Below are positions 1-64,000 of a DNA stretch of 64,000 nt, in pieces (position 1 is the first letter of the stretch; the number at the start of each line of letters is the position of its first letter). Made by a program: the position numbers and the translations under genes. This DNA comes from Camelus dromedarius (lineage: Eukaryota): positions 76,262,001 through 76,326,000 of the forward strand of contig NC_087436.1 in NCBI RefSeq assembly GCF_036321535.1, read 5' to 3'. The notes below the pieces were generated by a model. The model saw nothing but the letters and a program-made list of their open reading frames with translations, was not told the origin of the DNA and made no database searches.

Positions 1-587
1 TTTGTGTATACACACATATGTATATAATATATGCTATACATACAAGTCTGTACTGTAAAAGCAACATCTTGTAAGTAGTACAAGTACTACTTAAGGCTTC
101 AAAACTAGTACTTTTCTCAGTAGCATCTACAGACTTATAACGTTGTCAAAAGAGAATTTGTACAGTTTCCCAAATTTGTTTGTGTTTTATTAAAAAAAAA
201 CAAATTTCCTGGAAGGAAGTGAGGGTCTTCTTCTAATTCAATCCAGACTGTTAGATATATATTTAGACCAGAAAACTAAGTACAGTGATTTGAATTAACA
301 TCCCCTGCAGTGGCAGAAACCTAAAGTATATAATCACTTATTTTATGGGCAAAATGGTAGAGTAAAAGCCCTCACTGGTAGTGGAGTGAGACATGGACTA
401 GGTAAAAAGAGGAGTAAGATGCACTTTGAGCACTTTCCTTTCTTCTCTTCTTTATGTTTCTTTTGATTAGAAACTCCAGTGGTATTTATTGTATAAATTC
501 TGATCACAGAGGGAGACTTTTTGTCATCAGTGTTGTGGAATGATGCTAAAGAAGTAACAGAGACTCATGGAAGATGGAGCAGGGACT

Positions 588-1165
588 GTGTTCCAGTTCC
601 AGCTACCAGTTGCTGCATAATATTAAAAAAATAACATTTTATTATGCTTACAATTCTGTAGGTCAGTAACTCTAGGTCAGTCTGTCTCCACTGCGTGGTA
701 CGTAGAGCCTCAGCTAGGATGGCTTGAACAGCTAGAGATGGGATGCTGGGATGCTGGAATGTCCAAGTTGTTCATCACTCACATCTCCGGCACCTGGGCT
801 GGGATGTCTGGAACAGCTGGGGAGAGGCTGTTATCATTTTCTCTCCGTACAGCCTCTCTGCTTGGCTACCTTGGGCTCCCTTACAGCATGGAGCTCTGGG
901 GGTAATAAGGGTTCTTACATGGTACTTGGCTTCCTTCAGAGCAGGAGTTTCAAGGTAAAGGAAACAGAAACTGCCAGTTCTCTTAAGAATAAAGCCCAGA
1001 ACTGGCAAAGTATCACTTCCGGCATATTCTATTGATCAAAACAGTCAGAGACCATCCCAGCTTCAAAGGACTCCCTAGATTTCATGTCTTGATGGGGGAA
1101 TGATGTACAAGCACAAGGAAGGGAGGAACTGATAGTGGGCACTTTGGAGACCAGCTTCTGCAGCC
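588..1165 (-). mobile_element. MaLR solo LTR (MLT1H/K-like)
   Basis: Typical MLT1 motifs (ttgctgcataa..., cctcagctaggatggct, tatcacttccggcatattctattgatcaaa). Confidence 0.75.
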
Positions 1166-2479
1166 ATAAGGGAATTTGTCAGTTTACATAGTTTTGTAGT
1201 TACGTAATTTTAAATAGATGACACTCTATTATTCTTATTTTAAAAATCTATGAATTAAAAATATGTGTTTGAATGTGTGGAAAGTCAATTTTAGACATAA
1301 ATTCAGAGGAAGCTAGACCACAGAAAGTTGTGTTAGACTCTGGTATAGTCTCCATAGAAAGAAAATATAGTAGAGACTAATTGCCTGAGTCACTAAACTA
1401 GACTGGAAAAAAACCATGCAGGAGGGATCAATGTTGCATTGGCAAGGAGGTACTATTGGTCTTTTTAACTCCAAATATCTGCGATGTGTTGTAATATTTG
1501 TATTCTTTTGTGCCTGATAAAACTGCCTCGTAAAGTTCACTGAACTGTTAACATTGTCTGTCCATTTAGGGCATATATCCAAATACGTGACCAGGTCCCC
1601 AGGATGCTATTGAACTACATAATCTATCACCCAGTGCAACGTGTTGGTGTGTTAAAGGAAGTTAAGTACATTGCAGCTGCGAAACTCCTCTAAGCAGAAC
1701 ACTTCTTCCTCTTTTGTGGAAAAAAAAAAAGTGCAAAAATTCTTTCATCAGGCTATTTGCAAGTCCCTTGCTCCTCCGTGTCAGCTGCCCTTGGCTGCAA
1801 GATAACCATAAAACATTTACTGCAAAGCCATGAAGAATCCATATGTCCATTTGATGTGTCAGGCCACCAAGAAGCCAGAGCTTGTGGGGTAGCATAAGGA
1901 TATCTGAAGGTGACACATGCTGTCAGTTGATGAACAGAGATGCAGAAGGGGATTCTGGCAGCCTCTATCTTGGCCTTGACAACTTGTGATGGTGACCAGG
2001 TGGGGTGTGTTATCTTAATAGTCTGGAGCTCTTGTGAATTATTTGCTGATAGATGTAAACAGCTGTTATTCTTGGTAATGGAAAGCAATTAGAAACATCT
2101 GTACTCTTGGCTATGAGTAATGCCTCCTATCCTCACTGCTCCCAAGTGCCAATTGGAAATAACTACATCATCGGGATGGTGCTGGCAATTCTACACTGCA
2201 TTATGGGCTGATGATTAGTACTGAGCTGTGAAGAACAAGAGGTGAAGTGCGGGAGAAAGAGCCTTTACCTGGGATTTACGAAGCAAGAGGGGAAACTTAC
2301 ACTACATTATCTGTGCAACAGAAGGCAGGCACTATAGCTTTGGAAAAAGTAGATTTTTGCCTCAACCTCAGGGCTATCTCAATATAAAAAGTTACCAGTT
2401 CCTAAAGGAAAAGATGTTGATTTGTTCATTTGACAAGTCTAACATAGTGAGGAAGGATGGGGACCAGGTTGCATCCCAT

Positions 2480-2665
2480 TTCTGCTGCCTAGGTGACTTT
2501 GGGCAAGTTGCTTAACCTCTCAGCCTCAGTTTTCTCATCTATAAAATGGACATAATAACTACTTTATAGCATGGCTGTGAGAATCAAATGAACTAGTATA
2601 TGAGAAGTGCTTTGAACAGTGCACAGCGAATAAAAGGTACCCAGCCATCTTAACTACTATTGTTA
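2480..2665 (+). mobile_element. MIR SINE
   Basis: Core gtgactttgggcaagttgcttaacctctcagcctcagttttctcatctataaaatgg. Confidence 0.85.
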
Positions 2666-4299
2666 TTAGCATCTATTGTGTGTTTGGCACTACTAGGCTC
2701 TGAATACAGCCTTGAGCACCACATTCAAGATGGCTACTTTCATAGTGATTGCAACTTTATATAATATTCATAGAAGTGTTTAATCTACAGTACCTAGAAG
2801 AAACTTAACATAGTTTATTTCCCTTTTATCTTGTTTTCCAGGAAAGAGCTATGTGTTAGTTTCCCAAAGACTGAAAACTAGGACCTGTGACAGGTCCTGA
2901 TTGTTGACCAGTGCAGGTCCTGATTGTTGATGGCTTGAAAGAAATAGGAATCTGTAAGGAGCTACCTTGTAGATAATAGTTATTTAGAAGAATTTTATTG
3001 CTAGATCTGTTGAGTAATTATATCCTAATACTTTCTCTTCACAGAGATTTCCATAGATTTCTCCTTTGTGGTGCTCATTAAGTTACACAGTACACACACA
3101 TTGTCAAGTTGAAGTACAGACTATACATGCCTCATTATTTGGAAAACATAGAGACCAGTTCTGTCCCTGAACACAGTTGTCACAGTGTATAGTTTCATGA
3201 TGGAGATTTCTGAGGAAGACAAATGTTTGTCATAGGGAGAGGAGATGAGGAGTTGGAATTAATTCTGGCATAAGAAAAGGGAAAATTGAGGCAATTCTTT
3301 TTCTACAAGTTGAAGATCATTTTAGGAATGATAGTCTACCAGACACAGACTTTGTCTTAGGGTAAGGTAATATTTTCATTCATTTATTTGACAAATACAT
3401 CATCAGCTCTTCTTTTCTGTCATTTATACTAGTAAAAAGGTAGCATAGACCTTGCAAAGTTACATTGATTTTATGCACATTCTGTTGATTTAGAATTTAT
3501 ATTTGATGTTTGCATGAAGATAGTGTCTTATCCTGAAAGCTGAAGTGTACAACCAAAATCTAGAATTGTGAAAATAGACCAGCATTCTAGGTTACTACGG
3601 ACAAAGATTATAAAGTTGAGATGTTTGAAAACTGATAGAAAAGAGAAGTGGAAGTGTTTCTGTAAAAACGAGAAGATCCTCAGAGTTAGATAATTTAGGG
3701 TTTAAAAGGATATGCTGTAAACAGCATGCTAAATTTACAGTTAAGTCTGGCATTGTGTTGGATACTAACGAGTGCTTGTTAATTTATTATGTTTAAGAAC
3801 CTTACAATATAGGGGGAGGAGACCTTATACCAATGCTTAATCACCTTGACAATACATTTGATATTTTGAAAAAGGACTAGAATATTTTAATGTGGGTTTT
3901 TTTTTTTCTGTTGCTAAAAGTCCTTAAATGTCTTGCTTAATTGTTCACAGGAAGGGAAGGCATGGAATCTGCCATTCCCATTTGTCAGCTATAGAAACTG
4001 AGAGGGCATCTAATCTATTTTATAGTAATTCATTAAAACAAAAATGGCTTTCAATCTTCTGGCTCCTACTTGGAAAGCTTGCTCTTTTGTAAAGAGAATG
4101 CATTTAAAATGCAAAAGTTGACCAAAAAAGATAGTAAAAGTCAATGGAGACTGGTTAAGTTCTCAAAAACATATCTGCAACCACCATGAAGACAGAGACA
4201 AGCATATGACTCCAAGAGAGCAGCTGAAAATGAACTCTTTCTCACCAGGTGTTCTGGGGTGATCTATTTGCAAACTTCTCTGGGAAGAATTTGGCCAGC

Positions 4300-5070
4300 A
4301 GCAGCTTCCCTTCCTCTTGTTTCCATTTCTTGGACTCCCCATGACTGTCTCCCCTACCAACCTCAACCTGAACCCCATCCAATTAACCAGTTCTAGGGAT
4401 TCACATTTTTTCTTTGACATCTTCTCACCTCTCCACTGCCTTATTTTTGCCCCTTGTTGTCTCCCACTTGGACTCTTGCAATATCCCTCCAGTAGAAATC
4501 CCTGTTCCTATTCTTGTCCTCTTCAAATTCATCATCCACTCAGTTGTCAGTGATCTAGCCAATCTAGCCAAGCATCTGATCACACTGTATTATTTTTTAA
4601 ACACATCTTATTACTTCCCATTGCCAAAAGAAGGTTCAAGCTTCCTAACATACAAGGCCCTGAATTAGTCAGTTTCTACTGCTTCAACCCCATCTCTCAC
4701 TTTCTCTACTTCGAAATTTGTTCTCAAAACTGCTTATCATCGCTCTGCATGTATGTCTTTTTCATCCTGTTCTCTTTGATGACAAGACCCTGTTCATATT
4801 TCTTTGTCTGAAGAACTACTAGATAATCTTAAAGGGTTTCTCTCCAGTTATCTCTGCTAGGAAGCCTTCTGGACCTCTCAGTGCACAATAGTGGTGTTCT
4901 CTCTGTTCTGTTGTTTTGGTCTTATTACTACCATTCATATCTTATTGTTTTTAATTTATCTGCTTGAGGTCTAGGCTTTGAGATACTTGAAAGCTGAAAA
5001 TCACATCTTGTTGATATTTGTATCATTAGTATCCTTTATAGGAGGTTCTACATAAATATTTGATGATTTT
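4300..5070 (+). mobile_element. LINE-2 3' remnant
   Basis: Pyrimidine-rich L2-like text ending cataaatatttgatga. Confidence 0.55.
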
Positions 5071-5084
5071 AAAATACCAGTGAT

Positions 5085-5325
5085 GATTATTCTCTTAGTG
5101 ATGTATATTGGTTACATATGTGCTAGGCACTGAACCAAGTGCTTTGCATGAATCCTCTTCCTTAATTCTCTTAGCAGATCTGGGAAATATGTACTATCAT
5201 TATTCTCATTTAGTGACTGAGAAACTGAGGCTCAGCCTCAAGTGAGGCTGAAAGCAAACCGGCATTAGGTCACGTGGCTACTGAGTGGTAAGCCAGAGTT
5301 ACAACACAAGTTTAACTGGCTCTCT
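5085..5325 (-). mobile_element. MIR SINE
   Basis: tgtgctaggcactg...cattattctcatttagtgactgagaaactgaggctcag...ggtcacgtggcta. Confidence 0.8.
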
Positions 5326-5704
5326 TAAATGTTTATCTGAACTGGACTAAATTTTGCCTGAATCTTGGGTTCTTGACTTAGCCCTGCAGTTTGCTTACTA
5401 TGTAACCTGGAGGGTATGACTCCTCCAATTTATTTCTTCATCTGGGAAGGAGAACAGTAACACCTTCTCTATGTACACAGAACAGTTGCTGTCGTCCCAG
5501 TTGGCTCATTGTCCCTAATTCTTTTCCAACCGTGAATGAGGCCAGAGGCCCTAAAAACTGTCTCCCTGTCTCCCGATTCCAAGCTCTCGCAAACCCCTCC
5601 TGGCTTTACGTTTTTGTTGCCGGCTCCACATGGACTCGATGCCACAGACTGTCCTTGTAGTTGCTGAGTCCACTGAACCTTAGGATGCTCCTTTGGATTT
5701 CTCA

Positions 5705-5895
5705 TCCATTCACAACAGCTATGTGTTGAGCACTTGCTATGTGTCAGACACTGTTTTAGAGACTGGGGTACACATCAGAGAACAAGGTGTAGAAACCTCT
5801 GATCTTGAGGAGGCTATATTCTAGTGGGAGGGACAGACAATTAGAAACAAACACAGTAACTAAGTTAATTATGCAGTAGATTAGAAGGTGACACT
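5705..5895 (-). mobile_element. LINE-2 3' end
   Basis: cattcacaacagctatgtgttgagcacttgctatgtgtcagacactgttttaga...tctagtgggagggacagacaat. Confidence 0.75.
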
Positions 5896-6829
5896 CAGTA
5901 TCTCGACTCCAGGCCATCACTTTGCTATGATGGCCAACCTTGGCTCTGGGAACTCAGGGCCAGCCAGAGCTTCTGAGCCTCTCCGTGTGCCTAAGAGAGT
6001 ATTTTGGATAAATTACATGATCAAATGGGTTAATAAATGTGAAAATGTATTGTAAACCTGTTTTATGTCTGATTATCTCAGAACCACATTGCCGTCCAAG
6101 GTGTTAGCTAGCAAGGTCTTAGAGGAGATTACCCAGGACTTCACAGGTAACAGGAAATACTGCTGGCCTTCCTGCCTAAACCAAACTCCTGGTGCTGTTG
6201 GGTGGGAGATGAGGATTCAGTTGAAGACAGGAACAGACAGAAAAGACACGTTCCAGGAGATGTGTCTATTTCCTCTCAGACAACCAGTACCAGCGAACAT
6301 GTAGGGACTCTCTTCAACTTGGGATATACTGAGATGTTCTGAAGTTTCAGTAGAGGCTACAACTGAGTCACTTTCTTGGGGACTTAGAACAGATGCATAA
6401 AAATACACAAATTACAATGCAAGAAGGCAATGCTAAGTCAGGTGTAAACAACTTCTGTAGAAGTTCTTAGAAAGAAGTGATGATTGAAATCTGGGGCACC
6501 CTGTAAAGGCCCCAGGGAGGCAGTAAGGCTTGAACTATACCTAAAAAGAGGCTAGTACTTAGCAAAGTGAAATGAAGGTTAGGGCAAGAATGGACAATCA
6601 AGGTAGGGGTGAAAGAATCCTGGACTTGGGGCTGAATTTATCTTTGATTTCCAACATCCTACCTATTAACTACCAGACACAGGGCAAACTTCTCAACATT
6701 TCTGTGTGTTGCAATAATATGCTTTATTTCACAGTGCTTTTGTGAGGACTATATGAGATCATGAGATGTAAAAATTATTTAATTATAAAGAGTTATACAA
6801 ACATAAGCTATTACTTTTATAGTGGCTAT

Positions 6830-7274
6830 TGGTAGTCTTTGCTTTTTCCAGTTTTTGCATGACCTTTTCTCTTTTCTTATAAGAACACTCCAACTTTGTT
6901 TTGGGAGTTGTTCTTCCTCCTCCAGATACCGTGCCTTCCTCTAGCTAAGGGCTAGCCATGCAAACCAGGCCAGCTGAATTATTCTTCATTTCCCTGGGAT
7001 TTAACCCTTGAAAAGAAGAGTGACTCAAGGATGAAAAACTGTTGACATTGACTCTTCCTGGTGTTAGGACCCTGAAGGTACTATGTTCTAGTTTATGCAA
7101 CTTAGGACCTACCTTGATTCTTATCCTTTCTGAGTCTGGCATTTTTTCCCCCCTTTCCAGCTTTTCCTTGGATTCTGTAAGATGCTCCATATCCTTTCAA
7201 TAAATTTATTTTTTCTATCAAGTTTTGCAGAATCAGTTTCTGTTTCTCAAAACTGAAGAACGCTGACTGATAGA
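6830..7274 (+). mobile_element. ERVL/MaLR-class solo LTR (LTR16-like)
   Basis: AATAAA at ~7198 followed by gtttctgtt...gaacgctgactgata terminus typical of this class. Confidence 0.5.
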
Positions 7275-7689
7275 GTGTTTTAGGAGATGGAAGAATTTGA
7301 GGGTGAAGGTGGTATCTTTCATTATTGTAGATATCCAGCAACAATGCTGGCTCTGATATACGTGTAATGTTTACTAACAATATTAGCAAATGTTAACTGA
7401 AATAAAACGTGGGAGTGTTCATATGATGGAATGAAGGAAAGTAATGTAAAGAAAGCTGTAGGGACTATGTTGAGGAAGGCCTCGAAGGACAAACCCAATT
7501 CTTAATTATTTGGGAACTAAGAGGCCTTGAAAGTTTGAAGGTGTGATGGATAATGGAGTGATGTAGGAAGAATGGTGTTTTAGAAAAATTAATTGGACAA
7601 GCAGAGAAGAAGTTAACACTCACTGATGCTTTCCAGGCTCCAAATGCTTCCCGTGGATGACCTTGGGAAATGCACGGATTCCTCACACT

Positions 7690-7862
7690 CATCTATGAGA
7701 TGGGTACCATAATTATCCCCATTTTATAGATGAGGAAACAGAGACACAGAGTGGCCAAATAGCTGACCCAAGGTCAAACAGCTAGTGAATGATAGAGCTG
7801 GGATTGAAACCTAGGCAATCTAAATGCAGAGCCTGTGTTTTAACGGTTACACTATTTTGCCT
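7690..7862 (-). mobile_element. MIR SINE
   Basis: attatccccattttatagatgaggaaacagagacacagag...cccaaggtcaaacagctagtgaatgatagagctgggattgaaacctaggca. Confidence 0.9.
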
Positions 7863-8084
7863 CCATAGTACAGCTGTGCAGATGGGAAGAAGAAAGAGTT
7901 TTCAAGGAGGCCGTAAATAATCCAAGTCATTAGGATCTGGGCTAGACTGTTAGTTGTAGGGATGAAGAGGAATAGGTAAATAAATACATAGAATAAAGTA
8001 AGAGCTGTCAGGATTTGGTGTCACTGGCTATGAGCTGATATTTGGGGAAAGTCAAGGACTGTTAATTAAGTAACTAGTCAGTAA

Positions 8085-10380
8085 TTTATCCACTAATTCC
8101 ACAAACATTTATTGAGCATCTACCATATGTCATGCACTGGTCTAGCTGCTAGGGTTGTCATGGTGAAAAAGGCAGACAAGTCCTTTGATTTCATGGAGCA
8201 CACATTCTCCTGAGAGGGAACTGACCAAAAGCAAATAACCAATAGAAAGTATCTGGTAGCAGTAAGTGCTATGATGAAAATAAAAGAGGAAAGCAATAGG
8301 GAGGGATTAGGGTCTGTTTACGTAGTCTGAATACTCCAGACAGGACTCTGAGGAATTGACACATACACAGAGATCTAAATGATGGGAAGGAACCAATCAT
8401 CTGGGGGCAAGTGTCCCAGCAGAGGGACCAGCAAGTACAAGAGCCCTGAGGAAAGAATGAGCTGGACGAGCTTGAAAAACATGAAGGAGGCAAGTAGTGG
8501 GAAAAGAGTATAAAGAGATGAAGATAGAGCAGTGAAAAGAGTCTGCTTTTATCCAGGGTGTTGGATGCCAGTGGGCTAATTTGGAAGGTTTCAGTAGAGC
8601 AGTTATGTGATATCAATTCTGTTTTTAAAGAAAGGCACTCTGCCTAACGTGTAAGAAAGGAATTATGGTACAACAAGAATAGAAGCCAAGCAATATGTTA
8701 GGGGACAATAGTAGCAGTCTAGTATGTAGCTATAGAGATGGGGTTCATGGATTTGGGAGATATTTTGCAGGTAGAATTGACAAGACTTGATTAGATATAG
8801 AAAGGAGAGGAAAGGAAAGGATTTCTAAATATTTGCTTGAGTAGGTAGATTATGGCTCTATGTATTGACATGTTAACAACTTGAGAGGTCTTGGAAGTTA
8901 TGTTTTGAGTATGTTAATAAGAAGCATGTTAGAAATACAAATGGAAGTATCAAGAGGTCAATTGGATAGTCAATTGTATTATTGGATAAAAGTCAATTAT
9001 AGGTAAAGTTCAAGGCTTGAGAAATAAACCTCAGAATCACTGGAAATATAGATATTCTTTAAAGCCACGGGACTGGATGAAATCACCTGGTAGATAAAGA
9101 AGTTGTGATGTATATATATGATGCAATACTACTACTAAATGAAATAATGCCATTTGCAGCAACATGGGTGGACCTAGAAATTATCATACTAAGTGAAGTA
9201 AGTCAGAGAAAGACAAAGATCATATGATATCACTTATATGTGGAATCTAAAAAAAATGACACAAATGAACTTATTTACAAAACATAAACAAACTCACAGA
9301 CATAGAAAACAAACTTATGTTACCAAAGGGGGAAAGCAGAAGGGATAAATTGGGAGTTTGGGATTAGCAGATACAAATTACTACATACAGAGTAGATAAA
9401 CAACAAGGTCCTACTGTATAGCATAGGGAAATATATTCAATATCTTGTAATAACCTATAATGAAAAGAATATGAAAAAGAATATATACATGTATAACTGA
9501 ATCACTCTGCTATATATCAGAAACTAACACAACATTATAAATCAACAATACTTCAATTTAAAAAAAAGGAAATTCAATGTTGTAGAACTTTGGGTGATGA
9601 ATATGACGGACAATTCAGAACTGGAAAAACCAAGTGTCCAATAAAATTATTAAAAACTGCTAAAAAAAAAAAAAAAAAAGAGAGAGAGAGAGAGAAAGGA
9701 GTTCCAAAATCTGAGGCTATCTGATATTTAGGTCTATCTGAGAATAAGGAGTCAGCAAAGGAATGGTCGGTAAGGACAGAGGGAACATGAGCTGAGAGAA
9801 GTATCTTAAGAGTCAAAAACAGAGGAGCTTTCCAGGACGGAATGGTCTGATGCTGCTGAGAGCTCTATAGAGATGAGAACAGAAATGTTACTGTTGGATG
9901 GGAAAATGTGTAAATCATTGGTGGTCTTAATGTGCAAGCTCAGTGGGTGACGGGGCAGAAAGCCGGCTGGAACAGGATGAGGAAAAATTAGGAAGTGATG
10001 CAATAAAGGCAGAGACTATAGACAACTTTTTAAAGAAATTTTGCTCTGAAGTGGGTAGTAGAGAGCAGAATGTTAAGAAGATTTTTTGAATAACAAAACT
10101 AAAAGTTCTTTGTATGCTAATGAGAATGATCCAGTGGAGATGAGAAAACTGATAATGTGGTGTAAAAAGAGTCCTAATTGCAGGAGGAAATCGTTTGAGG
10201 ACCCCAGGGCCGAGGAGGTGGGAAGGGTGGTGGTGGAGACCTGACTTTTGATAGGAGGGACCTGTCTTCCATTGAAACTGGCAGGAAGGCAGAAATGATA
10301 GAGGTCCAGGTAAACCAGTAGACTGAGCATTGGGGAGCTAAAGGAATTTGTCTCATTGCTTCTTTTTAAATCAGATTTCA
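8085..10380 (-). mobile_element. Long LINE-2 (L2a-like) remnant, interrupted by an L1 insertion at ~9092-9703
   Basis: 3' end caaacatttattgagcatcta at ~8100. Degenerate RT peptide in ORF 9806-10003 (PAGFLPRH..KTTNDLH..SVLISIELSAASDH). Confidence 0.8.
9105..9567 (+). mobile_element. 5'-truncated LINE-1 3' end (cetartiodactyl type)
   Basis: atgccatttgcagcaacatgggtggacctagaaattatcatactaagtg...caacaaggtcctactgtatagc...atcaacaatacttcaattt(A)8. Confidence 0.92.
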
Positions 10381-13300
10381 AGTCTGGGTCCTGGGAAAAT
10401 GATGAAACAAATCACAAAAAAATAGAAAACCACCATGGGTATATGCAGACTTCACAGGATATAGAGAGAGGACCAGGGGGCTTAGAATAGCCTACAGTCC
10501 CTTCATCTGTCTGTGATCAAACGTGGCCTCACAGCTGTGCATGTCTTTCAAATGGTGGAAGTTGGGGAGGAAGATATGCAATTTTGCAAAATCCTAAAAT
10601 GTATTTTGAATATCAGGACTAGGTAACTGGTTATAGTGCCGTATTTCATTTCTTTGTGGAACCAGGGAGCATATAAATATATATTTAATCCTCAGTTATG
10701 TTCATTTGAATTATGTTCTTCTACTTACCAGTGCATCCCCATTAACTGCCACAGAGGCTGCGGCTCTTAACCGATATTTGTTGAATAAATGAATGAATGA
10801 TGTGATTTGAAGAACTTGGAAAGCAAGGAATTACCTTTCTCCAGGATAGGTGGGATAGTTTGAAAGAAACAAAGCTTTCATAAATGTAATGTTTTGTCCC
10901 TAAACTCCAAATCAAAGGAATTGAAAGGGAACAAAGCTAAGGTAGAATCTCTTAGGAAATTTAACTCAATTTGCATCTAGCTCTGAAAATCACCAATCAG
11001 AGTACTTTAAAAGATTCCACAGAAAGTTGTAGCCTTAGGTTAGAATTTCATGTTCCTTTCCTGGTGGTAGTATCCCACCCAAGTCAATACATGGCTCTTG
11101 AGTAATGGAAACCAGTATCAATTAGTATAAAGGGGCCTCATTAACAAAGGCTTATTATTATTTAGTTCTAAATAGAATCCTGACTGTTACAGAGTGTCTT
11201 CATCTGTGGCAGGGCATTAACTTTGATATCCCTATCAATCAAGTCTGAGTCAGAAGTATCAGGTTCATTATGTGAAAAAATATCTGCAGTTAATCACCAT
11301 AGGTAACAACATCTAACAACAGATTCTAGTTAATTTTTTTGAAGAATGGTGAATTCCTTTAAGAATGTGCAAATTGAATATTTAAGTATGGATCAGGACG
11401 TAGGTGACCAGTTTAGTAAATTCTCCACAAGAGTGTAGATTTTTTCAGTAGGGCGCCATTAGAATCAGTTGCATATCACGCTGATAGTTTTTGCAGCATT
11501 GGGCAGGGCCAGTAGATGGTGGTCTTAAGTTGCAAGTTGCTATTACGGTAACACCTGTCAGCATGCGAAATAACTACTACTCTCCACAAAATGCCAAAGA
11601 TTCACTTTTCATTCATCAGGTACTGTAAATTGGAAGAAAACAAACAAGAGAGCACTTCAGGATGATATGTTAACTGTTTATTTTTCAAAAAACATGCTTT
11701 TCTTTAAAAAACCAGAGAAGTCATAACACAGCACTTTAAAGTTATGCAATGTTTTTATCAGAATATGATATAAAGAGCTTTATCCATTGTTTATTTTTTC
11801 TCAAGAATGAGAGAGATTTTTAATTTCTTAGTTAGAATGCTGTTTGTTGGAATTCTGAAGACCCAAGACCAACTCTAAGCTGCAATACCTAAATAAGATA
11901 TCCCTTAACATTCTCTATTGTTAAATGCGCTTTAGAGATTCAATTGCAGGAGTATTACAATACCTTGTAATTATGCAGACTGACTAGAATTAAAGACTTT
12001 GGAAATTAATTTTGAGTTGAAATATTAAATTAAGTAGAATGTTTTATCATAATGGCATAATTTAAAACTAACTAAAAATAGCATTAATAATAATCATGAT
12101 CAGTCTCCTTTCATTAAAAGAAGAGATTTAGCGCTAAATTATTAAATGATCAAATTTATGGTGCCCAAGTTAGTAAAGATTTTGTAGTACTGTAAATCAT
12201 GCTACATGATTTCTGTCCGGTGACTACAGCAAATTAGTCACTACAGTAAATTTCAGAGGGTGTTAATAATACAAACACTTTAGTGTTGGAAGCTTTGATA
12301 GAATGATACTGCATGTATCCTTGGGCATTCAAATGTTCCATTTTTCCGTCCCAGCAGCATATTACATAACTGCCATGGGTAGTAGTAGGGATGGACAGTT
12401 ATACCTTGAACAAAAGAAGAGGGTAAGCTTTTTATTTTTATAAGCCAATGATTTATGAGAAGTGATTTCTGCTTCCCAACATTAACCCTTGGCCACCTTC
12501 TATTCAGTAGTCTTCTGATTTTACTTTGAAATTGTACTATCTGTGTTTTAAGCAGAACATATGTTGCTCTACAAACTACAAAAGGCAAGAAATGATTTGC
12601 TTTTATACTGATTTAAAAATCATGTTTTATATATATATATATATGATTTTTTTTTCACAATTGAAATTAGCTATGCCAACATGGGAGCTGTGAAATGGGC
12701 AAACAACCTGAACAGAAAGCAAATAAGCACCAGCCTCTTGAGCAATGAGGGTGGGGTTGATGATAAGGTGAAGTAGGGATTTGTTTTGTTTATTTTGTAA
12801 TGTTTCCTAAGGAAAGTTTTTATAGATATTCTGAAGTATATGCTAGATTTGTTTGTATTTAATACCTTTGAATGTTTCCTTTCTTTTTTGCCACAGATAG
12901 AATTTTTGGTATATGACCTGTATTTTAGAAAGTTATCAGATCTGAGAATCTCTAAAGTCATATGATATTGCAACTGATTGGTACATGTGTGAAATGTGTG
13001 ACTCACCCAAATCACTCTTCAGAACTTTCTTTTCTAGTCTAAGTATCAATGTCTATGGGGGTTTTGTGCTACAAAGACTGTGTATTACAGACCTGTTAAT
13101 ACATAATGGAAGTTTTAGAAAATTGTGGGGAACTAAGTCACCTCATCAAATATGGATTAATTTCTGAGAATGTTAGCAGTATTTTGGACCAAGAATGCTC
13201 CTTTAAGTGGCTTGCTACTTTTCTTTTACATGTAACATTTGACTGTGAGTTTATCCCGTGTCTTTAGCATTACCGAAGTCATTTTGGCAAAGGGAATACA

Positions 13301-14999
13301 TAATGCAGCAGAAAATTCTCTTTGAAAACATGGAGTGAGGGATGGTGTGGTCCAAAACCCAGGTGATGCATCCTCCTTCATTGAGCTGTGGTGTGTCATT
13401 CACAAGAGGCTAGTTATAAAGGGCGCATGCTCATTCGGTCATTTGTGTAGCGTGTTCATACCCCTTTATAAAATAATATGGGAATGATATCAACACAAAT
13501 GGTGTAGCTATGGTCTCAAAGTCGGTAGAGCTTAAGGTAACTGTGCACATGTATTTTCTTAACACATTAATTCAACAGCTGGGATATTCCATAGAGAACT
13601 AAATACATCCTAGTGAGACATTTAACTAGACTCAGGAGTCAAACAGACATCTGAAAACATCTATCGACTCATTGGTATTGTTTCAGTAACTGCTTTGGCT
13701 TTTATATAACTCAGGAAATAGGAAATCATAACATCATAAATAGTGTTAAGCTGAACCTATCAATGTAGCCGGAGCAATTTTAAGCCAATCATTTCTCATT
13801 AGGCTAATGCTAGTAAAGTTTCTTATTCAGATAAGTTTTTTTATTCTTTTTGCTTCTTTTGGCTATTCAGTGGCCAATGAGGTGTAATAAGTTTTAGCAA
13901 ATTGGGGCTGAGGTATCTTAGGTTAGTTTTATTCTTTGTTGTAAATTACAGCAGCTTTATAACTGCTTAACACAGCTCTTGAATCAAGAAATGTCACACC
14001 TGAATTTTTTTGTTCAGGCTGCATGACTGGCATTAAAGTGAAAGAGAGAGATGGGGAGAAAGAGAGAAGGAGCACATAGGCTCCTAGAATTCAGGATTAA
14101 AACTGCTGCTTTGCTTGTCAAACTGATTTATATTTTAACTGTTTAGCAGCTGAAATGGCAACTAAACAGAATTTTGATATAGTGGCACCTTCCTATTTTT
14201 TCTCTTTGCAGATTATCATTTGGCAAATTACTAAATTTTTGAATTGTACTTCATGTGCCTTCTTTTGTTGACATTGAATTGGACTTTGGATTTTGGATTT
14301 TACTTTGGATTTCAGGCTCAAAATAATGAGATATGACTTAGATTACTTGTTTCTCAGACTTCACATCTGTTATTTTCAGCACAAGAAAGCCCGTCACTGC
14401 TATAAGGACCTTCCCTTAGTAAGCAGCAGGCTTACATAAGAAGATGCCGTGACAATAAAAGAGGTTTAGAAGTATCTCTCCTCTTAGCAGCTTTTAGTCG
14501 GTTAGCAAATGGGACTTGTTTGCTGTTTTCTTCATTGACAGTTTCTTACGAAATTAAGTGGGGTTTTTTTTTCTGACTGGATTAGCAAAAACAGAAAAGT
14601 AATTAATACAGAAAGTACCAAATATGAAATATTACTCTGCACAGAGGCATTTCACACTTCATTGATTTCATGAGTAGGCCAGAGGTGCCAGAACAATAAT
14701 TAATATGTTGTAAGGGAAAAATTATTATGCAAGGTCAGCAGCATTTCAAGACTTCACAAGGAAGAGGCATTAAAAGATATCCTGAAACTATTTCTTAAAT
14801 AGGGTTTAAAATTGGATTTTAAAGGAATATTTGAAGAATACGCAGTTTTTCTGTGAGAAATTAGCAGGCATTTTTATTTATCACTGGAAGTATGCCTCTG
14901 TATACCAGCATAATGTATGTCAATATACTGGCATTTGAGGGAAAATGTGAATAAATATGTGTGGGTAAGTGTATGTGGACTTATATATTATTATTTACA

Positions 15000-15570
15000 T
15001 TTCCAAATTTTTAATGAAATAGGACAACTTTTAACTCAAGAAAATTCATTTATATTATTTTAAACTTACTAACCAATACATGTTTTGCAAAAAATAATTT
15101 AAATCTCTGAAAAACAAAAACCCCCAAATCAAATCAACCATAATCCTACTGTGCTGCTATAAAGATGTTAATCTTTTGGTGTGTATCCTTTCAATATTTT
15201 TTTGCTAAGAAATAAATATATATATATATAAATATATATATATATATTTAATGGGATATTGTAATGTTGTTTTTCAATGTGTCTTTTCACTTACTATATG
15301 ATTATTCCTTTAGGTCATTTAGTTTTTTTCTGCAGTATTTTTAATGGCTACATAATGCTTCACTGGATGTATCATAATGTATTCACTCAATTTTCTGAGG
15401 ATGGGCATACAGATGCTTTCCAATTTTTAGCAAATGGCAGTGAACATCCTTAGAGCTTTATCTTGATCATGCCTTTTGGACACAGCTCTAGAAATGGAAT
15501 TCTGATTGCTTCACAGGTATTGCCAAATTGTCCTCCAGAAAGGTCATCTTAGTTTACTCCCAGCACAGCG
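15000..15570 (-). mobile_element. Old L1M (L1ME-like) fragment with (TA)n at 15216-15248
   Basis: ctagaaatggaatt...tattgccaaattgtcctccagaaagg...tactcccagcacag. Confidence 0.6.
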
Positions 15571-15779
15571 TCTGTTTCAAACTCTCTCTCAATTGTGATT
15601 TTAAAGCTGTTCTTTCCTCTGATGTCATATAGTAAGTAATGGATTTTCCAGGATTAATTGAAGATGATTGAGAGAAAATCTCTTGAAAGAATTTCAAAAG
15701 CAAAATATTTCCAGCGATTATTTTAAGACCAAAATAAGCAAGATGATTTAATATCATATTTTTATCCCAAATTGAAAGT

Positions 15780-16040
15780 TACTAATAGCTATCATTTACT
15801 GAGTGCTTACCATCTACCATCTATCAGTAATAACTTTGCAACAATTCTGTGTGCTTTAATCAAGTTTCTCATATTTTTTCCTCCCAATTACCCTGTGAAA
15901 TAAGTTTTTCAGGTTCCTTTTTAAAATGATGGAACCAAAACTCAGACAATTTATAAATAAATTGTCTAAAGTCACAGAGCTAGTTGGTGGGAAGCTGAGA
16001 TTTGAATCCAGAATGGTATGAATCAAAAGATCATATTTCA
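15780..16040 (-). mobile_element. MIR SINE
   Basis: tagctatcatttactgagtgcttacc...aaagtcacagagctagttggtgggaagctgagatttgaatccaga. Confidence 0.8.
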
Positions 16041-17961
16041 GCGACTACAAAAAACAGGAAAGGTCTTAAACTTGTGTTTCTGAAAATTTTCTACCTCAAA
16101 ACAGCACACATTGTAGCTTATTTGTATATTTACAACAACCTTTTATCTCAATTTATTGTCATCTTCGGATTAGGAGGGAAGGGGTCTGCTTGGATAAACC
16201 ATGGATTTTTACCACCTGGACCTCTGGTAAGAAACAGTGGGTCTCATTTCTCAACCATGAGGTGCCAGGAAGGCTGGTGCCAGGTTGGCAAAGCAGGTCC
16301 TCCCCCTTTCTCAGTGCACATGGCTCTCTTGTGTGGGAAACTACACCAGCCCTCTCGTTTTCTCTCCTCTACTCACAAACTAGAGTCCATGTGAGTTTGA
16401 CTTTCTTATTAGCCTCCTTTTTGTGGGTGATTTCAAGGCGACATAAAGAAAGAAAAAGCCAGAAAACTGAAAGCAGAGGCAATGTTGAGTCTTCCTTGCA
16501 AAACTTTCTTTGGCACCAAGATATGTTCTGAAATTGGACTACTGGGGAGCGGCCTCTCTGATAGGGTGTCTCTCTAGTGACACAGTCCTGGCAGTGCTAA
16601 GATGGGGAGATGGGAAGAAGATATATTCCAGACAACATCCAACCCCAAATGTTGTGGGTGTTTGTAAAGGGAGTGGATGAAGGTATACAAAAGGATTCTC
16701 TATTTTGGATGTGGAGTTCCACAAAGTCACATAATTAGGGACGGGAATTGTCCTGCTGTGGCATTCCACAGGTGTCCTTGAGCCTCTGTCCCGTCACTAT
16801 GAATCTTTATCCTTTCCTCTCCCTCTGCTCCCTCTCTCATCAGCAGGCTAAAGAGAGGATACATCTCTAGCTTAAGCTTGGGGGTTTTTGGCACGAAGCT
16901 TGATTGTCTCGGTTTTCTCTTGGCAGATTTAAATTGTTAGAGAAATGAAACTCGTTTGAAAACAGTCGGCCCTGGCAGGCACTCTCCCAGGCATTGCCCA
17001 GGACTCCAGGAACAGTTGTCGACTTGCTGCACGGCATTTGTCTAGGTTGGGTTTGATCTTATTCTCAGATCCCATATGGTAAGAAATAATTCAGTTTTAA
17101 AGTTTCATGTGTTTTCTGACTGTGGGGATTGAGGTCAGGAGAGAGAGAAAGAGGTTGCTGCATATGGAGTTTGCAGATTTTTTTTTTATACTGAAACTAA
17201 GATTTAATGAAGATGGGAGATGAAGGAAAAAAATTATCTTATTTGCATGACCATGAGACAAAACTGAACAAGAGTTTTGTTTGTTTGCTTTTTCTGATAG
17301 AGATCTTTATTTGATTGGGGTACCCAATTAATTTTAAGATATTTCTACCATCATGGGAAGTAATATTATTGACAACTAACATGCATATATGGTAGGTTAG
17401 AGATTAGGAGCACCTTCACTCACATGACAGTTTGAAAAAATATTTTGTATATAAATGAAGAAACAAAAGAAAATCGTATCATTTCTCATAATATTAGTTC
17501 TAACATAAGTTATCCAAGTCTTTGGTTTACCTTCAAGAGCATATAAGCAGTATATAAAGATTCTAGCAGTAGGTAATGATATGCTGAGTGGTACTGATGA
17601 GACATTTTCCAGCATGTTTTACAAGTTTTTCTTTAGGCTTCTAATAGGACAGAGTAACAGTAAATAACTGGAGTAAAAACACCCCCCAAAATACTTGGGA
17701 TAAGTTTCTAGATATGCATAACGTTTATAACCAACTTCTAGCAAAACCGATAGTGCTATTTGATTACATAATTATAAATTTCATCTTCCTTCCTCCCTCT
17801 TCATACAACCAAGTGGGAAAAGAAATGAACACTTAACAGCTGGAGCTGTGAACACAGAATGGATTTTAGAGCAACTGAAAGTGTACGCTGCTCCAAAGAC
17901 CATTTTAAGCATCATAAATATCCAGTGTTTTAAACCACTAAATCTCATGTCCACTACCTCT

Positions 17962-17975
17962 GTTTGTTTGTTTGT

Positions 17976-18018
<43 letters not shown>

Positions 18019-18023
18019 TTTTT
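17962..18023. repeat. (GTTT)n(ATTT)n microsatellite flanked by an 11-bp direct repeat
   Basis: Read directly. TACCTCTGTTT at 17955 and 18024. Confidence 0.9.
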
Positions 18024-19279
18024 TACCTCTGTTTATTTTGACCTCTCCACCACCATCAGTCCTTTGACACACAGTCTCTTCATGTCATTTCAGAATCTCA
18101 GTGGGGCAAACATAAGGCCCATTTCACAGACTCAATTTAATATAGGCTATTATACACAATGATACGCACAAAACTATAAATGAAAACTTTCTGTCTTTGG
18201 TGGTTCATGGAGTTAAAATAGGTTATCATTTGACACTTCAAGCCTGATTTTTGACCTGGATTTATTCCATACATATTTGACCATCTATTTAATTAACTCA
18301 AGTTAGTAGAAGCTAAAACAGGGTAGAGTAAACCAGGGGGAGAGAACCAATCTGATTAAATCTAACAATTCATACATCTGTGTTTGACTTTCATCACTTC
18401 CTATGATTGTATATAAAGTACCTGCTGTTGAATGAGGGATTAAGCCCATTCCAATTATTGATGCCTTTTAACTTTACAGATGTCAAAGGCATTCCTTCAA
18501 ACCTGTTCATTTCCAGAGCAAGGCTTTTCCAGATGGGAATTAAAAAGGAAGATTTGACAAAATCTGCTTCTCTATTACTTAATACAAAGGAATAGTACAG
18601 TAACACTCCTGTTTCTGCTAATCCATTCATTTCAGGTTTGATTTACCTTTTTTGCCCTGATCTAAAATCTCTGTGGCTTTATAGGATTATATATTGCTAT
18701 ATTCAGGTTTTGAATGAATCATAGTGTATGCATTTTAATATGATTTCTCTGATTCCAAAGCCAGGATTAACCTGTTGTTTTGATTTAAAAGATTTTATGT
18801 TTAGATTTTAGAGGAAGAATGTTAAATTTCTCTAGTTATTCACTGATTCCCTTAGTTGTAATAGACAAAAGAAATTGTATTTGTTGGCTGTATTGATGGA
18901 AAAAAGAAAAAAAAGCATAGTTTTATGAAGAATTTAAAATATGAATACTTAATGTAAATTGTTAACATAAATAAGAGTGAAAGTTTCCTTAGCATTGAGT
19001 TTTATAGTCCCTATGTTGACATCTTGTAAAGTTGAGACTACAGAAGTAGACCTAACTTGAGCCATAGTAAAGAAAAATATTGGCAACTGTTAGGTCATAG
19101 AAATTGGATGTAAAATATTGGTAACCTTGGTACTTTAAAATTATAAAAAGTGCTGACTTTTTTTTTTCTGTTCTGCAAAGATGGTTATGGAAAGTAGGAA
19201 GATGCAGTAGGGTTCCAGATATTATTTTAAGGAACAACAGTATAGAAAGAGCAAAATCTTAGAGATCCTTAGAATGTGA

Positions 19280-19490
19280 CAGGCGGGGTTCTAAATCTTT
19301 TGCATATACCAATTCAGTTAACCCTCACGGCAGCCTTATGAGGTTGGCACCATCATTTCCTTTATATAGATAAGGAAACTAAGATGCAGAGAGGTGAAGA
19401 AAATTGTTAAAGCTTAGATGACCGATAAGAGGCAGAACTATGGTCCAAATCTGGGAAGTCTGGCTCCAGTCCATGCTCTTAAACTCTATA
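19280..19490 (-). mobile_element. MIR SINE
   Basis: aaccctcacggcagccttatgagg...tatagataaggaaactaagatgcagagagg. Confidence 0.8.
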
Positions 19491-21649
19491 CTAATTATGG
19501 TTACATGGTCATACGTCTAGCTTCTGGCTCACCCAGAAATGATATAAAACAAATTTTAACTCAATCGAATAAGAATACAGTAAAGACCAAATGAGAAATT
19601 GAATAAGCAGCTGGTACATTTTTCTCTCCTGTACAAATTCCCTTTTTTAATGTAGAAATTCCAGATATGGAATTCCACATTCCTAGATTTTAAGCACAGT
19701 TCACGTGCCAGGTTGCTAAGGTTTTAGCCCATGACCCGTCAGCTCTTTGGACTCATTGCCATAGTTTCCCTTTGATCTCACCTTACACTTGAGGAACGGA
19801 AATATAAGATGAAGAAGAATTAGTTGTGAAAAGTGTACTCAGACAATCACAATGTTTGTGGAGGGCAGATACCAATTTTCCTAAATCGGGGACTGGGGGA
19901 GGTTTGAAGTTTATAGATACGTTGCTAACTAAGGGTAGAGACAGTACACACCCAAATTGAATTTTGGCAAGTAGAAAAAGGGAATGTTGACAAACATGTC
20001 TAAATGCAAACCAGCAAGTAACCATTCTTTATAAAAAGTGAACTGCATTTTCATCTTTGCAATTTCTGATATTTACTAGGAAAGATCCCTTTCTTTTGTT
20101 TATGTATGGTGGCTTCATTTGAATCACTCTCTAAGGTCCTTTTACCTAGTTTCTTATAAAGATCAAACATTGCTCTCTCTCTTCAATAAAAAGAGGATTT
20201 TAAATTTAAACATCAGCATTTCAGTGTATCTCGAAAATAAAAATGAAGGTGAAATGAAAAATTGTGGCTCATAGTTTTTTAGGTATACACAGTTCGTGCA
20301 CTCTTGTTTGTGTTCTCAACTAGATTCTGAACACCTCAAAGAAAAAGCCTCCTATTGACTATTTTTGTAAAATTCCATCCTTCACCCTCTCTCCCCTCTG
20401 CCCTCACCCCATTCTATATCAATTTCAGTGATATGCATATAGTAGGTACTTAATACAGTACTTGCTGTGTGAATAAATTACTCTCCATCACTGAAGCTAT
20501 TTTGAGGATTATTTTTCAAACAATAAAGGAGCTTATAAAAATATAGTAGACAAGGTTTGAACAGGGTTTGAATGTAAATCAAGCATCTGTCTCCAGATCT
20601 CTGATTTCGACTTACTCCAAACAGTGCTTGACTGTAAAGCAAATAGGCATGTCAGTGCATCTTCTGTTGAAGTGCCTCAAAAGGTGCAATGATAGAGAAG
20701 AGGTGAATTTAGAGCTTGCCTTCTGGCTGCATGCTTGCCTTTCGAGCATTAACTGAGCTGCAGCATAAGGTGAGAAATTAGGACAAATGTCCCAAGTCCT
20801 AGAAACTGAGTATTTTATTTAACTCCATCCTGCTTAGAAGATTTGTTTCAGGATTACAGGCTTTTCAGGAGAGGCTGGTGACTATGCAGTGTTCAGTTTG
20901 AAATGGATAATCTTTGACGATAAAAGCTAAAATAATGCTAACACAAAGAAGCAGCTTTGATAATGATACTTAGAGCAGTGTTTCAGAGTTTAGCTTCAGA
21001 CAAGTGAGGACACAAACTATCAGGGGTTAGTTTATTGACTAAAATCATAATACCCCAAATGTTAAATACTGGCAATCTGTATTACTACAATTTCCCAGGT
21101 TCCCTGGGTAAATTCAGGGTTTTCAAAGATTGGGAAAGAGGCAACCCAGTCAGATATGGTAGAGGGGGCAAGAGAAAAAAATATTCAAAATGTTAGATAT
21201 TCTATGAATAGTACATATAACCTTCAGTTGTAAAAGATCTTTCTTGTTTAATCAAAAAAGATAGCTTAGAAAAACTAGATAGTCAAGGATAAAGTATTAT
21301 GCTTCTCGTAATATTTCCTGTCTCCATCATTGATAAAGTAATGCAGAACAGATTGAATTATTATAACCATGAACTCTTCTTATTGATTTAATATAAAAAT
21401 ACGTAATTTGTTCTTCTGCTCTGGGAGTTCTAGTCCTCTGAAAGAAAACATGTCTGTAAATTACGGGATTAGATGAAGACTCTAGTTGCTTGTACTCAGT
21501 CTTGAGCTGAGCTAATATTCGTAGGTGGAGTCTTAAAAGCCACTTTTAAGAGATCTCTTTTTCTTTTTTGTTCTTTGAAATTTCTTTCCTTCACTTTATC
21601 AAAATTCCTCCTCCTGGAATTCATTCATTTTGTGTAATTTTATATAGAA

Positions 21650-21890
21650 GTAGAAATAACTCTATATTGAATCCTTTATTATATGGCAGGCAATGTTTTG
21701 AGTACCTTATATTAACTCACTTAATCTTCAAAATAATGCCGTGAGAAATGTTACTATCTTCATTTTAAAGATAAGGAAACTAAGGCATAGAGAAGTTAAA
21801 CAACTTGCCCAAGGTCACATAGTTTCTAAGTGTGAAGCCAGGCTTCAGCTTCCAGTAGTCATCCTTTTAATCAATAAGCTATATTCCACT
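21650..21890 (-). mobile_element. MIR SINE
   Basis: cattttaaagataaggaaactaaggcatagagaagttaaacaacttgcccaaggtcacatag. Confidence 0.85.
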
Positions 21891-22996
21891 CCTTGAGAAA
21901 GAGGACAATGTCTTGTTCATTTCATTTCATTTCACTTCATTTCGGTTCAGTGGAGCTCAGTTCAGTTCTCGTCTCTGCAGACAGACCCACATCTTGTCCC
22001 CTTTTATCTGGGTAAGAGCTCATCATTAATTTGCTCCACTCATCCTTCAGTTGATACCAGTTTAAAGTACAGTTCTAAACTTTTCATTTGAGCCCCTTGC
22101 TCAATGTGTCTGGCATTCAAGACTCTATTCTTTGTCCCAGCCTACCTTAATTCTTATCTTCCACAGCCCTGTACAGGCATTCAGTGTGCCAGGTTGTACT
22201 GCTCAGTGTCGTCATAGATGCCCTGAGATTTCACATTTATCCCTGTCCATGGACTGCTGGATGTTTTTCCTTTGCTGTTGTGTGCTCCTGAGACTTTCAC
22301 CCTCATCTAATTCTCCATTTATGATTACAGCTATTGATTTCCCAAGGCTCAAATCATATGTTAACACTTTAGTAACATATTACAGTCACTGATTTCACAT
22401 GACTGTATTTCTTCCCTCTTTTGAACTCTAATAGTGTTTTGCCACATTCTGCTTTATATTAAGTGCTTTTATCTTTTCCTTTTAAAAAAATTTCCCCTTC
22501 TTTCTTACTAGCTTATACCTCTTGAGATGAAGAATTTTATCTTGCTCATCTTTATTAAAAACTGACGATGAAACAAATTAAGAAAATCCATGGAAGTAAC
22601 TGTTAGATTATCATCAAATATTTATCATTTTTCTTTCTTGAGGCCTATTTTCAGAAATTTGCTATAGCAGGAAGAGACATTTGCAATGATTTCATTAACT
22701 TGCCGTATTTTACCAATAAGAAAACTGAGGCATGGAGAAGTTGAGACCTCCTGAATGCCAGAGCCTAACCCTGATGATTGCTTATGATCAGTCCTGAGCC
22801 CTGTCCTCTATATAATGTTATCACTACACTTCTGAAAGACAGAAAGTTTTAAAACAATGACATAAAGGACTGTGGAAGTTTCCAGATGGCATCAAGCTAT
22901 CTTTCATAGACCTTTCAATGGTGTGCCCAGCAGAAAAAGACTGAAAAGGGTGGCAAGAATATTAATGCCTCAATGTCGTAATTATGGTTTGAGGGG

Positions 22997-23223
22997 TTTT
23001 TTTTTATTATTTTATTTTTAATTCAAGGGTAGTTGATTTACAGTGTGTCAGGTACACAGCAAAGCAATTCAGTTATATATACACATTTTTTTTTCAGATT
23101 TTCCCCCATTATATGTTATTACAAAAAACTGAATATAGTTCCCTGTGCTATACAGGAGGTTCTTGTTCTTTATGTATTTCATATATGTAATGTATATCTG
23201 TTAATCCCAAACTCCTAATTTAT
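22997..23223 (-). mobile_element. Short LINE-1 3' end
   Basis: Poly(T) then tagttgatttacagtgtg...atagttccctgtgctatacag...gttaatcccaaactcctaattt. Confidence 0.88.
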
Positions 23224-24407
23224 TATATGAATTTCTTATCAAACTCTGATTAACGGTTTTTATAATGATTGGTTATAAAAATTCACTTCCTTATGAATCT
23301 TGCTTTATACTTTAACTCTTTTGATATCCATTAAATAAGTTAACACTTTCTCCCTCCAAAAAAACAAAAATTGTCAGATATCTTGGATAAGTACTGTTTC
23401 CCATTTTATGGGTAAAGAATCTCAAAGGAAGCAACTCTTGTCAATGTTAGGATTGTGACCTTAGGCAGAACATTAGCTAAGAAGGGTCGTGCTCTCAGAT
23501 TGTGGGTACCAGGGCATCCTTCTTTCCCAAGGGAAGGTAACTCTAACCTCTTGATGTGACTCTGTGATAGCCCAGGTATAATCTTATTAGCAATGGAGAC
23601 AGCAAGTGACAAGTACTAATAAGTCTGAATCAATGCCGCAGAACCAGCCACCACTGCCAATGAGCCGTGGCATGGTTCAGCTTGGTTTCCCCATGCACTT
23701 CCAGGTGATGGAGATGTCAGGGTTTAACATGTCCAGTTATGCTACTAATGACAACCTGTTGTACCTTCTGAAATGAGGCACTGGTACCCATAGGAGCAAG
23801 CACTCCTAGACACTGAGAGAGGAGAACTATTTTGGGAAGCTGTGATAATGACATGGAATGACACTGAGCAGTGCTTCTTCTGAAAGATGCAGGCAGATGA
23901 TTTTCCTAAGGTATGCAAAATATGTTCCCCTGTTTGTATATGGAAAGAAAGGATGGCTTACAGAGGGAGCAATACAATGAAATTTGGTTTTATACCTTGT
24001 ATACTTCAAAACATGTTTCAGCACAAAGAGCATTTCAAGTTACAACCCAGACTTCTACTGGTATTCAAGGTGCCCCCACAATCAGCCTTACCTACCCTGC
24101 CACTTCTGTCACTTGTTCCTTTCACATCCTTCCTGCTCTGGTCAACACAGGCTACTCACTGTTACTGATTTAGCAAAATTCAGATAAACATTTGATCAGT
24201 GTCTACCATATGCTTGGAATTTTACTAGAAACTAAAGAAAGGAGGAGGAGAAGTCATTGCTTCTGTCCTGAAATATTTGGAGATCTAGTGGAAAAGACAA
24301 GCAAATACATAAATGAATCTGAAATGAAACAGAATTAACAGTAGGGAAGGCCAAGTATGAAAAAGGTAAATTGGGGTTATATAAGAACATTAAAGAGTTT
24401 GTGTAAT

Positions 24408-24452
24408 TGTGTGTGTGTGTGTGTACGCGCGCACACGCGTATGTGTGTGTGT
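24408..24452. repeat. (TG)n / alternating purine-pyrimidine tract
   Basis: tgtgtg...gtacgcgcgcacacgcgtatgtgtgtgtgt. Confidence 0.9.
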
Positions 24453-27400
24453 CTAAGAGTGGGAGTCCCTCAAAGGTTTTGAACAGGCAGTGAATGATTA
24501 GAACATGGATGGGCATTATGAAGGATAAAATGGAGAGAGATTAAAATCAGGGAAGCCACACTTTAGGCTGTAACAGGAGGTCATGTGGGTTATGATAAGG
24601 GCCTAAAAGGGCATCACTGGCAGTAGAAGAGAGATGGGAGGGCTGGATTCCAGTAACAGTGCACGAAGAATGCCATTCTGTTCGTTCTGTTACGGTGTGA
24701 AGCTGGTGAGGCATGGTTTGCATCCCTTCTCTGCCATGTATTAGCTTTGTCACCTTAAATGAATCAATAAACTGACCTATGCATCATTCTCCTTATCAAT
24801 AAAGTAAAATTACCTTGGCATCCAAATCAGAAATGTGTTTTGAGTTCCAATGAACTAATTCTTGAAAATGCCTGGCACAAAAGAGGCACTCAATCAATGT
24901 TAACTGATACTGTTATTGTGGATGCGTTTTAAGGAAGATGACTAAAGAATTTTCCCAGAATATCTTCCCCCAACATTTTTTTTTTTCTTTAAAGTATTTC
25001 TTTCCACTTTCCTCTCTACCTTGATGGACTCTGCACATCTCCGTGCCATTTCCACCATGATGAGCTCCTTGAGTAGCCCTGTGCACAGTGATCATTCCTG
25101 TGTCTGAGTTCCTAAAATACTGATTATCTGTACTAGTCATTAGATACTTACAATGTACCCTATAATGCTGTTAAATATTTTGCTCCCTTCCTTACTTCAA
25201 TTAATTTATAAATTCCTTAAGGGTTGGTGCTGTCTCTTGTATCTGTCTGTTTCATCGCACATGCATCAGCTTACACGTTTGACCACTACAAAAATTTGTT
25301 GATTAATATTGATTAACATATCAATTCCTTTTCACCAGAATTCAAATAAACTGTAATGCAGATTAACCAGAGAAAGCAATTTCACCTCAGGCTCATTTCT
25401 TGGTTCTGGAACCTATTTCTAGATTCTCTGCTCCAGGTCTTTAAAAGAACAGTAAAATTAGTTAAAAATATTTCTGCACAGAGTAGTGATAAAGGCTGGG
25501 CATCAGTGGAAAAGCAGAAAAGCTCCAGCTTGGGGCCCAGCAGGCATGAGAGACAGCAGGAAGCAGCCAAGTCTAGGGACCATCCTATAATAACCCACAG
25601 TGAATATCTGAATTCGATTCTACTTTGTAGGACAAAGATACCCTTTCCAGTAGTAGTTAGAATTTTCATTCCGTAACTTGCTGTATTCTAAGAGGCTTAA
25701 AAGTAATTTGTCTGGAATGGGAGGCAGTCTCACGTTAAGGAGTCTCTCGTTTCTTTGAAAAATGGCAGATGCTAAGATGCTTCTGTAGCAGAACTAGAGA
25801 AAAACTAAAGATTGGCTGAACTAATTTCCTTTCAATCTATCGAGTTGGTTTATTTGGCCTTGTATTAGTAGAACTACGTACGTAATTTTACAAAGCAACA
25901 TATGGAATATGTTGAGAGTATGAATGTGTCTGTGGGCTACAAGGGCATCAGAGGAATTTTGCTTTGAAACATGCAGTCTAATATAGATTGATACCATAAA
26001 GCACAACGTCTTGAAATTATATTGCAGTCATCTGTTTTTAATAACTTTATGAATTTTTCACAGAAGATCTAAGCAGGGTGCTTACCAAATTATCTATGTT
26101 TTTTGTTGTTGTTCAATATAGTATCTTTCTTCTATTTTATTTAGTATATGTATTTTAAAACTCATCTGTAATTGTATAAGGAAAGATATCACGTAAAAGG
26201 AATTCCATGTAAAACTGAACTGGCATGGCTCCTGAAGTCATACTGAAATACCTTTCCAGTGATCCACTCATCTATCAGTCTCCCCAAATGTACTGATTTC
26301 CTGTTCTATGAGAAATGCTGTTAGTTCTCCTAAGCAACAAGATAGTTATTCAAAGAGAATATGACTGACTTATTCCTGTTCAATTTAGGTTGCAAATGCT
26401 AAAAATCTACAAAACAATCAAAATGTTGGTAGGCCAAAATGAGAAGGGAAAAGCAGTTGATGACTAAGTTAATCTGACAAATATTAAGTATATTTTCTAT
26501 AAAAACACTCACATGCTTCTTAACACCATGGCAGTCTCATTTTAGTTGTGTCACTGTATCATCTGAGATTATATAAATATATGTATGTATAATGTATATA
26601 TCGTTAATATATTTAGTGTGTTTATTTGTATTGCATGTGCATATATATATGTATGTATATATACACACATATTTCATGCCATGTATTTCATATGCCGTAT
26701 CTATGGCATCGACTATCTCATAATATGTTATGTGCTACTTCCAAGTAATGTGATTTAAAGAAGAACTTGCCTGCCTGCCACTTCATCTCCTCCCTTCTTA
26801 CAAGACAGAACTTGGACTAGATCCAACCTTATCCAGAGGAGAGAAGAACATCCTAAGAAATGGAAGGGTAACAAGAGCTTTATAGGGAAAGAACGTCCTC
26901 GTTAGCCTGCAAATGCATGCTGGACCTTTAACTAAGAAAGAAAGAAAACTGTTTTTTGAGCCATTGACATTTCAGGTCTTTTTGTTATAGCTATTTAAAA
27001 TATGCCCAAAGTAATATGTGTGCCATCTTGACTTTTTTATTTGTACACATTCTTCTCTTTTCACCCCTGTTTTCTCAAAACTTTTTTCATATGCACCTCA
27101 CAACAAATACTTTTTTAAAGCATGCAAAATCATCCCTAATTGGTAAGGAAACAAGAGAGGTAAATTTACAAGATCATTTCTACTAAAGACATAAATCGTT
27201 GGGAAAACAATGCAGTCACTAACTTTTCTCAAACTTTATTTTCAGATGCAAATCTGGTCATTTCTTCCTTTATTAAGCAGTACGATGCTAAAGATAACAT
27301 AGTTGGGGGATTGGCTGAGGTGGTACTTAAGGGGAGAGGAAAAGAAGATTGCCATTGCAATGTAGCTAGCTGTTCTCCCTCTGCTACTGAATTCAGGAAG

Positions 27401-27845
27401 GTTTCTTTCAGCAGATAGACTCTGGTCTGAGAAAAACCATTTGGATGACATTTTAGAACTAAATCAGTAATGCTTCCCCAATTGTTTTGGGGGAGAATAT
27501 AACCAATATTCTTTTGACTTGGATAATGAATGATATCTCTCTTTCATACTCCTTGAAAGGTTTAAAACTTGCTGGGCATAAGTTGAAAGCTTTGCAAAGA
27601 AACCAGGTAGCCTTCTTTCTATGTATGAAAACACAGACCTTTCACTTTAAGGGTCAAAATAATTAGAATGCCTCTAATGAATTAGATGGCCCAGACTGAG
27701 AGGGAGATCACCAGGTCTTCCATGAGTTCTTTTATCTCTACATTATGCTTTTGTTTTTAAGATATGATTGTTTTATTGATTTTTTTAAGGTTCAGGTTGA
27801 TATATTTGGCCATCATTTTCTTCTGCTCCATGGCATATTTTTCTT

Positions 27846-28487
27846 TCTTCCTTTTTTTTTTTAATTGAAGTATAGTTGACTTACAATATTGTGTTAGTTT
27901 CAGGTATGTAGCAAAGTGACTCAGATATATAAATATATATATATACATATACATATATGAATTCCCTTTCATACTCTTTTCCATTATATATTACAAGATA
28001 TTGAATATAGTTCCTTGTGTTACACAGTAAATCCTTGTTGCTTAACCATTTTATATATAGTAGTATATATCTGTTAATACCATACTCCTCTTTCCTCCCC
28101 TCCTCTTTCCCCTCTGGTAACCACAAATTTGTTTTCTATGTCTTGTGAGTCTGTTTCTGTTTCTGTTGTGGAAATAAGTTCATCTGCCTGTTTTCTAGAT
28201 TCCACATATAAGTTATATCATATGGTATTTTTCTTTCTCTTTCTGGCTTACTTCATTTAGAATGACGATCTCCAGGCCCATCCACTTTGCTGCAAATGGC
28301 AATATTTCATTCTCTTTATGGCTCAGTAATATTCCATTTATGGAATGTATACCACATCTTCTTTATCCAATAGTCTGTTGATGGACATTTAGGTTGTTTC
28401 CATGTCTTGGCTATTGTAAATAGTGCTGCTGTGAACACTGGGGTGCATGTATCTTTTCGAATTAGTTTTTGTCTTTTCCAGATATAT
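27846..28487 (-). mobile_element. 5'-truncated LINE-1 with perfect 17-bp TSD
   Basis: L1 3' end. CATGGCATATTTTTCTT at 27829-27845 and 28488-28504. Confidence 0.95.
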
Positions 28488-28908
28488 CATGGCATATTTT
28501 TCTTAGTGAGAATTCTTCATCTGTCATTTATTTTTCCTTGCCCTTCTTTTCTCTTTTAATTGTTAAAATATTTGGGCTGAGATAGTTACATACTTTAATA
28601 CAATTAAAATTGAGGATATCCTCTATTTAGCAGAATTTCCTCTTATTTAAGAGCCTCAGTACCTGTAGATAGCATTTTCTCAACGAAAAATATTATAGTC
28701 TACAGAGGAATCAACTGAGTGTCAACAATTTTAATTTTATTAATCACAAAATGCAATTTTAGAGAAATTTGCAGGCAATTTTATTAAATGATTAAAATAA
28801 TATAATATTGAAAAAATATATTCTTTAGAAAAGTGCCCATGACACAGTGTAAGAGCCAGATACAGCTAAGAAACTAAAGAATGTGAATATGAACCAATAA
28901 TAACTAGC

Positions 28909-29109
28909 TTTTTTTTTTGATCACCTTCACCCATTTCCCCCATCCCCCAGTTCCCACCTCTGGCAACCACCAATCTGTTCTGTTTCTACAAATTCGATAT
29001 TTTTAGATTCCACGTATAAGTGAGATCATACAATATTCATCTTTCTCTGACTTATTTTACTTAGCATGATACCCTCAAGGCACATCCACGATGTTGCAAA
29101 GGGCAGGAT
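28909..29109 (-). mobile_element. Older L1 (L1MA-like) 3' fragment
   Basis: cctctggcaaccaccaatctgttc...tagattccacgtataagtgagatcat...acttagcatgat. Confidence 0.8.
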
Positions 29110-30956
29110 AACCTGTTTACTTTTGAATGTTCAGATAGTTAATATAAAGACATTTTTCTTTTGCTTTAATATACAAATGTTATTTTTATATTTTTAGCAT
29201 GAATTTTATTTTCAAAAAGAGCTGTTAATAGAAATATTTCACTTGGACAGCCAATATAATAAACCAAATTGTAAGTCAATATATATATTTTGAAGAAATT
29301 AAATAATTTTAACTACTTTTAGTGCCCTATTTCATTCTCAAAAATATCCTGGTTTGGGGTTCTTATATGGACATACTTCCTAGAAGGTATGTTTGTGAGA
29401 GACTTGGATTTAACACAACACTTGAGCCTAAGAAGTGACAGAGGAGGGCTGGTTTCAGGCAAATTGTAAGACTGGTCTGGGAACCCGCTTCTGAGCCCCT
29501 TGCCCTAATGTAGTGAGTGTGCCGTACCTGCTTGGGTGCAAATTAAAAGTACTTTGTCAATAAACAGGGGTAGTATTGAGAGCCCAGGCCTCCTGTGGCA
29601 AGGAACAGACATAGTTGAACAGAAGCCCAGGAACAGAGAGTGTACTTTCCTTCCTCCCTCAACTGGCCCCCAGCCCCAGCACATTGCACTAAGACACTGT
29701 CACCAGGTTGGCATCTCTCTGTCATTGCAGCAGTAGCCTCTCCTCACGGGGTGAATTCTTTCTCAGGATGTTCTTAGGTTCTTCATGTAGAGAAAGCTGC
29801 TGGGACTGACCCATGTCTTTTCTATGTCATGTCTGACACGTGACCAAATATGTCAGCACTACCATGGGTGGAGTTTATCTTCAAAAAGAGACCCCTTCCC
29901 CAACATGCATGAAATGAAGTGGTGCTTAGTAACTGAAGAAAAAAAACAAAACACTTTTCATAGATCTTAAAGATTAGTCCAAGAAATCTTGGAAAACAAG
30001 GCCATTATTATCATACTGCTTTTTTAAAAATTTGCTTATATTCCATGTATTTCTCAAAGTATAACATTACCACTGCTACAGTCCCATGGTCATTAGTTCA
30101 TTTTGGTTATTCTGAGATCTAGATTGAATAGATTTTGATGTGCTTAAAATTTCTCAAATCATTTGAAAGACTGTTCATGTGCTCATGAAAAGCCAGCATG
30201 GAGCAAGTCAACAGGGCCTTCTTCCTAAGATGTACATCTGAGTAGGGTGCCGGCCCATGTTTGTTTCATGTGAGTGATGTCTTGATTCCCAAAGACTTTA
30301 TTTCACTTCTTGCTCTCATTTGCTAGGAAGCAGTGAAATGGGGACACTTTTCATATAAATGTAGAAGCAAGGAGATGTGATATTATCATTTATTTATTCA
30401 TTATAAGGACACTTAGAGGGATAGAATGCTTGAGGAAGGTAAAAAAATGTCATCTTTAGTAAGAGGATCTCAAACAAGGCCTCTTTTCCTTAGTTTGTAG
30501 GTACTATTCAAAGAATCTGAAGTGTCATAACCCTGTAATCTTTGAAAAGCTATTTTCCTTCATTTTTTCCCTAGTAATTTACACATACCTCTTCTTTATA
30601 CCCACTTTGAAATCAATTAGCAGACACTACTTACATGTCTACTTCTTCAGTTAACTCATTTGTAACAGATTTTTCTATCGGGAATATGGTTTCATGCTTG
30701 CTTTATGCAGCTCTGGCAAGCCCCTTTCCAACTAGTTATGTGACATTTCACTCTTCTTAACAGAGTGGATGTGATGAGAGAATATTCACAGCCAAAGTTT
30801 AAGCAATTAAAGGAACATTGATTTCCATAGGCAATCACTGAAAAACTGGATGTTTACACCAACTGTCAGGATTTTGTCTAGGCAAGATAGAGATGACTTA
30901 ACTTTGGGCCTTTCTATCTTCATTTCCTTATTTACCTTAAAAAGAGAAAGAGGAGT

Positions 30957-31333
30957 GTGTTTGCTAGGGCTGCCGTAACAAAGTACCACAGACTGGGAGA
31001 CTTATTTTCTCACAGTTCTGGTGGTTCAGAGTCCGAGATCAAGGTGTTGGCAGGGTTGGTTTCTTCTAAGGTCTCTCTTCATGGTTTGCAGATGGCTGTC
31101 TTCCTCCCGTATATTCACACGGTCTTCCCTCTGTGTGTGTCTGTGTTCTAATCTCCTCTTCTCATAAGGATTAGGGCTCAGTCATATTGATTAGGGCAAA
31201 TTCTAATGACCTCATTTTAACTTCATTACCTCTTTTAAAGACCCTGTGTCTAAGGAGAGTCTTACTCTGAAGTGTTGTTGGTTAGAACTTCAACAGGTGA
31301 ACCGGGGGGATGCGCATAATTCAGCCCATAATA
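30957..31333 (-). mobile_element. MaLR solo LTR (MLT1A/C-like)
   Basis: ttgctagggctgccgtaacaaagtaccacagactggg...gtccgagatcaaggtgttggcaggg...aattcagcccataa. Confidence 0.9.
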
Positions 31334-33109
31334 GGAACCATGCCTATTACTTTTATATTTCAATAACAGTACTTTAAAAAATGGCATTGTTTCTCCTTCT
31401 TGCACTTTAAAAGTAATGGAACATGTCTAAGATTGTAGGACATCTACATAGGTAAGTATAAATCTTGTTGGCATTTTAATTTTCTCACTGGAAATCTTGT
31501 TTCCATGTGCAAGTACTAAAGGTTCCGGGAGATTTTTTTCATTATTGCTCTCCTTATGAAAGCAGCTGTTCAATGAACACGGCATATTTTGTTACCTCAT
31601 CAAGTAGCAGAGGAAGATTATGTTGTGATCGGGTTTTGTATGGCTATAGTCAATGCTTTGCTGATTGTCTGAGCCCCAGTGATTGATTTAATAGGTCTAC
31701 TCCAGGGCAGTTACTCATCCCTGATATTTGTCCAACTCAAAGCTCTGCATTATTTATGTAAACGATGCTTTATATGCCTTCCATGAAGATAAATCCAAGT
31801 TGACAGAGCTGTTTAAGAGATGAGTGTACCTCCCAATTGGGATTACGGTCACAGAATTTATCTTTATCAACTTTCATGTTCCTTCACTGGCAAATTGGGA
31901 GCTTTGGAGGATAAGAGGATAAGATATGATTGGGAGAATCTATTTTCTGCTCTGAAGGTAGTATTTTGGCATTTCAGAAGACTGTGCATCTAGGAAGACT
32001 TCAGAACACAAACAAAGGAAAACAGGCTTAGTAACAGATGATTTATCTTTGAAAGATGAAAACACCTCTAAACCATAGAGAAAATCTTAAACTAGAGTCT
32101 TTTAGATACACTCAGCACTTGAAAACTGTTCTTAAGTGTAATGAGATGTGTTTTTAGCTTTGGCCAGGAATTTTTTCTTTTACATGGTAGGACATGAACC
32201 TTATGTGTTCTTTACGCATGTGATTGTCAGAAGATCAAAAGTGTACCTGTGATTTCTGGTTTAAAAATGATGGATTGAGGTCTATGAATTCTTTTATTAA
32301 AAAAAATCATCCAAGAACCAAAAAAGAAAGAGGAGAAAAAAGTAATGCAAACTTGATCTCTGATAGAACTGGGAGATATATGAAACCTCAAACAATTATA
32401 ACAAAGTAGGAAAAAAGGAACTGCCAAAAGCAGTAAAGGCCAGCTGGGACAGATGAGCATGTGAAGAGAAGACCTGTATAGTGACAGAGCTCAGCAAAAG
32501 CTCAACACAGCTCTCTCAAATAAGTGTGCAACGGTGAAATTTAAATAATACATATTTTATTTACAACAATGGGAACAGGGAACATCTCTGGATGCTTGGA
32601 AGTGAAGTCAGGGTCAACTGTGGAATCACATGAACAACCCATATTCACAGAAAGTAACCTCTGGTCGTAGGAAAAAGGAGGCGAGACCCTTTATATTGTA
32701 AGCAGTGCTGCAGTTTGTTAGCAGGGAAGATGTAACAGCTAAATTAAGCCATGCGCCCAGGCCGCTCTGTCATTAGCAGAACTGCGGGGAGTCTGCACCA
32801 TAGCTTTATCCACTCTTCCATCAAATCCCAGAATGCTGATAGGGAGGGTGATCATTTGAAAGATGAGTGATCATAACAGGAACCAGCAGAGACTTTAAAC
32901 AAGGCTATTGCAGGGGGAAAAAAGAGGTAAAGAAACAGAAAAATACAGAAAACAGAAAAAAAAAAAACCCCAAATATTAGGAGAAGAACATTCACCAATA
33001 AAAATACACCAAGGAGGTGATAAAAATCATGACCACATATGTCATCAAGAATTAGTAAAAACCCTTAATGAGACAGTACGTATATAAGAGCTCAGGAAAG
33101 ATGCCCCTC

Positions 33110-33540
33110 TAGAGACACTCCTTACTCTTCTTTATCCTGATCCGTTCTCCAGGAAGCTGACCTCTGAACTATTCAAAAGGCTTCCTTTTCCCTAGCTTCT
33201 AGTTGGGCTTGGCCAACTGAGAGTACTAGAAGCAGGATGGAGGGGGTGAGGAGACTAGGTCGTTATTCCCTTGGGTCCCCTAGTGGGGTCATACTGGGCT
33301 GGCTGGGTCCTTTGACTAAGTAAGGAGAGACTTTTAAATGGCTCTGTCTTTGGGTTCCAGTTACTACTCCCTCCCTTTGCCCCTTCAGACCTATAGTCAG
33401 TAACAGTGGCCCCCAAGGAGGTACTGCACTAACCCTCATGTGCTCCCTGCATTCTGCCTTCACCTTTATAAGCAATCCCTTTAGTAATTTTCTTCAATTT
33501 GAGTGTGCCATCTATTTTTTGCAAAGATCCTAAGACAATG
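33110..33540 (+). mobile_element. ERVL solo LTR (LTR33-like)
   Basis: ttctagttgggcttggccaa...ctttgccccttcagacct...tttgagtgtgccatcta terminus. Confidence 0.7.
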
Positions 33541-33544
33541 AAAA

Positions 33545-34450
33545 CGGCAAAGCTCAGAAATTAAACACTATAGAAATGAGCCAGACTGGAAGCAGCACAA
33601 AGGAAAATAGATTCTTCTGAAAACACAGGCACAATTAATGGTAGGAATTAGAAAAGGTATAATATGAAATTAAAATATAGTTTTAAAAGATAAGAGAGAA
33701 AAGAATAGATATGGAAGACATGCAAATCAGTGTCATGGACAAAGAGAACAAAAATAATGTAACCAAACAAATATTTAAAGATGTAACTCAAGATAACTTA
33801 TCAAAAATAAAAGTTGAACCTACAGATGGGATGCATATACCACAGCCAAGAGAAAAAAATAGCACAGATGTTCAATACTCAAACCTATCCTAGTAAAGTT
33901 TCATAGTTCAATATATATTTATTTATAGCCTGCATCCAGATAAAAAGATTAAGATATTTAAAGTGGAAAAATGCAGGACAGCCTCAGATTTCCCTATAGC
34001 AATACTCAAAACTGTAAAACAATCATAGCCAAATAAGTCTTGAAAAAAGAGTGGCTCAAGAATCTTTATACCTAGACAAACTGCAATTCAACATAAAGGC
34101 AACAATTTTGAACGTACAGGAACTCAGGGAATATAAGTTTTTAAGTTCTTTTTAACTTCAGCCTTCCTTTGATAGATGGAGAAACTACAACAAAAAGATT
34201 GATTATGGGAATTGAATCCATTGTCCCTGCAACTAAGATCAAAACAAATGTGAGAATTATGGTAAAAATTAGACTGTAAATGTCAAAAATTAGACCATAT
34301 AGAAATTATATATCCAACAAAAGTAAGTAAATGAGGAGGGAGCAGTAAGAGGTGGAATAAATATGCTTATCATAAGATAGAGATATTATTTAAAACTTGT
34401 AAATAGAGATATAGGGATATTTAGAGATATAAAGGTAGATTGATGTTGGT
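33545..34450 (+). mobile_element. Ancient L1 ORF1-like / HAL1 remnant
   Basis: A-rich ORF1-like text (atcctagtaaagtt, gcctcagatttccctatagcaatact, gaacgtacaggaactcagggaata). Confidence 0.55.
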
Positions 34451-34454
34451 GGTG

Positions 34455-34920
34455 TCAGGAACAGATGACATGCTCAAAAAGGGTGACTGAAGAGATTTTA
34501 ATGAAGGTCTGATTATAAAGGCCTGAGAAGAACACCAGAGATGAACAAGGGGTGATGTAGCAACACCACGAAGCCACTAGTACTTCTGGGCCTGAAGGGG
34601 CAAGAGGAGGAAACTGTTTCCAGGATACGTTAGCAAAGAATGAGGCATTCTTCAAGTTTATAAATAATGGTATTGGCAGAAGTGCTGTAGACTAGGAGGG
34701 AAATTCATATCCAGAATAAGTTTATGTTTCTATAAAGGCAAATTGCTATACCTTCCATGAGAGAAGGGATACACAGTGATCAGCCTGCTACCGTGTTGGG
34801 CATTTGACAGTGGTGGTAGTCAGATCGGCTTTGGTGAGAGGAAAATCATGTTGTTCAGCTCATATGTAGTCTCCATCCCTGACACAGTGGACATTTTTTA
34901 CATGAACCTATTGGCGAGTA
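34455..34920 (-). mobile_element. ERVL relic: LTR33/41-like piece (34455-34620) plus degenerate integrase fragment (34662-34916)
   Basis: Minus-strand translation VHVKNVHCVRDGDYI*AEQHDFPLTKADLTTTTVKCPT...LLSWKV*QFAFIET*TYSGYEFP resembles ERV-L integrase. Confidence 0.75.
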
Positions 34921-35626
34921 TTTAGGTTACTGGAGAAATAGGCCAAATGGTATATAGATATGTTTCCTATAAGCAGCATATTGCCAAACTGTGTATGTGT
35001 GTGTGTGTGTGTGTATTCAGTCTGATAATACAGTTATATTTACTGTGATATTTTGTACATTTGTATTTTTTTCTGGAAGGAATACATGTCCTGTTTGTTA
35101 CTCTTGTTGTCTGTTTGTATTAAGTTTTTGTTTACTCTTGTCTTTCTGTCCAATGTTTTGACAGTGACAAATCTGCCTCCTCACAGACACAGTCCATGAC
35201 TACAACCAGGCCTTATTCTTTCTGCTCTGCCAGGGCATTACTATGAGATGTCAGAAATGGCTTAGTTTCTAGGCATTAGGCTATATATTTTTCCCCACTA
35301 CCCAACTCCCTGTAAATCTGTTATCTGAACCATCAAGTTGACAACACTTTTTTCAGCCTTTTATCAGGAGATACTGACTCCAGTTACCTGATTGCCCTGG
35401 ACCTTTTTCATTTCCTATCATCCCAAAGGATGCTTTTCTGCTGCTGTCTGCTCCCAGATCTGTGGCTCATGGTGCTCATGTGTTTTGGTTTTTATGGTCC
35501 ACAAAGATGTTTATCTTACTATTGAATATTGAACCTGGCTAAGTTGTTTTGGTCATTCTTTTTTATATTTTATCCATCTTCACTATCTATAGAGGGCAGG
35601 AGTTTGCCAATGAATGAACCCACTTT

Positions 35627-35996
35627 ATTTTTTTTTAATTCCAGTAACTTTATTAGATTGCATCCATGAACTTCAGTATAGATAATGTTCATATTATAAT
35701 ACTGTGATTAAAGATTTTAATAGTAAAACAATCAGGTTTCATGTGAAGTTCTGAGGCCCTCAGAACTGGACACTCACTAAAAGTATCTGCTTTCAGGCTA
35801 AGTTCTAGATCTCCTCTTCAATATCTGAAAAAGTCAAGTTAAGGTCTAAGTATATATTCAGAAACCATAGTAAAACTGAGAAATAATCAAACTAAAGTTA
35901 AATTGGCTACAAAAATCTCAATTGTGCCTAGATCATTCAATTTAAGTCTTGCTTCTGTTTATATTATTCTTATTTATTTAATCTCTAAAAGACTAC
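35627..35996 (-). pseudogene. Retroposed non-L1 insert (3'UTR-like processed fragment or orphan transduction)
   Basis: 12-bp TSD TGAACCCACTTT (35615, 35997), AATAAA 12 nt before a poly(A), TT/AAAA target. Confidence 0.8.
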
Positions 35997-38900
35997 TGAA
36001 CCCACTTTTAATGAATATCTCTTACCCACTATCTACCAGTTAGTGGTTAAAGAATAAAGAGAAATATCTGAATATTTAAATATTTGTACCTATTGAACTT
36101 AAGAGCTACTTTAACTGTCGATATTCATTGGGTATTGTGTGTCCTTAGTCCTTTGTGTTTAATTACTATTAAAATATGAATTATTGTTCACAATAATAAT
36201 GTTGCATTCACCCATTTTTGGCAAATTTTACACTGTATCATATGTAAGACCTCTTGGCACTTGTTATATGGGGAAGTGGTAATGAAAGTAATGAACATAA
36301 ATAGGGATAAAATAGGGATAAAAGTAATGTTCTAGATTTTGGTTCCAAAATCCATCTATAGTAATAGAGGACAGCAGAGATGTGATTTAATGGAAGCATA
36401 CATGGCAAGGATGTTAGCACTTTAGGTGAATAAAAGTCCTGTATGAATTATCAATATAAGTCTGCCAAAAAAATCTAATTCAAGTTAGACACAATAATAG
36501 AAATATAGTGATGAGAAAGATTGTTGGATAGTCCCCCCTTGCTCACTACTAAATGTTTACTCAATACTAAACATTGACTATTACTGTCAATTCCAAATGC
36601 CACACTATAAAAGAAACTAACCTGGAGCTTATCTAGAGAAAAGAAATCAAAATGTTAAAAGGTTTGAAAAACTATTATAAATAAGGAACATTTTAAGATA
36701 TGAGCTTTGAAGGAATTTATAGGTGTCTTCAAATATTTCAAGGATATTAATATGAATAGAAGATTAATCATACTTCGTGTAGTTCAAGAAGACAGAACTA
36801 GAATGGATAGCTGTATGTTCCAGGTTTTCTAGTTCTAAAAAATTAGAATTTTTTAGGAATTTCATAAATATTAGAATTTTGGGGAAAAAATTCAGCTGTC
36901 TTTTCACTGTAACAAGTTTCATTGACGTTGTTCGGGTTAATGCTAACCGATGTTATAATAGATTCACACCTTCAACTGAAGATTGTATCAATATTTTTTC
37001 CTTTGAGGTTCTACCATTTACCAAGTTATATACCTCACTAAACATATTCATTTTTATAAACCCTTGTGAATTCCATTCCTGCATTATGTGTCAAATTTCC
37101 TTTCATTTGCTCTGACTTTACAAATGTTGTTCTATCCCATTTTTATCCATCACTGCCTTTGCTTTGCTTATCTCTTCTTGTCTATAAATCTCAGCCCCAA
37201 TGTGACTTCTTCCTAGAAGCCTTCTTGATTTTTTATTGTTGTTGTTGTTACAAGTCTATCTCCCCACTAAGTCATTAATTCCTTAAGATAAAATACTGTA
37301 AATCCTATAAATATACCTATCACTCTATACAGTGCTTGACATAATGGATAGATGGATGGGTGGATTAATTAGTTGATTAAGATTTGTATCATTCTAGCCT
37401 AAACAGAGACAAGACATATGTCAGCATTTCTGCAAAAGAAGCAAGACATATAGAAAGAAAGTGGCCAACGTCAAGGCATATTGTTTTTGGACCAGGAAGT
37501 AAAATAGCTCTACGATAATAACAAGGTAACAAAGGACAACAGAAAAAAATTTAAATTGAAAAGAAAAGCTGTAGAAGCTTGAAAGGGAGAGTAAAAATAT
37601 GTGCTTGTAAACAACTAATATCCCCTTTGTGTATTACTTGTTTTCTATGGTCAATTCAACTCAAATAGTCTTTGATTATAATAATTTTGCATGAAGATTC
37701 AATTTTACTGATGATGTAAGAGACTAGAACACTCTAGAGAGAAAATTCTATTTTATTGATATATTTCTAAAATATCCCATTTAATAAATAGCACTTTACT
37801 TCTTTTACAATGTGAAAGGCACCTGCATTTTATATTGGAAATGTATGGGCCAAGTTTCTATGTGACCAAATAAATCACTACTGTGCTTTCATTTGATAAC
37901 TTTACCCTTATGTAATCCTGTAGATATGAAAGTATATATGGGAAACACCAAGATAATTGTTTTATGGAGGGAAACTAGTATTCTCTCATGCCTGTAGCCT
38001 TTAAAAAAGATAAAAAGAAGGAAAAAAACCTTATTAGTGCATGCTTGGAAAACAATTGCATTCATTTTCCTGGCAGAAGATTAAATTATTGTACATTATA
38101 GTGTGCATGTCTATGATAAGTAGGTTACTATAGATCATTTCAAGAGAAGGTGGAGGAAAGACTGCACTAACATCAGCTTCTCTGGTATTTGCAGGCTGTA
38201 AATTTCTTTAAATGATAAATGTAAAGATGGAAGACAGCTGGACAGAGGAAAAGACAGAATCAGATACTGGATGAGTTAGTACTGCAGCGCATGCTCCAGC
38301 GCTGTCTTATTACCACAAGGCTAGCAAACATCAAAGCCCCCACATCCCCCACTCCCTCCCCCTGAAATGTACCGATTTATATGAAAATTAAGATTACAAA
38401 TTAAAGCCTGGCTATCCTGGAGTTTTCCAGTTCATCAGCCATCCAATAAAAATGATGTCAAGCCTGTATGCATAATTCCCAGAAGATTACTTTGTCCTTA
38501 CAGCTAAGCCCTGTCCCTGATATGAAAGATCTCTATCCACTTTTATTGAAATAAAGAACTAACATCATAATCCCAATATTGAGGTATAATCTTCATTATC
38601 TCCTGACCCTCTTGAGGTTCCCCCAATCTATATTACTTCAGATTTGTTTATTTATAATCCTTATGTATTTACCTTTATTGAGATAGGATTAAAAACTGAA
38701 AAAAAAAAAAAGCTCCAAAAAATCCTTATGATCTCATGATTGAGTTTCAGTTCACCAACAATCAACTAATGTGTTAGACTGAGTTTGTTTTTTTTTTTTT
38801 TTTTTAAAGTGGCTCTTATGGTTGTATAGTCTAAGCTTGGAAAGGCATTAATTGGTCCCCGGAGTGTTGCTGTTTCATTAAATGAATTATTTCAATTCCA

Positions 38901-40475
38901 ACCTGGTTTGAGAAATGATGGTAGCCTCCTCTTTTCCTGTTTACTAAAAAAGGTGGGGGTGGGCGGTGTATGAAAAGATAAACACCGAGATGATAATCCA
39001 GAGTAACTTCTACCTCTTTTCTTAGGAAGTTTTGATTCATACCTATAGTTAATTCAGGTAAACCACAATCCCCCAACCATTTTTCCCCCCTGGAGCCTTA
39101 ATGGCCTCTGGCTATGCCTCGAGCTGTTAACTACCACACTACTCATTAATGCTGGTCAAAATGATTTCTTGGAGATTATTGCTCATTTTTTTAAATAGGC
39201 AAAACAGACTGTTCTGCACAAAGAATGAAATGGCACTATGAGCCATTTTTTCCCCTTTCAAAAAGCATAAACACCTATGATTACCGCATTTTACTGTGTA
39301 TTTTTAAGACATTTCAAATATTTTTTTACTTGTATTTCCAAAGTGAAAACTGGGTTTGCAATTTACTGGTTTTTCACTGATAATCATGTTTTCTTACTTT
39401 ACATTAATTTTCATTGTCATATTTGGAGAAACACATCTTGATTAAGAGATTTGGTAAGCATTCCTGGTTATTCGTACCTCTTATTTTTACCTTTTGTGCA
39501 AGAATATATTAAGATATTATTTGGCTTTCAGATTTGAAAACAGAGGAAATATGTACAGACTTCACTACTGGCATAAAACTGCACTGGAATATTTCTTCTT
39601 AAAATAACATATATTCTTTGATTGTAAAGGACTCTTGTCTTACCATTATGATAAAAAGTGGGGTTTTGTAGAACTTTCATTGGCTCAATTATTCCTCATC
39701 TGTGAGCCCTTTAATTTCATTCATTCATGCTTTTTACTTGAGTACCTGCTGCTCTTGCCTGGACACACTCAGAGATAAATCAGGAAAGAACAGGGAAGAC
39801 AGGGAAGACAGAAACAGCTTATGATCACTAAGTGATTTTTGTATAAAGTGATATTCAAATATAAAGTCCTGTATTAGAATTATTAGCCTTACTAAAATGT
39901 TTATGCACCAACTAGAAGGGAAGTAACTGGAACCAATATTATTGTACACCTAATATTTTCTGGATATTGGTCTGAGTAATTTACATAAATTTTCTTATTC
40001 AAACCTTGTAACGACTTTACAGTCCTTATAGCAACTCTACAATTATTCCTATTTTATAGATGTATAAATTGGGACATTAAGATTATCAAAGATGTGGGAG
40101 AAAGAACAAGAAAGAATTGAAGGAAAGATGCAGAAAGTAAAGTTTCAGGTAAACATTTCTTCTTAGTACTCTGTCCCTTCATTTGTTCATAGATAAGAAG
40201 TGCATTCTTCCTTTCCTTTGAATACTGTGGCCTAAGGTAGCAAGACATCCCAGAGTCCCAGTTTAGATCTCACAGTTGACAGGAGGAGAATACTGATGAA
40301 GAAGGTTTATCCTACCAATCAGCGATTCATCTGAGTTAAATATAAATATTCCTTAGAGGGGCAAGCCTGCCAGTTATGAGTAATTTTGTGTGAATTTAAA
40401 ACAATGCTTATTACTAGTTATGATGTAGGATCAACCTATCAATTGATCTGTTGATCGACTGATCGGTCTGTCTGC

Positions 40476-40516
40476 CTATCTATCTATCTATCTTATCTAT
40501 CTATCTATCTATCTAT
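40476..40516. repeat. (CTAT)n tetranucleotide microsatellite
   Basis: ctatctatctatctatcttatctatctatctatctatctat. Confidence 0.9.
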
Positions 40517-41777
40517 GGGAAGTAGAGACAGAAGGGGAAAAGGAATTGAAAAAGTGATATGAATGTAGGTTATTCTGAAGGATTTCTAATCTAGGTGAGG
40601 AGTATACAACTTAAGCCAGAAAAGCAAAATAGAATACCAGTATCAATGATGAAAGAAGAATTCAGGGTGAAGAAGTGAAAATAAATTTATGCCCTTGGCT
40701 TAGCTGAGCCCTGTCTAACATAAGACAGTGTGTACCATGTCTTGGAAAAGGTTTATAATTTACAAAGCTTGAATTCTCAGGGATAAGCCATGAATTACAG
40801 AGTATTCTAAAACCTTTACATTCTATGATAAGCCACTACTATGTTTTCTCCTGATCAAGGACAGGAACTTGTTTTTTAACGTAACTGACCAAAATGTTTT
40901 CCAATAAGAATTGTACTGGTGTACGTAATTTTAAGCTATAAATACAGGCTTCTTTCTTTATTTGCAGTGTCCGATTATTCTGGAACTACTTCTTTTCACT
41001 ACAGAAGTAAAATTCTAATCAGTAACCAAAAAATGATCTATATTTTCTCTGGACAAGGATAAGAGAGGACCTAAGACAAATTTCATAAACAATCTTTGGC
41101 TTTCCAACAGCTGACAGTTTCCTCCATTATTAGGCACTGTCATCCTAAACTGATTTTCTAACTCTGATTCTGGATTTCTATCATCAGCTGACAAATAACT
41201 ATTTCAGGTTATTTCATGAATATGAAGGGTTTCATTTTGATATGGTTGCCATCCTTATAAAGAAGGTATATGCAATTATTTAAATATTTCAAAGCAGGTG
41301 CTTCAGAGTATAACTCTAGGTATAACCTAGAATCTATGAGCTTAACTCATTAACTTAAAACAGTTGAGACAAAGATGATAATCAATTAGGCACACGTAAG
41401 CTGTGAAACTTCAGCCTTAGATATTTACTTGATATGAACTAATCTAACCCTCCTCCAATTCCCCAGTCATAAGGGAGAGAATAAAATTAAAGAACAGGTA
41501 TGAAGTGATGGAAAATACATCATGGATCGTTGCTTCTCATACTTAGCAGTACTTTACAAGGGATACACAAGCATGAGTAATTTTAAGGGACTCAAAAATC
41601 TGTATTCTCAAATTCCATATGTACATCTTCCTAGACTAATCTGCCTAAGAGCCCTTCTGTGGTGTTGGTTCTTCTTTCTCAACTTTCCTTCACATTAACC
41701 TTTCTGCCACTTCATAAAGAAAGGCGTATCTCACACTCACTGGGAATCTTACTAAGTAGGGTACACTTACTTACCAA

Positions 41778-42342
41778 TGTCAGAGCAGGCAGATAGCTAG
41801 ATATGAGCAGAGAAAGGGGGACACAGGCCAAATGGCAGGGAACTACATATCTTGTGAATAATGGGGGTCCGTGGGCAGACAGAGAAAAGCAGGAATCTCC
41901 AGACTAATAAGAGACCACACATTTTGGAGAGATAAGTGTCCTGGAGGCAAAGAAAGGTGGAAAAATGCAAGAATCTCTAGTGTCCACATGTAAACTTTTG
42001 CTTATTATGCAAAATTACAATAAAATTAGCCTTGCAGATTATAAATTCCCATCATGCAATGACGCCATGACACTTCCGATCAAGACTAAATGAAGACAAA
42101 GATCTCTCCTGTCCTTAGGAAAGTGGATCTGGGATAAAAATCATGGAATATGATCCAAAACCCCTCCTTCCCCAATAAATATTCCACCCATTCATTTTTA
42201 CACCCCATATAACCTGCATGGCAAAGAAATTCCCCTTGAGAGTGTCCTATCACTTAATATGTACTCACTTTACTTTCTTGACCTCTGTGTCTTGTCTCTG
42301 AATTCTTTCAGTGAGGAGACAAGAACCTACTCTCCAGTAACA
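41778..42342 (+). mobile_element. ERV1-class solo LTR, MER41-like, 565 bp
   Basis: TGTCAGAG...CCAGTAACA termini. 4-bp flanks CCAA/TCAA. Internal gccatgaca and aatattccaccc blocks reminiscent of MER41. Confidence 0.7.
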
Positions 42343-43984
42343 TCAAGACACAAAAATGTCTTGGATACCAAAGGAACAATTAGAAATATTTGTTTCCTAG
42401 AAGACTCTTTATATGACAGAGTCCATAATTTTTCAAAATTCTTTATAACATCTGTTATTTTAAACTTTAACTTTTGTACTTGCTTTCAGTAATAAAAGTA
42501 GGACTGTAGGACTTACCACTGCTTTAGGGCTCTAGGGATGGAAAACAGCCAGATGTTTGCTCTAATGTACTACCATATACTAAAGTTTTTCAGTATGTGA
42601 AAACTTTGGTCAATTTTTTTTTTTTTTTTTGGTGAATCTCTTTTACTCAAAATCATGCAAATGGGAAAACAAGTACAGTTTGATTCACATAATCTTATTA
42701 CATATGAATTCTTAGGTCATAGAGAACAAGAGATAAACAACTTTTATTAGAACTTTTTTCTTTTTAAATGAATACAGAGAGAGTTGATTTGCTACGTTTA
42801 CATGAACTCACTCCCTTCTACATCCCTTAAAATATTCACACACATGCACACATTCCCCATTGACAAAAAGCTGATTTTTTCTGGATGACTAGAGAGGAAA
42901 AATAAAATGATCACTGTTATATTTTGCACCAGTTTGAATTTGGGGGTAAAAAAAGCTCTGAAAGTAAAAATGTTAGCAATAACATTTCCCAGTCCTCTTT
43001 CAAATTACAATGCAGTTTTTCCTACACTGCTTCATTACACAATAACCCCAGGGGCATGAAAGTTTTTCTCCTCTATTTTGTATATGAGAAGATTGACATG
43101 CCAAAAGACATCCAGGTAGTAATAAGCCAAACTAGGACTAAAATTTAAGCCTTTGGGCTCTGAGCTCTGTGATTTCTTACTCTATGAAGCCACCGCCTGT
43201 GAAAAACTGCTCAACTTGCTAAGGGCTATGTTCTCAAAGTAAGCTTTTATAATATGCATTGAGGTGATGACCTTACTCCAGAAGTGCAAAATCTATCTTA
43301 ATCATTGTTCAGAAAGCAATATATGTATGATTTATAAAGAAAGGACATTCCCCCCCCCAGAACTTCACAAAATTTAATTCCTACGTCCATATAAGGAAAC
43401 AAGGTGTTTAAATAACCCTTCAAGTGTGCCTCAAGGAAATGATCTGTGTCTTTTAAGATTTCAAAGAGGCATTCATGTCTAGGAAAAAGCATAAGGGCTG
43501 TGATAAGTCACTCGGTCTGTTTCAGTGGTTTTCAGCCAAGTACAGTTAATGAGAAGTTCTAGTTCAGACGCCCAGATGACAATGGAATTCGAGGAGCTAA
43601 AGACGCATCAGTACAAGGGCATGTGACTCCAGACTTGCCTGGTGTGATTCTGAACTGGACATTGCAGTTTTTGAGCTTTGTGTTCTGGAAACCAATTAAG
43701 AAAACTTAAGTGGGATTTGTGAGTGTTCTCACTCTTCAAGTTACACACCACTACTGGCCAAATTGTAGCTATTGTCTGCTTGACTAGAAGTCAGAGAAAC
43801 AGAAGGATAAGATAGGGAAAAGGAGAGGGGGGTATTGATGTGGGAGGACTGGGGAAAGGATGGGTGGTCAAGTAATGACCAAAAACAATGCTTCTTAGGA
43901 CAAATTAATTTAAATCTGGAGAGCATCACCACGGGAAAAGTGCCCTTCAAATTACCTTTATGAGGAATTCAACACCTTACTAGT

Positions 43985-44152
43985 CAGTAATTTTCAGATG
44001 GCAGTATATAAAACAATCATCTGGAGGCTTGTTAAAAATACAGGCTTGTTTTGTATATCTGAGCTAGAGTCAAAGAAACTGCATCTTTAACACAGCACCC
44101 TGGGTGATTTTGATGCAGTAGGTCCATGAACTGTATTTTGAGAAAACCTGGG
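43985..44152. mobile_element. MER5A-like hAT-Charlie DNA transposon
   Basis: aatcatctggaggcttgttaaaaatacag...ctgcatctttaaca...gggtgattttgatgcag...tttgagaaaacctg. Confidence 0.75.
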
Positions 44153-44694
44153 CTAGAATTCTAATCCCCAGATGGAAAATTCCTCCTGAAATTGTTTCTT
44201 ACACCACTTCAACCCACATAAAGATCTGATGCTACAATTGTTTTAAAAAGTTTTCATTTCAAATTCTGTGTCAAATGTTCAGCATGAGAAAAATTCTTAG
44301 TGTCTAGGGTAATCTATGGACCAATGAACACAACAAATTGAGTGACAGTTCAAAAATCTCATATACTGTTCACTCGTTTGGTAGTTAAAGATGAGGAAAT
44401 ATTAACATATCAAAGCATTCTAATATAGTGGATATAATGTCAATTATTATCAAGACATCTCATGTACATATAATTTTTTTTGTTTTATACATTTTGATTA
44501 AACATATTTGGAATTTTTATTTAAATTACTAGGCCATCAACTTTGTATGACAGAATTCCAAAAAAAAAACAGGATTTCTGTGTGTATTTAAGAATGGGGT
44601 TCTGAATTATTTAGGGTCTAATCCAAACTGACCTAAAGGCTGGTCACAGGTATTTTAGACAGCTCCAGGTTTGGAGATGAGCTTTAAGATCATA

Positions 44695-44845
44695 ACTAGT
44701 CAAAGTGTGGTTCCTAGACCAGCAACATCAGCATTGTCCAGGAATTAGTTAAAAATGCAGACACTCAGGTCCCAGTGAAACAAAATCTGCGTTTTAACAT
44801 GATCCCCCAGATGGTTCATCTGCACATAAAACTTTGAGAAAACTT
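44695..44845. mobile_element. MER5A-like hAT-Charlie DNA transposon
   Basis: caaagtgtggttcctagaccagcaacatcagcatt...aatctgcgttttaacatgatcccc...actttgagaaaact. Confidence 0.8.
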
Positions 44846-46519
44846 CTTTCCAGCTATTTCAGAGGCCTGATCCTTTCCAAATTTTCCCAGCTTTGTACTA
44901 ACTTCCAGCACCACGCCCCACTTCTCCCACACATCCACACACTCCAGTATTTTTATTTAGACAGTCACCTCTTGTCCCTTGTTCTTATCTCCAAAGGGAA
45001 AATCACATAGATTCTAACTAGGTAACTCACAGACTTCATTCACAAGTTTCTATTAGCCAAAGAAAACTTTGCATCTCGATGATTAATTTTTCTGAACAAT
45101 CTGCTGACAGACCTGAGCCCACCCAGGTAGTTTCTTTAAAGCAACAAGTCAAGGAGGGGTGTGGGTCATTTTGTATAGTTAGTCCAAGGATATTCACCAT
45201 TAACTATCCTATATCCTTGCTTCAAAGCCCTGCTTTGGCCTCTCTAGGACTGTACTTGAGTAAAAAATAGTCAGTCTATTAAATTAAAAAAAGAAAAAAG
45301 AAGAATTTGCCCTATGTAAAAAGAACAATGCTATTACATAAAGCAATATCACGGGCTCCCACAATTTCGGTGTTGCCGAAAACTATTGCTGCTGCTAAAT
45401 CACCGTTATTACCCTGGAACCACTTGGGAACATGCTAATTTATGCCCAAAGCAATATTAGTATTACTGTTTATTTTACTTATCTAAGAAGGCACCGTTCA
45501 AACTAGGTAGGTTGCCATAATTCTCCCTCCTCCTGATATGAGCCTAGGGAAAAGGATATAACAGTAACAAGGAAAAGCAGCCAGCAGTTTAGTAAATAAT
45601 ACTGCAAAAGTCAGGTATCATTTCTTATTTCCAATTACTCCAATTCCTATCATCAAGTAACTAGAGACAGTAATGTGCCTGGTGCTGGAGAGCAATCATT
45701 CAGGTAAGCTGAGGCTGCTCCTTCTGTTTCTCCATCTGCTAAGCTGTTAACACGAAGACATATTGACAAGGGCTCAAGGAAAACATGGAATATTTCATCA
45801 GGAAGATTATGCTGCCCTAGAGACAGATGTTAGAAAGCTGTAATATTTAAAAATAAAGAGATAAACACATGCTTGAGGGGAAGGAATAAAATAGTTTTAG
45901 AGTTGGGAGAGAAAATTAAAAAGAAAAAAGGAAAGATGGTAAGGTAGATGAGAGGTTTATATTGGCACAGGAAACGGCAAATCCTTATTGTGTAGGAAAA
46001 AACTTTTATGTCTGCCTCAGGCAATCATTTACTATTAGGGAGGCATTCTTAGAATGTATTCTTAGAGTAGATTTGTAAGAAGAGCTTAAGCAGGGCTGAT
46101 TATGATTACAGAGAACAGATTTATCTCTTGTCATCAGATGGTTAATGTCAGGACTTTGACTTAAAACCATATACACTAGTTTTCATAAAAATTTAAACAT
46201 GAGAAATGTCATATACTATGGTAATTCACATTCAGTGAATATAAAAACAACATTAAGTAATTATAACTCTGGATTTGTCTGGTGACTTTCACTGCACTTT
46301 GTCAGAAGTGGTCAAAACACTTTGTCTTCACTTATTTTTACTGGGGAAAAAATAGTAAACAGGATTATACTGGTGGGTTATATAAATATTTACAAATGAC
46401 ATAAGCTGCCATGTATTAAGTCAACACTTAACATCTTAATATTTTAAAATAGTAGAGTCTCCTATTTTGCTATGATTTTCCCACTTTTATAAATAAAATG
46501 CAAAAAGTAGCAGTAGAAA

Positions 46520-46725
46520 AGGAAAAGGAAGTCTGGCTTTGAATTCAAAGAGACTTGCATTAGATCCTAGATATTTACTTTGCTTCTTTGAGCTTCAGGT
46601 CCCCCATTTACAAAACAGGGATAGTAATACCCACCTCCTAGGGCTGCTGAGAGAGTTCAATATATTGTTAATAAAGGCCCTAGCATCATGCCTGAAAATT
46701 ACAGGTTCTCAATAAATGGCCAGTT
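46520..46725 (+). mobile_element. MIR SINE
   Basis: ctttgagcttcaggtccccatttacaaaacagggatagtaatacccacctcctagggctgctgagag. Confidence 0.75.
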
Positions 46726-46735
46726 ATGTCACTAA

Positions 46736-46785
46736 CAAAAAAAACCAGATTGACACAAACAAGCTGATAGATATTCCAATTTAAT
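46736..46785 (-). terminator. Polyadenylation signal ATTAAA with downstream GU/U-rich element
   Basis: Minus strand reads ATTAAA ttggaatatctatca gcTTGTTTGTGTcaatctggTTTTTTTT. Confidence 0.6.
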
Positions 46786-47673
46786 TACTGGTTGTCCTTT
46801 TCTTAAAATCTCCAAGTTCTGATTGCATAGCAGAAGCCCTTCCTCACCACTTCCCCCACCGGGAAGGAGAAGGAGACAACCTCCTCAAGAATGGGGAGGA
46901 CATGACAGAGACGGGTTCCCAGAGGAAGGAAGAGAAAATCGAATATGTCTACCAGAAAAGGCAAAGGAGGAGGAGGGAGGGGGCATGAGGTCTTACTTGA
47001 TGGTCCTGCCTTCCCCCTCCAGGATGAAAACTCGGATAAATAATGGCAAAACCCAAAAGCAGAAGAGCGTCAGGAATTTGCCCTGTTCCCTGCTCAGCAT
47101 TCTAGGAAGAAACAACCTTGCAAGACAACCACACCCAACACAGAACTACTACAAACAGAATAAAAGGGCGGCATCATGTGAGCAGGCCAAGGAAGGTTCT
47201 GTGATGGCAGGCCTCAAACCTCCTTGGCTCTTGTGCAGCACGGGCTTCTGTCCACGCATTCCTTCATGATCCCTGTAGGGTATGTGGAAGGCTGAGAGTT
47301 GAGAGTGAGAAGCCACTGGCGTCACTGTGAGATGACCCCAGAGCAGATGCAGCAGAGCAGACACAGGCTAAGCCAGGGCTCAGAGGGCAGGCATGGCCGA
47401 GACACGAGGACCTGCAGTGCTGTGAGAAGTGAGAAGAGAGCAAGTGAGCAAAGAGGGCTCCGGGCTCTGACCACTCTGAAAAAATAAAATACTGGTTTAA
47501 CCATGACAGACTCTGGCAGCAGATTAACAAGGCGCTTAGTCTAGATTAGATGTATCTCCACAGAAGCCAGTGAGAACCCAGGTGGCAGCACAGAGATCCA
47601 CACACCGGTCTGGGCTTTCTCCCCTCTTTGCCATGAGAACACAGGAACTTTTCCTGACACCTAAAAGCCATTT
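46765..47673 (-). other. NAA11: Predicted non-coding terminal (3'UTR) exon of NAA11
   Basis: Begins after a strong acceptor and is a GC-richer non-repeat block. Ends ~15 nt after ATTAAA (46785-46780). Confidence 0.62.
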
Positions 47674-50600
47674 CTGCCAAGAGAAAGGGGAGGAGGGAGG
47701 ACAAGGGAATGCCGAGATCTACCCCAGAGATCCTATTTTAAACCTAAAGAAACCTTGTTACTTTTCTTGTCATCTTCAAATTCTGTCCCATCCTGCTCCA
47801 CTCAAAAAGAAATTTATTTCAGTTCTAAAGAAATGAAACGCCTTTTAGCTCTTGATAAGCTAGATGCAACGTGTCCAATTCTGTAAGTCATATTTTCTTT
47901 CCATTAGACCTAGAGATGAAACCCAAATATCCATTATGTCTCTATTCATAACTTAAAAGTGTCCTAATTACATTAGGTAATAGGAAATAGTACCTTAGGT
48001 ACATTTTCTGTTTTTAAATTCTGCATTGATAATTTGGGCAGGTCCTTCCTTCTTTTCTTTATTCAATGAATATTTACTGAGTATCTACCATGAATGAATA
48101 ATGTGCCAGGAGTTAAGGAAACAAATGAGACAAGGACCCTACCCTTAATAAGGTAGAAAGGTTTCTGTGATATGTGAGTGGACTCTAGAAGTTAAAGAAA
48201 AGCTAGTGGAGTATTGCTGCCCATTACTGAGTAACTACAAACACAACAAAACAAAACAACAACAGAATCTTACAACTATAGAGATGTATTACCTTTTCCC
48301 ATCTATCAAATGCACACAAAAATAATAAGACAAAGGTTGACTATTATGCACAGAGCAGTTAAAAAGCATTTTTGTATAAAATCGTAATTACAGAAAAGCT
48401 CATTTCCAGAATAAGAACAGTAAATCAGGCTGCAGGGCAGTCAGAGGCATAGAATAAAAAATCTTATTTTTTTTTAAAAGTATATTTGCCATAATGACAG
48501 AGCAATAAGATATGGGAGAATAGGTCAGAAAGACTATCATCATTACCTTTTTCAATTTGTTTCAAATACTTTTAAGAGAGGCACACAAAAGAAGTTAAAT
48601 AAAAAACGAACATTCTATAGTTCTTTTAGTTTTCTCAGTAAATATTGCTTGATACGTTTTAAGACATTAAATTTTAAAAAGTCAAATAACATTGTAATAA
48701 ATGTCCTAGGATAGTTTGCTGTTTAAGGGTATAGAAATTTTTCATAAAGATAAAATATGATTATAGCCCTTAATTTATTAGCTTAAGTTCAAATTTTTAC
48801 ATTACAAGGATTTTTTAAAAATAGGCAATGGCAGCCTGAGGAGTATGTTAATTGATAACATGATTTTATGAAAACAAAACAGAATTTTATGACTATCCTT
48901 TAAAAAAAAATCCCTGTGATGTTCTGAGGATATTAGTCTATAGAAATAGCATTGCAAAATGTTTCCAGAAAAGCTCTTTGAACCATTGCCATTCACAGAA
49001 TTTTTATTAGCCTTTCTTCCTTATCTCTGCTACCGTAAAGCTCCTTAGCACGGAGAGAGCACAAAATTTAGGAAAAGCCTCTGCTTTTATCCATTACCTC
49101 TGACAAAGTTGGTATTTCAGTCATCCTAAATGTGTATCATACACTGACTGAAAAGTGACATTGTTAGAGATTATAAATAATTAAATAAAATGGTATCTAT
49201 CTGATTAGTATTTCAAAACAATATTTTATCTCTTCTCAACCCCCTCTTTATCTTTGTAGAGTGCAGTTGCATTTGAAATCTATGGTTTCTGGCATATCTG
49301 GGGTAAGGTTATACTAGGAATTTACCAGACCTGTCAGTCTCTAACTGTCTTCCATATTTCATTATATCATTCCAGTTATAATTAGTTGTCTGGTAAAATT
49401 AGGAACAGTCTATTTCAGTGAATGCTCATGTGAACATTTAACAACTTTTTGTTAGGATGACAGCTTAGTGACAGAAAGAATAAACCAGAAAGGGAGAGTC
49501 ACTGAAGTAACCTTGGTTAACTCAATACTGCCAGCTCAATGGAAGATTTTAAGATTTTGCATTTTTCTCCTCTTTGTTATTAATCATCCACATATTTCTT
49601 GTCAAGAGATAAGCATCAATTTGATGGCATTCCTGCCTCAACTAGCATGTTTTGAACTGACCTGTCTTCATTGCTATGGCTCCCTAGAAACTTTGCTGCT
49701 GATGAGCGTTGATTCAGCTGAATGCTTTGACATTCAGCTTGTCAGTGAAAGCTATTTTAATCATTAAGATGCGTCTCCCTTCCAAGATTGCAAACTGTTG
49801 CTGCTTATACACAACATTCTATCATTTGATTACTGTGGAGAAGAAAAGAAAAGAGCCTGAATGGTTATTATTACTACAGATTATATAAAGAACTAGAATT
49901 TACAGAATATTTAACTGTGTATGAGATACTGTTCTAAGCAATTTATAGAGATTGTCTCATTTAATCCCTGCCATGGTGGAGTCTTGCCACCTGAGTTTGC
50001 ATCCCATTTATTATCTGAATGATATGCAGCCCTCATCTTGAAGTAACAGTACTTACTTCAGAGGAATATTAAGAGGATTAAATGAGATAATTCACACACA
50101 GTACTTAGAATAGTACCTATAACCTAGAATTCTCATAGTGCTATTAGTGATTATTACTATTTTGATGTGAGAAATTAGCTGTTATTATATTAAGTTACTG
50201 AGATTTGGAGGTTAATTTTTAGAACAATTAGCCTATGCATACTAATATTCTTGCTACCAACATGGCCCAAACATGGCAGTGGGCATCCCAGACCTGAAGA
50301 GGACTTTGACTGGAAATGACCCAGAAGGGAATAGTGAGGACCAAAGATTAGATGGGGCTAATGAAGATGTCTGAGCAGATATCACACCAGAAGGACAGTG
50401 ATGTTAAGTAAATATCTCCTTCATCTTAGAAATAAACTTCAATTACAGTGACAGAAAGAAACATTTGAATTATTCCTGAATTTGGACACTCAGATTTATA
50501 ACTGCCACAGAATAATTTTCTTACTATTATTTATTATTTCTCTTCCCCTACTAGGGTGATAGTTATTTCTGTTTCTCATAGCAGATATTAAGTGCTTTTG

Positions 50601-52714
50601 AATTCATCAAATTATATATGTAATATACCAAACTATATAAATACAGTGTTAAAACAATCTCTAGTTAGCTCTGTTCTACTTAAAATCTTTCTCAGGTAGA
50701 GTGTAGTAACTGAGGAGAAGCCAATAACCACAAAGATGAGATCAATATTACACAACTCATTCTATACAGATATTTTTTAAATTGATAAATTTTTTAAAGG
50801 CTTGTTCATTAAAAAAAAAAAAAAAAGTCTTGATAGAGCCCTCCAGGATTTTTAGGCAGGGGTAAATTTGACAACACTTCTCTCAAGGCATTAAGTTTTG
50901 TTTAATTTTATCTTCCCTTTTAGACTGATTTGCTGCCTTTGTCTTAAGCTTCGACCAAATGAATTGGTCACTGTGAAACCTTCAGGTTGTTAAATGACAG
51001 ATGCAAAGAAGGATTCCTCTGAAGATACGCTCTTTCTAACCTTCATGAACTTACTGTATCTAAATTTTTATAATGTATGGAACCATAAGTGAATAAAAGT
51101 AAAATGGGATTAGTCTGCTATACAGATGAGGTTTCAGCATCAAAATGTACGAAAAATATAGTCCATTTACCCTTAAATGCTATAATGTAAACGTCAGCCT
51201 GTCCTAATCACTGGAGTATACTAAGCTCCAAGCCAGGCAAATACAAAATTTTATGAATGAGTAAATTAATCAAACAGTAATTATTTTAATTATATGCAGT
51301 GTGTGTCACTCATGATTCATCTTTGTTATGAGAAAGTTGTTGCTTTTTTCACATGTGAGTGTAAGGTGAGTAGGTTTAGAATTTAAAGTTTCTAAATTGA
51401 CTCTTGAAATTCTGAAGGTGTTATAAAGTTCTTAGATGGAAATTAAATAGTCTTTTAAAACTACTTTTCAGTGGCTGCTTAGTATTAGTGTTACTGTGTA
51501 GTAGGAAGAACAGTAATTGTTTTTTGACTTTCCATGTTGATTTTTCACATTTAAGAGTGAAGAATAGTATAATGAACCCCTCAAGTACCCAACTTCAACA
51601 ATTATTACATATTGCCATTCTTATTTTATCTATGTCCCCCTTCCCAACCTCTCCCCGCCCCCCTGTTTTTTGGCTGGAGTATTTTAAAGTAAATCCTAGG
51701 CCTCGTATTATTTCAACCAATTATTTCAATATGTATCTCTAACAGATAAGGACTTGAACATAATACTACAACACCATTTAGCTCACCTAACAAAATTATT
51801 AACAGTTCCTTAATAGCATACAGTCCACGTTCAGATTATGCCTGGTCATCTCAAAATGTATTATATTTGGTTTTTTTAAATCAAGATCCAAACAGTGTCC
51901 ACAATGGTTGTATTTGGTTAATATATCTCTAAACGTGGTTTTAATAGATAAATTCCTCCTCCCATTTTTAAAAATGACGTTTATTTGTTGAAGAAACCAG
52001 GTCATTTGTTCCGTTCAAATTCTCTCATCTGGATTTGGCTAATTGTAGCTTAACATGTCTCTCTCTTTTTTTTTTTTTTTTTTTTAAATAAAAATGATAG
52101 ATCTAGAGCTTTGTTTGGATTCGAGATGAATTTTATACACGCACACATACATAAGATTTTCTTTTTGCAAGAATATTTCATAAGTGACCCTGTGCACTTC
52201 CAATTGCATTAGGAGGCACATATTTGTCTCTCTTATCATGATGTTGAACATTGACTTCAGATGTTGCCAGTCTGATCCATCATTGCAAAGTGCTCCAACT
52301 TTTCACCTATTAGCCACTGATGACAACTGGCTAGATCTATTATTTCATCAAGAGTTGCAAAATGGCAATTTTACAATTCAATCATTCTTTCTGCCTTTAT
52401 TAGCTGTCATTCTATAAAGAAGAAATTTCTTTCATTAATTATGTGGATACCTGAAATAAAATTCATACCGAAAAGACAGGATAAATACTTGTTTCTTTAC
52501 TGAATTTAATCTACTTTCAGTATTGAGTCCTTATAACTTCCAATACTGAGCAATGAGTTTCCCCCAACCCACTCTACACTCCTCCCGAATGTCAACAGGT
52601 GGTTTTCACAGTGAAACCTAGCAGAGCTAGAATGGGATAGAATAGGGCCGACCCAGGTGTGGTGCAGGAATTTAGGGGAGAAAGAGACTGGGTCAGGGAA
52701 GGGAGAAGGCATAC
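47674..52714 (-). other. NAA11: Predicted 3'UTR intron of NAA11 (~5.0 kb)
   Basis: Donor AAG|GTATGC 12 nt after TAG (G of GT at 52714). Acceptor TTCCCTTGTCCTCCCTCCTCCCCTTTCTCTTGGCAG| ending at 47674. Confidence 0.7.
51540..52500 (-). mobile_element. L1MC-like 3' region (inside predicted NAA11 intron)
   Basis: gaatagtataatgaaccc...atttcaatatgtatctctaacagataaggac...gaagaaaccaggtcatttg...gaaaagacaggataaatactt. Confidence 0.75.
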
Positions 52715-52726
52715 CTTAAGCAGGTT

Positions 52727-53422
52727 CTAGGAGGTGGAATCTGAGTCTTCTGAGCTGTCCTGGACGTACGTGCTTTCCGTGGACTCACTGGGTTCCTTGC
52801 TGTCAGTGCCACTGTCGTCAGCAGCCGCGTTCTTCTCCTCCCAACAGGCCTCTTTGGAACCAGGAAGTATGCTGCCCTGGGTCTCCTGGTTCTTCCCGGA
52901 GCCCGGCACCAAGTACCTGCCCTTCCCCTTCAGCTCCAGCTGCCTCCTCAGCTCATCTGCCATCTGCGAGAGATCCCGCTTCATAGCGTAAGCATCTTCT
53001 CCATCTGCGTAATATTTGGGTTCCACCTCACTAATCTGAAAGTTGAGGGTGTTAGAATAGAGGTGCAGGGCTGCCCGGTTACTCTTCCTGACATGCAGGG
53101 ACACGTACTTGGCACTAAAGTTCTCTATCATGGCCCGGGAGGCCTGGTCCATCAGCTTTTGGGCCAGGCCGAGGCGCCGGTGTGAACGCTTCACGGCAAG
53201 CGAGGTGATATGTCCGTGGGGGACGTCATCTGGGTCCTCCTCCATTTTGGCCAGGACGTAACCCACCATCTTCCCGTCCTCGGCCTCAGCGATGTAGGAG
53301 AGCTGGGGCCAGGAAAGGCCATGGTAGAAATAGTATTTCATCTGGTAGTTCTCGGGAAGGCAGAGGAGGTTGCAGTGTTGCATGTTCATCAGGTCGTCTG
53401 GCCGAGCATTGCGGATGTTCAT
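52727..53422 (-). CDS. NAA11: N-alpha-acetyltransferase 11 (NatA catalytic subunit paralog ARD1B), single-exon CDS retrogene, 231 aa
   Basis: ATG at 53422 in CCGCCATTATG context. [31 protein letters not shown]... GNAT fold with acetyl-CoA motif RRLGLA (82-87) and E24, S37, K136 retained. NAA11-type residues (PDDL, RDLSQM, QETQGS, DSKEP, VQDSSE.SDSTS) rather than NAA10-type. No introns, frameshifts or stops; TAG at 52727-52729. Confidence 0.96.
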
Positions 53423-53705
53423 AATGGCGGCAGGCAGCAAGCCGATCTGACGGCAGTGACCGGAGGAGGAGAAGCTGCCGCCAAGCACCAGGGACCCGGT
53501 TTGCCTTGGGAGTCTGGGTCCAGGGCCCGAAGCCGCGGGGCTGGATGCTGTGGATGCTGGATAGCGGGAAGGCTGGCAGACGGGGAGACGGAAGAGGCGG
53601 TGCTAAGACGCGGCTTCCGGAAGCCCGCCCCTAGTTGCAGCCAATGAGGTCCTCACGTCATTGTGCGCGCAAGCTCGCAGGGCTTGGCGGGGCGGGGGTG
53701 GGAAG
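52760..53705. promoter_or_regulatory. CpG island covering NAA11 promoter, 5'UTR and CDS
   Basis: The only extended GC- and CpG-rich stretch in an otherwise CpG-depleted window. Boundaries approximate. Confidence 0.85.
53560..53705 (-). promoter_or_regulatory. NAA11 TATA-less proximal promoter
   Basis: Palindromic ETS site GGCTTCCGGAAGCC 53612-53625, GC boxes 53625-53630 and 53686-53698, CCAAT 53641-53645, CRE-like TGACGTGA (minus) 53653-53660, E2F-like TTCCCGC (minus) 53564-53570. Confidence 0.75.
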
Positions 53706-53779
53706 TGGAGTTCATTAGGCTCTCAGGAGCTTTTAATGCAAGGTCTGATCCGTTGCTGTCATTATTCTGATATTTGTTT

Positions 53780-54850
53780 CAGTTTTAACTTTTAATATGG
53801 ATACATCTGTATAAATTTTCACGAACTGAAGAAACCCATGTAACCAGAATCTAGAGGAAGAACTAGAACATCGCGAGCACCCCAGAAGCCCCTCTTCATG
53901 CCCCTTCCAGTCCTTCCTGCCCCCTGTTCCAAGAGCAACTTTCACCCCGCTGGATACTTGCTTCAGCTACCTTGTTTTGTGTAATTGTGTGTTCTTCATA
54001 CTCTTTCCAGTTTGGTATTCTGTTGCCTAAATGTATCACTCTTTTTTCACCTATTGGAGTGTTGTTGGCCGTTTGTGCTATTTCCAATTTGGGAATAGTA
54101 TGACTAGTGTAGCTAAATGTTTTGGAACATGTATCAACAAAAATACATGCATATTTACCTGGGATTAGAATTACTGGTCAGAAGATACTATGATATTCAA
54201 CTTTTGTATAAATACTGCCAAGCAATGTTCCAGAATGGTTGCTGCACATTTTTATCAACATTTAGTATTTCCTCATCTTTTTCGTTTTACGCATTCTTGG
54301 GGGTGGGGGATTATGGTTTTCTTTTGTATTTCTCTAATCGCTAGTGAAGTTGAGCACGTTTTTTAGTATGCTTATTAACCATTCTATATATTCTTTTTAT
54401 GAAGTGGTTGTTCAAGTCCTTTGTTCATTTTTCTATTGGGTTATGTGTCTTTTTCTCATTAACGTTTTTTAAAAATATATGTTCTGGATATGTGTCCTTT
54501 GTCAGATATACTTATAGTGAATAGCATCCCCCTCAATTGGTTGATTTTTCATTCTCTTAATGGTGATTTTTGACACCAAGTAGGAATTTTAACATAGTCC
54601 AATTTGTCCGGTTTTGGTTTTGTTTTTGTTTTAATTTCATGGTTAGTGCTTTTTGTGTCCTGTTTAAGAAATCTTTGCCAACTCCAGGGACACAGAGACA
54701 TTCTTCTATGTTTTCTCCCAAAAACTTTATTGTTTTACATTTTATGCTTAGATATTAAGTCCATTGGAATTTATTTTTGTGTATGTTGTGATGTAGAGGT
54801 TCAGCTGGTTTTTGCTCATATGGATAGTCTATCCATCTAGCACCGCTTAA
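53780..54850 (-). mobile_element. Old L1M fragment upstream of the NAA11 promoter
   Basis: cccatgtaaccagaatc...agcaccccagaagccc...gaagttgagcacg...gtttaagaaatctttgcc...ttttgtgtatgttgtgatgtagagg. Confidence 0.8.
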
Positions 54851-57559
54851 TGTTTTAATTGACTCTATACATTGGAAGTTATTTACCAATATTATTTCCA
54901 TTCAGAAATGTCTCTTTTATGTTATACCTCTCTCCAAGAACAAGGATATGTGTTTTGAGATGACATGGCTCTCAAAGCATAATCCAGGAAGTCATTTGGT
55001 TCTTCTGTAATAGTTTCTTCCTAAAATGGTTTGGACTATCAGAATTTGAGTACATTGTGTTCTTTTATAGGAACATTGTATATTTACTTGACTTCCCCAA
55101 GTATAGGCTTGACAAATGGGGCAAGTGTGAATAGACCAACTTAGAAGAAATCAAAACTCACATATCAATTATTAATCTATCGCTTGTATTTTCATCTCTT
55201 TTGTTTATCTTTTTTTTATTCCCTAGGCCATGAAAGAAAGATGAAAAAGATCCTTGGGCCTATGCAAACTTGGGAAGAAGAGGCACCAGATTAACCAGTA
55301 AGTTTTATTTGTTTGAGTCTGTTTAATCCTGAGTATGAGGCCTAATCTTAGGGTAAGACAACAACAAAAAGAGTTTTCAAAGGCAACTAGTTGGACCCAG
55401 AAAAGGAAAATGGCAGTTACTTTGACTGTAGTGTGAGCCAAAGCATTTTCATGCCTAAGTCATTTAGAGAGCAAAACACCTTATGACAGCTATATGATAA
55501 TGTATAACAGATCATCAACAAATGAACAAATAAATATTTTTTATACCTACTGAAGTGAACTCTCATTGTTTCCTCCATTGTCCATAATTATAAACAAGAC
55601 CAAAAATTATAAATTCAGTCATGTGGATAAGCAAGAGTAAATAGCAAAGAAGAATTTTCTACTTTCTCATGCTGCTGCATACTCCAAACCCACCTTTTTT
55701 TCTGGTCATTGACAGGGCATAGCTACATAAAATATGAAATCAATAATTTTGGGAAAAAAAGTTTCTGACATTAACACCGAGTTTAAACAGTGGGCAGTGG
55801 CTGTAAGACAGTCAAGAAACTCCCCTTGTATTGAAACGGGAGCAAACAGACTGGGTTTAATATAAGCCCAGCCTTCTCTGCTTGCAGAGAATAACATTGC
55901 ATATTTTGTTAGGCTAACATTAAAATATGATTGTGTCTTTAGGAGTGCTGTGATGTGTAGGGAATAGCATAGTCAGAGAGGCTGGGGCAGAACTGACTCA
56001 TACCAAACAATGGGCTGTTCTTTGTCTTCACGGATTTGTGTTCACACCTAAAAACAGTTTCTTTTTCCTCACAGCATAAAAATATATAAGCTTGTAATTA
56101 CCAAGAAGACTTAGTGCTAGGGTTCTCTACAAGGTTTGTTTAAAGGAGAAAAAAGACTCTTTGGCATCTTGTGATAGGATGTTCATTTAAACTGGATGCA
56201 ATAGAAGCTTTGGATTAGAAGAATATCCAATATACTATGTAAGCAGTATCTAGCTGTACCCAAGAGGGTGGACATTTGTGAAATTTGGGTGGGCCTTGGG
56301 ACCCTGAGACAAGTTTTTATCCCAGAAAATGACCTCACTCCTATTGGTATAGATATGTAATGTCCTATGTAATGAATCTGAGACAAGCATCAGATAAATT
56401 TTTAGAGGCTTTCTAACAGGTAAGGTCTACACAAGATTTAAGGTGGCTAACAGAAGTCCATCAACATCTTGGATAAGGGCAGGGTTTCCAGTATATAAAA
56501 TATTATCTAAATCCTTTTCCAAATGTGGGAGATCAAAGAAAGTCTTTCAATATAGTCTCAAGGAACTTGGGTCAATGTGAATTGCAGGTTTGTTTGGCTC
56601 TTGGATTGTACTGGAAAAGAAAACAAACTAGAACAAAGATCGGCTACTATAAAATATTCAGTAGTATATAGGAAGCAGGACAGCAAGGGGACAGGGTTAG
56701 GAATGACAGAAAAAGAAGGTAACACCATAGCATGCAATGCAATCTCTGCTAGGTTTCTTGCAGTACCAAGTGGATGGAAAAATACTGGATTCTTTTTAAG
56801 CATTTTCTTGAAGTAAACAGATGATTCAGCACTGTAATTGATCCAGAAAGGAGATATGTAAGCAATGATTATAATAATTATTGTGTGTATGAGGGAAGAG
56901 CCTGGGAAGGCTTCAGAAAAACATAACATTTGCTTTGATTTTTCCTTATCTTTTCAGGTTTGGCTCAAGTATCCTCTCTTTCATGTAGTCTTCTTTGACT
57001 CACTCTCCCCTGGAAAAATGAATTACTTCCTTATTTGTATGCTCCTCTCAATCATATCTATGTTTGTATCATTTACTTTATTCTTAATTCTTATCTTGTT
57101 TGTTTTTTGAGGATATGACCCTATCTTATGAAAATAGTTTTTATTTTTTTTCTGGGGGCTAGCAAATTGTATGCTGCATAGTAGGTCTTGACTGAATGCT
57201 TACATAATGAATATGCAATTAGAGGTATAACTATATTAAGACAGACTAAATCATTTCTTTATGCAGTCCAAAAATTCTATGATTATAGTACATATTTTTG
57301 TGTAATGATATCCATTATTGTTGCTTAAGCACTTAATGAGAAAATATGATAGTACTTATGCTGCATCACTTTCTATACTTAGCATTACTTTCCCTAACCA
57401 ACTACATTATGTACCAAATGCTATAATGTCTAGGCTACTCAGAGATTTGCAGATCATTTTTATTATATAAAAGAAAAGTAAATTGGACATAATTTAGCAG
57501 TTGGTTTACAGCTCTAGGTTCCTCTTTAATGCCTTGGGAAGTGGGTTGGACATTGTCTG

Positions 57560-58892
57560 TTGTACTAATATTCATTTCCAACCTCTCACCCATAAACCAT
57601 GTATCTTAGACTTACTTTCCAACCAGCTTCCAAGGAGATTTGGTCCATAGGAAGCCTGGGGGTGGGAGTGGGGTGGGGGATGGGAGAGAAGAAGGATGGG
57701 AGAAGCCAAGGTGTTTCTCTCCTACTAGCTTATCTTTGGATAGCATCTTCCTGCAGTGGCTGGTTTCCCCTGTGGTTTTAGCTACCCACCAGACAGCCTC
57801 TGCTGAATTCTAGTTTTCCCACCAGGCAACCATGGCTTCTAGTCTCTGGTAATAAGACTTACCCTTTTGTCCCTCCAGCCCTAGAAGTGGTGCTGGTTTC
57901 TTACCATTGCTAATCTTCTGGTTGCATCACCATCCCCTGTTGGCTTCTCAGCTCTTCTATCACTTATTACACATGTATTAAGTTTCTCAATTTAAATTAT
58001 CTGCTACCTCATATCAGTCACAATGGCCATCATCAAAAGGTCTACAAGTAATAAATGCTGGAGAGGGTGTGGAGAAAACGGAACCCTCCTACATTGTGGG
58101 TGGGAATATAAACTGGTGCAGCCATGATGGAGAACAGTATGAAGGTTTCTTAAAAAACTAAACATAGACTTACCATATAATCCAGCAATCCCACTGCTAG
58201 GCAAATATCCAGAAAAGATGAAAATTCTAATTTGAAAAGATACATGCACCTCAAAGTTCATAGCAGCACTATTTACAATAGCCAAGATGTGGAAGCAGCC
58301 TAAATGTCCATTGACAGACAGATGGTAAAGAAGACATGGTGTATACACACACACACACACACACACATACACATACACATACACATATATATAAGGGAAT
58401 ACTACTCAGCCATAAAAAAGAATGAAATAATGCCATTTGCAGCAACATGGATGGACCTAGAGATTATCATACTCAGTGAAGTAAGCCAGACAGAGAAAGA
58501 CAAATAACGTATGATATCACTTATATGTAGAATCTAAGGGAAAAAATGATACAAATGAACTTATTTACAAAACAAAAAGAGACAGACACAGGGAACAAAC
58601 TTTTGGTTACCAAAAGGAAAAGCAGGGGGAGGGATAAATTAGGAATTTGGGATTAACTGATACACACTACTATATATAAAATAGATAAACAACAATGACC
58701 TGCTATATAGCATGGGGAACTATATTCAATATCTTATAAAAACCTTTAAAGGGAAAGAATCTGAAAAATTATATATATATAACTTTGCTGTATACCTGAA
58801 AATCAATTATGAATAAACTGTACTTCAATTTAAAAAAAAGAAAAAAGAAATAAATTACCTGGAATGATTTGTTGGCTGGTCCCTGACTGATA
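57560..58892 (+). mobile_element. ERVL solo LTR (LTR41-like) split by an L1 insertion
   Basis: cttttgtccctccagccctagaagtgg...gcttctcagctctt. Terminus ggtccctgactgata resumes after the L1 at ~58862. Confidence 0.65.
58004..58850 (+). mobile_element. 5'-truncated LINE-1 (ORF2 C-terminus plus 3'UTR)
   Basis: Degenerate CCHC region [17 protein letters not shown]; poly(A). TSD TAAATTA(T/C)CTG at 57993 and 58851. Confidence 0.95.
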
Positions 58893-59358
58893 GAAATTAT
58901 AGTGATTGACTATGTTTTTAATGTAAATTCAAATTTTATGTTATTTTTCTCAGTCTGACATACCAAACCTAAATACTGCAGCCACTTAGAATGATAATAA
59001 GGCAAAATATTCAGAGACAGTCATGGATTCACTGTTCTCAGGTATGAGAAAGGAAAACTTCTTTACATTAATGGAATTCCTGCTGGCAGCGGTACCAGAA
59101 ACCTGTTCCATCAGTTCTATATTATTACCATGTACGTGTCCTGGCTGTTCCAAGCACCATTAGAAAGTCAAGCACTATAAGGGTTTTGGAGATTGTCAGA
59201 CATCACTTGTAGTTAGTATTGTGTCAGCAGCAATTTGCATGCAAGATCTTAAACATCATTGCATGCAAATAGATGTGGGAGTGAAGAGTGGCAGTAGAGA
59301 AGGAGTGATGCCCAGAGACTAGCTGATACATCTCAAGAGAAGAGCTCTTTAAGAAATT

Positions 59359-59556
59359 AGGGGTTTGAGATTAGTAGATACAAACTACTACATATAAAAT
59401 AGATAAACAACAAGGTCATACTGTATAGCACAGGGAACTATATTCAACATTTTGTAATAACCTAGAAAGAAAAAGAATATTTATAATTGAATCATTGTGC
59501 TATACACAGGAAGTTAATACAATGTTGTAAATCAACTATACTTCAATTTAAAAAAA
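59359..59556 (+). mobile_element. Short LINE-1 3' end
   Basis: gggtttgagattagtagatacaaactac...atcaactatacttcaattt(A)n. TSD AAGAAATT at 59351 and 59557. Confidence 0.92.
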
Positions 59557-61879
59557 AAGAAATTCTGCTGGGCATAGTGAGAAGAACCTTGATTTCAAAT
59601 TTTGGTTCAAACATTTATTTAGCTGTGCTCTGGGGCAGGCCACTTATCTTTTGGGGGCTTTTTCTTTTCTCCTCTAGAAGATGGAAATCTGTATACCCCG
59701 CTACCTTGTTTTGAGAATGAAATGGGATAATGTATATGAGAGCTTCACGCAAAGGACTATTATTATTATCAAATATGACTTTTTTTTTTTATGGAAGAAG
59801 TGATCTTGAAGCCCTGAAAGTGCAGACTGACAGATGAACTTGATGAGAACAAAAATTTGGCACAACATAAAGGGTATGCAGCAGATGTAGAATGGTAGAA
59901 ATTATGAATAGGTTTCAAAATAATTCGATTAAGAAAAGTAGTACTGGAATGACTAAAAAGCAAGGGAACAATAGGCTCTAGCTTTTGAAAAGGACACAAG
60001 AGGGAAAACTAATTTATTTCACATTTTCCCATTTAAATTTTATAATTTGTTCTGTTATTAGTTATAGAACCAGCCTTTTTGTAAAACTTGGCTGACATAT
60101 TTTATCCCATGATCTCTTTGGAGCATTGGGTGCAACCAAGTGCTCTCATCTATATTGTAAAGTAGGAAGTAGAGTGATTAAGTGAGAGAAGTAAAACTAC
60201 TTGAGAAATTAGTCATAAAGTTTTAGAGAGAATCTAGGATGCCAAACTCCTACATAAATTGCTTTTGGTTTCCTGGTTGCCAACATTTATAAATGTTGTT
60301 GCCTTATAATCTCCATGCTGCCTGGTCCTGTCACTTTTAAAATGGTTGACTCAATTTTTATTGTGTGTATGTGTCTGAGCATGTGGGCACACCAGAATTC
60401 AGCTCCTTAAAAAGTGAATTCTTTCTCAAACTCAAGGAGCTAATAAGCCTTCTCAGAAATTGTCTATGAGGAAAACTCAGTTTTGTTTTTCTAGCGTTTG
60501 TTTCACAAAGAAATTTTGTTTAGCAACCATGCCAAATATAGTTTTATTGTTGGGTTGAACTACATGATATCATGAATCTTTTCTAGGTGTAAAGTTCTAT
60601 GATTATTAGCCTAGCACAGATGAATTTTGCTGTTGTTGGGTTTGGAAGTCCAAACTGGTGGGACTGCAGTGGGTGTCAAAGAGGTGAAGGATGATGTGTT
60701 GATGTAATACTGTGATACTGAGTTGAAATTCAGTGAATGAAAATCATTTCTTCTAACCTAACAGCAAATGACGTTAAAATGTTTATACTAAAAGGGGAAA
60801 ACTAGTGGATTCTTTTTTCCTCAGTGTTAGGGAAAATTCTTTGTAGTAAATAATTTGCTATCTTTTTCAAGCCACAGCAGCAACACATACACAGTACCAC
60901 CCTGTTTACAACCATTCCTGTAGTTCTAGGCTAGAATTAACTTGCAAAGTAGAATGTGTTAGTGTCCAATAATTTAGGGATACACAAAAATTCTTTCTAA
61001 CTGATTATGAGAATTAACACTTTGTGAAATCTGATTTAGCATCACTTTGTTATAAGTGATGAGTGTGCGAGAGACATGGTCATATCTATACAGAGTCTTA
61101 CTGCAGAGTGTTGTTCCCGTCATAACTGTAGGTCAGATAATTTGCTTTAGCTATTGTGGTCATCAGATTCAGAACTGGCTTTGGAGAAGCAGAATTAGAT
61201 TTTGAAGCATTAGTGTAAAAACAGAGAATTGGCTTGCCTTTCAATATTTCATCAGGAAAAATCATGAGTTCAGGTTTCATGGAGTTTCTTGGGACCCTTA
61301 CTACGGTAATTCCCCCTGATTGACTATTCAAGATGCATAAGCAAAACAACTCCATGTTATGAACATAGGTTGTATGTTTCAACTGGATAAATAATTCACC
61401 CACAATCAAGTTGCCACTTAAATACTGGGTTATGATTCACTTTCTAATTAATCCAAGAAATGTGAAGCATATTTAAAATCTTTTCTTTCCCTCAATTTTC
61501 TGCCTCTGTGTCTTTCTCTCACTGTTATTAGCACTTGGGTTTTGTCTCGGCTTCACTTCCCCAACACAGCACAGATTGAACATGCAAAGCATACACCTCA
61601 GAAGAAAGATGACACCTGGGTCACTAGTCTCCTGGCTCACTTTGCTAATCTACTTCAACTGCCATCACTAATTAGGTTGAAGAGATGACTACTACCATGG
61701 CTGTTACTGCTGTTGCTGTATTTAAATGCACTTGGAGAGCCATACATAATTTTTTTTTTCCACTTGGTGAACTTATTACTCAATTTCTAATCTAGGAAGA
61801 CAAGAGAGTAACTTTCTAGAATTTGGGGTCCTTTTTACAGGATTGTATACTCTTAATGGTGCAGTATGTCCTCCGTTGT

Positions 61880-63530
61880 GAAAGAGTGTTTATAACATAA
61901 CTGCAGCATTTGAAAGATAATGAAATCAACATGTATGTGCTCACCACTGAACCTAAGAAATAGGCTAATGCCAGTACCTTTGAAATCACTTTTATAACCC
62001 TTTCAAATTTCTTCCTTCCTCAAAAGTAATATCAATCTTGACTTGTATAATACTAACTATTCCTCATTGACATATGTCCTTAAATTACATATTATTTAAC
62101 TTTTCCTATTTTAATAATTTTATAAGTGAAGTCATAGTGTGTATACTTCTGTAATTTGCATTTTTTCTCAACATTTCTTTAAGATTCATCTATGTTAGTA
62201 TAGTTTATTTAATTTTATCATGGTCTAGTATAGCATTGTATGACTATAATGAATTAATTTATTAATTCATTTGTCACTCATGGACATCTGGGTTATTTCA
62301 AGGTTTTTGTTTTGTTTTGTCTTTTGCTTTTTGCTGTTACACACTGCATTTTTCTATTGCTGTGTAACAAATTACCAAAACCTTAGAGGCTTATAAAAGC
62401 ACAAATTTGTTATAGTTTTGTGGGTCTGGAATCTGGATATAGCCTGGATCAGTTGGTTTTCTTTGCTTAGGATCTCATAAAGCCAAAATAAAGATATGGT
62501 CAGAGCTGCAGTCTTCTGAGAGACCCAAGGTCCTCTCAGCTTCAGAAACCACCCACCTTTCCCTGGCATGTGAATATGCAATATGGCATTTTGCTCATTC
62601 AAGGCCAAGAAAATAAATATCTTTAGTTTTGAATCTCTTCTACCTCTTTTCAAGGCCCTCTGATTAGGTCAGGCCCACCCAGAGTGGCATTCCTTTTGAT
62701 TAACTCAAAGTCAATTAATCAGAGGCCTTAATTCCTTCTGCAGACTCCCTTCTGTCATATAATATAACATAATCATGAAAGTGATGGCTCATCATATTCA
62801 CAAGTTCTTCTCACATTTAGGCTAAGGGCATTACACAGAATACCAGAAAGTGGAAATCTTCAGGGCAATTTTAGAATTCTACCTACCACACAAACAATTT
62901 TATAAATGAATAATCTTGACTGTGTCTCTTGTTTATCTTCTTGTAATTGTAAGAGTTCTTTATATGTTTTTTAAGTCTTCTAAGTTTGGCTGAACTGTTT
63001 CAAGATGGTTTTACCATATGCAGCCATCATTAAGAGAATTTCTCTTGTATACATTCTCAGTAACAATTAGAATTTGTATTTTAATTAATTCGTATAATTT
63101 TCTTTATTAAAGTCTTATCCATCACTTGTTAGACCTATTCCTGGATCACTTATTTTTAATTGATATTTTAATTTTTGAATTACATTTATTAAATCTTTCT
63201 TGCTGAAAACTTTTATGTATTAATCATATTCAATGAACTCACTAGATTATCTTATTATTTTTAGTAATTTATTTGTAGGTCTTTAAAATCTTTCTGTGTG
63301 GACAAATGTGTCATTTAACTAATAAGGACAACTTTTTTCCCTTTTCTATCCTTCTATTTTGTATTGCCTTTTCAAATCTTATGAAGCTGGGCAGGTCCTC
63401 CATACAGTGTTGAGTAGAAATAGTAGTAAGCACCATCCTTATCTACTTTCTGATTTTAGAGGTAATGTTTTTATTGCTTAGCCATTGAATACAATGCTTA
63501 CTCTATGTTTTGGGTGGATATTCTTTATCA
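61880..63530 (-). mobile_element. Old L1M, interrupted by a MaLR LTR
   Basis: L1M 3' text (agattcatctatgtt, atggacatctgggttatttc) and ORF2-like minus-strand text (tacagtgttgagtagaaatagt...catccttatct). Confidence 0.7.
62345..62890 (-). mobile_element. MaLR solo LTR (MLT1D/E-like)
   Basis: tctattgctgtgtaacaaattacc...gattaggtcaggcccaccc...ttagaattctacctaccaca. Confidence 0.85.
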
Positions 63531-63569
63531 TGTTCTTGTCCTTGTCTCCACAAAATGAGGTAAAATTTC

Positions 63570-64000
63570 AAAAGAATTATAACTAAATCTCAATAGGGAC
63601 TTTAAAGAACTTGACAAGGTGATTTTAGAATGTATATGAAAGAGCAAAGGTTTCAGAATAACCAAGACACCACTGAAGAAAATGAAAAATATGTGGGAAC
63701 ATGACCTACTAGACACCAAAACTACTCATCAGAGTTAAAAAGAGGCATTTCATGATGATAAAAGATCAGTTCATCAACAGGGCAGAATTATTCCAGAGGT
63801 TTATACAGCTAATAACAGACTTCAAAATACATGAAGCAAAAACTGATAGAAGTGAAATAGTTTTCAATTACAGCTGGAGATTTTACTGTTTTTCTCTCAA
63901 TAACTGATAAAACATATAGGCAGCAAATCAGTAAGTATGTAGAACACTTGAACAGTACTATCAAACAACCTTCCCTTATTGAATTTATGTAACAGTTTAT
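63570..64000 (+). mobile_element. L1 ORF2 fragments (post-RT segment, then endonuclease segment)
   Basis: gaacttgacaaggtgattttagaatgtatatg... then gcatttcatgatgataaaaga...cttcaaaatacatgaagcaaaaactgataga. Confidence 0.75.

What the first reader, a model, noticed from the sequence alone, without database searches (positions are those of the whole stretch)
35615..36008. Orphan ~370-bp retroposed cellular sequence with TSD, AATAAA and poly(A)
Seen: a perfect 12-bp direct repeat TGAACCCACTTT (35615-35626; 35997-36008) flanks an AT-rich insert. On the minus strand it ends ...ctAATAAAgttactggaatt(A)n, and the target reads TT/AAAAGT, the canonical L1 endonuclease site. The body resembles no L1 or SINE I recognise and has no listed ORF. 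Inference: a 5'-truncated retrocopy of an mRNA/lncRNA 3' end, or an orphan 3' transduction; gene and repeat annotators would probably miss it. It is a second retrocopy ~17 kb from the NAA11 retrogene.
Basis: partly seen in the sequence, partly recalled or inferred. Interest (0 to 1): 0.7.

Follow-up and report, generated by a model that had tools for sequence, protein, structure and literature searches.

The report
Old retrocopied RNA tail in camels
This is a 370-base dead copy of the tail end of an RNA, most likely pasted into the camel genome long ago by LINE-1 enzymes; a related stretch exists elsewhere in the genome, so it is an ordinary but easily missed kind of genomic fossil.

Summary
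In detail: exact 12-bp repeats (35615-35626, 35997-36008), an A9 tail, AATAAA 12 nt before it and a TTTT/AA site. The repeat alone is common (15 in the window). Repeat plus tail plus signal occurred in 2 of 150 simulated windows, and in 0 of 150 with the cut site added. The window is Camelus DNA beside NAA11. One of two camel DNA runs held a second locus matching the insert body but neither flank: 29 mismatches in 201 columns, with homology over at least 274 of 360 nt. The insert is therefore a copy of sequence from elsewhere, about 16-18% diverged, as old as neighbouring L1 fragments, and present under both species labels with no empty allele seen. Best reading: a 5'-truncated, L1-made retrocopy (mechanism about 0.9), from a 3' UTR or lncRNA end (0.55) or an orphan transduction (0.22). 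The source is unnamed and its poly(A) site unseen. The match sat at the 80% cut-off, so further copies are not excluded. RNA runs gave no sign of use. It is an ordinary new member of a known class.

The parts
35615..35626 (-). Target-site duplication, copy at the element's 3' end (13 bp if 35627 is a mutated position)
35628..35636 (-). Remnant poly(A) tail, A9, separated from the repeat by one T at 35627
35649..35654 (-). AATAAA polyadenylation signal, 12 nt before the tail
35637..35996 (-). 360-nt non-coding body, 29% GC, 5'-truncated copy of an RNA 3' end (inferred)
35667..35940 (-). Part shown homologous to a second camel locus: 35697-35909 aligned by the tool (29 mismatches, 13 gap letters), plus 30-nt loose ends on each side (22 of 30 and 25 of 30 identical, counted by hand)
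35742..35772 (.). Short hairpin, 15-nt arms, 87% complementary; the insert as a whole does not fold better than shuffles (z -0.89)
35997..36008 (-). Target-site duplication, copy at the element's 5' end
36006..36011 (+). L1 endonuclease-type site TTTT/AA, nick inferred between 36009 and 36010
   Evidence: motif as in PMC7058536
52727..53422 (-). Context only: intact NAA11 coding sequence, same strand as the insert, 16.7 kb upstream of it

Best explanation
A dead, 5'-truncated retrocopy of the last 360 nt of a polyadenylated cellular RNA (3' UTR or lncRNA end), made by L1 target-primed reverse transcription in a camel ancestor. Steps: (1) a transcript from a second locus was cleaved 12-14 nt after AATAAA and polyadenylated [signal and tail shown; cleavage at the source inferred]; (2) L1 ORF2p nicked the + strand at TTTT/AA, and the T-rich end primed on the poly(A) [motif shown, event inferred from known L1 biology]; (3) copying stopped after about 360 nt [the source contig runs on about 1.4 kb upstream with no listed match to this flank; truncation inferred]; (4) repair left a 12-13 bp duplication [shown]; (5) the copy decayed to 14-16% mismatch and an A9 tail [shown] and spread [present under both species labels; fixation inferred]. 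It most likely does nothing. The L1 mechanism as such I put at about 0.9; the confidence given here is for a cellular mRNA/lncRNA donor.
For: All three retrotransposition hallmarks occur together (hallmarks as in PMC12016303), which is rare by chance. A second locus at similar depth (10.9 against 13.1 for this locus) matches the body only (X14 record 2); the chance of the loose-end matches is 8e-7 and 9e-9. The two sequences differ by a net 11-nt gap, there is no ORF, and 0 of 6 frames scanned hit Pfam. The body is not like local L1 ends (10-180 of 200 shuffles score as well). An L1 copy of similar age in the window keeps an exact 17-bp duplication, so a perfect repeat fits this age. Weak hints of direction: 11 sites are A/T here and G/C there against 5 the other way (p 0.21), and one CpG of the other locus reads CpA here.
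Against: The source's 3' end (35637-35666 equivalent) and the 5' 56 nt were not visible, so a genomic poly(A) site without a tail was not shown. The second locus may be a sibling copy and not the parent. It appeared in 1 of 2 DNA runs and in 0 of 2 RNA runs, so it is not shown to be transcribed. Its identity with gap letters is 80.4%, right at the 80% cut-off, and the tool drops human-like records, so those blanks are weak. No empty site from an outgroup could be read. In tumours, transductions (3,669) far outnumber processed pseudogenes (274) (PMC7058536), so the prior does not clearly favour an mRNA donor.
Confidence: 0.55

Rival explanations
1. Orphan L1 3' transduction: an L1 transcript read through its own weak poly(A) signal into unique flanking DNA, ended at this AATAAA, and was 5'-truncated before reaching L1 sequence. 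The chemistry is the same, the donor differs.
For: Same hallmarks. The second locus is AT-rich unique DNA and was not seen in two RNA runs. Orphan transductions are defined this way and transductions are common (PMC7058536).
Against: No L1 sequence was shown upstream of the second locus; only 30 letters of each loose end were printed, so this was not testable. A perfect AATAAA at a usable distance is expected of real gene ends, though transductions also use such signals.
Confidence: 0.22
2. Member of an old low-copy repeat family (non-autonomous retroposon, or the U3-R end of an LTR element retroposed by L1); the second locus is a sibling copy.
For: The one match was at the detection limit (80.4%). 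Copies of the local L1 family differ pairwise by K2P 0.145-0.274, so many siblings would fall under the cut-off. No repeat library (Dfam/Repbase) could be searched.
Against: Only 1 paralogous record over the body in 2 whole-genome runs. No second copy in the 64-kb window. No Pol III A or B box with up to 1 mismatch, no tRNA, no Rfam family. Camelid SINEs are reported as almost all MIRs (PMC8605555).
Confidence: 0.12
3. No retroposition: a DNA-level duplication or repair patch, or old unique DNA in which the repeat, A-run and AATAAA coincide by chance.
For: 12-bp repeats are common here (15 in the window), the tail is short, and the null criteria were chosen after the fact. No empty site was seen.
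Against: Joint hallmarks in 0-2 of 150 simulated windows. Independent homology to a second locus is confined to the sequence between the repeats, with no listed match of that record to 415 nt of left or 442 nt of right flank.
Confidence: 0.07
4. Template-switch chimera: the last 20 nt or so are a decayed tip of the local L1 3' end, and the rest was copied from another RNA.
For: BLAST shows a 28-nt, 82% match between the insert's tail region and the L1 end at 58812-58839.
Against: E-value 0.81, mostly A/T letters. The body without its tail scores no better than shuffles against six L1 ends.
Confidence: 0.04

Closest known systems
L1-mobilised processed pseudogenes (retrocopies), 5'-truncated, UTR-only
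   Same: Poly(A) remnant, AATAAA close to the tail, short target-site duplication, TTTT/A cut site, a source locus elsewhere (class described in PMC12016303 and PMC7058536, passages read).
   Different: No coding sequence and no exon-exon junction, so the usual defining test cannot be applied; parent not named; tail worn to A9.
Orphan L1 3' transductions
   Same: Unique DNA moved without its L1, with the same hallmarks (PMC7058536).
   Different: No source L1 shown. Most described cases are recent human or tumour events, whereas this one is about 16-18% diverged from its relative.
Old L1 3' fragments in this window (six copies; the family looks like artiodactyl L1, name recalled, not tested)
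   Same: Same integration marks, similar age (K2P 0.145-0.274 in 13 pairs against 0.16 here), one with an exact 17-bp duplication.
   Different: The insert body has no significant similarity to them.
NAA11 retrogene (Ard1b)
   Same: Also an intronless retroposed coding copy (called a retrogene in a reference title seen in PMC6063908), same strand, same window.
   Different: NAA11 is intact, coding, present in human and mouse and testis-expressed. The insert is a non-coding fragment, and no link between the two was found.

Membership tests
L1 TPRT insertion | Target-site duplication of about 7-20 bp | tested here: met
   12 bp exact, 13 bp with one mismatch
L1 TPRT insertion | 3' poly(A) tail next to the duplication | tested here: met
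   A9 then one T; short, as expected for old copies (inference)
L1 TPRT insertion | Endonuclease site TTTT/A | tested here: met
   36006-36011 on the + strand
L1 TPRT insertion | Empty orthologous site with one copy of the target | not testable with these tools
   No genome held; no joint or empty allele in 4 of 4 runs laid; no outgroup run among the 24 listed could be identified
Processed pseudogene | A source locus elsewhere that matches the body but not the flanks | tested here: met
   X14 record 2, at least 274 of 360 nt, no listed flank match; seen in 1 of 2 DNA runs
Processed pseudogene | Source is a transcribed gene whose cleavage site coincides with the tail junction | tested here: inconclusive
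   Source 3' end not printed; no diverged RNA contig in X19, and only 2 partial reads under 90% among 12.9 million in X24
Processed pseudogene | Loss of parental introns (exon-exon junction) | tested here: inconclusive
   The aligned 213 nt are colinear with genomic DNA, largest gap 10 nt; no junction is expected inside a last exon
Orphan 3' transduction | Source lies just downstream of an L1 | not testable with these tools
   Only 30 letters of each loose end were printed
SINE (Pol III, tRNA/7SL-derived) | Internal A and B boxes or an RNA-derived head | tested here: not met
   None with up to 1 mismatch (recalled consensus); no tRNA; no Rfam hit. A 5'-truncated copy could have lost them.
SINE or other interspersed repeat family | Many genomic copies / library consensus | tested here: inconclusive
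   One paralog at the 80% cut-off; no repeat library available
L1 3' end | Similarity to the L1 3' UTR | tested here: not met
   Against 6 of 6 local copies, 10-180 of 200 shuffles score as well; other L1 families not tested

The most novel reading that the evidence does not exclude
The insert is a copy of an undescribed, low-copy camelid retroposon that lacks Pol III boxes, ends at a Pol II poly(A) signal and was spread by L1. Or, less likely, its AATAAA, which lies on the same strand as NAA11 and 17 kb downstream of a splice donor-like site just behind the NAA11 stop, has been taken over as an alternative 3' end of NAA11 transcripts in testis. Against the second: an X19 contig runs through the tail and the repeat without a break, and no pile of read ends was seen.
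Probability: 0.1. Interest if true: 0.45.

Novelty: new member of a known kind. Interest (0 to 1): 0.17.

Why it matters
It matters little as a single locus. It is a clean example of a class that junction-based and protein-based retrocopy catalogues leave out, and it shows such copies can be found from hallmarks alone even at 16-18% divergence. If the source is named, the copy preserves the poly(A) site that the source used millions of years ago, and its presence or absence in alpaca, pig, cattle and whales is a nearly homoplasy-free phylogenetic marker (established use of retroposon insertions, my own knowledge). It opens no long-standing question.

Tried and rejected
No whole genome is held, so the proposed genome BLASTN could not be run. 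Rfam: 0 hits at gathering score in the window; 2 chance-level hits (E 0.48, 3.1) near the insert. No tRNA/tmRNA. No unusual RNA fold: 21 of 100 shuffles fold as well. Coding origin rejected: 12 stop-to-stop frames of 20 aa or more overlap the insert, longest 66 aa; 6 of the 12 were scanned against Pfam, 0 hits. An 18-nt motif shared with the second locus was sought in JGI metagenome contigs, in hope of host-derived contigs: 4 matches, all 45-58% GC with no homology beyond 18-20 nt, so chance; 0 in viral contigs. No match in phages or plasmids. Expression: RNA run X19 covers insert and both flanks evenly at depth 2-5 and 99%+ identity, which reads as DNA or unspliced RNA and is not evidence of transcription; X24 gave 2 partial reads. 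A link with NAA11 as a 'retrocopy cluster' was rejected. Earlier notes of this scan held nothing on this locus. Keyword searches showed no paper on this insertion, but such searches cannot find an unnamed locus. I could not recall a parent gene.

Full report
Setting. The only convincing long ORF in the window is NAA11 (52727-53422, minus strand). [quoted passage not shown] The window protein differs from the shared ferus/bactrianus sequence at one residue. The window is therefore Camelus DNA, probably dromedary by exclusion (inference). No whole genome is held.

Observation. The two 12-bp repeats are exact and at the stated places. Read on the minus strand, the 370 nt between them end in AATAAA (35654-35649), 12 nt, nine A and one T. 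The + strand carries TTTT/AA at 36006-36011. A nick there implies a 13-bp duplication whose last position has changed in the left copy. The repeat alone proves nothing: the window has 15 exact repeats of 12 bp or more at 60-1000 bp spacing, and order-5 Markov simulations average 11.5. Only 2 of the 15 have an A-tail beside them. One is this element, the other lies inside an L1 fragment. Repeat, tail and AATAAA together arose in 2 of 150 simulated windows, and with the cut-site motif in 0 of 150. The criteria were set after seeing the element, so these figures flatter it.

A second locus. Of 24 runs listed, 16 DNA runs under two species labels hold all 32 sampled words of the body, all marked as possible sources of this DNA. 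I laid 4 of the 24 on 35200-36450 at an 80% cut-off. DNA run X14 holds the whole stretch unchanged in one contig (depth 13.1). It also holds a second, 2,837-nt contig (depth 10.9) that aligns to 35697-35909 with 29 mismatches and 13 gap letters. Its 30-nt loose ends stay in register with the insert: 22 of 30 and, after a one-base shift, 25 of 30 letters agree by my hand count, with chance probabilities 8e-7 and 9e-9. Homology thus spans at least 274 of the 360 body letters. No piece of that contig is listed on either flank, although it runs on for about 1.4 kb beyond the insert's 5' end and 1.1 kb beyond its 3' end. This is independent support that the sequence between the repeats came from elsewhere, and it argues against a segmental duplication. 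The limits are real. The identity with gap letters is 80.4%, at the cut-off. The contig did not appear in DNA run X16 or in the two RNA runs, and the tool removes human-like records silently. So I cannot say that the second locus is the only relative, that it is the parent and not a sibling, or that it is transcribed. Its last 30 nt before the tail and the first 56 nt were not printed.

Age and spread. X16, under the other species label, carries the insert in two overlapping contigs with 2 differences in the right flank; no joint or empty allele was seen in any of the 4 runs. The distance to the second locus is K2P 0.16, standard error 0.03 (transition share taken from the 23 listed of 29 differences), or JC 0.18 with the loose ends. 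Six old L1 3' ends in the window differ pairwise by K2P 0.145-0.274 in 13 pairs, and one keeps an exact 17-bp duplication. The insert therefore belongs to about the same epoch, and a perfect 12-mer is no sign of youth (probability 0.15 at distance 0.16). In years the range is wide: 16-36 million at 5e-9 per year (the rate used in PMC8605555), 40-90 million at 2e-9 (a generic rate, recalled). That is older than the dromedary-Bactrian split (about 4.4 million years) and may or may not be older than the split from other even-toed ungulates (55-60 million; both PMC9374477). Direction is only hinted at: 11 sites are A/T here and G/C there against 5 the other way (p 0.21), with one CpG decayed on this side.

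What it is not. There is no Rfam family, no tRNA, no Pol III box (recalled consensus), no notable fold and no Pfam hit in 6 of 12 short frames. It has no significant likeness to the local L1 ends; a 28-nt A/T-rich match at the tail has E 0.81. There is no match in phage, plasmid or viral collections, and four metagenome motif hits are chance. No repeat library could be searched, so a low-copy family stays open.

Mechanism. A polyadenylated RNA from the second locus, or from a common source, was bound by L1 proteins. ORF2p nicked the + strand at TTTT/AA, the T-rich end primed reverse transcription on the poly(A), copying stopped after about 360 nt, and repair duplicated 12-13 bp. The marks and the related locus are shown; the steps follow from known L1 biology (hallmarks in PMC12016303; definitions in PMC7058536). 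I put this mechanism at about 0.9. For the donor: 3' UTR or lncRNA end 0.55, orphan transduction 0.22, low-copy repeat family 0.12, L1-tip chimera 0.04; no retroposition 0.07.

Function. None is shown. RNA run X19 covers insert and both flanks evenly at depth 2-5 and 99%+ identity, and one contig (35396-35708) passes through tail and repeat. That fits DNA carry-over or unspliced RNA, not cleavage at this signal. X24 gave 2 partial reads under 90% identity among 12.9 million, about 1 in 100 of that run. The insert is on the NAA11 strand, and NAA11 has a donor-like GT 12 nt after its stop, so use as a distant 3' end is not excluded, but nothing supports it.

Comparison and verdict. It works like, and passes the testable hallmarks of, an L1 target-primed insertion. 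Membership of 'processed pseudogene' is likely but unproven, since the parent's transcript end was not seen. The class itself is long known and common: camel genomes carry about 350,000 L1 fragments (PMC8605555). Nearness to NAA11 is best read as coincidence. New member of a known kind; interest 0.17.

Papers, as seen. PMC8605555: part 1 of 8 and passages, supplements not held (a repeat library there could bear on the family question). PMC6063908, PMC12016303, PMC8017666, PMC9374477, PMC7058536, PMC2584115: passages only. Others: search listings only; none of these listings concerns this insertion.

Noticed in passing
window 27829-28504 (-): 5'-truncated L1 3' fragment with an exact 17-bp target-site duplication (27829-27845, 28488-28504), although it is K2P 0.19-0.27 from its neighbours; used as the age control.
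   Followed up: partly
window 9138-9575, 22999-23225, 29000-29105, 58205-58850, 59350-59565: Five more 3' fragments of the same old L1 family; family name not tested.
   Followed up: partly
window 52709-52726 (-): A splice donor-like site (AAG/GTATGC) 12 nt behind the NAA11 stop codon suggests the retrogene gained a 3' UTR intron; I recall a two-exon human NAA11, not checked. The downstream exon was not located.
   Followed up: no
window 53420-53700: GC- and CpG-rich stretch just upstream of NAA11, the only 2-kb bin near 49% GC; likely its promoter island.
   Followed up: no
window 36049-36084: A 36-nt stretch of the right flank matches another locus (5 mismatches) in both DNA runs, with unrelated loose ends; short, possibly chance or a repeat remnant.
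   Followed up: no
window 35774-35789: The insert has 12 letters, including a 10-nt block at 35780-35789, that the second locus lacks; which side changed is unknown.
   Followed up: no
window 36095 and 36368: Two single-base differences in run X16, one of them also in X19: ordinary variants in the right flank.
   Followed up: no
window 8001-10000: Strongest strand skew of the window (GC skew 0.30, AT skew 0.21), overlapping the L1 end at 9138-9575; probably L1 body.
   Followed up: no
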